A stretch of DNA of 63,913 nt, the filler included, from Collodictyon triciliatum (lineage: Eukaryota), in NCBI GenBank assembly GCA_043381765.1. It is 4 parts of 4 records of this genome, joined end to end, with 100 filler letters (N's around TTAATTAATTAA, not from the genome) between each part and the next. Parts side by side here need not be neighbours in the genome. Positions count along the whole stretch, not along the records: positions 22,021 to 43,923 come from JBHJMP010001163.1; 3 more parts are not named here. One strand, 5' to 3'. Numbering within the stretch: the first letter of the stretch is position 1; every line of letters begins with the position of its first letter. Under the pieces are notes generated by a model, which did not search any database, was not told where the DNA came from, and worked only from the letters and a program-made list of their open reading frames with translations. Of the stretch, positions 1 to 63,913 are shown in pieces. Made by a program: the position numbers and the translations under genes.

Positions 1-34
1 AAAAAAAAACGACCAACTATAAAACCCCAAACGG

Positions 35-66
<32 letters not shown>

Positions 67-147
67 GGCAGTGGATATCGATTACGTAATAATATTTCTT
101 GTACTTCAGCCCGGAAGACACCTACATCACTGCTGAATTTGTGACCG

Positions 148-3100
148 ATGTCCTCGAAGGTTGAAGAGCCCATCTCTTCGGTTTGTGTTCAAAACGACAA
201 CACAGAGCAGATGGAAGAAATCGGGTATGCTGTTGACTCAATATTTTCTATCTGCCACTCTCAATTTTTTCCCCATCACAACTAAAACCATTCGGTGAAT
301 CATAGACCGCTTCCTGCTGTCCACAGATCGAATAACATATTCTCTGAAAAAAAGGCAAAATCAAAGTAAGGGTTCATACCCCATGCCCACCAGTCTTGTT
401 ATTTTAAAATGATATATGGTCTTTATTTATATCAAAAACGTGGTTACGTAGGTTCCACCACTTTTTTTTTCCATTTCCAGCACCCCCTTTTTTTTTTCTT
501 TTTTTCGTCATCGTGTCAATCGTGACTATTGTGAAAACAATACTAATATGTGGAAATCATTGTCCATGAAATCAGAAATCGCCCTGTTCCGCTTCCGCCT
601 GTCTTGAATGCAACTTCGGGCAGCGCTGGGACAAGCAGTGTCATCCTCTTCCCATCTCCCGCCCTCAACCATACCACACATGAGACCAGCCCCAAAGATT
701 CAGTCGAGAACTGCTCACCAATGATACCTTCGCTGGAGCCGACTGACTCAAGCACAAACTCAATCGATAGAAGTGGCTCAATCGGTCCCAAGACTCTTAG
801 GACCATGGTTCCTGATGTCGATGTCCTCCCAAATCAACTGGCTGATGATAATGTTGCTCCATCCAGGAGGCTTGGGACGCCCATATCTGTTCAGAGTCGT
901 AACGATGATGATTTTCCAAAGAGCGGATCATTCCAGGCCTTGAGTTCGTCCTCGGTCGACCCTCCAACGCCCATGTCGTCTGCCCCAAAGAAATCATCGA
1001 AAAATCCACTGAATTATCTCCCAAAGTCGATTACGATGTTTGAATTCGATAGCGTTCTTCCCTCAGGATTTTTCGGAGACAGAAGTGATGAATCCTGTAA
1101 CGACGATGAATCTGGAGGAATCGGCGGGATCAATTCCTTTCAACCTGATATGTAAGCTTTTGTGTACATATATGTTCATTCCTGAAATGGTAATGTCATG
1201 TCTCTTCTACTGTGTGTAAACATTCATCCAACTTGCTTTATTTTCAGAAGCTGACTGCAGAATAGTCTTGATTTTCTCTTGATTTTTCAAACGAGAAACT
1301 ATTGAAATATGCACCATATTCTTCATACTATCGTGTTCTCTCGCTTCATAACTGTCCGATTCCTAGGTATCCATTTTTAATGAAATTCAAGAGTGAATTT
1401 ACAGAGATACACTTCAACAGCTTCATCGTCAAGGCCAATTTAAGTGGATTGAGAAAGTGTGTAAACTTTAAAGTATACCGGAAAATTAACAAATGTTCAT
1501 GATTGTCTTGGATTACTGATTCACTGTACAATTATTAACCTCAATATTAAAAATTGCTAGGTCTTTATTCGGCTTCGGTTTTCTGTACACATGTGGTCTG
1601 GTAACTGCAGTTGTCAATGAACGTATGCTGTTCCTTTTATATATTATTGTCCATAATTTTTTCAATTTTTGCAAATAATTCATCACAACAACATCTAAAT
1701 TCTATATGTATATATCAAACCTTGCCCTCTATTTTTTTTCTTTTTGAAATAGCCTATCGTTATGAATATGTCATCGGGTCTCTCCTTATGTCATACATCC
1801 CGATTCTACTCGTGTATTATATGTCATGGAAGAAGCACTTTGTAACATGGTTCAATACATATACATCGTTTCTGGTATTTTAATCTTTCGATTTATTAGA
1901 TCCTAAATTGAATCTAATCAACGCTGGCATGTATCAGGATTGCATAATTATGTCATCAATGTCGTTGTAACACATAGCATCTTATTATCATATAGGGTCT
2001 CTCCATAATTTCCATGGTTCTCTTAGTCAATGTCAGGGTGTATAATTCCGTTATTCATCCTATATCTATCCTGATGATTTTGATATCATTCGCAGTCTGC
2101 CCTGGCTTTCTATACATGAGATCAATAGCTATGGTTACTTTTCATTGTTGCTTGAATACTATGCATTCAGTACAAAACACTAAAAATAACAAAGGAAACC
2201 AAGTATTTACTATGATATCCACAAATCTCACACGGAGCAGAAGCAGATACTTACTCTATGTCCTCTTTTCTTTTCTTTTCTTTTCTTTTTTAGTCGTCAG
2301 TTGGAGCCATATTCAGTGTCACCTTTATATCTCTGTTACCCTTTTATCATAATACTGATTTCATCGACACCCACGACTCTAGAGAAGGTGTTTTTTTTTT
2401 CACTGTAACCTGATTATAAATCTCCTGTGCGTACCATTTTTCTATCAAAATCATATTATTTAGCATTTACAAACTCCTTTATTTTCTCTATCATAATTCC
2501 ACCAGAAAACGACAATATTAAATTCAGGCTTTATGTATATATTCCAGATGTATGGAAGCGGCTATCCATTCTATGTGTTTTCTCTGGCATCTTCATATCT
2601 ATATTCACATCACGCAGAATCGAGTATGGAGACAGGAAACATTTTATTACAACACAACTTCTGAATGTAAATAGGAGGTGACACATTTATTTTGAAATCT
2701 AAACATGTTGAATTTATAGTACCTAAAATGGTGTATTTGTGTATTCCTTCCCCTGTGTTGATGTAACCATATCTCAAATACTGTTCAACAAAAAAAGGAA
2801 AATCGAAAATCTGATTGGGGGAGATGCGCATGATGATATTGGAAACCTAGAATCTCCAATGGATTATGCCACACGAAATATTCGAGACATAGCAAATCAT
2901 TTAGAAGGTTTGATTTTTGTCGCAATGTGATGTTCCATATTCAACCCTGTTAACAAAAATACTTTCGACGAACAGATAAGCAAGTTGCATCTCGCCTTCG
3001 ATCCATTTTGGTTCTTTTGTCCGAATATGAGCTGCATACACCTGTAGCTCTCAAGGGAAACCCACAAGAATCTGATATGGATAGCAGCACGAAAGCATGG

Positions 3101-5616
3101 TTGCGAACCGAATTCCGGAATTCATTTGCATACGACGACATTTATCAGAAAATGAATCAAAAGTAAGTCGAGTTGCTTTTCTTTTCTACATTCATATAGT
3201 TTTAGAGGGTTGATTTACCATAAAAAATCTGGCTTTTTTTAACCTAAAATAGAAAAAACCGAGGAATGAGTTTATCCATATACGGTGGACACGCTTTGTA
3301 CAAAACAGACGACCTGCAGCTCTTTATGAGGTACTTATTTTTACCAATTTTAGTGTTTGTTTAATCTGATTAGAAAGGAAGCCATGTTTAAAAGCTTCTC
3401 CAAAAGTACATATTTCAATAAACTAACACATATAATGCTCGTTGGGTGCTGTTTTTAAATTAACTTTACAAAATAGTTCGATATCTTCCAGTGTCTCTGA
3501 GTCCCTTAGACAAGTTTTAGATACATGGAACGGAAATATATTCCATTTTGCCGATTCTTGTGGAAGTAATGCTTTTGTCATATTGCACCCAGTGACATTA
3601 CATTTCCCCTAAACGGGACAAACTATGTTTTCACTCCGTGCCTTGGTGTGAGATGAACGATATTGATCAAATATCTTATGCAGATAAACCGCTGATATTT
3701 TCATCGGTGGCGATGTTTGAGCGATTTCAGCTGACAAAGAGACACAATATTGACGTTCCAAAGTTACTTGCTTTTCTCCGAGAAATCGAATCGGGCTACC
3801 GGGAAAACCCGTATCATACAAGTTGCCATGCGGCAGATGTTATGATCAACACCATGCATTTATTGTCCTCTGATAAGATTGGAACGTATCCTTCAATTTC
3901 AGTTTTATATGAATACCAAACCTGCATTTTTGTTATTGTCATTACTATCATACGTGTTTCTTACATAAATTCAGTTTAGGGACACATTTTTGCATTTGTG
4001 TCTCTTAGAATTGAAATATTCCTTGATTTATACCTGCGATTTAAAAATTAGAATTCTTACCGATATTGATGTTTTATCTGTATTCCTTGCGGCCATAATC
4101 CATGATTTTGCGCACACTGTAAGCTTTTCATATATATATATATATTTGGAGGAAAGAACGATAATATTGAGAAGAAAAGGCTAGGCAAGGAACACTAATT
4201 CAAAGATTACCTTTTCGCCCACCTTACTTTGTTGTTGATTTAAGGGTCTAAACAATAATTTCCACATCCAAACCGAGTCGAAATACTCAATCATTTATAA
4301 TGATAAATCTGTAAGGCCATTTGAATAAATTATGAAATATAAACGCAATTATGTCGGTACTTGAATAATTTTTTTCTTTTCCTGTCTAGAAGGAAAAATG
4401 ATTTCGACATGTGCTTACTATTATTTCTATTATTATTCAACTTTTTTTTTTTTAGATAATGGAGAATTACCATCTATATAAAGCTTTCACGGTTCTTAAG
4501 GATGAAAGATACAACTTCCTATGTAACATACCGAAAGAAGAGTATGTCACAATCCTCTTCCAGGAAACCACTTTATGTGATTCCTCTATTTTCGAAAAAA
4601 AAAGTTGAGGATAAATGCCGGACTTCACGTTAATATTTGGACAGAGAATGATTTATGCAATCATCTTCTAAACAAGGTTTAATCCGTGTCTTAGGAAAAA
4701 GCTCATTAGAGATACAGTTATCGAGTTAGTCTTATGTACAGATATGGCATATCACTTTGATTATGTCGGCAAGTTCAAAGCAAAAATAGGAACAGGAGGT
4801 AAGAACTGGTATCTGCACTTGTGATATACCGTCTGAATTTTTAAAATAAAAAAAATAGTATCATACTTGTTTGATTTCTGACCCTACCTTATCTGTGAAG
4901 CATAATTCGTATACAGAAAAAAGAAAGAAAGAATCTATTCTTTTAACGTGTAGCCGACTTGGATATGAATGCACGAGAAAACAAACTCCTCGTAATGCAA
5001 ATGGCTTTGAAATGCGCTGACCTTGCGCACATGGCAAAATCATTCCCGATTCACTCTCGGTGGACTGTAAGAGTAACTGAAGAATTTTACAGACAGGTAT
5101 TATATATTCCTTCCTTTCTTGTTTCTTTTTTCTCATTCATTTTCTCTTTAACCAAGCGATCAGGTGCTTTCTGAGCACGTATGATTCATCTTGCCAAGAA
5201 CTAAGTAATGTAAAACGCTCAACAGGGCGACCAAGAAGCCTCCCTGAACCTGCCGAAATCTCCGTTCATGGACCGCGACGCAGAAAACGTGCCGAAGAGT
5301 CAGATTGGGTATGATAGATTATATATTTAAAACATGAGAGAGAAAAGCAATAGTAATAATAATGTTTTTTTTGTTTTGTTTTGTTTTGTTAATGGCGGAA
5401 AGGCTAAATGGCAGCAACTTGACTATTAGATTTTTATCGTTCCTTGTAATGCCAATGTTTGGGTCTTGGATTCAATACGCAGGCGATGACTTCAATTTGA
5501 TGGGGCATTTGCAAAGTAATCTGAACCGATGGAAAGAGATGCAGCAAAACAGCCAGCTGACTCTAGCGGACCTTTCAAGTGAGCCAATTGACAGAAATAC
5601 AGTTGGGAATCAGTGA
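148..5616 (+). CDS. Multi-exon class I 3',5'-cyclic nucleotide phosphodiesterase with Ser/Pro-rich N-terminus and multi-pass TM block
   Basis: Spliced translation gives NPYHTSCHAADV, AAIIHDFAHTGLNNNF, IYNDKSIMENYH, LCTDMAYHF, KCADLAH, VTEEFYRQGDQE, SPFMDR and SQIGF, so the PDEase_I motifs are intact. Hydrophobic exons lie at about 1560-2620. ATG 148 joins ORF 550..1155 in frame via intron 225-575. Stop at 5616. Confidence 0.93.
3886..4051 (+). other. Candidate U12-type (minor spliceosome) GT-AG intron in the PDE gene
   Basis: Donor GTATCCTTC at 3886, branch-like TTCCTTGAT at 4019-4027, AG at 4050-4051. Removal restores DKIGT-ILTDIDVL in the catalytic domain. Confidence 0.7.
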
Positions 5617-7124
5617 AAAAAAAATCCTATTTTTTTTTTTTTTGCGACCTCAAACTAATTTTTGAAATCGAGATAAATCTTCGGATGTGCACATTCGCAG
5701 TCTTTTAACCCTTGTATTATGCGGGATGATAGCAGATATAGACCTCAACATTTTTCCAAAAATAAAATACTAGGAATTATCGACAGCCTTCCATCCAGCA
5801 GCTGGAATGCTATCTAATCATGGTGTGGATTCAATCCGCCGCCAAGCGGATGAGAAAGAAATTGTAATGGGAATTTTGGAAATTTTTTTTCGGCGCACAT
5901 CTGTGGGTGACAGCTATCAAATTGCTCTGAACCTCGCCCAGGCTCAGAAAAAAAAAGGAAAAGAAAACGCTGTCATGTTGCTCGCTCAATGCCTCTATTT
6001 TTTTTCCCCTCTCCTTTGTTTTGAGGCTATTGAATCGGTTCTGGTTCAGCTTTCATTTCCAGTCGCTTTTTGAACCCTTATTTATTTCACACTTTTACAT
6101 TCTCTTCTCTTCTCTTTCATTTCATCTCATCCAATAATGTTCTCGTTTTTAGTTGTGTAACGCGATTGTAAAAATAAAAGCAAATCGTGGGAGATGGACG
6201 CGGCAGATTAAAAAGTAAGCTCTTCCCTCACCCAGAATAGGAAATCAACGTGGCCAGCCACAAATGAGCACAACTGACGGACTATATAAATAGTTCCGAT
6301 TGAAACTGGTCACTTCATTAACGGATACTTCCTAAATTCCAGATGTGCCAACTTTCTTCGTATCTTCCACGAGAGGCGGGAAAATGAGGTTTGCAGGCGA
6401 ATTGAAACAGTGAATTTCATTTGGTAGTTTTTCGTGTGGTGCGTCATGGGAATGGGAAAAAAAAAAAAGTAAAACGTAAAACGCCAAATGGAACTTTCGA
6501 TTCATTAAGCGCATCTTTGTTTTTATTTGGCTTTTACTTTATCCCACTGTGGACAGATTTACCGAATTCTCAAAACAAAGAACAAATTTGCCACATATTC
6601 ACTGCAATTTTCCACTTTTGTCCAGAAAGCATATAAGTCCGGAAAATAAAGAGCGCCTTTTGCTTCGGCCTTCGCTTGGTTGTCCTGGCTGCCTCGGACT
6701 CACGGGCGAGGCACTTATAAGTGGGCGAGCGGGTGACCTTGGACTGGGCTCGCATGAAACCAGGCAACAAAATCCTACACACAGAGGGAAAGCTGAATCC
6801 TTCAGGCAGGGCGCTGCGGAAGCACGGGAAAGCAGCTTGACAAGCAAGGCGGCCACTTTGAGGGCGGGTGGCTTAACGTGTTTGGCTGATCAAAACGTTT
6901 AGTAGCCTTCTGCCATACATCACTCCACCCTGAAGGAATTGCCGACAATGACGGCCAGATAAGAGAGAGAGAGCGAGAGAGAAAAGGGTTGCCCACCATT
7001 CGAAAGACATAGCCCTCTCCACTTTTTCTTGTCTTGTCTTTATTGTTTTCCATCCCACTAATTGATTCTTCTTTGAACGCGAATCAAAGGAGTACTCGCT
7101 ACAAGTTCTTTGGCCGACAGGAAC

Positions 7125-9793
7125 ATGACGGGCGGACCTTCTCAGAAAGTCCCTCTGCTCCAGGGTTTGCAACTCTTCAGCTCTGCCCTGTTGCTCCCTC
7201 ATCCTGCTTATCCACACGTTATTGTGTGCCCCTTCCACAGCTAGTCCTCCAACACTGAGCTCCATAATTACTAAACTATGGTGTCGCAGCCTTATTGACT
7301 TTCTTTTAATTTCTTTTTCCATACCCGTGCCTTCCTCCACACTCCCTTTTTTTTTTTCGGTCCTCTTCCTCTTTCTATTGTGCTACTGAATCTATTCCCG
7401 TGAAACGAATCAATGCCATGCCGAATTGTGCTGAAGGACCCCCGTCCCATTTAGAGGACCGCTCCAACGCCGCTCACCCACCCACCGGCGCCGACGGAAA
7501 GGAGGATCTGAAGCGTGAGATCGAGCTTGTAAGGATCAGACCTCTCACGCACCATACTCGACCTCATTCTGTCTGTTTGTCTGTCTGTCTGTTTGTCTGT
7601 CTGTTTGTCTGTCTGTTTGTCTATCTGTCTGTCTGTCTGTTTGTCTATCTGTCTGTCTGTATTTGCGTCATAGCGCAGGCAGAGCCTAACCGCAGCAACT
7701 GCTTCACTTCCTTAGGACGACCACAAGCTCTCCATCGCCGACTGCCTCGCCCGCCACCGCACCGACCCCACCAAGGTATGTGTCTCCCAGCTGCCCTTCC
7801 TTCGAGACCAAACCACGCTGACTCGCATACCCACTTAACACACAGGGCCTGTCCAGCGTCGATGCCGAGGAGCGTCTCCGCACCTACGGACCCAATGCCC
7901 TGACTCCGCCCAAGCAGGATCCCGAGTGGAAGAAGCTGCTGAAGCAGTTCACCGGTGAGCCTTTGCCTTTGCCTTTGCCTTTTGCTTTCGAGTCCGGCTT
8001 GCTCTCTACTGCTGTCTAAGAAGCACGTGGCCACGCCTCCTTTCCACGCTGCGGAGTCCATGGAGGCCCGCACGAAGCAGTTCTGCACTCTGCTAACACA
8101 CGTCCTCTCTGGCCGATCCGTAGGCTGGTTCTCGATCCTTCTGGAGGTCGGAGCTCTGCTGTCCTTCATCGGCTACGCGCTGGACCCTGACGCACCCGAG
8201 AATGTATGTGCTCTCCTCCCCTCTTGTTGGCACCGCTCTCGCCTCCTGGCCTCTGCCTAACCCGGCATCCCCTCTCCGACTCGTGCAGCTGTACATCGGT
8301 GTCGTCCTGGCTGCCGTCGTCATCATCACGTCCGTCTTCAGCTACTACCAGGAGTTCAAGTCCAACTCCATCATGGAGAAGTTCAAGAACTTCCTGCCCC
8401 AGATGGCCACCGTCATCCGCAACGGCGAGAAGATCAAGATCGACGCCACCGACGTTGTCCCCGGAGACGTCATCGAGATCATCGGCGGGAACAAGGTCCC
8501 TGCCGATCTGCGCCTGATCCAAGTCAGCAACCTCAAGGTACTCCTCCTCCCACATAAGGCATCCTCCACCGGACACACAAAGACACAATCACACGCATGG
8601 ATTGAGTGAGTGAATGAGTGGGTGGGTGGGTGAGTCCTCGCTGACGGGCGTCGATGCACACCAGGTCGACAACGCCTCGCTGACGGGAGAGGCAGAGCCG
8701 CAGTCGCGCGGCCCCGAGATGACGGACGAGAACCCGCTGGAGACCAAGAACCTTGCGTTCTACGGGACGCTGGCCACGGAGGGCTCGGCCATCGGGATTG
8801 CGATCGGGACGGGCGACCGCACGGTCATCGGGCGCATTGCGGGCCTTGCTGCGTCCACGGTGGCCGAGGACACGCCGATCCACCGCGAGATCCACCACTT
8901 CATCCTGATCATCACGGGCGTCGCCATCTTCCTGGGCACCACCTTCTTCATGATCGGCATGATCATCTCGGGCGGCGACTGGATCACCAACCTGGTCTTC
9001 ATGATCGGCATCATCGTCGCAAACGTGCCCGAGGGCCTGCTCGCCACCGTCACCGTCTCCCTGACCCTCACGGCCAACCGCATGGCCTCCAAGAACGTCC
9101 TCGTCAAGAATCTCGAGGCCGTCGAGACCCTCGGCTCCACAACCACCATCTGCTCCGACAAGACCGGCACCCTGACCCAGAACGTCATGACTGTTTGTAA
9201 GTCTCTCTCTTTCTTTCTTTTACATACACACACACACACACACACACTCTCTCTCTCTCTCGCCCCCTCCTTTCTCACTTGGCCGCACCAACCAGCGCAT
9301 ATGTGGTACGACAAGTCCATCTTCGAGTGCGAGACGTCGACCCAGCGCGCAAACTTCAACCCGGCCGCACCCACCTTCCTGGCCCTCGCCCGCGTCGCCA
9401 CCCTCTGCAACCGCGCCGTCTTCGACCCCAAGAAGGAGCGCGATGCCCAGGGCCACATGGCGACCATCGGCGATGCCTCCGAGTCGGCCCTCATCAAGTT
9501 CTGCAACCCCATCCGCAACATCACCGAGTTCCGCGATGCCAACCCCAAGCTCTTTGAGATTCCCTTCAACTCCATGAACAAGTACCAGATCTCCATCCAC
9601 AAGCAGGAGTCTGCCGCCAACGACACCCGCCAATTGCTGGTCATGAAGGGTGCCCCCGAGCGCATCCTCGAGAGAAGCTCACACGTCCTCATCAACGGAA
9701 AGGTAACCCCACCCCTGATCCATGCAGATATAATATACACATCTCTTAACTCCATATCATCCCCGCGTGTATTCTTTATTATTATTATTATTC

Positions 9794-9835
<42 letters not shown>

Positions 9836-11736
9836 TAAAAAATAAAAGAAACAAACACACACACCCAACTGGTGGTGGAACGGCTATACCAAGAATCAAA
9901 CAACTGACCCCAGCTCGCTCAAATTACCCCGACCAGGTTGAGCCAGTCACCGAGCGCTTCCGCGCAGAGTTCCAGAAGGCCTACGAAACCCTCGGCTCCA
10001 TGGGTGAGCGCGTGCTTGGCTTTGCCCAGTTTGTCCTCCCTGCCGACCAGTTCCATGCCGACTTCTCCTACTCGGACAAGGATGGCGGAAACTTCCCCAC
10101 CTCTGACCTCTGCTTCGTCGGCCTCATGTCCCTCATCGACCCGCCCCGCCCGGCCGTCCCCGACGCCATCGCCAAGTGCAAGACCGCTGGTATCAAGGTC
10201 ATCATGGTTACCGGAGACCACCCCATCACTGCCAAGGCCATCGCCCGCCAGGTCGGAATCATCACCGATGACACCATCGAGGACATCGCCGAGAAGGAAG
10301 GCAAGTCTGTCCAGGACATCGACCCTAGCCGCGCCAACGCCATCGTCATCCATGGCCACCAGCTCAAGGAGTACACCGAGGACGATTGGGAGCGCACCAT
10401 GAACCACAGCCAGATCGTCTTTGCCCGCACTTCCCCTACACAGAAGCTCGTCATTGTCGAGCACTGCCAGATGCGCAAGGAGGTCGTCGCCGTCACCGGT
10501 GATGGTGTCAACGACTCGCCAGCCCTCAAGAAGGCCGATATTGGTGTCGCCATGGGTATCTCCGGTTCTGATGTGTCCAAGGAAGCTGCTGACATGATTC
10601 TGCTCGATGACAACTTTGCCTCCATCGTCCACGGTGTCGAGGAAGGTCGTCTCATCTTTGACAACTTGAAGAAGTCCATTGCCTACACTCTGTCCTCCAA
10701 CATCCCTGAGATTTCGCCCTTCCTGATCTACATCACCGTCAACGTTCCCCTGCCGCTCTCCACTGTGCTCATCCTCAGTATCGATCTTGGAACTGACATG
10801 ATTCCCGCCATCTCCCTCGCCTACGAGAAGGCCGAATCCGACATCATGAAGCGCCCACCCCGTAACTCCCAGACTGATCGCCTTGTGAATGCCCGCCTCA
10901 TCTCCTTCGCCTACTTCCAGATCGGTTTGTCTACCCTCCCTTCACTCGTAGTCTCTTTTTATTTTCTTCTTTCTTTTTATCCCCTTGTAACATCTCATGG
11001 GTTGAGTTGAGTGGAACTCGGCCTCTCCTCTCCTCTCCTCTCCTCTCCACTCCACTCCACTCCACTCCCCTCCCCTCCACTTGCTCCACAACAAACCCAT
11101 CAATCATACCAACGGTTCATCCTGCTCAGGTATGACCCAGGCTGTTGCTGGTTTCTTCACCTACTTTGTGGTCATGGGCGACTACTTCTTTGCCCCGTGG
11201 ATGCTCCCCGGAACGGGTCTCCTGTGGGAGGACGAGAATCAGGCTGTCAACGGCCGCAACTTCGTCGATCGTCGTGAGGCCCTCTACCGCGCCCAGACCG
11301 CCTTCTTCGTCTCGATCGTGGTTGTCCAGTGGGCTGACCTGCTCATCTGCAAGACCCGCAAGCTCTCCATCGTCACCCAGAAGATGAACAACGGCCACCT
11401 CAACTTCGGCCTGTTCTCTGAGACTGCCATCGCCGCCGCCCTCTGCTACGTCCCCTTCCTCAACACCATCTTCTCCACCCGCCCCATCCGCTTCGTCCAT
11501 TGGTGCCCTGCCCTCCCCTGGTGAGTAGTAGTGATGCTATCCTGCTCCTGCTCCTGCTCCTCCTTCCTGGTCTACCCATGCATTTTTCATTTTATTTATT
11601 TATTTTTCTGGTGCGCCTACTCAATACATTACTTTGCTGCAAAAGGTCGCTGCTCATCTTCCTGTACGACGAAGTGCGCAAGTACCTCATCCGCCAGAGC
11701 CCCAACGGCTGGCTCGACCGCTTCACCTACTACTAG
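7125..11736 (+). CDS. Na+/K+-transporting P-type ATPase alpha subunit (P2C), 11-exon model
   Basis: [92 protein letters not shown] and C-terminal RFTYY. Exon 1 (7125-7164) splices in phase to 7455. The start exon is the least certain part. Confidence 0.96.
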
Positions 11737-12954
11737 ACGGGAGCTTCCTGCACCTGCGTGTCTGTGTGTTTCGTTCCTGGGCTCGATCTGCTGGTCGGCC
11801 GTGTGTTTGCCCCTCTTTCTCGATGCCCCGCACCACCGCGCACCAACCCGCGCGTCCTGCGTCAATCTCATCCAGCCGGTCTCTTTCCTTCCTCACTCTG
11901 CTCAACCCGCTGCTGGACCCCAACAGCACACACGCCGCCGCTCCATCTTTTCTATCGCCTTGATTTGCTTTGCTTATTCTGCCTTCTCGTTACACTTCCA
12001 CGATACAACCCTACGCAAATGAGAACCCTCCCATTAAAATCTCACTATCTGAAGCGCACCCTTCGCCAACGAAGCACTCCTCCCTCAACCACATCAGCAC
12101 TGCGCGGGGCTCGAGCAGCTTCCTCAGCACCTTCTCTGTCTGTGTCTGCCGGCTACAATTGCAGACCACAAGGTAAATCTGGAATGTTTGCTGGTGATAA
12201 GGCCGTCTCGTCCCTTTTCCAGATATGGGTGTGGTCTAAATGGCCAATTCCTGGAACTGACCCTGTTACGGACAGATATTGTGAATCATCGGGGAACCTG
12301 AAGATAGCACAGTGCAAAAGGAAAGAACCCGAGCGAAAGTCCATAGGGTCAATCGACAATGTCACTTTTCACTATGCGAAAGCGGGAAATAACGGTGCAC
12401 CTCGCGTGGCTAGTATGCCTCGAAGCGGCAGTTCTGAACTGCCTCATTCGCACATGGGAAGGGGCGCCCTCCCTGTGTAGTTTGTGAAAGCCCAGCGGGT
12501 TTCTGGGCGATTCATACGAATGAAAAGAAGACAAAAGAACTGGAGGAGACAAAGGAGAAGAAAAAAAGAAAGCAAATATGTGTTGTGTATATAAAGCCTC
12601 TGCAATGGCAAACCATTCTACATTCTGTCTCAATTATTGAAAATCTAGTCACCTTTTCTTCGAAAACGAAACTATAAAGTTATTGAATACGGGCCGCAAG
12701 GTGAAGAAGGCTTCCATGCGCTGTATATAAGACGCTTTCTCGCAGTTGTGTTCTTTCGCCTTGGCTTTCACTTCGAAGGCACACCCGCAGAGGCGATGGC
12801 ACACAATGCCGCGCCGGTCCATCTGGACGTGCATCGCGACGCGAAGCCCACGAAACAAACAAACAAACAAACAACCTAACCAACCACTGATACAGTTATT
12901 GCCCCTTACGAAGGAAACACTCCTGCCCACAACGCCCACCAACCACAAAGAGCA

Positions 12955-13930
12955 ATGAGCGCCGGAGAGAAAGGCACGAGCGTCGGCGGGATGGCGCGCT
13001 GGACTCGAGAGGAGGACGAGACACTCGGCGCCTCGGTGCGCGCACGCATGCCATGGACGGAGATATCTGTTCTTGTGTCACGCCTCAACGCCGCCTCGCC
13101 CAAGTCGCCCAAGCAGTGCTGCCAACGCTGGCAACGCGTCCTGAACCCGGCCATCCGCAAGGTACTCTATCTTCTATCTATGTAATCTATCTAATCTATC
13201 TACCATCTATCTGATCTATCTACCTATCTATCTATCTCTCTATCTTCCATCTATATCTCATCTACCTATCTCCATCCACCTGTCCTCCGTGTGTCGATGA
13301 TTGCCACGTACGCACAATCCCGGCCTAACCGTCGGTTCCATCGTTGCGCGACAGGGCCACTGGACCAAAGAGGAGGAGCGCATCCTGCAGGCGGCGGTGG
13401 CGCGTCTCGGGACCCGCGCGTGGGCGGAGGTCTCGAAGGAGATTGCCGGGCGCACGGGGCTGCAGTGCCGCACGCGGTGGATCCAGAGCCAGCAGCGGCA
13501 GCGCATCCAGCACCAGGCCAGCCTCGAACTCCGCCCGCCGGGCGCCGTGGTTGCCGCCGCGTACGGGCCGCTGGGCCAGCCGGACGGCTCCGTGGTCCGC
13601 ACACACATGGTCACGCACACCATCTCCACGCCCGCCGTGGATCTGTCTGGGAACGGCAGCGGCGGCCCGACTCGCCCCGATGGGAACCGTCGCCCGGACA
13701 TGAATATGAATGTGGATGTGGACGTGGATGTGGATGCGGACATGTGGCAGCATCTTGTGCGCGCCAGTCGCCAGATTCTGCATCCCCACGGCATCCCCAG
13801 CGACTCGGACAGCGCCACGCTTTCGCCGCCCTGTGACCGCCTTGGGCTGCAGCCGCAGAAGCAGCAGGTCCACACCCACGAGTATCCCCTCCAGAACCAC
13901 AAGCTCTCCTTCTCCTGGATACTCAATTGA
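12955..13930 (+). CDS. Two-repeat (R2R3-like) Myb/SANT DNA-binding protein, 2 exons (12955-13161, 13355-13930)
   Basis: RWTREEDETL...PWTEIS...KSPKQCCQRWQRVLNPAIRK|GHWTKEEERIL...RAWAEVSKEIAGRTGLQCRTRW shows regularly spaced Trp and the LNPxxxKGxWT linker. Confidence 0.9.
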
Positions 13931-15125
13931 GGACGGTCCACTCGCCTTGGTTTTCTGGTTCATTCCCATCCGCTGATTTTCTCCGTTCATTGGGGCTGGT
14001 CCCTTCATGCGTTTCGTTCTTTCGATCCCCTATTTTTCCCTTCTTTATTGGAGCTAACTTGATTGACCCGTCTGCCTTTTGATGTTGCTTTGTATCGCAT
14101 TTCTCTGTTCATCGTATCGGCTGCATCACCTTGAAAAGTGTTTGCTTGTCGTCCCTCCTCTATCCAATCCTTACTCATCACGTCGCCAATTCACTCCATT
14201 ATTACCATCCTGACGTCTTTCTTTTTTTTCTATACCGTATACATAGAAAACTTTTCATCATCTTTATCATGCACCTGCCTCTGACGGGACTTTAATTTTG
14301 CAGCATGTTGGTGCCCAGAACTTTTCTTTTTCTTCGGTCGCGATATGCGCCGGGTGTTCTGTCATGCACATCCATGAGTTCCCTTCTCATCAATCTTCTG
14401 TTTTCTCCGTTGCACAATTCGCCTGCCTTTCCGCGCGTAATAATAATAATAATAAAAAAAAAAGTGTTCTCCTTTTCTCCTCTTCTGCAATCTCCCTTAC
14501 CTGCTGCGTTGATCACCCCCTTGTCATAACTTTGGCGCAATGGATCAGTTCGTTGCTTTTCATGCACGCGAGAATATCCGCGGGTGGTGTGTATGCACGG
14601 ATAGAAAGGAACTGCCTAATTCATGGACTTGAGCGAACATTTTAATCTAATGCTATTAATTAATTAACCAGCGCACAATTGTACTTTCTTGTAGAATTAT
14701 GATGGCAATTACAGAAATATAATAATTGATAAATTATATTCCAGAAATAAATTCCTATTTAGGATACAGATTCCACCAAAAAGGTCGGTTTTCTTGCCAA
14801 AGAATCTAGGAACCATTGTAGAAATTAGATGCAGTTCTCGTATAGGAAAGGTACCAGAATGAGAAATGAGCAGGAATTCCAAGGGCGGAAAGGGCACGAA
14901 GAAGGAAGCCTGGAGAATCCCCCAAATCTCGCACTGGAAGCCCAAACCAGAGTCAGAAGCGCGAGTCGTGCTTTAACCTCGCTCGGCTTCTTGAAAGGTA
15001 GAGAAAGAGAAACAGATCAATGCCGTCTAGAATCATGTCTGAGGGAGCGCACCAGTCGGTAAGATTCGTCCGACTGAGAGGATAATTAGCCATCTATCTA
15101 CATAGTCCCTCCCTCCTCCCTCTCT

Positions 15126-15197
<72 letters not shown>

Positions 15198-15509
15198 ATT
15201 TTCATCACGAAAAGCCAAAGCAAAATATCTACCCTACGCACCATTTGAATATTACAATTGTCATCATTCTTTGTTTATAAAAATACCCCTTGGTTTGAAG
15301 GATAAATCAGCCGGGCAATTTCACCCCAAGCAGATAATTACCGCTGTTGTCCTTCGTCACACGAACGATTCACGCTTTTTCTTGAATCAAGTCAACTGGT
15401 GCCTCAAATGTTTGGGATTTGAAAGAAAAAATAAGATGCATGAAGGGCGCTTCCTATTTTCCGTTCCCTTAACAGACTTTTTCAAAAACACATATCTTCA
15501 TTCCTGCAG

Positions 15510-18500
15510 ATGACGAAAAAGAGCCGTGTATGCATTGTGGGTGCAGGAGCTGCAGGTAGCGCAGCCGCGTGGTCTCTCCAGCAGGCCATTTCCCGCTATA
15601 ACGTTTGTTTTAATGTAATAGTTTCAATTATATTTAGTCTCAACCACTCCCCACATTCCTCAATATTCTTTATCAAACTATAACACGCGTCTCTTTTTTT
15701 TTTTTGCTTAAATCATTCAAAGAGGTTTGAATATCAGTCGTTTTGTATTTGAATGACCTGAAGAAATTTGAGACGACAAGTTTTTTCCCCTCAGTGTTCT
15801 ATTCCATGACTATAGAGCCCTAGGTCATGCACCATCACTCTGAAAATAGTGTGTTGGTATTTATTTGAAATTACCAAAGAAAAGATGAAGTGACTTACCC
15901 ATCGGCTTGTTTCTCGTGCTTTCAGGTCGATGTATGGGAATCAAGTCCACAAGCAGGTGGCGTAGCCACCAGCGAGAATGTGGGCTCCGAGTCACAGCCG
16001 ATTCTCATCAACGATGGGGTTCAAGGAGGGTCACCTACTTACCGAAATACACTGTCTCTACTTGGAGAAATCGGCATGGCCGTGCATGATGTAGAGATGA
16101 AAATATCTTTCGGAAAGGATAGGACGAGCTGGAATAATTACGGAAAAACTCCGTTCGTAGAGTCTTTGCAGAGTGACATTGCCCGCTTTGGCACGGTAAT
16201 ACTTAGCCACGGCCACCCCTATCAACACAGCTCAATCTTCACGAACGATTTACTGCTTTTAATTCTCTTTCTCGCAGTTATTTACCGCACCATTTATTTT
16301 CACTCGACCATACTCTACCGCATTTTTCCCAAAAACATAAGCCTAGTTTAATGAAAGCCCTCTACGCGTCGGTTCTCCTTTCCTTTGCCGTTATTTCATG
16401 AATGAACGCCCATCGATTTCAAAATTTTATGGAGAAAAAAATCGTTTAATCACTACCATCTGGTCCTTATTCAGGTTTTGAAATGGGTCAGTCGCCTGGA
16501 GTATCTTTTTATTCTTGTTCCGATATCTTTCCTTCTCAGGTAAACCAGTCATTGAAGCCTTTTAAATTATTTGAATACTTTTGAATACGCCTTCTCAACT
16601 CAATTGAGTTCTCCCAAAGAAATCTTCAACCACGACATCGTCTAAATTTACTCAAGCTATGAATTATATCATTATTCTCTCCAGATATATTTTGATACAT
16701 TCCAATCATGACAAAAATAATACCCTGCGCAGGATATTAAGGTTCTCTAAGGAATTCATATACGGCATGGCTCTACCCCTGACCGCACTCTTCTTTGGAA
16801 CAGGCAACCAAACACCGTGGGTGTCTTCAGCCATATTTGCCAGAGTATTCTTGGATGACGATCTGAGGCTGTTCGATTATGATTCGTCCTTGCTTCTCAG
16901 TCAAAGCCCAAAGATGTTTACTTTTCCTCCGCTATCAAAGATATATGAGGCTGTTGTCAAGTATAGTTAACCTCAAAAATAATGATGATTCAACACTAAT
17001 TAATCCAAAAAAGGATATTGCCAACCATACTCTTAAATGATGCAACTAGTGGTCTTTTCCATAATACACAAAAACCAACAATTTATAAGGACTAAAACTG
17101 ATTTACTTATGTTTCAAAAGGTCGTGCCCAGATGTCAAATTTTACTTCAACAGAAGGGTTAAATGTGTCAAGCGAGACTCTGAAATCATCACTGTGATAG
17201 ATGAATCTGGTGTTTCAGAAACATACGACTATATTATATTTGGTTGTGATGCAGAGTCTGTTCTAAAGATATTAGGGCAGGTATGAGGCCTTTCTTTTCC
17301 CCTTCATATCGTTCACTCAGAATGTACTATCAGCCTATTGATACCGACTCTTATGAATATTTACCATGCTCTTGGCAATACGAAATGAAACTGAAATAAC
17401 TGGAAAACTCACTTCTTCAGGAGGCTTCCTTCATGGAGAAAAAAGTTTTAGGAAATGTCCAGTACTTTAATGACATCACAGTTACTCATGAGGACATGCC
17501 GTACATGCAGAAACATTACGACATAGACTTGGAGAGAAATGACCAATACTTTGTTCGGGTTTGTCCCTTTCTACCTGTGCTGACTCTCGTAATTTTAATT
17601 ACTCAGACTCAAAGGGCTTCCTTTATTTTTATTTTATCTTTATTTATTTTGTCCTTAATCCAGCCATAATCAGCCTTTGCTGCATGTAAAGGTTACAAAT
17701 TCAATGAAATTAGTCATTTGAATCACCACACCTCAAACAGGTTGACCCGGAAGACCCGAGCAAGATAGAAATGTCATTTAATCTTTCTAATTACCAAGCA
17801 GAGCTATCCTCAAGCAAGCGCAATATATTTCAGACAATATTCTTGGATGATACTTACAAATCATCCTGGACTATAGATCAGATAGACCCCAAAAAGGTTG
17901 CATTTTCTCGCTATGCTCTGCAAAGCAGAAGTTTTACAACACTCATCACTTATTCAAAAATAATACAAAATCCTGAAATTTGAAAGCCACACCATAGCAT
18001 AATATTATGGCCATATGCCATTCACTTTTCTAAGATTCGGAAACTTTAACAAAAATTGCGTTATCATAACAAGGTCTTATTCAAGAAGTGGTGGAGGCAG
18101 TTTGCTCACACATGGAAACATTATGCATTCACTGTTCCTTTCGTTCAGTTCTTGCAAGGTTTGGCTATATTGTGATTGTAAATTACTACATTATGGATGA
18201 ATTAAAATTTTAGATGTAGTGGTTGATTGTTCAATTCCATAAGCCGGTTCCTTCCTCCTCTTGCTCTTTTTTTATTTTTAATTGAGAATATAATCCAGAA
18301 GCAATGTCAATTTTTTTTCATTTCGGAATGTTTGTAAACACAAGGAATGTCACATCATGTTTAAATCTAAGCGATTCACTTTATCTTATGGATGGACCTG
18401 GTAATAGGCAAGCGAAACACCTTTTTCTGTGGCTCCTACACTCTGGTCAATACCCACGAGATTGCCATCATATCCGGGTTTGCCGCTGCGTATCGCATAG

Positions 18501-18631
18501 GCGCACCGTACCCATTCCCGCACGATAAACTTGCGGCGAAGCAGTTTGACACATATCTTCGGTATATTCACGGCACAAAGAGGACAAAGCACATGCAACC
18601 ATTCATCGTTGAACCTTTTGCATCCTCTTGA
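15510..18631 (+). CDS. FAD-dependent oxidoreductase (amine-oxidase-like fold), multi-exon, substrate unknown
   Basis: N-terminal dinucleotide-binding motif VCIVGAGAAGSAAAWSL, then VDVWES...AGGVA, INDGVQG, IIFGCDA and C-terminal FFCGSYTLVNTHEIAIISGFAAAYRIGA. Exons I traced have canonical GT-AG boundaries. Confidence 0.88.
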
Positions 18632-19409
18632 TGAGGAGCCAAATAAAAACACATCCAGGAACAAACGAAGTGGTTCTAAGCAGGCAAACAGCTGCAGATA
18701 AAAAAAACCTATTCATTGAAATCTAATAATCACCACATTTAAAACTTTATGGCGGGACTGCATAACACACCAACCCACACGATGCCACAAGTGATCTTCG
18801 CGCATTAAAACATATGCGCCACAAATATATGTTAAGTACGGTACCACAGACAAACATTCCAAAGAAATCTCCCTGTTCTGGGCAAACGACAATTTCGGTC
18901 TTCCTTCGCGAATTCTCAACCAGCGCTGGTGCAACGCGTTTCGAAACGCATTTATTTCTAACCAACTGACACGGTACTACGCGTGCGACTTGCATTTATT
19001 GTTGCGTTTTTTAGTTTTCTCGCCTCATCGACCAGCTTTTGTCTTCTTGTCATTTAACTTTTCCCGACTCTCTTTCTGCGGCTCTTGCACTGCTTGAGGT
19101 TTCGTCATCTGCGTGTCTCGCGGCGAATGAACTTGTCCTGACTCAGCGAGCCACACCTTTACTTTCATTTCTAGACCTTGTTTTTCTTTTTTTTAGATTA
19201 TTTTTTTTTTAATTTCTATTTCATGATTATTAATTCGTGACGGTCTAAACAAAATAATGGTTGCATGCAGCCGGGCGGAAGGCAGCGAAAGAAAGATTTG
19301 CCACTGAAAAGAAAAAAAAAGAGAGAGAGAGAGAAAAAAGAAACGACAAGTAATAGAAAAGAGAAAGAAGTAATCTCCTGGTCGCTGGAACTGTCTGTTG
19401 CCCAAGGAA

Positions 19410-21768
19410 ATGTCCTCTGTTCGTTCGTTCCATTCGAACATATCGACTGTTTTGCCGTACACGCCCTCTGTTGCTTCAACATCAGCAAAAGATGCACCGC
19501 AAGGAACAGAGGCGAAACGAAATGCTGACATGCACAAGTTTATGCTCTGGTTTCACAAGGTGTGGTAAACCCTTTTGCTCTATACGCATTTATTCATAAA
19601 GACATTTCAAAGAACTATTTCTTGTTTATATATGTTTGAGCAACATGATGATAGTATATGGGTTGAGATGATACATCAAAGTTTTGATATTTTCAATATC
19701 AAAAACATGACACTATTTCTTTATTAAACAGGATGAAAAGCTTGAGAAGCAATATGGGATATTTCACGCCGATAGGCAAGTGACGACTCTGCGAAAGATA
19801 TACGTCGCTCTGGTAATCAAAGCCATTCGTTTGTATGCTATCTCATCGTTTTAATTTGAAGAGAACGAGATAGCTCGTTTGATATGAAACAGCACTTTTC
19901 AATACAAAATTTTAAACCAGGAAATCATTATTGCCGTCTTTATCGCTTTCCAACTTAAAAGCGATCGATTTGATGACCTTTCCAGTGGCATTGTGTGCTC
20001 TATTTTTATCTTGATTTGTCCGCTGGTGCTATTTGCATTTTCTTATACGCGGTAATGATAAATCTGCACCTTATTTATGAGAAATCCTTTCTTTTCTTTT
20101 CTTTTCTTTTTAACCTCTTCGTTTTTCCAGATTCTTTCGCATGTGGTTCCTCCCTTTGAGTATCTGCGCATCAATTATTAGTTGCATATGCTTCATTCAC
20201 ATCACATCACTGATCAGCTCTATTCATGATGCAATGTCGGTTGTGATTTATCTCTTTTGCGCGTATAGTTTCTTACTTGGACTGACATTTCCAGCTGTGG
20301 TGACTTTTTTTTAAAAAAAATAAATAAATAAATTACATCAATGCCGAATAGATAAATACATAAATTTAAAATATGCTCATCGATTTCTTACATTCGGCCT
20401 GATACATATTCCATCGGTAGTAATCGTTTATTTATAATAACCATTCCGAATTTTGACCAACCCTTTCATCCCACTCCTGGTCTAGCTCCTTCTCCATGTT
20501 GTCATAATAGTCGCCACGATGGTTGAGTGGGACATGGTCGATTACTTTGAGAATACAGACGACTTAATTAACACATTCTTTCGTTTCTTTTGCACTTCGG
20601 TTTTGTTCTCATATGCTGCGTACAAGAATGATTACTTATTCAGGTACGTCTTCTTCAAATAGAGAGGTTTTACAAAACAGCTATTATTATTATATTGTTA
20701 TTGTTATTGTTATTGTTATTGTTATTGTTATAAGGCATGGGGAGTTTTTTTTTTTCATATTGAAGTTAGTTTTGCTGTTCTCATAACGTAGGCGAGTTTT
20801 TTTGTCTACATACCAGCTTCGAACTGACAATAGGGTTCATGATTCATTATAGTCATCCTCATCATCGTCAATGTACAAACAAAAGTATGACATAGCATAT
20901 TTCATATACAGACTAAATTAAAACTCACTATTTCACAGGAGTTGAAGCACGAAGTGGTCAGATTGAAACAGTTGGAAACAGCTAAACCCGATGATATTGA
21001 TTTGGATTCTCCGATGTACAAAGTTATCACAACTCTAAAGGATATTCGCTCAATTGGTAAATATGTTGCCATTCATTCGCCTTATTTACATGAAAATCGT
21101 CGCCATTTTACTTTGTTGCCAAGCAAATACATATTCTCATAACAAAATTTGGTGTGCAAATTTTGATATCTTATCATATGACTATATTTGAAAAGGTGTA
21201 GATGGCAATCTTAGTAAGGACGTGATATCGAAACTTGATACAGTGATCGATACACTTGTGCACAACACAGACATATTCAGTCCAAATATAGCAGCTCAGT
21301 TTTCTGACTCTAAGAATAGCAAGTTTTTATTTTCTATGCAAGGCTTTCCTTTAAAAGACAATGTACGTAAATACGAATCTAATTTCATTTATACGCTCGA
21401 TTGATATATTTTAATTTTCCCTATGCAAATACCAGAAACTGACGGTGATGTCCAAACCTGGGTTCTTACCGAACTGGCAAATAAAGATTCTCGCCAAAAC
21501 ACACCAAATAATGTAAGTCCCGAGGTATTGCATAAAAATGTTTAATTTTCATCATCATCGATTATTTTTTTAAGCCCCATTCATATGTATGCCGTTTTTT
21601 AAATAGAAATAGAAATAGATGTAACTTACCCGACGAGTTCGTATGCAAACATGTCTCAGTGCACGTAGCCCGAGCAGAATTATTGTTAATATTGCGGCAT
21701 TCACACATTTAGGATGGAATCATTATCCGCCGTCCCTCGATTCCTCCAAACTCCAAGCGCCGTCGAAG
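19410..21768 (+). CDS. Second multi-TM PDE-like protein, 5' part only (truncated by contig end; catalytic domain not in window)
   Basis: Collinear similarity to the first PDE: DMHKFMLWF vs DMYPFLMKF, a TM block, DDIDLDSPMYKVITTLKDI vs DDIGNLESPMDYATRNIRDI, and TDGDVQTWVLTEL vs MDSSTKAWLRTEF. Confidence 0.72.
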
Positions 21769-21841
21769 GTATTTTGAAATATTAAACGTTCTTGTAATAA
21801 AAAACAAAACATCCCGGGTGATAATCTGAAAGAGTGTAACC

Positions 21842-21920
<79 letters not shown>

Positions 21921-22020
21921 NNNNNNNNNNNNNNNNNNNNNNNNNNNNNNNNNNNNNNNNNNNNTTAATTAATTAANNNNNNNNNNNNNNNNNNNNNNNN
22001 NNNNNNNNNNNNNNNNNNNN
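21921..22020. other. Artificial contig spacer
   Basis: 44 N + TTAATTAATTAA (stops in all six frames) + 44 N. Confidence 0.98.
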
Positions 22021-23059
22021 TTTTTTCTTTTTTTCTTTTTTTCTTTTTTTCTTTTTTTCTTTTTTTCTTTTTTTCTTTTTTCTTTTTTTCTTTTTTCGAA
22101 GAAATAATATCTGAGAAAAAAATACCGAGCAGGAAGCACGCTGGCAAGAGAAAACGAAAAAGAAGGACATTTCGAACGGATGTCGACATCTTTCTTCCTT
22201 CCTTGCACTCTTGAATGCTACTCCAGTCGACGCTAACCAGTCGCGTGTACGCGTCTACCTCTCTGTCGGGAAGCACAATTTGCGTTCGCTGGTCTGTTCT
22301 TTGGAGTGCACTTGCGTATTGCTATTGGCAGTGGGCGACTGAAATCAGGTGCATTTAGTTGTTTTTTGTTTTTTGTTTTTTGAGGAGAGAAGAGAAGACT
22401 GGCCCTTGCATGGGATTCGCGTTTGCTCAGGCCACAACGTTGAGAGGCCTCTCCGCAGTTTTGCCGCGGTTGTGCCTGCGCGTCATCGCCCAGTCTGCGT
22501 GTGTTTTGACAGCTGCCTGATCCTGCTCGTTTGGCGCGCATATTTTGTTTTATGGATCGACGCAAAACCACAACATAATTTCCGCAAATAGAAGTACTAA
22601 GACTTTGGCACCATCCAATGAAACGCACGATTCTAGTCTCGAACACTCTAACCCGCCTCTGAACAACACAAGACTTCGCCAGCTGTTCCGCCTAGTGCGC
22701 CATACAAAGTCCAATCCCACAAGCCACACACGTGCCACCTTCCATTTCTGGATACATAAATTCATCAAAACCACACGATGAAAATGTTTGCGCGGCAGAC
22801 TACCCTTGATACAAATATATATTATTTTACTGAATATTATATATATATATCCTATAGAGAAAGATTTCTTTGAAAGAATCTTCTACCTTTTTTGCCTTCT
22901 TGTTGGCTGTGGGTGCCCGAGCCCTAAGATCCGCTTTCCACGAATCCGATCCCTCGCGATGCATCATGAACCAATACGATGTTTTCTCAGATCAAATCCG
23001 CAACACACAAATACACAGACACAAATCACAAGACACGCGGGATACTCGCTCGCTCTTTG

Positions 23060-23164
23060 AACTCAACTCAACTCAACTCAACTCAACTCAACTCAACTCA
23101 ACTCAACTCAACTCAACTCAACTCAACTCAACTCAACTCAACTCAACTCAACTCAACTCAACTC
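23060..23164. repeat. (ACTCA)n pentanucleotide microsatellite
   Basis: Perfect tandem ACTCA units just upstream of the ATG at 23215. Confidence 0.95.
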
Positions 23165-23214
23165 TCAACTTAACTCTCAACTCTGTTCTCACGCCGATCG
23201 CCGCAGGACTTTGA

Positions 23215-26200
23215 ATGGATCGTGGTTTTCTCGCAGCTTTGATCCTTGTGCTCGCCCTTATTGCAGCGGCCAACGCATATGCGCTCAGCAAACCAGCCAC
23301 TGTGGCAAACACCGCACATGACTCGCTGCCCCGTGTCGAGTCTCTCAGCAGACTGCAACGCAGCGCTCAAGCTCGTCGCACAGTGCGACCACAGCCGATC
23401 CGCATCAAGGTCGCGGAGGTCCAGCAGATAGCCGATCAGGAAGTCCGGGCCCTGCTTGTGAACGATCTCTTCCCGGCCGCCGTCTCTTCTCTCGCTTCGA
23501 TCCTGCGTGTTTGGACACCGCTTGAATCCAACCTAACTCTGCCTCGCACGTGCTCCTCCGTCAACCCCACGACTGGTTTGCCTCAGCTATTGTGACACTT
23601 TTTCTTTTTCTTTTTCTTTTTCTTTTTCTTTTTCTTTTCCTTTTCCTTTTCTTTTCCTTTTCTTTTGGATATGTTTTAGTTTCTGGTAGGGAATGGGTTC
23701 AGTGAGCACGCTATTCGAGAATCGGTTTGTTGGGCATATCTTTACTCTAACCATCTATCTGACCCAGGCGTGTGCCAAACCTATGCTGAGAAAACTATTT
23801 GTGGAACCACAGAGATCCCTCCCCAGTATCTGACGGGCCAGGGTTCTGGTGCTGCCGCCGATTTTATTCTGTTCCTGCAATACAACAGCGTCCCTGCCTG
23901 CACAGCTGAAAAATCCGTCACCATTGAATACTGCCACCGCCTGGCCGAGGATGACCGGTATGGGATAATTATATGCTTGCATAAATCCTTATAAATATCA
24001 TCAAGTCTTCTAACACCATCGCAAATTAATAAATGGAAAAAAAAAAGCCCAACGTCAGGAATTGTTAACATCTGCCCTGCGTTCCTCAAGCTGGGCTATG
24101 TGTCACAGAAGAAGTTTGTTCTGCACGTTTTGATGCATCAAGCTGGATTCCATCAAGTACACATGCCCTTCTGGAGAGACGAGTTTGGAGAGCCCAGGTC
24201 GCTATCTCTTTTTCTTTCGTCAAATCAAGGCTACTATTCATATCCGTGGAATCAGCCTTTTTTTTGAAAAAGATACGTGAAAGTGCAGGCAACCCTCTGG
24301 AAATTTTGGTGTTAATCCTCATAGTTTATCGCAAATAGAGTGCCCCGCGAGAGCTCTGGCCTCCCCGTCATCGACGAATTAACCAAAGGATATTCAACTG
24401 CGAATGTGGTCCAGTCTTTCACTGAACGTGGACATACAGTGAAAAAGCTGATCACTCCGAACGCGCTTGCCTTTGCTCGCAAACACACCGGATGCTCGAC
24501 GCTGAATGGTATCTTCAATAAAGATTCGAATCCATCGTCTATCATGTATGCATCCCCATCTCTCCATAATGTGTTAACTTTAAAGAAAGGGCTTGAAAGC
24601 TAAGTCGGAGCTAACTCAAATCCATATTTTAGGTGTTGAGTTGGAAGATCAAGGAAGTGAAGCTGGAAGCAACTGGGAGGCTCGTGTTGCTCTCGGGTAA
24701 GTCGTCCCTCGGTCCCATGTTAATCCTCTATATACCCATCAGATTCTATTGAGTTATCAGCCTGATGTGTAAATGTTGTTCCTCAAAATTTAAAGAATGG
24801 TATTTCACGTAGGGAAATCATGGAGGGAACCATACGTGACTCGTCTGTTGTGTCATTGCTTACTCTAGGTGCGTTCCAAGACATGGGTTGGTACGACGTC
24901 AATCTGCTCCAGGTATTTGAATTTTCGCTTTCAGTCATGTATATATATATCGCTAACGTGTGAGGATTCAGACTGGAATACTTATGTAAACGTCTCAAAA
25001 GGCCTCCACTCTGCCTTGGGGTTACCAACGAGGATGTGCAGCGGTGACAGAAAAATGTATTCAGGATGAGGCCCCTGTCGATGAGACAATGTTTTGCCAC
25101 ATTCCTGGCCCGGACACTCGCTTTTACTGCACAAATAATCGCCGTGGATTTGGCGCCTGCAATACTACAACATATGCCAACAACCTCCCTGCCCAGTATC
25201 AGTACTTTGAGAACCCCAAAGTCGGAGGTTTGTCCTTCATAAGTCATACATCAGAGTTATAATAGATATTGTGTGTCCATCGGTTTCAATTTTCTGGAAT
25301 ACAGCCCCGGCTTCATCTCACATAAGCACTTAAGTATGGAGCCTGCAGACTAAGCAGCCACACCTTAGGAAGTGAAAGTTTACTAGATTACTGTCCCATC
25401 ATCCGGCCCCTTCCCACGGGTTCCTGCAATCCTTTCGGCTATTCTACTGGTGTGATTGATGAATACGGATCTAGCCTCGGTGTTGATTCGTTTTGCTTTG
25501 ACTCCACCCTTGCTTACGGCGGTGTCGCTGATGACATTCAAGCTCGCTGCTACCGAGTAATTTTTTTATATTATGTTATCTCAATATGCAATTATGTAAA
25601 ATATGGTCTAACTGAGACAAAAATACTTGCTATCTATCGGGGGTTTGTCCTTACTTTCTATTATTTTTTTAATGCTTTTTACTTCGCTCATTGACCCTTT
25701 GATTTTGTGTGTCAGGCTGATTGCATCCAAAGGTACCCCCAGGCACCGCACCGAGTGCGTGTTACGATTGGATTTGAGTCTCATATTTGTGACACTGACG
25801 ACGAGCAGCTGCTCTTTTCCAGGTATGGGCACTCTCCAGAAAAATTTGAGCATGAATAAATCTGAATCAAATCTGCTCTTTAGCTACACAGGCTACATCC
25901 AGTGCCCTCCTGTCCATTCCATCTGCCCCGAGCACGAGTGTGCTTGCTCTGCTGGTGGGAAATGCATTGAAGGGGAATGCTACTGTCCATTTGGCAACTG
26001 CGGTGACTCTACTATTTACCATTAACATAATGAGAGTTTTTTTGCACTCTGTCAAATTTACTTTACTATAGTATGTATTATATTTCTCAAGATATACTGC
26101 ATCAATAGCAACTGATTGTATCTTGAGCGAGTGGTCAGCTTGGTCGAGTTGCAGTGCTGAATGTGGCCCTGGAACACAAACCCGCACTCGTGAGGTTATT

Positions 26201-28137
26201 TCAGCTCCCAAAAATGGAGGCGTTGCATGTGGTGTCCTGGAGGAATCCATGGACTGTAATCTCGGCACCTGCAGTATGTATTACCACCCTTTACATTTTT
26301 TTATGTCGCAGAATTTCTAGGAGAGCTTGAAATCGTCTCAAATATATTGTCATGGAAGAGGAGGTAAAGGAAAGTTGATGCCAAACCTATCTGTACTCAC
26401 AATAGACCAAGGAGATGAAACGCCTCAACCCACTGGAGCAATATACGACTGGCAAACTAGTGAATGGTCACCTTGTGAGCCTTTATGCCTTCGTGGACTG
26501 AAGCACCGAGATGTGTTTTGCGTTCACGTACCCTCTGGGGAAACCGTAAGTCCTTTTTGCGACCAATCCATTCGCCATGGAATGTGCAGTTCTCTGATAA
26601 TACTTTATCATTCTTGTACCGTAACTATGGTGACATTATGGCTATGCTGATAGGTTGGTGACTGCTTCTGTCAACAAGAAAAGCCAGAGGAGGAGACCGA
26701 TTGCCACGATGAGCCCGACCTTTCCCACACCTGTACAGCCACAGAAACCATCGGACCCGAGGGAGGAGAGGGTATGACTGTATTCGTCTTTTATTTCTAT
26801 TTTTTTTTTTTTTGTGGTTTCATTCTAACTTCATATTAAGTTGCTTTTTCTGATTCGTCATTATTCTTTCTGTCTCGTTGAATATCTTGTCTCAAGTTTA
26901 TCATGAGGAGCACATGTCCTTCACCCTGCCTCCTAATGCTGTGAATATGACTTATGTCATCAAAATCACAACGTACGAGACATACGGCGAGATCGACAAG
27001 GCCAAAGTAAGTCCCCAACAAACGGTATTGAAGACTATAGCACGACAAAAGCTATCACCATTTATGCTGAATCTGCGGGTTCACAGGCCCCTAATCCCTT
27101 CCTTTTCCTCTACTTGTCTTGCAGTACAGCGACCCCCTCCCTCACTCGCTCGTGTCGCCTCTCTTTGAATTCCAACCATCCGGGCTGACCTTCAAGCATC
27201 CTGCCGCTATTCGCATCCTGATTCCACACGAAAAGTACGACAGCCACGATGAGTATGCTGTTTTTATTCTCTCTGAAGGATCTGTCTGGGAGCGCTCCAA
27301 CCACACGTCCATCCACAAGGAGCACCACGTAATTACATCAAGATGCAGGAAAGAATCATGATTGAAAACGAAATGAAATCGGCTCATTATTTCTCAAGCC
27401 ATCTAACTTTCTCCTTTGGTGTCGCGTGTACCATAAATGCAGGAGGTGTTTTTGTACGGAGAAGTGGAGCACTTTTCCCTCGTTGCAGCCTTCCGAATCG
27501 AAGAGGAACCAATCGACCTTTGTAAGTCATCAGATTGCTGATATATACTTGCTCCACATCTCTCCCTGACTGTGTGGTTTATATTCTTATTCGTTGTCGC
27601 TTTCTCTCTTTCTCTCTTTCTCTCTTTCTCTCTTTCTCTCTTTCTCTCTTTCTCTCTTTCTCTCTTTCTCTCTTTCTCTCTTTCTCTCTTTCTCTCTTTC
27701 TTTCTTCCTCCCGCTGCAGCCGACGCCATCCGCAACGGAGTCCTGCTTGTGCTCCTGCTTTGCGCCATGACGGGGCTCTGCCTCTTCTACTTTTCCCGCC
27801 AGGACCACACAAAGACATCAGCACCGTTCGACTGGAGCAATATCGGCCGAAGCCTGCGTGGCCTCTGCATGCCAGCAGTTTGTTTCCTTCATTCCTGCCT
27901 CTCGTCATTCTCCTTTTTTCACACCTGCTTCTTTTGTTGGTATCTTTCTATCTTTCTATCTTTCTATCTTTCTATCTTTCTATCTTTCTATCTTTCTATC
28001 TTTCTATCTTTCTATCTTTGTATGTGCTTGTTGACATTGCGCTGGCTTCGTCTCGCTTGACTCAGTGTCTTCTTGTTATGACAATCCTGCAGCCTGCCGA
28101 ACTGCGCCAACGCAACGACGCTGACGAGCATCTCTAA
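23215..28137 (+). CDS. Leishmanolysin/GP63 (peptidase M8)-like type I membrane protein, predicted inactive: signal peptide-M8-EGF-TSP1-TSP1-ZU5-TM-short tail
   Basis: Signal peptide MDRGFLAALILVLALIAAANA. M8-like ADFILF, DDRPTSGIVNICP, LITPNALAFARKHTGCSTLNGVELEDQG, LTLGAFQDMGWY, LDYCP, SFCFDSTL, ARCYR. EGF CSAGGKCIEGECYC. TSP1 WSAWSSCSAECGPGTQTRTR and WQTSEWSPCEPLC. ZU5 IGPEGG...LPPNAV...VSPLFEFQPSGLTFKHPAAIRILIPH. TM GVLLVLLLCAMTGLCLFYF. Ends PAELRQRNDADEHL*. Confidence 0.88.
27601..27700. repeat. Compound (TTTCTCTC/TTTCTCTCTC)n intronic repeat; a (TTTCTATC)n tract follows at about 27942-28019 in the next intron
   Basis: Visible tandem pyrimidine units inside introns of the M8-like gene. 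Confidence 0.9.
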
Positions 28138-28441
28138 ATCGCAAAACCCGACCTGCACCCGATACAACCCTGCGAATCCGCTACTCTTGCAGAAAGCCGT
28201 CTTTTTGTTGACCACTCTCCTACAATTCAGCTCAGCTCTTTTTCTCTCTTTCCATCTCGATGTTGTGCATGGTCACCAACCACCCCATTTTTTGGTTCGT
28301 GCTGTGTTTGGAGCGACCTGTTTGTATGTCGCTGGAAGCACCTGCACTCTATCATAATCGCACCGACGCCAGTCATCCCCTTTCAGCCCAGTCTCTCATC
28401 TCTTTTCCTTATTTCTGCATGACCTCCTCTACATTAAACCC

Positions 28442-28490
<49 letters not shown>

Positions 28491-28995
28491 ACACATACAC
28501 AACCTGCCCATTCCCTCTGTGGTAAGCGCCCACAGCCGGTTCATGAAGCGCAACACTGCTGGTTTGTCTGCTTCGGCAATTCTCTGCAGGCCGAAAAACT
28601 CATTCTCATATTCTCCACATATGGGATGCGGGCTGAAGGGACAATAATGGCATCGAATCCACACAGGCTGTGCAACTTCGAATCTATTGTAAAAGACCAA
28701 AAGTGGGATGATTCTCCGGCTTTAATTTTACATATTGTGATTTGTAGCAGTCGAAGTAGCAGAAGCAGCATGAGATTTTATATTTTCCAGAAATAGTATA
28801 TATGTGTTTTCGGCGTTCGAACCGGCGCTCCGGTTTTGGTTTCTTACGAAACGTTCCTCTTAATCCTCTTGGGTTGTGTGGAGGGAAAGGACTCACCAGC
28901 CAGTCCCACGCACAAAGTCTGTAAAGAAGGCACAAAGACAGAGCGGAAGGGAATAAACAGACAATTGAAGGGCGCTGAGAGGTTTGTGGACAAAA

Positions 28996-30742
28996 CTAGA
29001 GAGTGGGAATCATAGAGGATGAGGAAGTTGCACGCAGTGGGCCACGAGCGGACTTTGACTGGAGGGCTACGAGATTCAGAAATGCAACACCTTTGGTTAG
29101 AGCCTTGTCGAGTAAGGAAAGGGAGATGCCGGTATGGCTCGAGTGGCGGGATGAATGACTGAGAAACGAGAGTGCCAAAGAAAGAAACCTGGGGCGAGAC
29201 CCTGGTCAAAGTTCCTCGACGTCCAGTAGCCAAGAGCCATGAGCAGAACCCGACAGCATAATGCAATCGCAACTGGAGTTGTGTTTGGTTAGACATAGAC
29301 TATTGATCAAATAACCCCTTGAGGTGACGATGGATATGGGACAGAGGAATATAGATGGGAACGCTACCAACACCGCCGATAAGGTCCACAGGAACGTCAC
29401 TGGACAAGGAAAAAACAGCAACTTGGTATATGCTGAGGACCGGGGCGAGTAAAGAAGTCAGTTGGTAGAGAGCGACAAGTTTGGTGTTTTCGTGGATGAC
29501 CTGCACAATTATCGGGGTGAGAATTGGTGATGAAGGAGACCAGTTACAAAGGGCTAAGATTTCCGGTGTTTGTTTTTCTTTGACTTTCCCCAGGGTGCGC
29601 ACCAGGAAATACCAAAGTGAAGGAGAAAAGTACTGAGTATCGGCCAAGAGCGAAGACGGCGATGGCTACGGGCGTCAATGTGGTGCCAATGGCGATGCTG
29701 CTTGCGCGATGCTCCTGATAGATCACTGAGGCTGTAATCATTACCAGCCAGAGCATGAGCTCAAACTTGAGCAATGTCAGGTAGACTTGCGTGAGACGAA
29801 ACATTTCTGTGTGTCATCAGAGGCCGAATATTGAGTCAGTGGTGTATTGGCTTTTGTCCCTACTTTTAATAGAATGTATGTGTGTTGTGGGGCATAGGGC
29901 ATGAATGAGGAACAGACTGCGGAGGCTCTCGTTTGGGCCGATGCGTTTGTATACGGTGAAGCCGATTTCTTTGTTGACGCGCTTGGTGAGGGCAAAGTAG
30001 GCAATCTGGCATGCTACGCAAATGGCAAACATGGCGATGAAGTGTGCCTCGCCACGGGCAAGGACCTGCAGGATACTGTAGAGCATGGTGCAGAAGGTAG
30101 TGAGCAGGAAGCCAAAGAACTCAAAGATGTTCTTCTCCAGAATCTACAAGTGTGTGTGTGTGTGTGTGTGTAAAAGTGCAGTTAGTCGAGGTGCGTTGCG
30201 AATTATCCTTTGTGCGAAGTGCTTGGCTTATGGATGGGACTGTGTGAGACTTACGCCACTGAATGAAAAGTACATCTGAAGCAGGGTGATGAAAAAGAGG
30301 GTCAGGGAGTAGAAGAGGTTTGTTTCCTGCAGGCATGGGTCCTCTGTGCATCTGTATGGAGGGATTACATCATTTTCTTCGGTATAGTTTGTGCTTGTTT
30401 TGGACATTTGGCGATAGGCGGACTCTATATGAGCCGGGAAAATATACGAATGATTCGGCCCTTGGAAATATGTGAGCGAGTGTGAATAGGGAAAATGAGC
30501 AGCGTGGTTGGGGTTTGAGCAAAGACTGGGCAGGAGGGATTTGGAGTCTGTTCTGTCATCTTTTTCGAGTTTTTTTTCTTTCCATAGAATCTGTTTTACC
30601 GATCGACTTTGTCTGCAAGAAGAAGGATGTTGATGATCAGGAGAGTCAATTGCTGACAGCAAGACACAAAGAGGAGGCATTTGCCCACAAAGAAGAGGGT
30701 TGTGATCCTCTCCAGAACGCCACCATCGTCGGGTCGCTTCAT
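28996..30742 (-). CDS. Seven-TM protein resembling the UPF0658 Golgi membrane protein family
   Basis: Spliced translation has GILEKNIFEFFGF, KEIGFTVYKRIGPNESLRKMFRLTQVYLTLLKFELM, VIHENTKL and SRNFDQGLAP. These match the pattern I recall for UPF0658 (EN..E/Q, E.GW..YK.IG, LLKFD, NF..GL). The first-exon join is less certain. Confidence 0.72.
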
Positions 30743-31455
30743 TGTTTGCCGATTCCTGTCAGGAAACGCTGCGATCTAAGCAAGATAGTGAGTGGATCAT
30801 TATGCGCCTTTTCCTTTTTCTTTTCCTCTTTCTTTTCCTTTGCTCCTTCCTTCCTTCCTTCCTTCCTATTCCTGCCTTGGTGATCTTGTGATCTGGGTTT
30901 TCGTTTTCGTAACTTTGCCTGGGCGCTTTTGTGAAGGACATGATCTTTGCGAGCGTCAATGGGACTGAGCATTACAAGAAGCTCACAACAAACGACCACT
31001 TATAGCCGAAGCGTTATTGGAAAGGCATGTATTCCATGAATCATAGTGCATATTTTCTACTTATGTACCATTGATGTTCAGTCAATGATTTTGAGGTTAA
31101 CTTGGCATTTTTAGCTGATGTGAATATTTTTATAATGATATTATCATATATTCCAGATATGATGATCTATGTCCTAATTCGCTTCGTCGCCGATCGAACC
31201 AACGTGTTGCTTTTTGTGATTCACAGACAAAGACCCGCACGAATGAAAAGAAACATCAGCAACTGCGCACGATCGGCGGCGTCTTTGCATCTGGAAAACA
31301 GATACTTGGTAGTCAGATACCTCCTCTCTTGGCAGGTGGCTCTATTTTCCGCTGAGAAAAACCCGGCCGATTCGACAAACAACTTTTCACAGATCAGAGT
31401 AAACTCAGAGCGAGGCCGCGATCTGCTGCTGACAAAAGACTGCCTTCTTTCTAGA

Positions 31456-31586
31456 ATGTTTGAGCGTCTTGTAAGCAGTGCACTGACCCGAGCTCTGTCT
31501 CGTTACGTACACATCGACGGTCAGCAACTCTCCATCTCGCTGTGGCAAGGTTTGTGAATACCTTCCTCTCTTCTTCATCTCCAGTG

Positions 31587-31653
<67 letters not shown>

Positions 31654-34600
31654 TTACTTAATTTTACTAAAATTATAAAAGTACAAGACTGTTTTGGCGA
31701 GGAATCTTACATTCTTTTCTTGGTTAAACCATTTGACCTACACTTCGTTCATAGGGAATGTTGTTCTCAAGAATCTCAAGTTCAAAAAGTACTGCTTGGA
31801 CCGATTCTTTCCTGCAGTTGTGGTGAAATATGGTTTTTTTTTGTTCATTCTTCTTTTCTGTTAAATGAAGCTCCTCTGAAATAAAGTTTTTGTTATCAAT
31901 GATTCACCATATTACCATATAATTGCCTCATCTTTTCTATTCGCCTTGAAGCTATCCTCTTTCTTCCTCATGTAAATCCTATAATGAAACTCTACTTTCT
32001 ACAACTCCAGGAGAAATTGGTCAACTAACTCTCCAAGTACCATGGCATCGGCTTCGAAATGAGCCAGTTGTTGCTATTGCAGAAGATGTGTACATATGCG
32101 TCGTTTCAAAGAAAGAAGAGCTGGTTTTATTTAAACATCCACATGAAGCCATTCACTTCTCCAGAGCCAATTCTTCTCCTTTCTTTATTTCGAATATAAT
32201 GTCCTTACCTTCATAAAATGCTTGATTAACTTTGTTTGTTTGTTTGTTTGTTTGTTTGTTTGTTTGTTTGTTTGTTTGTTTGTTTGTTTGTTTGTTTGTT
32301 TGTTTGTTTGTTTGTTTGTTTGTTTGTTTGTTTGTTTGTTTGCTTGTTGCCAGTTTGACCCAGAAGAAGAGGACGAACAGAGAAAAGAGCGGGAAGCTTA
32401 CAGACTCCAGCTAGCAGAAAATACTTTTTTAGAATCCATTCAGAGTCTCCTGAATGTTAAGGAGGTTCTGATTATTATTTAAATACACAATCTGGACTAT
32501 ATTTTTCATTCGCGCATTCAAATCTAATCGTACAAAATATGTTGTTTTCCTTGACAAGTCATATTTAAAATTCAATTCACAAACCGACTTTATTTACAAT
32601 CAACTCGAATAATAGCAAGCTACCAACGAAGCCAACATGCTCTCACGAATTATCGATACGATTGTCAATAACGTTCAAGTACGGTCAATTTTATCTTAAC
32701 GCCAGCATTTTTCATATGTGATGATTTGATGACCAACATATCCTCCCTTTTTTTTATTTTATTTTGAAGGTTCGCATCAACAGAATACACTTTCGCTACG
32801 AAGACAAGATATCCAGTAAAGAGCAAATGGTTACGCTTGGGATACACCTCGAACAACTCAATTTCGAGACCACCGACTCTGAGGGAAAACCATCTTTTTT
32901 CGCCGGGAGCACAGACTCTATAATTAATAAAATATTTGAACTCCGGTACTTTCTCATTTCTTTTGTTTAATTTGTCCATTTGCCTCCTCTTTCAATCGCT
33001 TGTTTTAATTATTTTAATTCCATACAATATTAAACGAGAGCATAATTAAAAACGAAAAGAAATGTACTTTATGCTTTTTTTTTAACTACTGGACATTGTA
33101 GGAACTTTTCGGTTTATTACGAAAAAACTAATGCTCTTACTGGTGATGAATCAGCAGACTGGAAACTTCGTTTTACGAAACCCCCGAAAACCACCAAAGA
33201 AGAAACAGAAATTAACCTATACTTTGTAATACATCCCGTAAGCATGAACCTTAAGGTCAAGAAACTCGGTTCAATCATTTCAAGTGCAGTGGCTCAGCTT
33301 GCTCGGTATATTTTCTAACAAATATTTTTCTTTGTTGTTGCTCATATAAACTTGAATTAAATGCAAGCTTTCTGCAAAAAATAATATAAAATTGGTGGTG
33401 AAATGTGCATATTTTATCCAGAATGCACCCAGATACGCCATTTTTAGACATCTTTCTTGACGTCACCGAATTGCACTTGTCCCTACACCGGGATTTCTAC
33501 CGATGGATATTTTCTGTATTTGACCTGAACAGCATGTTTGAGCGGTCCATGCAATATAGACGACTGCGACCAAAGTAAAATGCCTATCACATGTTTTCCC
33601 CCTTTTTTCAATCTGATGACTTTTTCAATCAATTTGTTCAGTTTATAGGCCAAGGATACTTCCCTTTTCCTCTTTATTTCCCTTTATCTGTCGACTCTGT
33701 TGTACTAAAAATTACAGCAAATCTATTCGCCAAATTTTCGAATCGATCATTCTCTTTATTTGTTTCTTCTACAATTAAAAGAATTATTCCAATTATTCTT
33801 CGTAGGAGCTTCGGACGTTTATCCTCTCCGCAAGAAAAATGGAAGTATGCGATTAAATGTCATATCTGGGCGCTATCACAGAGAAAAAAGGTGATAATAA
33901 TTGGAAATGGAGTCTTAAGTGTCTTGGTTAACTAAATGTAACAGCTTATAAACTAGGTGCTTTCAATGATTCACCGTATCAATTGACTAACAATTTTTAT
34001 CTTCCTTTTCTTTAAACCCTATTCAATGCCAAGGAATGGGAGTGGGAGACAATCAGGCAATATGGACAGACTCGGAGGATTTATGCTGAATTGTACAAGC
34101 GCAAGGCAAAGCTTCCATGGGTCACCCCTCTTACCGAGGGAGAAACACAAGTACTTTTTTTTTTGTTTTGTTAATGTTTATGATGAAGGTGATATCAGAT
34201 CCAATAAGCCTTTTACTCCAAATCTCTAACCTATCTGCCCTAATAATTTTTTTTTTTTTATTAGTTCCTCTCTGAAATTGAAGAAAATCTAACATTCGGC
34301 CAAATCATGAACATGCGAATGGTAGCTGAAATCCAGCTTCGTAATGAGGTGGCCTTGTATAAAGTAAGGACTTGCTCCAATTTTTGCGATAACCGACTCG
34401 ACTAGTTTCCTATTATTACAAGTTCAATGCTTTTGATTCAAAAATTATATTTACAATATGACCATGTGCAACACAAGGACTCCGAAAAGAAGGGTCCAAA
34501 TACACCCCAAAAACAAGGCTGGGGCACTTGGGCTGCAAGTTTTGTATGGAAATCACAAAATCAGGCACCAACTCAGCAAAAAGATGACCCCAAAAACGAC

Positions 34601-35724
34601 GAATCAAACATGTCGGAATCAGAGAGAACGGAGTTGTACAAGTTGCTGGAGTATGACCCTGAGGTCACCAGTTTTGGTAACAAATAAACTTTTCTTCAAA
34701 CATAATTTTTGACATATATATTTTTCTCAAATAATATTTTTGCTTACAGGTTTATGTGATAGGTGCCTAACGAATGTATTTTAGTATTAGTATTTTTCAG
34801 TACACGTACAGCAACTTTACTGATTCTTGATCTATATATGCCAAGTCACGGATTTGCCAGATGACTATGCCAAGATTGTTGTCAACGCTCGTCTTGATAA
34901 ACTTGCATTATCTTTAACCGCTGGCGATCGAAACTCTTTGCTGGTTATTTTTTCTTTTTACACCTTCTAAGATATTTCTTTTCGAACTACACGATATACT
35001 GTTGTGAATAACATAAACATAATATGCATTTTAGGCGTCATCTATCCTGAAAAAATTTGGCACTTCAGTTTTGTTCTTCCCAAAATCGTACTCAATTTCA
35101 TGCAGTTTGTCGTCCATCGAATTATTGGATGGAATTCAAGTATTCAATTGAAAATATATTGATATTTTACATATCTCGATCGAGAGATATTTGGTTCATT
35201 CCACTTAATTATGTAAAATGTACAAACGTAAAAGCTGCATACAAATCCAGGATTTGGACAAGTCTTCTAAATTCCATTCTTTTTCATAACACAAAGGACA
35301 GCATAGTCATTTCGACAATCAGTAATGATTCTGACTCTTCGAATGAAGTTGATGAAAACATGCAACGTCAATTACTTGGAATAAAAAAGTGATGACTTAT
35401 TCCCTTTAATCTGACGTATTCACCAAAATTTATCCATTCATTCAATATGTTTCATAATTTATGCTATACAAAACCTTTTGACACACTTTTCTTTTGAGTA
35501 GAAATAAAAAAGTTCACATTTGATAAGTTTCTCAATATACTCACCATCCATGTTTCTTCAGTCGTCTTCCGTTTGTTGTAGAAGAGCAAGATTCCACCAG
35601 TTGGGCAAATGATGTTTGCACAATTTCCCACATGAATACTTACATCTTGGACTTTACTATTATGATAATTATGCCTGATTTCCACAACCATCTTATTTCT
35701 TTCATAATCCGAATTGCAATTGAA

Positions 35725-35821
<97 letters not shown>

Positions 35822-37785
35822 TAGCATATCCTTCAATTTTGCGACCCAAAAAATCAACTTCGAGCGACCTGGATTTCAAAGCCAAGGAACGTTGATGCAG
35901 ACTACTCTTTAACGATGAATTTCAAACCAATCAAAGTGATTGTCACGCCAACATTAATTCGTCATGTTGTAGATTTCTTCTCGCCACCAGGTTATCTTTA
36001 GTTCAGTTAGACATATTTTCACCATCATGCTCCGAAGTCGTGCATTCCCATTTTATATCAATTTAAGTATTTCTTAAAGCAAGTATATCATTGTTAATAT
36101 ATTTAACTCATATATTTTACAACACCAATTAGATGATGTTGATATTAGAGACCTCTTGAAAGCAGCGACAAATGCCGCTGCGAATGTTGTAGAGAACACA
36201 AAAAAATCATTTGCCAACCTGCTTGATGTTAAGCGATTAGTTGACTTAGATCTACATGTTTTTGGACCACACGTCATTCTGCCTTGCGATGCCTTATCAG
36301 AAACGGGAGAAAGTTTTGTGTTTGATATGGGTTGCTTGTCGATACACTCAGGATTGACTCCAGATTTACAATCATCTATGTCGCAACTACAAGAAAAAGT
36401 ACAGCTAGAGCAGCTTTACTTTGACATTTTCTCCTTACACCTAGAAGGTGTCTCTTTGAAGTATTGTGGAGATGGATTTACTGAAATGCTTTTGAATCCT
36501 GTGAATGTTAATTCTTTGGCACTAGTGCGCCATTTTGACGAGGTTTCACTTTTCATTCCTTTTTTAGTAATTTACCACTGCTCGAATATTTCTATAACCA
36601 TGAACATTATATACAGAATGAAAGTAACTTAATCATCCGATTCTTGACATAATCTGAAATGATATTTTCTTGTACCAATTTGCTGATACATTGACATATA
36701 GAAAAAATATCCGAAATTGTCGCTTAGTTTCAAGGTGATACCTCTATAGGACACATCACATCATCGATTATTTTTTTTTTTGTCTGTTACCTGTTATATC
36801 AGATGATTAATAAAAAAAAAATACAACGTTGTCAGATTCCAAAGCTACACTTTAACATATCATCTCGTCGGGTGATTTTACTGAACAACCTTATGAAAAC
36901 TATAACTATCATGGAAAGTTTTACAGCTTCGGATTTGAAAGTATATATTTTCTCTCTTTTTCTTTCTCCCTTTAAAGTATGAGATGAAATTGGTGTTGAT
37001 CTTCTAAAAAAATTATTTGTATTCATAAGGTACCACTCTTTGACTGAAATTAAATTGTGTATGTAAAATGCTTGAATATTAGCTCAAATCAGCCATGCCT
37101 GTCGAAGTATACGACTTTCAGACGAGTTCATGGGTGAGGTGCAGGGCTGTGGTTATTGGGAAGCAGTTGCATATGTACCGCGATGTACCTGAACAGCAAA
37201 GCAATGTAATCGACATACCTTTGTCTGATTATTTCTTCACTACAAAACCAAAAGACCCGAAAGGTGATTTAATTTTAATTTTAATTTTAATTTTTACTTC
37301 TGTTTCTGATATACGATATCATTTTATTTTGAAAATGAAATATATAATGAATATCGCTCCACACTCACTTTTTTGAAGATGGGCAACTGTGACATTTAAG
37401 TGTAAGCCTTATTATTCGTAATGAATTTAAATTTTCGTATAGACGGCAAAGCCAGATTTTTTGAATTGCGAGGTGTTCGTGCCAAACTCAAGTATCCATT
37501 CATACAATTGCGTGTATTCAGTGACGATGATTTGAATTTTTGGTCCCAAAAAATTGTTCCATTTGCTTCAAGAGAGTCCAAATCCGAAGCTGATGCGAGT
37601 GCTGTATGATTCTTTTTCGCTAAATGCTTACCTGACATGTAATTGCCTTTTATACCAATCTGTCAATGATTTTTGAAAATTAAAACTGGTAAGACGCAAG
37701 ATGGCTTTGTCCTATTGTTCGGAGTGGATGACCTTTCTGTCAGCTTGAAAGATTCTGGTCAAAGTATAAGATTAATTGTATATAA

Positions 37786-37825
<40 letters not shown>

Positions 37826-40800
37826 GCACTTTTATCATGATTTCAGATAGCTCAGTGCTAAAATGGTAAATTTTATGCGATGAATTAGAACTTCTTGTTC
37901 CTTCTGAAGAGGAAGACATCGCAATCTTTTATGCACATGCAGTATCATTTGACTTTCGTATTATGCCTGATGAGCATAAAGGTGTTGTTTCAGTCCACAG
38001 TATGAAAATCGTGGATACGAGAACTGGGTATGCTTTTAGACACATAAGTAGATGTCCATATTCTAATCATCACATTCAAGTAACAATTGTGAATATAATG
38101 AAGATTTTCCATCTGTCTCTTACGGAACATTTATCAAACGCAGCGAATTTTTGATTTCGTCTTTTCTTGGAAGTGAACCAACCGGTAACGACACAGACCT
38201 GATTCGGCTTACGTATGCTTATTATAGTTTTACTCCACAATCCCCCTTTTTTCTTCTGTATCTCGAAGCTAGCTCGATTTATACAGTTATTATTTGATCG
38301 GAAATTCATGACTTGGTTGCGAAGGCATGAATTGCTCTATATTTAGTGTGGAGCTTATTCCGCAGACATCACCCAAGTATCAAAAAACAGACTGCCGAGT
38401 GAATTTAGATTTTAGTTCTGTGCATTTGAGATTGCATGACGAGCCAATAACAAAACTCATTCGTATGTGCAAAAACGTAATATTCATCCCTTTTCCATTC
38501 GTATCCAATTATTGTTCCTATTTTTCTTGCTACAATTCATCATCCCTTAGGAATACTAGTTTATCATAGTCCTAATAAGTCCACGAATCAGAACGTTTTT
38601 CTCTCCTATAGACTGATATTTCTTGATAAAAAAATTAACAGATAGCTGATGGTTTTAAAAAGCCATCGGAACCTGAAGCAGCAGACCCACAAAAGCAATC
38701 TGAATCACCTAGTTTCCTGGAAACTGATTTACCAAACGAAAATCTTTCACCACGCTCAAGCTTCACGTCATCTTTCATCACAATTTTGGCTGACATTACG
38801 ATATCTTTGAACAGAATGACTTTAGTGGCCTTCAATAACAATGAAGAGGCCGTCGGCCGCTTGCTCATGATGACATCTTCTTTTGTTAATTTTAAACTAA
38901 CACCGGATTTGATGTACATCCGAGGGGAGCTCGGAAGCGTCCTTGTTCAAAAGTTGTATCCATCGATCTTGATGGACCCAAAAGACGAGCTTTCGATTGG
39001 AATAAAACTTCTTGAGATTCTCGGATTAAAGGTTGGCATAAAAACGTTATATTTCTAATAATAATTTTCTAATTCCAGATGGAATGATTTAATATTGCCG
39101 ATTTATACTGGTTTCCCCTTGTACGCCAAAACATGTACTAAAATGAAATTCATCTTACTCCATAGAAATCCCAAGCATCTTTTCTCAGCATCGAGTTTAT
39201 CAAAATATTCCAAGAAACGCCTGTACTTACACAGAAGAATATGTACCAAGAGAAAGTCCTTCACGATGCCATTCGAATCGGTTCTTTGGATTGGATGTCT
39301 GAAGGATATGAGTCAGCTTTCTTTTGCAGAATTAGTCCGGTGAACATTACTTACCTTCAAACATTCATCACTGATACCATGCGATTTTTTGCATCAAACA
39401 AAATGTTTTCGGGTGAGATTCTTACTTGGATACTTGAATAAAAAGATGAATTCACATTATATACAAAAATCTTAAGATACTTTCAACATCTATATCCCCA
39501 TTTTTGAAAAACGAAAGACACAAATATCCGAGATATATTCATATTTTTTTTGTTTGTTAAATTGTCGTGATTAGACCCATCTGAACCAGCAAATGAACCT
39601 TCAAAACCATTGAAACCAGCTCGGAGCAAAGTGAACACAATCATACGCTTTTTTCTGTTTTACTTGCCCCCTTTACTATCACGTACACAAAAGAAATTAA
39701 TAGTGTGAATAATAGTGATTTTGAATATGCAACTGCTCATCCTTTCCTGCCAAATTTCAACTTAACCGGTAAAATACCCACACCTTTTAATAATGCAGGT
39801 AACTGTTGAAATGGACAATCCGACCATTATTCTCCCACAGCATCATTTCAGTCTAAACCGTATTTCGGCTGAAGTTGAAAAAGTTACCTTTGAAATGGGT
39901 TATTCTGACAACGAAAATTTTTCATGGAGAATTATCCATTTTAATTTCCAACACTTGAACATGTACACCGTAAGAAATTTGTACTTTGTCGAATTTTATG
40001 TGCAACAGCTGAGAAACCTTGAAAAAGAAAAAGAAAAGGAAATCTCGAAAATATATGGATATTAAAGTGGGGTTTTCTATCCTAGTTAGGCCCATGTTCG
40101 TTGGCACCTGGGGCTATGTTTCAGAGAAAAATGATGGATCGAACTTTCATGCAAGTCACAGTTCAAACGGCTATTAACATGGATAAAGTGAGAAATAACC
40201 AATCCTTTGCATTACTGATACAGAATTTAAAAATATAGTAATACATGTAAATCAAGTTGCATCATTTTTTTTTTGTAAGTGACATGCATTTTTTAATTTT
40301 TTTTTTGTTCTTTTAAACTCAGAAAGAGGAAGCACCGTTACAGATATATCTAAAAATCGATGATGCAAAACTTCATTTGCTTGAGGGGCAGTATGTACAA
40401 ATAGCTGCAACTATTTTCAACAATTTTTTGTACTCTGATGAAAATGAACCAGAGAAGCCAAAACAAGCTCCTAGCAGCCAGCTTGCTCACCCAACAGGTT
40501 ATTTGTTTCGATTTGAGAATCCGTTTCTTTATCATATTCAATTACAACTTTGGTTTCAAAATAAGATAGTATAACGGAGGCACAGATTCAAATTTATGTG
40601 TGCCAATAATTAAAAAACAATTCACTCCATAGTCAAGTTTGAATTGCTGATGAATAAAATCCAAGCGGACCTTACATATGACCCATTCATGAAACCTTAT
40701 CTGGATGGATTTTCAGTGGTCTATCACGACGCCAACATCGGGGAATTAGAGAGACAGCAACATTTTCGAATTATCGCCACTGATATAAAATACATATTTT

Positions 40801-43800
40801 CGTCGTTCTCAAACTCCAGAAGGTATGTTACCATTTTAGCTTTAAAAGGGGTTTAAGGTATATTTACTATTAGCTTGGAGTTTCTCTGCTTTACTTTTCA
40901 TTCGCTCCTTTCAGAGAAATGTTAATAAGACACCAAATAAGGGTGATTCATCTAATTTCTGGACTTTCTCGTCTGTATAGCAAATCTGATGTATACGTTC
41001 ATTCCATATCTCTGAATGGCGGAATCTTGCAGGACACAATTAATTTATTGGAATCAAAAGCGGATGATTCGCCAAACAGGTCTGATTTAGAAACAAAGGA
41101 ATATAAGTTTTTACTAAACTATTTTATTACATTTTGGAATTCTAGAACAATCCATGTATTGTTTATATTTTCTCATTTTTTTGTCCAATCTATAACACGA
41201 CGATTAAATAGCATACCTGGGCTGCATATTGTAATATCAAAAGTCCCTGAAGAAGTAACAGAGGTAGATATCGACCTTGGGCAGCCTGAGGTAAGTTTTA
41301 TCTCGATTCATGGTTTCATTTATTCAAAGAGAGATTGTGTTCTTTATTTGATGTTAGTTATAGTTGTGTTGGAATGTGCTGTATTTACACATGTTGCCAG
41401 ATTGTGATCGTTCCTTCTTCCTGGGCCTCGCTGAGGAATTTTTTCCAATCCGATTTGATTTCATCGTCAACGGAGAATAAGAGTACCCCTCCTGCTCACG
41501 ATAGCATGCTGTCCATAAGTGTACGACCTTTCAGCCAATATCATCTATTTCCGTTTGGCATGATAATCAATTTGTAAAGTCTGTCACACAAAAAGATACA
41601 CAAGACTTTATACTTAATTTTACTACAATTGCGCCCATGAGTTTGATTCATATAAATGAAATTACTGTATCTCAACCTATGAGCTTTTTGCTGTATATGA
41701 TTTAGCCTTGCATGAGGTTTCTACATAAAATTGTTTGTGCACTTGAATTACTTATGTCGGAATAATATACTGATTCGGCTGGACTGTAAACTCGTAACAT
41801 GCTTCATGCAAACATGCAGGTTCGATGCCCAACTGTAAAGATATTCGTACTGGAAGATTTTAAGGCTGTGAATGGAAGGCGTTTTATCTTGGATTGTACG
41901 CTGAATCTAGAATATCGGAATATAATCTCTGAGCGGCATCTCTCGATTGTTGTGAATAATTCAAAGATATCCCTCCTGAATGGAACATCCACGGTATTTA
42001 TTGACCTATATCGATTTGTATTACCATTATTAGGTGCCCTTTTTCACTCCGACATGGCAAATAAGTTCTCTCGTCTTTATTAAATCATTTTCATTGTGAA
42101 TGCAACTACAGGATAGTTTATCTTTTTCAGTACTTGACCGAGCCACCTTATCCCTAAATTTAATTGAGAATGATTCACGTGTGGTTAGTCGCAATACACG
42201 ATAGAATAGCTTAATACATGATTTTAATACCATACACTAACTCTACTATTCTATGTGCTATTTTTCTTTTTCTTTCGTAAAATCTCCAGATTATTATAAA
42301 ATCAGAGGCACTTGATATTTCGCTATCAGTTATGGTGTGTGATAGAAATATATCAAATATTTTCTGCAGGATTCGTATTATTTTTATCCTTTATATCTAA
42401 TTGTGCATGATTTTCTTACCCAAAACATTGACATAAAAAATCAAGATGGTTAGATCTGCATTGAAGGCTCTTGAGTCCCTCACATTGACATTCAATCCAG
42501 ACGAGTTATAACACACACATAAAATAACACATTTTATATGATATAACACATGAAATGGATATAAACGCAATTTAATATAACCGAAATTTACACTTTGCAC
42601 TAAACCAGGGAGGACACAGAAGTAGTCGTAGAAAAAAAGAGCAGCGAATCACAGGTGCTTCCATCATTTTGGAAAATAGATTTTCAACAAAAAAAATTAT
42701 TAATTTTTGGTTACATTATGTACCATTATTCCTTAAAAAATTTTTCCTCCCTCTCTCTAGATGATGAGAACGGAATTAAAAGCGAGTGGAATCATGCTTC
42801 GTGCATCATTTGTTGACTCTAACCAAGAGAGTCCAAATCCAATCTTGATGACTTCATTGCATCTGAAAAGCATCACCGTTTTGTGGAACGGCGAAATCAC
42901 CCAAGCCGCTATAGACCTTCATGCAGAACGTACTCTTCATATCTTCATTTTAAAGCTTTTAAAATCTATAGTAATTGAATGACACAAATTTTATACAAAT
43001 TGTTCAAATTTGCGCGCAATATATTGTAAAATACATCAAATCTAATTTCCAGTGAATTCATACAATGGTGCTTACGCTAAATGGGAGCCTCTTCTGGAGC
43101 CATGTGATTTTGAAATAAAGGTATGTCAGACATACACTCATATTCTTCTGATAAAGCATGTCATTTTTCATCTTTGTACGATTATTTTTTTTTGGTAATA
43201 TTGCACGGCTGTGAGCATATTGGTATTGCCGAAAGATTAAATTAATCAAGAATAATTGTTTTATAGTTTCTCCGCTTCCCTCATTCCCTCAATTCATCCC
43301 CTTCAGCATCCTCCTCTTCAGCAGATGGTTTGCAATTAATTTATTCTCAATTTAGTTAAACAATAAGCCTTTGAGACACCGTTAATTCACCCTCAAATTT
43401 CAAAATATGGTTGCATACTGTTTGGTTAGCTGAAGACAGGCGCTACATGTCCCAGATTGATGTTAATTCAGTCTCTCCAATTTATGTGAATGCTTTTGAG
43501 AAAGGATTAGAAGCTCTATCAGGGTTCTTTACGCCTCTTTGATATTGAAAATTTATCTTTGTTTTCAAATTCAAAATCTCTATGCATCATGCATTAATAG
43601 AAATCTGACGACTATTTAAATTTTGCAAACTTTACAGATGATAATGTGTATAAAGGTCGATCTGTAATCGCCTGTAATTCTTTTCTTTTCTTTTCAGTAT
43701 TCTCAATGTCTGGGCTCTTGATGAAGACAATAAATCGGTTCTCCTTCGCTCGACTGAATCTCTAGCGCCGTATATGTTCAAAAATAACACAGGGAGGGAT

Positions 43801-43828
43801 ATTGTCATCACTCGAAATATTCAGTCAG
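31456..43828 (+). CDS. VPS13: VPS13-family bridge-like lipid transfer protein, 5' part (truncated at contig end), many exons
   Basis: Chorein-N start MFERLVSSALTRALSRYV...LSISLWQGNVVLKNL, GQLTLQVPW, IVNNVQVRINRIHFRYED, YRRLRP...EKWKYAI, HVILP...DMGCL, AKWEPLLEP and PYMFKNNTG. Confidence 0.95.
32231..32341. repeat. (TTTG)n intronic microsatellite
   Basis: Perfect tandem repeat just upstream of a VPS13 acceptor. It explains the CLFV-repeat ORFs. Confidence 0.95.
35725..35822. repeat. (TAT)n intronic microsatellite
   Basis: Perfect trinucleotide run abutting a VPS13 acceptor. Similar runs occur at about 9776-9835 and 31590-31652. Confidence 0.95.
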
Positions 43829-43829
43829 G

Positions 43830-43830
<1 letters not shown>

Positions 43831-43861
<31 letters not shown>

Positions 43862-43923
43862 CAAAACAAAACAAAACAAAACAAAACAAAACAAAACAAA
43901 ACAAAACAAAACAAAAAAAAAAA
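43831..43923. repeat. (AAAAC)n microsatellite at contig end
   Basis: Tandem repeat running into the N spacer. Confidence 0.95.
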
Positions 43924-44023
43924 NNNNNNNNNNNNNNNNNNNNNNNNNNNNNNNNNNNNNNNNNNNNTTAATTAATTAANNNNNNNNNNNNNNNNNNNNN
44001 NNNNNNNNNNNNNNNNNNNNNNN
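43924..44023. other. Artificial contig spacer
   Basis: 44 N + TTAATTAATTAA + 44 N. Confidence 0.98.
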
Positions 44024-44066
44024 CCCCGGCCGGCGGGGGGGGGGGGTTGTGGGGTGGTTTTTTTTT

Positions 44067-44104
<38 letters not shown>

Positions 44105-44172
44105 TGACTGGGTGTAAATGCGACAGTTGTTAAGATAGGGGATAGAACCAACGAATAAGGATTCTGTCTTAC

Positions 44173-48542
<4,370 letters not shown>

Positions 48543-48816
48543 CTATTGGGATTATGTGTGAGTGGCTGTGTGGTTGGTTGGGAAGTTGCAGGACACGCGG
48601 TCCCTCTGAGGGGTGCTGTCAGTCTGCAGGGCTTGGGCTTGGGCTTGGGCTTGGACTTATACTTGATCATGAAGTGTTGAGAGAGGCTTGTTGTATCCGA
48701 GCAAGTGTTTTTATAAGCGGAGAGCAACGATTCGTTCGGGTTGTGTGATATCATGGTGTTTTGGGCTTCTTGTATTAGAAAACATAAAGGCCTCCGTCTC
48801 ACGGGCTGCATGTACG

Positions 48817-48915
48817 TTGTTTTGTTTTGTTTTGTTTTGTTGTGTTTTGTTTTGTTCTGTTTTGTTTTGTTTTGTTTTGTTTTGTATTGTTTTGTTTTGT
48901 TTTGTTTTGTTTTGT

Positions 48916-48941
<26 letters not shown>
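48817..48941. repeat. (TTTTG)n microsatellite upstream of GLDC
   Basis: Slightly imperfect pentamer array. Confidence 0.95.
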
Positions 48942-48947
<6 letters not shown>

Positions 48948-51358
48948 GGTCGGTTCGCTCCGCACATCACACGCGCATTTCCTGGCACGAGCGCACACAT
49001 ACACGTGCGCTGCAGTGTCTTCGAAAGGTCGGGTCGAGGGAATTGGGAGAATCATAACCGCGGCTATGTGAGCGAGTGCTTGTGGCGTTGCTTGGGTTAT
49101 GCTGTGGGCGAAAAAAGCTGGGCTTTGATTCAATCCACTGATTTTTTCCATAAACAGGAAAGAGGCGAAAAGTTTTGTAATCGTTCCGTTGGTCATCCAC
49201 ATATAAGGGCTCTGATGTCCATAATTTGATGTGTAAGGAGACCCATATTAGGGTATTCTTTGAATTTGTTCCTTCGTTGTATGGATTAGGGATGCAGCTA
49301 ATTCCTGGTTGTGCTCCGGCATTGTATTTATATAATCATTACATTATTTATCATATTTTTAATATTAATTATGAATAATATTGCCAATATATAATTATAT
49401 TGGCTATAGCACACATATTCCGTATTAGGTCATATTTGTTCATGTCAATCTTTTTGTGGAAATTTTAAAATTTCTGGTTAGGTTGTCGTGCAGCTTGGTT
49501 TGCACGAAATATTGTAATGGCTGAGAATCGGCAACTCGCCAATTATTACTTTTTTTCTTCAGTAATATGAGTTACATGACTTAAGCTTGTTTAGGAGCTA
49601 ATCCAGTGCGTTTGCACGATGCGCTACATTCAGGTTTGTTAGGAACCATATTTTTTTCTTCTTGTATTGATTGTTAGGGAAGAGTTTTCGAGCATTAGAA
49701 GGGTGGGGTTTGCTTCGGTTAGCACGCATATACTCACGCAAAGTAAGACTCAACAACCAGCCACCCATTCCTGATAATAGGCTGGATGACATCATACAGA
49801 TCTCTTTCCTCAACAGCTTCCTTTGACACCTGCACGTTCTCTACTACTCAGACCCTGTGAGAGAAGACATGTGGACAGAGGCCGAGAAAGGGATTCAACC
49901 TCGCCTTGTATCCCTCATGCAAGCACAAGACCCAGTCCGAAGGCCAAACCGCAGGGTGCAATTCCTGATTACCGACTGCTTCTCCGCCACCCGGCCACCA
50001 AGTAGCGTCCATGCAAACGATGGCTTGCGAACCAACACCAAGTCTTTCTATCCCGTAAAATTTGAAAGACTTGTTTAAAGATGAAATTCTATGGAGCTTG
50101 GGATTATTCTTGCAGTTCCAGAGCTCTTGCTGCCCCCTGATAATTGCACAATACTTTGCCTTCCCGCCCGCGAGCAAACAAGGAGATCCCTGACAAAGAA
50201 CGAATCCAAACAACAGCCACACCAATTGTGGAAATAATGAGCCATGTCCAAAACAAATGGCTGGTTCTAAAGACAAACTCTGGATTTTTCAATGATTCAA
50301 TTACGAATCCATCACGTTTCTTTGGTCAAATAGAAACGCGTTGGGACCATTTTGGCTCGGACTTTGTGATTCGGCGCCCTTCCAACACACAATGCTATTA
50401 CCGGTTCAATTCTTGTTCACGAGATTCTCGTTCGTGGAAACAAGGCCGAAAGACATTTTTTTTTGTTTTATTAAGATTTGTTTTATTGGAGAACCAAGCC
50501 TTTTGGTTGCAGTAGAACACCGCTGTGAACTTTCTTCCTCAACCAGATGCCAAAATACCCTTGCAAAAACAGTTTTCTAATGACTGGAAGGCTCGTCCCC
50601 TTGCTCTCTCATCAGTACTTCCTCTGTTTTCGTTCCCCCGCAGCAACGTCATGAAGGCAATATCTGATTTTGTTGTCAATCAATGTAAATGCACCCCTGC
50701 TATCGTTTTTCTATCGATCATCTTAGTGACTGCAGCAAGAGGCTCTTGAATCCATAAATCAAAGACATGAGAAAGAAAAGATGGGTGGTTGTATGTGGGA
50801 GAAGAGTGACACTTAGAAGCCTCCAAGTTTTTTTTAAGTTTCTCTTGAGTCTGATTTACACTTTAATATCAATTCGTGCTATCTCTGCCTCTGAGAAAAA
50901 CCTTGTTTGTATAGTCTCCTAATTGGAAGAAAAAAAAACCGGAGGAAGGAAGGTTTTATTTGGGCAAACTATCAAGATAGTCTCGCCTTCTACAAAGGTT
51001 ACTTTTTTTTTTTTTTGTGTGTATATATATATTTCTCCTAGCCACCTGCAGTTACGTTTCGTATCTTTGCTCTGTACATTCTCTTGTCGCCACGAAAAAG
51101 AGTCCTCAGGTTCATGACATCAGAATTCAAACAGGACTGATCACACAACGGGTGCCCAGCAGGCTCGACAGATCACTTTATTCCAGGAGCACAGAGGCCC
51201 AGAATACGAATCAACTTGTTGAACCTAGCAATAGCTAAGCCATACAGAAGAGCACACGAGCCTCCAAGACCATTTTTTTTTACTATTACTATTATTATAA
51301 ACACACAAACAGACACAAAAAGGAGCCAAAGTTACTTGATAAAAAAATCCGCGCCGCT

Positions 51359-52480
51359 ATGGAGCCGTTCCAGTTTCCCGATTCAATCAGGTATCCTTTC
51401 CTTCCACTGCCTTTTTTTTTCCCTATTGTATATTCCCACATAGCCACTGTTATTAAAAGGAGTAGCAATTAAAACGATCTTTGTATTCTACACCACAGCA
51501 ACATAGAGTCCGAGCTTAGCCATTCCTCTATCGACGTGAATGCGTCAGGAACATCCTCTGTTGTCACCGATCCGGACGCCGTGGCTCTTTCCCACACAGA
51601 TTGTGACGCCATGTCTGCGCGCAGCCTGTCGCAAACCCACTATGCATTCGCACAGCCGAGCCACATGCAAATGCACCCTCAATACCCACAACACCATCAC
51701 CTTTTGTATTCGCAGCACCATATCCACCCTCACCAATACCAGGAACTGCAGCAGATGGCTCTACATCAGTACCAGCAACAAATGCAGCAAATACAGCAAA
51801 TACAGCAAATGCAGCATATGCAACAAATACAAAACCTCGCGATGCATTCTAATGCCAGCCCACATACGCAGTACTCGTTCCAACAACACTGGCAAATCCA
51901 TCCATATTCATACTCTGTCCCAATGTCACCAAAGTCCAGTCAAGGGTTAGAACAGCAGGGTAGTTTCATAGGTTCTCCACAATTCTCGTCTCCACCGCTC
52001 AATATGCAGCATTCTACACCTTCGCATATGGACCCTAGAATTCAGTCCTACATTCAATCACAACAAATACCGCAAGTTACACCGCCTATTGGCTTATCAA
52101 CATTCTGCTACGAGGTCGACCAGGAGGCAATGGACAAACTGGAAACACAAATCGCTTACTTTCAGATGCCTAAATGTTCTGGTACCCCCAAAGGTTTGTC
52201 TTTAGCTCTTCCTATTAGAGATATTGGTGCTCATTAATATCCTATCTTTAAACTAAACTGAAACTGTTCTACAAACGTGTCAAATAAAACATCCAAAAGC
52301 AATCAACTTTTCTTTTTCTTTTTCTTTTTCTTTTTCTTCTTTTCTTTTCTTTTCTTTTCTTTTTCTTTTTCTTCTCTTTTTTTCTTTTCTTTTTCTTTTC
52401 TTTTCTTTTCTTTTTCTTTTTCTTTTTCTTCTCTTTTTTTCTTTTCTTTTTCTTTTCTTTTCTTTTCTTTTCTTTTCTTT

Positions 52481-52523
<43 letters not shown>

Positions 52524-54007
52524 TTTCATTTTTCTCTTTTTTAATTTTTTATTTTACATAGTTGAGCCTCAGTAAAAGTTTGCCTGAGACCCTTAATTAT
52601 CAACATAGAATCAGCAGAGCCCGATTTAATGCCCATTCAGCCGCCACAGGAAGAGAATGACATATTATTTTTTCCACAATGTTTTAACATAGACAAGGAG
52701 GCTAGAGCATGTAAGTTTGATAGCTTTCTTCATTTTTACCTTTGATAATGCCCTCGTAGATTATGTTTCAACAACTGGAACCATAACAAACTTCCAACTA
52801 TATCAACACATCCCCCTCTTCTCTTCTTTTTGTTCAAATAAGCGTTTGTTTCTTTAACAAACAATATATCAAATACCTAGTGGAAGTTGAGCTATCTAAA
52901 AGGAAGAAGCAGCCTGTCAAACTTCAGGATGATATATCCAAGACAATGGCAGGAAAAGACTATTCTCAAATGAAGAGCGCTCTACAAAGCTGCTTCAACA
53001 CAATTCGCTGGATAAGCAAGGATGCACTTATCGAGGCATTACGAAATAACCCTGAATTCTGTTCCCATCTAGACATCTACGCCGAAGAAATCAATGCTTG
53101 CCCGTCTGTAATCATCCAAGTCAAAAGCTGGCCGGGATTGCGCAATGAGCTAGAAGAGTTAGGCATTAGCTACACCCCAGAGCACCTCCGACGAAACCTC
53201 TTCCCGAAGATGGGATTCTCTCCGTTATTCAACGGGAAGTCAGATTTCATACATAAGGAATTGAATACCACATTTTGGATAGATGAGCGTGATAGGCTTC
53301 CCTTCTGGATTGGGCTGGAGGACTCAGAAGTCCTCATCAGGCGTTCAAATTCTGGTTCTTACAATTCGAAAGCGCGCAGGCGCTCACAACATGGCGAGAG
53401 TTCGAGTTCTACCGAAGACGATGCTATCTTTATTACGTGCAGACCCGTGGACCTCTGCCAAATGCCACCAGAAAAAATGACCGAATTCAAGGAAATCTTT
53501 TTGCAATCATTCCTAAAGTCTTATTTGCAACACGTAGGAAACGAAGAACTGGGATTCCCATTCAGTTCCGAGCAGGCTCTCGTTTATTGGCTTGGGCAAC
53601 AGTTTGAAAAGATGGTTGGAGAATGTAATTACCAGAAGGACTTAATCTACGTATGTAGCGTCAAGGAAAAAACAGAATGGGTGGATGTGGGTCTCACCTC
53701 GGTCCAGTTGACCACTTCTGACACATTTGCTGACCTCTACATCTCTCAGTGTGTCGTGAGGCCAGAGTTCCAACGCCGTAAGATTGCAACAACCATGATT
53801 CGACAAACCGTGAGACTAATTCTCCGTGACCACTCGACACTCACAAATGCAAGAGTCTCTGGTTGCTGCCGTTTCATCAACATCCCTGAATTTGCCCTAT
53901 ATCTCAGAATGGGCGGCAATCCTGTTGTTGGGACTGAACCAGACACCCGTAATTCGGAGCAAGAACAAACAAGCTCACTCGAGCAAGCAATTATCATGAA
54001 GGACTAG
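51359..54007 (+). CDS. Protein with Gln/His-rich low-complexity N-terminus and C-terminal GNAT-like acetyltransferase domain; exons 51359-51390, 51499-52193, 52609-52710, 52881-54007
   Basis: All four exons join in frame at GT-AG sites. C-terminal DLYISQCVVRPEFQRRKIATTMIRQ resembles GNAT motif A, and RFINIPEFALYLRMG resembles the N..A..LY...G motif. Confidence 0.72.
52307..52525. repeat. (TTTTC/TTTTTC)n and (TTTCTAC)n intronic pyrimidine tract
   Basis: Seen directly within intron 52194-52608. Confidence 0.9.
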
Positions 54008-54258
54008 AGAAAGGAAAAGGAACTCTTCTGTGGACGAGACTTTTGTCTGGTTTGGGCAAAAGAACTCATCGAAGGACGTGTCATGTTCAATTTTCACACA
54101 GCTATCTGCGTACGAATTATTTGTGTTATGGCTGTCTTAAATCGAACACATAAGATATTCTACTAACAGGCCTTTCTTTTCAATATATTCTTTTCTTTTA
54201 AATTTAACCTCACAAATCCACAAGAACAACCCCTCACCAATCAAAAAACAAACAAAAG

Positions 54259-54340
<82 letters not shown>

Positions 54341-54458
54341 AAAAAAAAAGAAAAAGAGAACCGCCTCTACGAGTCGGAATCCAACCTTTCCTGTTGCTGT
54401 TTGGAATCGTGGCTATTTTCCCCACTTTGCCGGTTCCATCTGCAATGGACACGTCTTT

Positions 54459-54489
<31 letters not shown>

Positions 54490-54968
54490 GTTTTGTTTTG
54501 TTTTGTTTTGTTTTGTTTTTCCTTTAAATTTCTGCAGGACGCCTTTTTATTCTCTTAATTTTTACATTCGATGCCAACCTCTCCCTCTCTTATCCACTTT
54601 TTTTTATATCAAAAACAAAAGCCAGACAACTAGCAGTAACCAAGGAGAAGAGAATAGACAGTGTCAACACGATAATCACCCACGCTTAAGATCGAGCCCC
54701 GAACACGAGTTCAATGCTGACACTCCTTTCCTTCTGGAATACTAATAGAGCAGAATCAATAATAGAAATATAAATCTTTGAATCGAATAAAGGGAAAAAA
54801 CAGAAATATAAATCGGAAGTGTCTAATCAAATGAATTGGAATACGTGTGCCGTGCACAAAAGATAAAATAATAATAAGAATTAATTAAACGGTTGATAAT
54901 TTGGCAGCTATTCTAATTATTTGTGAATAATTTATATATGACAGTAGCATACTCGAGGGATAACCATC

Positions 54969-56567
54969 CTAGTCTGTATTTCCGAGCCTTCTCTTCGCCT
55001 GAAATCGCATCAACGCTTCCTGGCGATTCTTTTCCATACGCGCAATCTGCTCTGTGGTTAGGGTCTGGGCAATTGCAATTGTTGTTGGAGCAGCAACCGG
55101 AAACACATGGATGTCAGATGTAGTTGAGACGGAGACAGAATGTGGTGTCTGGTAGATATTAACAGCAGCTTCATTAGATTGGTAACATAGCTAGCAACAA
55201 ACTAATATACAATCGAGAATCGATGTGACCGAGATTTTCCGCCCATTCTGGTATGCAAGAATAATTAACAAAGAGTGTACATTTTCAGGGAGTGTTGTCG
55301 CGTTGGTTTGTGTCTGCGCTGGATTATTTACGTGTTCATCCAAATGAAGAGATGTTGGTGGGTCGGGAAGCAGTGGTTCGCCTAATCAGTGGCATAAAAG
55401 AATAGAGAAACGAAACAATAATTGATTAAATTGATAGAAACTATGATTAACTTTGCTAAATCTGCATATAACGCTTTAACAATTGTACAGAAGAAACATA
55501 AGTGTTCTTGGTGGGTAAAACAAACTCGTTTCCAGATATGCATCATCGAATGATGAGGTTGCATGGGTTTCAATGCTCTCTACAGTTTTTTCATCTTTCA
55601 GACAAGAGACCCAGTACTGAATGAATTTATCACACGGTAAGAAAATATACCAATATATTAGGTTAAGGGAGAGCTTAAAAATAGACAAGTGAATACCAAA
55701 TGAATGAATAAGCAAAATATCCTTGCATTTGAGTCGTATAAAGGGAATAATCACCTTAATATCCTTGTTTCGACCGGTATTTCTGATTTGAGAGAGCAAA
55801 TCTGAGAAAGCCAGCTTGGGAAAGATTGATGCCCCCCATTCCTCGTATACACGCAGAATGGATTTCAAGTCTTCTTTCTATGAACCATATAATTCTTTTT
55901 CTCAATATTTTCTTATAATTCTTACATTGGAATTGAACATGTGTAATTGCAGTTAACACAGTCCACTTTTCTTTTCTCAAGCTGGGTCATTTAATCCATA
56001 TATGCGAATCATTCTGATTGTTCTACACCTCTTCTTGAAAGTTCAGATAAAGCAAGGGATGTGAAGCTGCATCACAACGCCACCAACTTAATTGAATATG
56101 TCAAACCTCATGACCGGGACCCTTCAAAGAAAGCTTCTGACAACTCTGCTTCAACTGGGGGAGACCATTCGGAGCCATGAGAATATCGTGAGTGAGTCTG
56201 AGGCGTTTCTTCCCGCCCACTGCCTTGATTTCCGTCTCATCCTGAATATGGCAAATAACACCTTATAGTGCACTCATAAAATGTATCACACAGCAAAGAA
56301 ACATGGGACTGCGATAAACCAAGACGGGTTTCCATCCAGATAGAAAACATGCTTACGTTTAGCCAATGTGTATGAAGAGAGGTATGATTAGAAGAGGTCA
56401 GTTACTTTTAGGGGCTCTGACTTTGCTTCGGTGTTATGCTGGGAAGCGACACCTGTGTTGCTTTCGACGTCAGAATCCTCTTGTTGGCGAGACCCATCAC
56501 TTGCGTCGCTTTCAGAGTCGCTCTCGAAGGAAGCAGTCATGCGTGAAGACGAGCGACGTTTGCTCAT
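54969..56567 (-). CDS. TIPIN: TIMELESS-interacting protein / Swi3 / Csm3 fork-protection subunit, 6-exon model
   Basis: Swi3 domain KKRLRLTHDILMAPNGLPQL...LKGPGHE|KEDLKSILRVYEEWGASIFPKLAFSDLLSQIRNTG, an acidic N-terminus, and C-terminal LTTEQIARMEKNRQEALMR resembling the RPA32-binding motif. Confidence 0.9.
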
Positions 56568-56885
56568 TGCTTGAGTTCTGGTTGTTACTTTTTGTTTTGG
56601 CCTCGCTGGGTTTCCTGTTTTACTCTTTCTTTTTTTTTTTATGCCCTTCTCTTTTCTTTCACATCAGACAATACCACTTCATATTTTGATATTTTGAATT
56701 TTTATAAATTACGCAAAAGTCATATTCGGTAGACAAGGCTGGAAGGAGGAATTAGATGTAAGGTTTTTTTCTTTTTTGTTATTTCTTATGGAGAGGTTGC
56801 ATTTTTTTTTCTTTTAGCTCGAATCGGGTAGGGTGGATTAGGAGTGGATGAAGAAGGGACTCTCAAATTGAGGACCTTAGTTTCA

Positions 56886-58535
56886 TTAGTCATGGATCTC
56901 CATCCTAATTTACATATTTATAATTGATAAGTGTTGGATATTGGAGGAAGCTTGTATTGGTTCATCGCTTTGTTGCACATAATCAGCTAATACAAATAGT
57001 AAAAGTGACCTGTGGGGGAAGATACATCTTATCGGATATGGCTTGATGTTTAGATTGGACCCCAGATCTCCCTGTGCCACCCAATCTGCCACAGAATCGT
57101 GATACAAAATAATTGGACAATATATATGAAATAGAAATACGCACGTGAGTATGAAAAAGACCAAGGAACCCGAACCAAGAAACAAACAAATCTATCACTT
57201 GCTCACCCGATGGTGTCCATGGTGGCCTTTCGATTGATAGATCTTTTTCCAGGATTTGGAGACACACTTTGCACCGTATGAGATTCCTTATTTATGAGAA
57301 ATTCAATTGGCATGAGGGTCAAGATAAACCAATAGATGCATTTACAGGTTATATGGTGATTATTACAATTCTTTATTTCTTTCGGGAGATATGATAATAA
57401 TATATATTTGTTTACTTGCTGAGGAAACAAAATTTCAAAGTTTTCTATCAGATCTCTTAAAGTCTGGACTTGTGTCTTAAGTGACTCGATCATACCAATA
57501 GGAGATGCTGATGGGCTCTTTTTTGATTGCCATTTTTTTTTTTTTTGCATTAATCACACTTTGCCAAATGTATGCAATAAAAAAAATTGTGATTTAAATT
57601 GCGATAACAAAATTCAAACAACATGCACATCATTTGAAAAACTACGCGAGTGATGATAATATCTCTAGTAATTATTTTTTTTTTTATTATCACACACCCG
57701 AAAAACATTTGGACCCAGCATGATAGCGAGATTAGTCTATAAAATTTATTTTGGGTTGAAGCGAGTCTATCTATTTTTACAGATAATCAAGAAGCACAAG
57801 TTGGCAATTTGAATATTCAAAAAGTCGAATTGAAGGGTTGAACATACCGCAGTCATCTTGTTTATTTGTTGGTTGGCGTGAATTTCATGCAGATACCACA
57901 GCAAATATTTGATGGTTGAAAAATATACCTATCAAATTACAAAAGAAAGAAACACACATACCAAATAATCAATCTAATGCGAAACACAAAGCATCATATA
58001 ATAGCAAGACATAATTTGTGGAAGAAATAGCAATACACGAGGTAAATTCGTCAGAGCCCCAGCGTAGCTTGCACATCGATCGATTAGGTTAGGCGACTCT
58101 CCTAAATACAAAAAGAGGCATACATGTACAATTTTTTTTTTTTGGTAAAATCTTGTTTCTGCGCTATAATATCAGCAATCGACAAAGGAAAATATAACAT
58201 AATCAGGTTACGATGTATTCGGTGCAGTGCCATATGAAGGTGATGTGAGAAAATAGGCTCGGGTAAATCTCTAAGATATTGCTTGAGTAAATTGGCAACC
58301 GCAAATACATCTTGATTCGGTGGAATTTCAATCCCATGAAGACCTACAAACCGATTATCTAGGATTTATATGTGTAGAATGTACGGTCTTAAAATAAAAA
58401 GTTATATTATGTCGGAATATATACGTGTGATTTACAAGCTGGAAATAATGTGCAAACGTTCATTAAATTCATTCCTCAATTTCACAACGGCGTTCACACT
58501 TCCTGAAACTCTGAATATGCCTTCTACCTTATGTG
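56886..58535 (-). CDS. RhoGAP-domain protein, 3' part (5' end beyond contig edge)
   Basis: KVEGIFRVSGS (arginine finger), DVFAVANLLKQYLRDLPEPIF, NKMTATNLAIMLGPNVFR and LIENFEILF. Confidence 0.93.
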
Positions 58536-58547
58536 CTACGGGGAAAG

Positions 58548-58646
58548 TAAGAATAACAATAAGAATAACAATAAGAATAACAATAAGAATAACAATAAGA
58601 ATAACAATAAGAATAACAATAAGAATAACAATAAGAATAACAATAA
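58548..58646. repeat. (AATAAGAATAAC)n 12-mer tandem repeat at contig end
   Basis: Perfect array in a RhoGAP intron running into the spacer. Confidence 0.95.
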
Positions 58647-58746
58647 NNNNNNNNNNNNNNNNNNNNNNNNNNNNNNNNNNNNNNNNNNNNTTAATTAATT
58701 AANNNNNNNNNNNNNNNNNNNNNNNNNNNNNNNNNNNNNNNNNNNN
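58647..58746. other. Artificial contig spacer
   Basis: 44 N + TTAATTAATTAA + 44 N. Confidence 0.98.
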
Positions 58747-58993
58747 AAACCAAAAAAACAAAAATAAAAAATAAATCAATAATAAAAAAAAAAAAAAAAA
58801 AAGGAACAAAAAACCAAAAAAAAAAAAAAAAAGGTACTCAAAAATCAGAAGAACAGAGAAAAACATTTGAAGATGAGTCCTCGTTTTAACCGGTGACATC
58901 ACAATTTCACTTACATTATTTGCATATTTCTCAGGCAGCCCTTCCCCATCGCTGGAGAGAAAATCGCGAAAAATCTATAAATCCGAGGCAAAA

Positions 58994-61900
58994 TCAGCTT
59001 GATACATGTGAGTACAATACGCGAGACAATTTCGACTTAATGGAAGGTAAAATAAAAGAAAAACCTCCAATAGAGCCTGAATCCATTCTATTTGCTTCCT
59101 GAAATATGATTCTTTGAAATTCACTTTTATGAGAAGTTCTTCGTTGCATATCTGTTAATTGTACTTTAATTTTGATGGGCGGTAATATATGAAGAGCAAA
59201 AATGTACAAATGGAAAGAAAAAAAAAAGCAAACTCTTAAGGATTTGTGTAGAAGGAAATTTATGTAACGGGAAGGAGATCAAATATAAGAATACGATTAC
59301 ATTTCTTAGTTCGTCCCACATATATTTAAGAAGTCGAATCATGACATCGGGGAGCAAGTATCGGTTCAACATCGAAAGTGTGCTTGCTATCAATTCGGTC
59401 TCTCCAGAGATACTTGCTATAAGCAATTACGTTTTAACTGGATTCACCGTCGAAATATGTAATTACTTTTATCATACAAAGATTTCAAGACAGAAAACAG
59501 AGGGTGTCTACGCATGACTACAGCATTAAGAAGCTAAAGAGCCTCGTTCATACCAGTGACGATTTCTTTCATCTCCTCCAAGGAAACGTCACCTGCATTT
59601 TCAACTTGGCTAATAGCGTCATCTTTGTCTTTCGCTTTGACTTTTGCAACCCACGAAATTGAAGAGATGAAGCCTGTTCCTTTCGCAACCATTTCTATGG
59701 GCCGCTTTAGTCGTTGAGCCATGGAGAACATCACAGAACCAAACTACATGGTTTCATGATTCGAAGAGAAAAGGGTCGATGATTAGAATTGTGAGTGTGT
59801 CATTCCTATCTAGTGGGGGTACCTTGCAGCGAACAAAGGGTTGTAATAGATCCCCCAAAACAAATCTCATCCATGTGAGAGTTGATGATGCATCTTTTTC
59901 CACTGATTTCTTTTTTTCCTCATCTTCATCACCTTCATGTACCAGGCTCTCTTCCGATGAATTAGAGTTGTTATCATTAGTATGATCATCATTATTGTGG
60001 TTCATTCCGGATTTTCTAAATGTATATTAGCAATGTTCTAGAGAATGATATTAGAACCATACTTGCGTTCCTGGCATTGAACTTGATTTGTCTATCTATT
60101 GTCAATGTTAGTAACTCATCGAGCTTGTAGCGACTGCTACTGATATTATTGAGCATCGAACAAACCTAATCCCATATTAACAGATATTCATTACAATTTT
60201 CATATTTTTACTGTTTCAGCTATGCCGTGTAATATATAGATGACTTTTTTTCAATAAACTGTTTTAAATACTTGTGGAGATATTTCGATAGATGATGTTG
60301 TTCCTTCCGGCTTCATTTGCATTTGTATTTTCCCAAGTAGAATACTTATATATAGCTTGACAACATTGCATGATTTCTAGGCGAGGAAAAAAAAAACACC
60401 AGAGTGAGGCAACTGATTTCGTGTGTGTTTTTTTTCGGTAATTTAACACGAGAGATAAACGAAAGAAAATGGATAAAGCAAGTATTATTTTATCATTCTA
60501 CTTTTTTTTCTAAAAAAAAAAAAAACCATGCAATATAAGTCCATAAGACTCAGGTCGTTTGATCTAATCTTATAAACGACCGAATCGCTAACAACTTCCA
60601 ACAAAGCCTCCAGCGGCTGGGCTATGAATGAGAAGACATCGACTAAGGAGGAAGAATATCGAGCTTGCTCATTGATGTGGTTCCACTATTATTAAAAAGG
60701 CGAGGCATTTTCGTTAACATATTAAAATTTTTTCATTAACAAAGTAATTCGCTTGTTTTTAAAACCCATGAATACTAGCATAATTATCAAACGTGTCTCT
60801 TTTTTTCCCAATGAGATGAGATGTCCATATAAAACCTTGTCGGCTTCGCAAGCTTGGCTAACTAGGTTGAGGCCGACATATGATATGTTTTCAATCCATA
60901 AACCTATAGAGCCAGAGAACACTTCTTCCAGGTCGTAAAGTTGTTCACTTTGAAAGTAGAGATGAGTTAATATCAAAATATAATTATGTGTAATGATTAT
61001 GAGACCTACTCGGGTATGTACTTGGCCAGTTCGTTGGTAAGGAAGCGCAGAGCAGAAAATAATGATATAACTATACCGCCATCTTTCGAAAAATAGTCTG
61101 AATATGTTTTCATGCTTTCTTCAGCCTATTAAAAGGCATTTTAGTAGCTGTTTTTTTCCCTGTTATTGTTTTTTTTTTAAAAAAAAAAAAAAGTGAAAAT
61201 CAACTATGTAATTTTATTAAAATGGGAATTATGTAAGCATTCAACCTCTTTTTTAACAGAATTGAGTATTTTTTTCCCAAATATGCTTCCATAATTAACG
61301 TTTCTAAAGGGAGCAAGAAGTAATTCCAGCATAAGTTGTGATAAGAAACGACAGTAAACTAAGCCAAGTATCAGAAAAACTAGAGACAAGTTGTTACTTC
61401 TTTTTCAAGAAAAGTTCTTCATCACCATTGGTAATAGAATAGGCTTACTCTGGAAATTCATCAGAATATAATTGAATATTCTTGAGTTCTCCACAAAAAG
61501 TGATGACAAGGGTTTGAAGTTGAGGGGGTGTGAGAATCAGAGACTTCATGCCATCATCAGGATGCTATATGTAATTCAAACCACCAAAGTTATTGGTTAC
61601 GAAAAAGATATATTTAAACTTAAATACGAGAGTAAATAGAATCATGATAAATTGATAACCTCATTCGTTTGCCTTTGAATGACATCAAACTCGGTGATAT
61701 GGCGCATTTGACACACAGAGCGCGTTACTTTTTCACAGCAATCATCAGCACAAGCCTGGATATTTGTTATGTAAAAAATGTAATTGGTATGAAAAACATG
61801 GTGAAGCAACAAACTATCAAACATTAAGCTATCAACCCTAAGTTATGCAAGTACAAAATGTAGATAAACATACTCTAATCAGAAGTGTTATTGTGTCTTT

Positions 61901-63757
61901 AAACAGCTGGTCTGCAGTATGTGTCTTGGGTTCGATTTTGAGTTGGATGTTTATAATCTGTGGAGTCCAGTTTTTATGAAATAAAATGAACAAATCATAC
62001 AAAACAAAAAGAATAGAATACAAACAGCACGGCTATAATTCAATGGTTACATATATTCACAGAAAGTCCAGGAGAATAAAATACGGCTCATTCGATGTGA
62101 AATAATTGTGTAGATAAACAAATTGCTGAAGACTTTTTTTTCCTTAAAATTCCATACTTATGAATTACCTGCAAAAGTAATTTATGCAGCATTTTAATGG
62201 TATTGGATGGTTGATTGTTTGGAAATCGTGAGATGAAAGATCTCAAATCTTCCTCAATTCTGCTGTATATGAGAGCACAAACTGAACCCAATGTTGCAAT
62301 CTGATTTGAAAATAATGCGATAAGATACATTTATCAAAAATATTGCCAATTAAACTCTTGCAAAAACAAAAAAAAAAGTAGGATTTTACCTTGAAAGTTT
62401 TTATATGACTTAAGAAAAGTTGTAAATATATTTAATAATAATAATAAAAATAAGTAATAGTAATAAAAAAAAAAAGGTTAAATACATAAGGGATTGAGTT
62501 AAGACACCTCGTCATAGGTAAGTGGTGTTTCTGGTGATGTGACCTTCCGGACCTTCATGCGGTTCGAGATGGAATCAAGCAACTCCGATACATATTGAAG
62601 CTGGTTTGGATGTACAGAAAACTTTTGGGAAAACAAAACCAGTTCGCTGACGGAGAAGGAAGCCGAAAATTCGAGAAAATATTGGATTGAAATGATTAAA
62701 GAAAAATTATGTCATTAGGACAATATATTTAAGTTATACGAGCATCTATCGTGAATAAAAAAAAAATAATACTTGAATGTCATGTAGGAGCTTGAGATTC
62801 CATAAAAATCTGCGTATATTTGAAGAATAGCTCTTCCAGCTGGGGGAATAGGGTTTATCATAATGTCCAACTTAGTAGCAAAGTCGGCTTCGGTCAATTT
62901 TGGATTCTCAAAATATATCATTCTGAAAGAAAGGAAACCATAAATTTAGCTTCACAAAATACAAACATAAATGAACAAGTATTTTCACATAATATAAAAG
63001 TATTTATGTTCCAGTTAATCATATAGAATTACACCTTTCGTAAATTTGGCGATAACAACGATAGTAGTGCTCATCTTTGAACTCGATACTCGGCTCCGTC
63101 GCATACAAAGGGCGGGCACATTCTTCATGGGACCTTTTCAAATCCCTTTATTTCGTAGTAAATAGATAAATTACATATATAGCGAAAATTAGGAGTTTTT
63201 TTTTTTTTTTGCAAACGCAGAAAATCAAAGAATTGGTGGTTATATTTTGTCGCCAATATAAATTCGGATATAACAGTGTAGATATTTCATACTCTGTTAC
63301 TTTCTCGTCCCTCCGAACAAGGTATCGTTGATGTGTATCTGCGTCCTTTGATCATTCATCAATCAACCATAGTCTGCTTAAAATAATAACATGTAAAATG
63401 CTCACCCCAAAAGCACTTGGGTTGTAATAAGACCCCCATGCTATGGACGCCTGGATTGAAGCGATAAGGCGGCAAGTTCTCTGATGTATGTTGGGTAAAC
63501 TTCAATTTCATGCAGGCTTTCATAGTCCAGGAAAAAGTTTTTTATATTTTTTTAGAAAAAAGAGCATAAAAACAATTAAAAAAAACAATAAAGGTAATAA
63601 ATCATTGAAACAATTGAAATCATTGAAAAATTAGAACTCAAAAAAAAAAACCATCCAACTATTCGCGCTAGCTATTCGTTCCCACACTGGTTTGTACAAC
63701 GGATTTAAGGGGAATATATCCAGCAAATACCGATAGACTTCAGCAGACGGTGTAGAC
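58994..63757 (-). CDS. Munc13/Unc13-like MUN (MHD1/MHD2) domain protein, internal fragment, many exons
   Basis: RAILQIYADFYGISSSY, VFSGSIGLWIEN...LVSQACEADK|WNHINEQARYSSSLVDVFSFIAQ, VCSMLNNISSSRYKLDE and LNRYLLPDVMIRLLKYMWD occur in the order of the corresponding Munc13 MUN motifs. Both ends are uncertain. Confidence 0.78.
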
Positions 63758-63793
63758 TTTGGTTTTTTTTAACTTAATATTCAGGAATATCGT

Positions 63794-63913
63794 GTTTTGT
63801 TTTGTTTTGTTTTGTTTTGTTTTGTTTTGTTTTGTTTTGTTTTGTTTTGTTTTGTTTTGTTTTGTTTTGTTTTGTTTTGTTTTGTTTTGTTTTGTTTTGT
63901 TTTGTTTTGTTTT
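63794..63913. repeat. (TTTTG)n microsatellite at window end
   Basis: Perfect pentamer array. Confidence 0.95.

Follow-up and report, generated by a model that had tools for sequence, protein, structure and literature searches.

The window analysed here is a stretch of 63,913 nucleotides (filler included) from Collodictyon triciliatum (GCA_043381765.1), of which positions 22,021 to 43,923 come from JBHJMP010001163.1. This part carries a gene whose 887-residue product comprises, from N- to C-terminus, a segment read as a signal peptide, a dead M8 (leishmanolysin) domain, an EGF-like module, two TSP1 repeats, a Cys-free domain of ~130 residues, a single transmembrane (TM) helix and a short tail (Table 1). 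Judged from its sequence, the gene product is a type I protein of the cell surface, made by a CRuMs protist related to Diphylleia. The spliced model is open throughout, with AG/GT at each exon boundary, and tblastn with residues 19-903 of P0001, the orthologue from Diphylleia rotans, produced colinear matches across the gene. Exons upstream of 25822 are a homology-based model only, whereas RNA verifies the model from 25884 to the 3' end: all of the last ten introns, 25822/25884 through 27877/28093, are spanned at the predicted GT..AG sites by RNA contigs from the four public runs examined, all four of which contributed (two studies). The junction within the second TSP1 repeat (intron 26546-26653) was found in 4/4 runs, the junctions of the first TSP1 exon in runs X1 and X3, and the tail intron (27878-28092) in X1 and X4; junction 27521/27720 is present only in contig records 5, 9 and 10. 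One contig (X4 record 10, 1081 nt) extends from the second TSP1 repeat into the 3' UTR.

Table 1. Features of the gene, with positions counted along the whole window.
Feature	Position	Strand	Basis or remark
Whole gene	23215..28137	+	18 exons, 887-codon CDS
Exon 1, with start codon, N-terminus resembling a signal peptide (MDRG, then a hydrophobic run) and pro-region	23215..23575	+	Hydropathy
M8 (leishmanolysin) pseudo-protease, eight exons	23768..25822	+	Peptidase_M8 profile matches
EGF-like six-Cys module	25884..26002	+	Cys pattern; both exon borders RNA-bridged
TSP1 repeat 1, one phase 1-1 exon	26109..26273	+	TSP1_spondin, E 4.2e-19
TSP1 repeat 2	26406..26740	+	Exon 26406-26545 and first part of exon 26654-26771; TSP1_ADAMTS, E 7.9e-7
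ZU5 domain, ~130 residues, four exons	26741..27499	+	Pfam and PDB profile search
ZU5 exon parts	26741-26771, 26897-27006, 27125-27328, 27443-27499	+	Exon from 27443 continues to 27521
Sequon NMT inside ZU5 domain	26966..26974	+	Same alignment column as orthologue NNT
His-Phe-Ser, candidate autoproteolytic site	27470..27478	+	Read from sequence; conserved in P0001; expected cut between Phe (27473-27475) and Ser (27476-27478)
Acidic linker to the membrane, preceded by the predicted last strand (SLVAAFRI)	27476..27736	+	Exon end 27521, intron, exon start 27720
Single TM helix GVLLVLLLCAMTGLCLFYF	27737..27793	+	Hydropathy maximum 2.45 at residues 827-829
Cytoplasmic tail, 42 residues	27794-27877 + 28093-28134	+	Stop codon 28135-28137; conserved motif FDW(S/N)NIGRSLRGLCMPAP

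Searching exon 27125-27328 against 1.84 billion representative proteins recovered one true relative, the D. rotans transcript P0001, which is held in EukProt without annotation. Its architecture is identical to that of the window protein, and overall identity is 48.7%. Among the large domains, the ZU5 domain is the best conserved (58.8%, against 43.8% for M8); the EGF-like module reaches 70.6% and the segment containing the predicted strand and linker 57.1%, while the TM helix, at 30%, is the lowest of all parts. The tail motif is identical at 17 of its 18 residues. No bacterial relatives of the ZU5-like domain emerged from this protein search, the one bacterial match, P0002, being an RCC1-repeat protein.

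The head of the protein includes an M8 domain by profile. Peptidase_M8 matches occur in the reading frames of four of the eight M8 exons (best E 7.9e-16, Pfam), P0001 matches the family at E 8.8e-48 (Pfam), and its best PDB match is leishmanolysin 1LML (E 8.4e-17). When P0001 is aligned to 1LML, its HTLLH falls under HEMAH and its GHWEAR under SHIKMR; the HVLMH (exon 24048-24182) and SNWEAR (with SNWE in exon 24633-24696) of the window protein occupy these same columns of the orthologue. Thus, the profile match to M8 is present, but the HExxH motif with its catalytic Glu, together with the third His zinc ligand of an active M8 enzyme, is not. Because the catalytic Glu is replaced by Val in the window protein and by Thr in Diphylleia, and the third zinc His by Asn in the window protein, the M8 domain is a pseudo-enzyme. 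The module at 25884..26002 is labelled EGF-like from its Cys pattern because Pfam found no EGF match there. For the second TSP1 repeat, the match in P0001 spans model positions 1-51 of 55, and the PDB matches of the P0001 TSP1 region include MIC2 and UNC5B (E 2.6e-6). The ectodomain, consisting of the dead M8, the EGF-like module and two TSP1 repeats, most likely serves in binding or adhesion and not in catalysis.

In exon 1, Kyte-Doolittle 19-residue windows reach at least 1.6 from residues 1-3 onward, and on this sequence basis we read the N-terminus as a putative signal peptide. Apart from the N-terminus, the TM helix is the sole hydrophobic segment common to the window protein and P0001; hydropathy revealed no convincing hydrophobic segment ahead of it, only one borderline stretch at about residues 60-90, in the window protein alone. 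Given the putative signal peptide, the 39 Cys distributed across M8, EGF and TSP1, and the lack of a convincing segment before the single TM helix downstream of ZU5, placement of the ZU5 domain on the extracytoplasmic side is supported. The N-x-T sequon within this domain (residue 706 in the window protein, residue 733 in P0001) is conserved and would fit exposure to the secretory pathway.

The stalk domain, which starts at about 26741 with TETIGPEGGE, is supported as ZU5 by profile comparison. In the orthologue, it matches Pfam ZU5 (PF00791) at E 8e-6 and 26.5 bits (curated cutoff 21), and ZU5 is the sole family matched. A PDB profile search with the orthologue and the window exons yielded eight matches at E <=10, all of them ZU5 proteins (ankyrins, ZO-1); the best is ankyrin-1 3ud1 (E 0.0012), and both ankyrin ZU5 domains align in register, including IGPEGG. 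The significant scores derive from the orthologue, whose domain is 59% identical, and not from the window's own exons. The sequence HFS occurs once per protein and is kept in both species (EVEHFSLVAAF in the window protein, ELEHFSIVAGF in P0001). It starts ~123 residues after the start of the domain, near its C-terminal end, and its Ser lies 21 residues from the TM helix. From the composition of the protein itself, the chance expectation of HFS is 0.085 per protein and ~0.001 per 11-residue window. Preservation of three residues in two species only, at 58% local identity, is a weak indicator of selection. The HMMER alignments to the Pfam and PDB ZU5 domains extend over the first 80-107 domain residues, ending short of HFS; by its position in the sequence, HFS is a candidate for the turn before the last strand, a strand that SLVAAFRI is predicted to form.

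This anatomy had been anticipated by the first-pass annotation, whose statements on the sequence all proved correct and which described a dead M8, two TSP1 repeats after the M8 and EGF modules, a ZU5-like domain located outside the cell, HFS at 27470-27478, and a single TM helix about 20 residues later with a tail of roughly 40 residues. The codons for HFS lie exactly there, the TSP1 and ZU5 assignments were recovered by profile, the loss of M8 catalytic residues was confirmed, the distance and the tail measure 21 and 42 residues, and the extracellular location is supported by continuity from the putative signal peptide to the TM helix.

Given the intact HFS signature in the ZU5 stalk, the reading that we favor, with a probability of about 0.5, is that the outer part of the protein would be cut and held without a covalent bond, so that an adhesion head would sit on a TM stub. 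According to the accessible text of PMC3210808, cleavage in ZU5-like domains happens near the C-terminus of the domain, immediately ahead of the last strand, depends on the Ser and on burial of the Phe, and leaves the fragments associated; bacterial MAIN (microbial GAIN-like) domains anchored to the cell envelope are likewise described as cleaving between F and S of HFS and staying associated (bioRxiv 10.64898/2026.05.12.724683, in part). By this scheme, the buried Phe would strain the backbone during folding in the ER, and the Ser hydroxyl, aided by the His, would attack the Phe carbonyl in an N-to-O acyl shift, followed by hydrolysis of the ester. The products would be the N-terminal ectodomain and a stub beginning at Ser, and the two would stay together non-covalently because the first strand of the stub, SLVAAFRI, would remain lodged in the ZU5 sandwich. 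If prey or substrate, for example, then pulled on this head, the ectodomain could come free, and the strongly conserved cytoplasmic motif of the remaining TM stub would serve sorting or signalling.

It is also quite possible, if less probable, that the ZU5 domain outside the cell does not cleave and acts as a stalk or as a module for oligomerisation or binding, in which HFS is kept only because the Phe and neighbouring residues have a structural role, the protein remains a single chain and any shedding is performed by other proteases. Ankyrin and ZO-1 ZU5 domains, the best PDB matches, are not known to self-cleave. The ZU5 domains of UNC5 receptors lack autoprocessing and, among UNC5-type proteins, autoproteolysis is described in the accessible part of PMC10084454 only for Unc5CL. 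UNC5b carries Leu in place of the Phe, which shows that a residue of purely structural role is tolerated there (PMC3210808, in part). Furthermore, the juxtamembrane extracellular ZU5-superfamily domain of FAM171A1/A2 forms trimers, and the stem 'autoproteoly' appears 0 times in the accessible text of the preprint describing it (10.1101/2025.09.18.675241). Against a non-cleaving stalk, all three ancestral residues are kept here and followed by a conserved strand-like stretch, and the exact HFS at the equivalent place is cleaved in PIDD and Nup98 (PMC3210808, in part) and in B. subtilis MAIN (10.64898/2026.05.12.724683, in part).

A reading in which the domain is unrelated to ZU5 and is instead a lineage-specific beta-rich spacer, with weak profile matches and an HFS that arose by chance, is improbable. 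When the window was scanned with Pfam exon by exon, exon 27125-27328 matched ZU5 below the cutoff of 21 (E 0.02, 15.6 bits), and the remaining two ZU5 exons had no Pfam match; a PDB search with a single window exon placed ankyrin-1 first at E 0.36, beside two unrelated matches. Only one relative exists, and therefore no deep profile could be built; AlphaFold2 on the shallow 5-row alignment gave a mean pLDDT of 34.1, with no residue above 50. Among language-model neighbours, the best three named clusters are ZU5, with scores of 0.87-0.89, which, being below 0.9, serve as a lead only. What argues against a spacer is the above-cutoff Pfam match of the orthologue to ZU5 and no other family, the uniformly ZU5 matches in PDB with both ankyrin domains in register, and the location of the window exon match at profile positions 55-89, in the correct order after 8-78 in the orthologue.

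Least probable is a TRAP/MIC2-like motility adhesin freed by rhomboid-type intramembrane cleavage of the TM helix, with ZU5 as a spacer: the TSP1 repeats, single TM helix and short tail with a conserved Trp (FDW here) do resemble apicomplexan TRAP-family adhesins, and MIC2 is among the TSP1 matches, but the TM helix is the least conserved part and lacks a small-residue motif conserved in both species, and the tail Trp does not lie near the C-terminus.

A candidate cleave-and-hold ZU5 stalk can be compared with several known systems. PIDD1, UNC5CL and the ZU5-like half of the NLRP1/CARD8 FIIND share the Pfam ZU5 family and carry H-F-S (or S-F-S) at the C-terminal end before the last strand (PMC3210808, in part), but these are cytosolic and continue into UPA and a death-fold domain, whereas here the domain is extracellular, follows TSP1 and leads into a linker, the TM helix and the tail. 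UNC5 receptors have the order Ig-Ig-TSP1-TSP1-TM-ZU5-UPA-DD with a cytosolic, non-cleaving ZU5 (PMC10084454, in part), in agreement with the TSP1-TSP1-TM-ZU5 order given in the first-pass annotation. In contrast, Pfam scans of the window exons and the orthologue detected no UPA, death, CARD or Ig match, and in the window protein the TM helix follows ZU5, the head is an M8 pseudo-protease and the tail is short. The GAIN domain of adhesion GPCRs and polycystins is an extracellular juxtamembrane cleave-and-hold device with an H-x-S/T site, but it additionally possesses the helical subdomain A and the Cys-rich GPS, and the exposed peptide is sensed by a 7TM or 11TM body downstream; the window domain is a ZU5 free of Cys and of such additions, followed by one TM segment, and no GAIN or GPS Pfam match was found in the orthologous domain at E <=10.

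Parallels also exist in bacteria and archaea. A 2012 prediction placed ZU5 autopeptidases at the base of surface proteins in bacteria, and also in polymorphic toxins (PMC3482391, in part), and HF|S cleavage has been shown for MAIN of bacteria and archaea, such as B. subtilis YfkN (10.64898/2026.05.12.724683, in part). These are surface-anchored adhesion or enzyme heads on an HFS-cleaving beta-sandwich, for which shear release has been proposed (both sources, in part), whereas the window protein, from a eukaryote, is anchored by a TM helix and carries a conserved motif on the cytoplasmic side. Among eukaryotes, the type I proteins FAM171A1/A2/B have a sandwich of the ZU5 superfamily immediately outside the TM helix, but its alignment with real ZU5 is poor (RMSD 4.8-5.1 A) and the accessible text mentions no self-cleavage (bioRxiv 10.1101/2025.09.18.675241), whereas the window domain is found by Pfam ZU5 and keeps HFS; no FAM171 chain is among the eight PDB profile matches, which are all ankyrin or ZO-1. 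The claim that nothing with such an architecture had been described was thus overstated, being preceded by the D. rotans transcript, bacterial ZU5/MAIN and FAM171. CILP, too, has an extracellular ZU5-like domain. With these extracellular or surface-anchored HFS and ZU5-like precedents, the idea is not categorically new; the eukaryotic variant is.

To our knowledge, all eukaryotic ZU5 domains described as self-cleaving are intracellular, and the published extracellular ZU5-like domains (FAM171) are divergent. GAIN, SEA and bacterial MAIN are self-cleaving juxtamembrane domains of surface proteins that part under force, and the same cleave-and-hold logic is proposed here with a canonical ZU5. 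A transcript-verified, single-pass protein from a deep-branching, little-studied lineage, with a standard ZU5 and an intact HFS outside the cell, would offer a compact, simple model of this chemistry, and would supply a link that can be dated between the GAIN and ZU5 branches of the superfamily. Liao et al. reportedly proposed a common origin of GAIN and ZU5 in 2014; the shared origin is also stated in PMC3482391 (in part). Conceivable but unlikely is that extracellular ZU5 above a TM helix represents the surviving ancestral state of GAIN (adhesion GPCR/polycystin) and of the UNC5 TSP1-TSP1-(TM)-ZU5 cassette, the latter differing, on this view, only in the place of the TM. In that case, cleave-and-hold receptors sensitive to force would be older than animals and would act in a unicellular predator, and the tail motif FDWxNIGRSLRGLCMPAP would be an intracellular read-out of ectodomain loss. 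If there is no cleavage, the protein would be a lineage-specific domain shuffle of modest interest. The M8 fold that leishmanolysin (GP63)/invadolysin (MEROPS M8) share by profile with the window protein and its orthologue is inactive by sequence in the window protein and fused to EGF-like, TSP1, ZU5 and TM segments, a clear example of a leishmanolysin pseudo-enzyme that most likely took on a new role as an adhesion head.

The stalk belongs to an 18-exon gene whose strand is plus by splice orientation, minus-strand frames over the region being short or derived from intron microsatellites. Introns between the last eight exons (tabulated below) are skipped exactly, with GT..AG ends, by RNA contigs from four public RNA-type runs of two studies, which we compared with the window over 25800-28300. 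Two of the four runs, both freshwater metatranscriptomes, match the window at 99% or more, and one contig of 1081 nt covers 26508-28300 in spliced form. For the junction 27521/27720 the evidence is confined to the table of contig pieces, since an octamer repeat adjoins it. Ten upstream exons, beginning at 23215, were modelled with P0001, the transcript-derived orthologue from Diphylleia rotans (EukProt), as a guide; nine of them were placed by homology only, and RNA contigs also confirm the border 25822/25884. The spliced product has 887 residues, is colinear with P0001 residues 19-903, and is identical to it at 427 of 876 aligned positions (48.7%).

Exons in the 3' part of the gene
Feature	Coordinates	Strand	Remarks
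3' exons of gene	26109-26273, 26406-26545, 26654-26771, 26897-27006	+	canonical splicing, open frame
Last exons of gene	27125-27328, 27443-27521, 27720-27877, 28093-28137	+	canonical splicing, open frame

Contigs from two of the runs (X1 and X4) are only 90-99% alike to the window, with several differences at 26471-26717 and 28158-28250, so close relatives or strains also express the gene; in the other two runs (X2 and X3) the likeness is at least 99%. The table of X1 and X4 differences, which may be incomplete, lists none in the His-Phe-Ser (HFS) codons. Long perfect microsatellites occupy introns and flanks of the gene (27600-27710, 27941-28023, 23598-23666, 23060-23164 and 28443-28501; units are the octamers CTTTCTCT and TATCTTTC, CTTTTT, AACTC and AC) and account for long spurious open frames.

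The product begins with a signal-peptide-like N-terminus, followed by an M8 domain (E 8.8e-48 in P0001), a six-cysteine EGF-like module, two TSP1 repeats (Pfam E 4.2e-19 and 7.9e-7), a domain of some 130 residues that contains no cysteine, then an acidic linker, a single hydrophobic helix and a 42-residue tail. The tandem TSP1 repeats, the HFS triplet, the transmembrane helix (TM; 21 residues past the serine) and the tail are as the first-pass annotation had read them. The first TSP1 repeat is a single exon with phase 1 at both ends. In animals, symmetric phase-1 exons typically encode extracellular modules that have been shuffled, and here such an exon occurs in a CRuMs-type protist gene.

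Aligned with leishmanolysin (1LML), P0001 places HTLLH under HEMAH and GHWEAR under SHIKMR, and those columns read HVLMH and SNWEAR in the window protein; searched against PDB, the HVLMH exon returned a single, irrelevant match. The catalytic glutamate is therefore lost in both species, and the M8 domain, already called dead in the first-pass annotation, is by this alignment a dead protease, with the third zinc ligand additionally lost in the window. Hydrophobic segments common to both proteins occur only at the N-terminus and the TM (a borderline stretch at about residues 60-90 is confined to the window protein), which places the cysteine-free domain on the side of the disulfide-rich modules, outside the cell, as had been proposed. 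A conserved N-x-T sequon inside that domain fits this placement.

Several profile comparisons point to ZU5 as the identity of the cysteine-free domain. Scored exon by exon against Pfam, the window domain matched ZU5 positions 55-89 through exon 27125-27328 (15.6 bits, E 0.02; the cutoff of 21 was not reached), and its two flanking exons had no Pfam match. The orthologous domain, 59% identical, matched ZU5 positions 8-78 at 26.5 bits (E 8e-6), the sole family at E up to 10. When the orthologue domain and the window exons were combined into a profile, all eight PDB matches at E up to 10 were ZU5 proteins (ankyrin-1, -2 and -3 and ZO-1; best E 0.0012), with both ankyrin ZU5 domains aligned in register, IGPEGG included. 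Exon 27125-27328 by itself retrieved ankyrin-1 first (E 0.36) together with two unrelated matches, and language-model neighbours were ZU5 clusters (0.87-0.89), which the tool grades as a lead only. As the first-pass annotation had held, the stalk is very probably homologous to ZU5. AlphaFold2 on an alignment of five rows, the orthologue domain and four window exons, gave pLDDT 34.1 and pTM 0.28, too low for a usable model; a deeper alignment was impossible because no other relatives were found, and two further alignments (A1 and A3) were set aside because short exon rows were misplaced. The ZU5 domain is better conserved relative to P0001 (58.8% identity) than the M8 head (43.8%), which suggests that the stalk is more than a mere spacer.

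The HFS triplet occurs once per protein, at residue 804 in the window and 833 in P0001 (0.085 expected per protein from composition), and the residues around it are conserved (EVEHFSLVAAFRI in the window protein, ELEHFSIVAGFRI in its orthologue). In both species it lies at the C-terminal end of the domain, beginning some 123 residues from the domain start, and is followed by the acidic linker. In PIDD1, the HFS sites are about as far from where each of the two ZU5 domains begins. The HFS end of the stalk domain falls outside the reach of the Pfam and PDB alignments, the HFS exon alone had no PDB match, and with only two species, 58% identical locally, selection on three residues cannot be demonstrated. 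For association of the two fragments, complex prediction of P0001 residues 707-834 with 835-868 scored 0.51 three times, with controls at 0.39, 0.02 and 0.00, which speaks neither for nor against. Past the TM, which is only 30% identical, the tail motif FDW(S/N)NIGRSLRGLCMPAP (27827-27877 plus 28093-28095) is nearly invariant between the window and Diphylleia; to our knowledge it matches no motif that could be named, and it probably binds a cytoplasmic partner.

Our best reading, to which we give a probability of about one half, is that of a cleave-and-hold surface protein with HFS as its candidate self-cleavage site. Autoproteolysis between Phe and Ser would take place during folding, the first strand of the stub would remain in the sandwich, and force could then release the adhesive pseudo-protease/TSP1 head, the remaining stub carrying the tail motif. 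If it cleaves, the protein would work like GAIN and SEA domains, like bacterial surface proteins for which basal ZU5 autopeptidases are predicted in PMC3482391, and like bacterial and archaeal MAIN domains. The latter were shown in a preprint (Brogan and Rudner, bioRxiv 10.64898/2026.05.12.724683) to cleave at the F-S bond of HFS, and their fragments stay associated; they are envelope-anchored and bear adhesion or enzyme heads. PMC3482391 derives ZU5, GAIN-B and Nup98-C from one HFS-bearing autoproteolytic domain, and PMC10084454 credits this common descent to Liao et al. 2014. Neither UNC5 nor a GAIN protein fits as an identity: the protein lacks Ig, UPA and death domains and its TM lies on the other side of ZU5, and it has no GAIN/GPS match and a single TM only. 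Cleave-and-hold anchoring is already known from bacteria and, in the form of GAIN, from animals, so the architecture is best regarded as a variant of it. Liao et al. in 2014 reportedly placed extracellular ZU5-like domains also in CILP and FAM171.

The main competing explanation, somewhat less probable than the cleave-and-hold reading, is that ZU5 here does not cleave and serves as a stalk or for oligomerisation, like the ZU5 domains of UNC5, ankyrin and ZO-1. In its favor, the extracellular ZU5-superfamily domain of FAM171 adjoins the TM and forms trimers (bioRxiv 10.1101/2025.09.18.675241); on the other side stands the single HFS, retained in both species. Less likely than this are a chance resemblance to ZU5, which is improbable against eight ZU5 proteins among eight PDB matches, and a TRAP-like adhesin released by rhomboid, a model considered and set aside as very unlikely.

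The first-pass annotation had also presumed the architecture to be undescribed, which was too strong: the Diphylleia transcript has the exact architecture, and MAIN domains and the predictions in PMC3482391 are precedents. Beyond PMC3482391 and the MAIN and FAM171 preprints, the literature search returned no description of extracellular ZU5, InterPro architectures and the PMC3482391 supplement lying outside it. Among 1.84 billion representative proteins, exon 27125-27328 (68 residues) matched two: P0001 (918 residues, 64% identity, E 1.9e-19) and a bacterial RCC1-repeat protein (P0002), discarded as spurious. A word-index search of longer proteins with this exon found none and also missed P0001 itself; P0001 residues 640-918 retrieved, among proteins of similar length, only P0001 and a fish TSP1/PLAC protein (P0004), residues 700-918 retrieved no shorter protein at E up to 10, and none of 136 pattern matches in a JGI metagenome scan was confirmed. 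The exact architecture is known only from the window organism and one Diphylleia transcript without annotation.

Elsewhere, Rfam had no match anywhere in the window, and positions 21921-22020, 43924-44023 and 58647-58746, none in the gene studied, each consist of two runs of 44 N with 12 bases between (gaps or masked sequence). A weak VPS13_N-like frame lies at 36078-36632 (+; E 8.8e-5, far under cutoff), a frame with a Myb DNA-binding domain at 13301-13930 (+; E 1.1e-12), and a glycine cleavage system P-protein gene of several exons at about 45600-47100 (-; GDC-P E 3e-36 and 3e-30). A P-type cation ATPase gene (E1-E2_ATPase, Cation_ATPase and Cation_ATPase_C) occupies about 8100-11500 (+); its exons are GC-rich (57%), the rest of the window having 32-45% GC.

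Follow-up and report, generated by a model that had tools for sequence, protein, structure and literature searches.

A leishmanolysin-family protein of Collodictyon triciliatum with a degenerate active site in a receptor-like architecture

The gene described here, from the free-living freshwater eukaryote Collodictyon triciliatum (assembly GCA_043381765.1), most probably encodes an expressed and maintained membrane receptor in which a leishmanolysin-like (M8) head, predicted to be a dead protease, acts as a module for binding a ligand or a surface. It lies in a window of 63,913 nucleotides, filler included, by which we mean the whole stretch of DNA that was analysed. The gene is intact, expressed and spliced; its product has lost the general-base glutamate and the third zinc-binding histidine of the M8 family, keeps nearly all of the remaining conserved positions, and shares the loss of the glutamate with an orthologue. 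We predict an M8 domain devoid of peptidase activity because that glutamate is known to be required, and the binding or adhesion role that we infer for the head rests on the architecture in which it is set, with its TSP1, EGF-like and ZU5 modules and transmembrane helix. Features are located in Table 1.

Table 1. Positions in the window of the gene and of the features of its protein.
Feature	Position	Strand	Basis or remark
Whole coding region	23215..28137	+	18 exons, TAA end, 897 aa; manual model by coordinates
Exons 1-6	23215-23575, 23768-23957, 24048-24197, 24339-24508, 24633-24696, 24813-24912	+	
Exons 7-12	25002-25227, 25369-25556, 25716-25822, 25884-26002, 26109-26273, 26406-26545	+	
Exons 13-18	26654-26771, 26897-27006, 27125-27328, 27443-27521, 27720-27877, 28093-28137 (TAA)	+	
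AG acceptor	23205..23206	+	9 bases 5' of ATG; loose end of X4 contig at 23205
Signal-peptide-like N-terminus, residues 1-24	23215..23286	+	charged start, hydrophobic run, small residues; read by eye
TAHD, from T33, remnant of propeptide CxHD cysteine-switch motif	23311..23322	+	Thr for Cys
Leishmanolysin (Peptidase_M8)-like domain, residues about 111-535, exons 1-10	23545..25950	+	PF01457 matches
Degenerate zinc motif and His cluster, HVLMHQAGFHQVH	24124..24162	+	HVLMH at the place of HExxH (24124-24138), Val for Glu
Asn304 in GSNWEAR, position of third zinc-binding His	24671..24673	+	homologue alignment
Met315 of the Met-turn (EIMEG), kept	24820..24822	+	aligns with the 1LML Met through the orthologue
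Cys-rich EGF-like module, exon 10	25884..26002	+	weak EGF_2 match, E 0.062; 72% identity to orthologue
First TSP1 repeat, exon 11	26109..26273	+	TSP1_spondin, E 4.2e-19, 69 bits (cut-off 41)
Second TSP1 repeat and acidic linker, exons 12-13	26406..26771	+	TSP1_ADAMTS on exon 12
ZU5 domain, exons 14-16, adjoining membrane helix	26897..27521	+	PF00791, orthologue comparison
HFS, residues 814-816, candidate self-cleavage site	27470..27478	+	C-terminal end of ZU5, about 20 residues before membrane helix
Single transmembrane helix, residues 837-855	27737..27793	+	hydrophobic run by eye; helix 848-886 in orthologue model
Short tail, predicted cytoplasmic (end of exon 17 and exon 18, past intron 27878-28092)	27794..28137	+	

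Gene structure and expression

Translation of the 18-exon model gives a frame of 897 codons with no internal stop, and all 17 introns are of the GT..AG type, so that the exons do remain in frame with their splice sites kept, as the first-pass annotation of this DNA had stated. RNA contigs from three studies (X1, X2 and X4) span 15 of the 17 introns at the modelled sites, and the start of exon 12 (26406) was set from such contigs; introns 5 and 6, unlike the 15 that are bridged, are hinted at by loose ends of RNA contigs only. Contigs from X3, a DNA run, pass through exon-intron borders. X1 carries ends that look like those of a template-switch oligonucleotide, which fits a cDNA origin. The X1 contig is two bases short at 23401, a gap absent from X2 and X4; if it is real, the frame in the X1 organism stops at codon 103. 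The polymorphism comprises eight synonymous differences (in about 630 sites) and seven non-synonymous ones (in about 2061 sites), a ratio of about 0.27 that is drawn from small counts.

The X4 contig also runs upstream of the acceptor that precedes the start codon, with a 20-letter leader that is foreign to the window and finds no match in it at three or fewer mismatches; the run of N at 21921-22020 could conceal this leader.

Substitutions at the active site

The zinc motif reads H210-V-L-M-H214, followed by QAGF, and in the orthologue P0004 the counterpart of this motif and the adjoining histidine cluster is HTLLHHLGLHEAH. The equivalence of these residues to those of a working peptidase was established in two steps: alignment of P0004 with leishmanolysin of Leishmania major (1LML) places HTLLH opposite HEMAH, with the third His and the Met likewise opposite their counterparts, and the alignment of the window protein with P0004 is gap-free at these sites. 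Among 53 homologues spanning both motif regions, Glu occupies the motif position in 50, each motif His is present in 52, the third His in 52 and the Met in 51. The readings HVLMH for HExxH, Asn for the third His and TAHD for CxHD, all made in the first-pass annotation, were correct in letters and coordinates. A true HExxH was sought elsewhere in the window protein and in P0004, and neither has one. A migrated catalytic Glu was also considered and set aside: where HEAH follows shortly on the motif in P0004, HQVH stands in the window protein. Mutation of H264, E265 or H268 abolishes the activity of L. major GP63 (cited in PMC11957388).

The substituted codons were also read in RNA. The TAHD and Asn codons appear as in the window in contigs of both X1 and X4, whereas HVLMH was read in X1 only, in a contig that has no letter differing from the window over 24047-24195; X2 does not cover the HVLMH and Asn sites, and the X3 DNA run covers none of the three.

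The first-pass annotation had counted three independent losses of catalytic machinery. As worded, that count is not supported: what the cysteine switch serves is latency. In Leishmania the switch takes the form HRC[IV]HD (PMC11957388). The propeptide Cys (C.HD) occurs in 14 of the 53 aligned homologues, 35 being gapped at this column, and in 13 of the 41 with enough N-terminal sequence for a motif scan; the orthologue has TVHQ opposite TAHD. The loss of the switch therefore weighs little, because most homologues have no recognizable one. Nor do the losses form a single package: the orthologue keeps the third His, which argues for sequential losses.

The rest of the domain is well preserved. 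An alignment of 50 M8 proteins has 44 columns that are conserved in at least 90% of them; the window protein keeps 41 of these and P0004 keeps 42, and every Cys among the 44 is present in the window protein, as is the Met. In the three changed columns Val has replaced the Glu, Ala the motif Leu and Asn the third His; judged from this alignment, the loss is targeted, with changes confined to the zinc motif or the third ligand. Both proteins also conserve a clade-specific histidine cluster, HxxxHxxGxHxxH.

The orthologue and the homologue tree

The orthologue P0004, derived from transcripts, shares its order of domains with the window protein and has an open frame; the identity is 47-48% over the full length (428 of 886 aligned residues). 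In the M8 part, 206 of 447 residues are identical (46%), with three gap positions, and 40 cysteines are common to both proteins, two being found in the window protein only and one in P0004 only. Its zinc motif, HTLLH, also has no Glu but its third His is kept (RGHWEAR). It matches PF01457 with 163.7 bits (E 8.8e-48, residues 123-551). In the homologue tree the two proteins form a clade with support 1.0, and the sister group comprises P0001, P0045 and P0102, all with HExxH (support 0.92), a topology that speaks for one old loss of the Glu.

An AlphaFold2 model of P0004 has pLDDT values mostly of 85-96 over residues about 65-560 and under 50 over residues 582-847. Searched with Foldseek, this model matches 1LML (E 1.2e-29, target TM 0.70), the sole PDB match at E <= 0.001. 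The window protein is accordingly assigned the leishmanolysin fold by way of an orthologue whose M8 part is 46% identical to it with three gap positions.

P0004 was the one orthologue found. Metagenome scans gave 315 pattern matches with exon 15 and 338 with a two-row alignment, none of which was confirmed in either case, an ESM Atlas search with P0004 returned no usable match, and a word-index protein search with exon 7 returned no match. Exon 3 alone, compared with PDB sequences, gave a hit that was dismissed as a chance match (E 1.8).

Domain architecture

The protein begins with a putative signal peptide, which is followed in order by the M8-like domain, an EGF-like module, two TSP1 repeats and a ZU5 domain, and it ends with a single predicted transmembrane helix and a short tail, an arrangement from which we infer a type I membrane topology. 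PF01457 was scored on the window protein exon by exon rather than on the spliced whole, and its matches are collinear on exons 4, 6, 7 and 8 (profile 239-275, 300-329, 332-404 and 407-453); exon 7 alone reaches 51.2 bits (cut-off 21, E 1.1e-13), the other three being weaker. Exon 12 matches TSP1_ADAMTS with 29.8 bits (cut-off 23.8, E 7.1e-07), and the orthologue does so with E 3.6e-11.

The ZU5 domain is split across three exons, of which exon 15 alone scores 15.6 bits against PF00791 (E 0.02), under the cut-off of 21. The orthologue's matching stretch of 143 residues reaches 26.4 bits (E 8.3e-06) and matches ZU5 chains of ankyrin and ZO-1 (best E 7.6e-4). The two proteins have 58% identity in this region, and the assignment for the window protein would hold by homology. 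The ZU5 domain is presumably outside the cell, because it shares its side of the membrane with the TSP1 and M8 modules, which are rich in disulfides. On the other side, the tail motif FDW-x-NIGRSLRGLCMPAP is nearly identical in the orthologue in pairwise alignments.

Each of the two proteins contains the tripeptide HFS once, at an aligned place (814 in the window protein, 833 in P0004); its placement relative to the ZU5 fold was judged by sequence spacing, the model being of low confidence there. PIDD cuts itself at HF/S right behind each ZU5 domain, and the fragments stay associated (PMC3210808). By analogy, the conserved HFS hints at self-cleavage here.

Interpretation and alternatives

We propose that the active site was dismantled stepwise: the Glu would have been lost in the common ancestor of the window protein and its only known orthologue, and the third His afterwards, in the lineage of the window protein. 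The disulfide framework, the Met-turn and the remaining scaffold would meanwhile have been held under selection. The resulting dead M8 head would sit on a stalk formed by the EGF-like module, the pair of TSP1 repeats and, next to the membrane, the ZU5 domain, followed by the membrane helix and the conserved tail, and would most likely bind a ligand or a surface in an adhesion or recognition receptor, as the dead ADAMs do, ADAM22 being an example. As a possible, although doubtful, elaboration, the protein could be the protist equivalent of adhesion receptors that cleave themselves: its extracellular ZU5 domain, of a type known from animal proteins of the cytosol, would cut at HFS, the ectodomain would be held non-covalently until it was shed or pulled off on binding the ligand, the tail would signal, and a metal in the histidine cluster might serve ligand binding. 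If the HFS site works, self-cleavage by ZU5 would here be put to use outside the cell.

The kept scaffold also bears on other functions. Metal binding is conceivable because both motif His, the Met-turn and the extra conserved His remain, and the protein might then be an enzyme with altered chemistry, in which the motif His and a gained His (G+2 or G+5) hold a metal while water is activated by another residue or by the substrate. Indeed, H210, H214 and the Met-turn have stayed, the pattern HxxxHxxGxHxxH-MP-[FY]-WRD is common to both proteins (a His at G+2 is found in 3 of the 53 homologues and one at G+5 in 2 of the 53), and P0004 retains all three canonical His. The short-spacer metzincin motif is HExxHxxGxxH, and the His pattern here resembles it with one residue fewer. 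We nevertheless regard such catalysis as quite unlikely: no conserved acidic residue stands at or near the position of the base, which is Val in one protein and Thr in the other (the HEAH of P0004 being HQVH here), the change of Glu to Asp alone kills L. major GP63 (PMC11957388), and the two orthologues have different residues at the third ligand, as would hardly be expected of a conserved catalytic metal site. The scaffold of the substrate cleft, with 41 of 44 columns kept, would also suit a protein that acts on the cell's active M8 peptidases, or on their substrates, as a decoy or regulator, for instance by holding a substrate uncut, and regulation of active cousins is a common role of pseudopeptidases (PMC11266112). 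This too is unlikely, as the window holds no active M8 paralogue, and the TSP1 and ZU5 modules, the membrane anchor and the conserved tail suit a receptor better than a soluble decoy.

Two active-site losses, together with the low-depth X1 RNA contig and its truncating two-base gap, might instead point to a transcribed pseudogene, newly inactivated and heading for decay. This is very improbable, given that the loss of the Glu is common to a 47-48% identical orthologue whose frame is open throughout and whose domains are the same, that all 17 introns and all 897 codons are intact, and that nothing outside the active site has changed among the conserved columns. The earlier view of a maintained pseudoprotease, as opposed to a decaying pseudogene, has thus gained support from the spliced RNA of three studies, the open frame, the Glu-less full-length orthologue and the conserved columns. 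That the three groups of codons are assembly or sequencing errors deserves hardly any credence, since independent RNA libraries agree on them (TAHD and Asn in X1 and X4, HVLMH in X1) and the orthologue independently has no Glu.

Comparison with known systems

Leishmania major GP63 (1LML; MEROPS M8, PF01457) belongs to the same family by sequence and is predicted to share the fold by way of the orthologue model. The cysteine framework, the Met-turn, both motif His and a propeptide xHD remnant are common to the two, whereas the window protein has neither the general-base Glu, nor the third His, nor the switch Cys. In GP63 a GPI anchor follows directly on the M8 domain (PMC11957388), whereas in the window protein a membrane helix follows after the EGF-like, TSP1 and ZU5 modules; in addition, the gene described here has many introns and belongs to a free-living freshwater eukaryote.

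The direct precedent for a dead M8 domain, as far as the available parts of the source go, is provided by groups G9 and G10 of Trypanosoma cruzi GP63, which are M8 homologues with no Glu, presumed inactive and proposed to have non-proteolytic roles at the surface (PMC11957388). Those groups belong to a multigene family of a parasite, located in a variable compartment of the genome where pseudogenes are many, and the available parts of the same paper make no mention of an architecture with TSP1, ZU5 and a membrane helix for them; here, by contrast, there is one conserved orthologue pair, and the third His has been lost in addition. In the parts of the leishmanolysin-family literature available to us, the presumed inactive T. 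cruzi groups were the only precedents found.

Dead proteases acting as binding modules are well documented among the ADAMs and the carboxypeptidases. The dead ADAMs (ADAM11, ADAM22, ADAM23 and unc-71) follow the same logic as that proposed here, with a non-catalytic metzincin head, a single membrane pass, adhesive modules and a receptor role, and ADAM22 binds LGI1 by a surface of its metalloprotease-like domain (PMC11266112). The word leishmanolysin does not occur in that review of pseudopeptidases. The dead ADAMs differ in belonging to metzincin family M12 rather than M8, and in their other accessory domains.

The head of the UNC5 netrin receptors consists of Ig domains, unlike the apparently dead M8 head of the window protein. 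These receptors, represented by the PDB entry that the TSP1 part matched (6OOL), are otherwise single-pass proteins that, as here, combine two TSP1 repeats with one membrane helix and a ZU5 domain; however, their ZU5 domain is cytoplasmic (PMC3210808), whereas that of the window protein precedes the membrane helix. The ZU5/FIIND regions of PIDD, NLRP1 and CARD8 resemble it in that the ZU5 domain has a C-terminal HFS followed by a beta-strand-like stretch (PMC3210808). Those proteins are cytosolic, whereas the ZU5 domain here is presumably extracellular and is not followed by a UPA or death domain.

The architecture is new, whereas the kind of dead protease is already known from the Glu-less T. 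cruzi GP63 and the dead ADAMs. What the gene adds is a clean case in a little-studied family, that of a freshwater, free-living eukaryote in which a dead M8 domain is set on a receptor-like stalk, its active site apparently dismantled in steps, Glu and then zinc ligand, with 41 of 44 family-conserved positions left in place. The question of which partners a leishmanolysin fold binds when it is not cutting can be approached through this gene; otherwise it makes a solid yet unsurprising entry in the catalogue of pseudoenzymes.

Surroundings of the gene

No second M8 copy was found in the window, an Rfam search of the window gave no match, and a tRNA scan of it gave one doubtful call. The gene is neighboured by an exon of a Na/K-ATPase, which is 100% identical to a protein of a JGI contig, 85-92% identical to transcriptome proteins and about 70% identical to the animal enzymes.

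Gene model and domain architecture

The gene model, built manually from coordinates, has 18 exons and 897 codons with no internal stops, and every intron is bounded by GT..AG, which bears out the first-pass annotation in its claim that the exons stay in frame with splice sites kept. The positions which that annotation had given for HVLMH (at the place of the HExxH motif), for the Asn of GSNWEAR (at the place of the third zinc-binding His) and for TAHD (at the place of the propeptide cysteine switch, CxHD) were all exact. Long microsatellites lie beside and within the gene; a run of pentamers adjoins its start upstream and pyrimidine-rich repeats lie within introns 1, 16 and 17, the last microsatellite showing huge depth from unrelated contigs of a DNA sequencing run (X3).

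Positions of the gene, its motifs and other features in the window
Feature	Position	Strand	Basis or remark
M8-family gene, 18 exons	23215-28137	+	manual model
TAHD	23311-23322	+	translation of gene model
H-V-L-M-H, then QAGF	24124-24138	+	translation of gene model
Asn in GSNWEAR	24671-24673	+	translation of gene model
Long microsatellites	23055-23165, 23595-23670, 27590-27705, 27930-28010		flanking and interrupting gene
Na/K-type P-type ATPase alpha-subunit gene	8124-11500	+	with introns
Putative cyclic-nucleotide phosphodiesterase catalytic exon-like open frame	3596-3979	+	by-eye resemblance
Putative glycine dehydrogenase (P protein)-like open frames	45686-47193	-	by-eye resemblance
tRNA-like call	28749-28836	+	ARAGORN
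Paired 44-N runs, 12 bases apart	21921-22020, 43924-44023, 58647-58746		masked or gap stretches, not sequence

A profile scan, run on the exon translations separately, gave collinear matches to Peptidase_M8 (PF01457, the leishmanolysin or GP63 family) on exons 4, 6, 7 and 8, the exon 7 match by itself reaching 51.2 bits (cut-off 21). TSP1 repeats are encoded by exon 11 (69 bits, cut-off 41) and by exon 12; exon 10 gave a weak EGF-like match and exon 15 alone a weak ZU5 match (15.6 bits, cut-off 21). A signal peptide and a membrane helix were assigned by eye from the translation.

A full-length orthologue

With exon 7 as the query, a profile-free search of 1.84 billion representative proteins returned 133 matches. 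When these were scored locally against the spliced model, P0004, a complete open reading frame of 918 residues from a Trinity transcriptome in EukProt, came top with 956 bits and the second-best match reached 254 bits; no further orthologue was found among them. From signal peptide to tail the two proteins are 47% identical by blastp, or 48% (428/886), with regional values of 35% in the propeptide, 46% in the M8 domain (three gap positions), 72% in the EGF-like region, 64% and 49% in the TSP1 repeats, 58% in the ZU5 domain and 48% in the membrane helix and tail. They have 40 cysteines in common, two being found in one protein only and one in the other, and the short tail carries a nearly identical motif, FDW-x-NIGRSLRGLCMPAP.

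P0004 matched the profiles of Peptidase_M8 (E 8.8e-48), two TSP1 repeats and ZU5 (22.2 bits, cut-off 21). An AlphaFold2 model, made for P0004 only and from 49 homologues, was confident over residues about 65-560 (pLDDT 96 in the motif helix), and its sole significant PDB match was Leishmania major leishmanolysin, 1LML (E 1.2e-29, target TM 0.70). HTLLH of P0004 aligned over HEMAH of 1LML, and a His and a Met of P0004 fell opposite that enzyme's third His and Met. The comparison with PF01457 and Leishmania GP63, proposed in the first-pass annotation, places the window protein in the M8 sequence and fold family; judged from its residues, it does not qualify as an active M8 peptidase.

Substitutions in the active site

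In the 53 homologues spanning both motif regions, the motif Glu is present in 50, the third His in 52, each motif His in 52 and the Met in 51. The Glu is missing from P0004 (HTLLH, with Thr for Glu), from P0007 (HLFLH) and from P0013, whose motif is degenerate throughout. In a tree, P0004 pairs with the window protein in a clade (support 1.0) on a long stem; HExxH is present in each of its sisters, P0001, P0045 and P0102 (support 0.92). P0007 and P0013 branch well apart from this clade, so their Glu losses are independent, and M8 domains predicted to be dead are of more than one origin. Across the 44 columns conserved at 90% or more in an alignment of 50 M8 proteins, P0004 keeps 42 and the window protein 41, the three changed being the Glu, the Leu two places past the second His, and the third His.

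The first-pass annotation had counted three losses of catalytic machinery. Those of the Glu and the third His stand; the cysteine switch does not stand beside them, as just 14 of the 53 homologues have Cys in that column (C.H[DEH] occurs in 13 of the 41 whose sequence reaches far enough upstream), and its use as a third sign of inactivation is overstated. TAHD is nevertheless a real remnant, because C.HD of P0014 and P0045, the nearest active relatives with a switch, aligns with it. P0004 also lacks the switch Cys (TVHQ) and retains the third His (RGHWEAR).

The ZU5 region

A ZU5 domain occupies the stretch ahead of the membrane helix: the matching 143 residues of P0004 score 26.4 bits (E 8.3e-06) and, among solved structures, match the ZU5 domains of ankyrin and ZO-1 (best E 7.6e-4). 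Given the N-terminal signal peptide and the single helix (837-855), it would share the disulfide-rich modules' side of the membrane and hence be extracellular. The motif HFS occurs once in each protein, at an aligned place about 120 residues past the ZU5 start and about 20 before the helix, and self-cleavage there is only hypothesized; PIDD cuts itself at HF/S immediately behind its ZU5 domains, and its fragments remain associated (PMC3210808). No paper combining 'leishmanolysin' with 'ZU5' came up in literature searches, nor did any that uses the term 'extracellular ZU5'.

Expression and splicing

A search for sequencing runs carrying parts of the gene matched mostly freshwater and lake metatranscriptomes, and four runs from four studies (X1-X4) were compared with the model. 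Of the 17 introns, 15 are spliced out as modelled in RNA contigs of X1, X2 and X4 (14 by the joint table, plus intron 16 by a single X4 record). The contigs also set the start of exon 12 at 26406, not 26412; for introns 5 and 6 the sole RNA support is loose contig ends. The X3 contigs read through exon-intron borders, as expected of genomic DNA. X1 contigs end in what we take to be a template-switching oligo, consistent with cDNA.

Two bases are missing from an X1 contig at 23401; a genuine deletion would terminate the reading frame at codon 103. Neither X2 nor X4, both of which cover the site, shows the gap. A faulty contig (depth about 4.6) may account for it, or a broken allele in the related organism sampled in X1. 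An X4 lake contig extends 20 letters upstream past the AG at 23205-23206, nine bases before the ATG. These letters had no match in the 64-kb window with up to three mismatches allowed; they may stem from a leader added by trans-splicing, or from a 5' exon that is distant or masked, for which the N runs at 21921-22020 could be the hiding place.

Proposed role

The gene most likely encodes a single-pass surface receptor or adhesin, whose leishmanolysin-fold head would bind without cutting. The Glu would have been lost in the common ancestor of the window protein and P0004 and the third His later, in the lineage of the window protein, the scaffold being held by selection throughout. A non-cutting head is expected from the need for the Glu: according to PMC11957388, the activity of L. 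major GP63 is abolished by mutating H264, E265 or H268, and also by replacing Glu with Asp. Loss of zinc binding would be an overstatement: the motif His pair and Met-turn remain, a cluster HxxxHxxGxHxxH followed by MP[FY]WRD is common to both proteins (3 of the 53 homologues have His at G+2, and 2 have it at G+5), and a metal could still be bound. No conserved acidic residue stands in for the base, HEAH after the motif in P0004 being HQVH in the window protein. It is quite unlikely that the protein is a still-active, if odd, enzyme. It is also unlikely to serve active M8 enzymes as their decoy or regulator.

Decay of the gene is very improbable. An open 18-exon frame, with the Cys and all other invariant positions kept at this divergence, argues against unconstrained drift, and contig differences (8 synonymous, about 630 sites; 7 non-synonymous, about 2061 sites) give a ratio of ~0.27, on small counts. 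With spliced RNA besides, the earlier view of a maintained gene is upheld. Sequencing error is scarcely credible: the TAHD and Asn codons show no listed differences in X1 and X4, and the HVLMH codons are covered by RNA from X1 only, of the contig sets compared.

Direct precedent for a Glu-less M8 member exists in Trypanosoma cruzi GP63 groups G9 and G10, which are presumed inactive (PMC11957388). The closest functional analogy is to dead ADAMs such as ADAM22, in which the protease-like domain serves as a receptor surface; leishmanolysin is not mentioned in the review describing them (PMC11266112). What is new here is the architecture, a predicted dead M8 domain, EGF-like region, two TSP1 repeats, juxtamembrane ZU5 with HFS and a membrane helix, together with the fact that two free-living lineages retain it, and the proposed stepwise loss.

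Other features of the window

The tRNA-like call, 600 bases past the gene and with an undefined two-base anticodon, is probably spurious. A 326-residue exon of the ATPase gene is 100% identical to a JGI contig protein, 85-92% to transcriptome proteins and ~70% to animal Na/K-ATPases.
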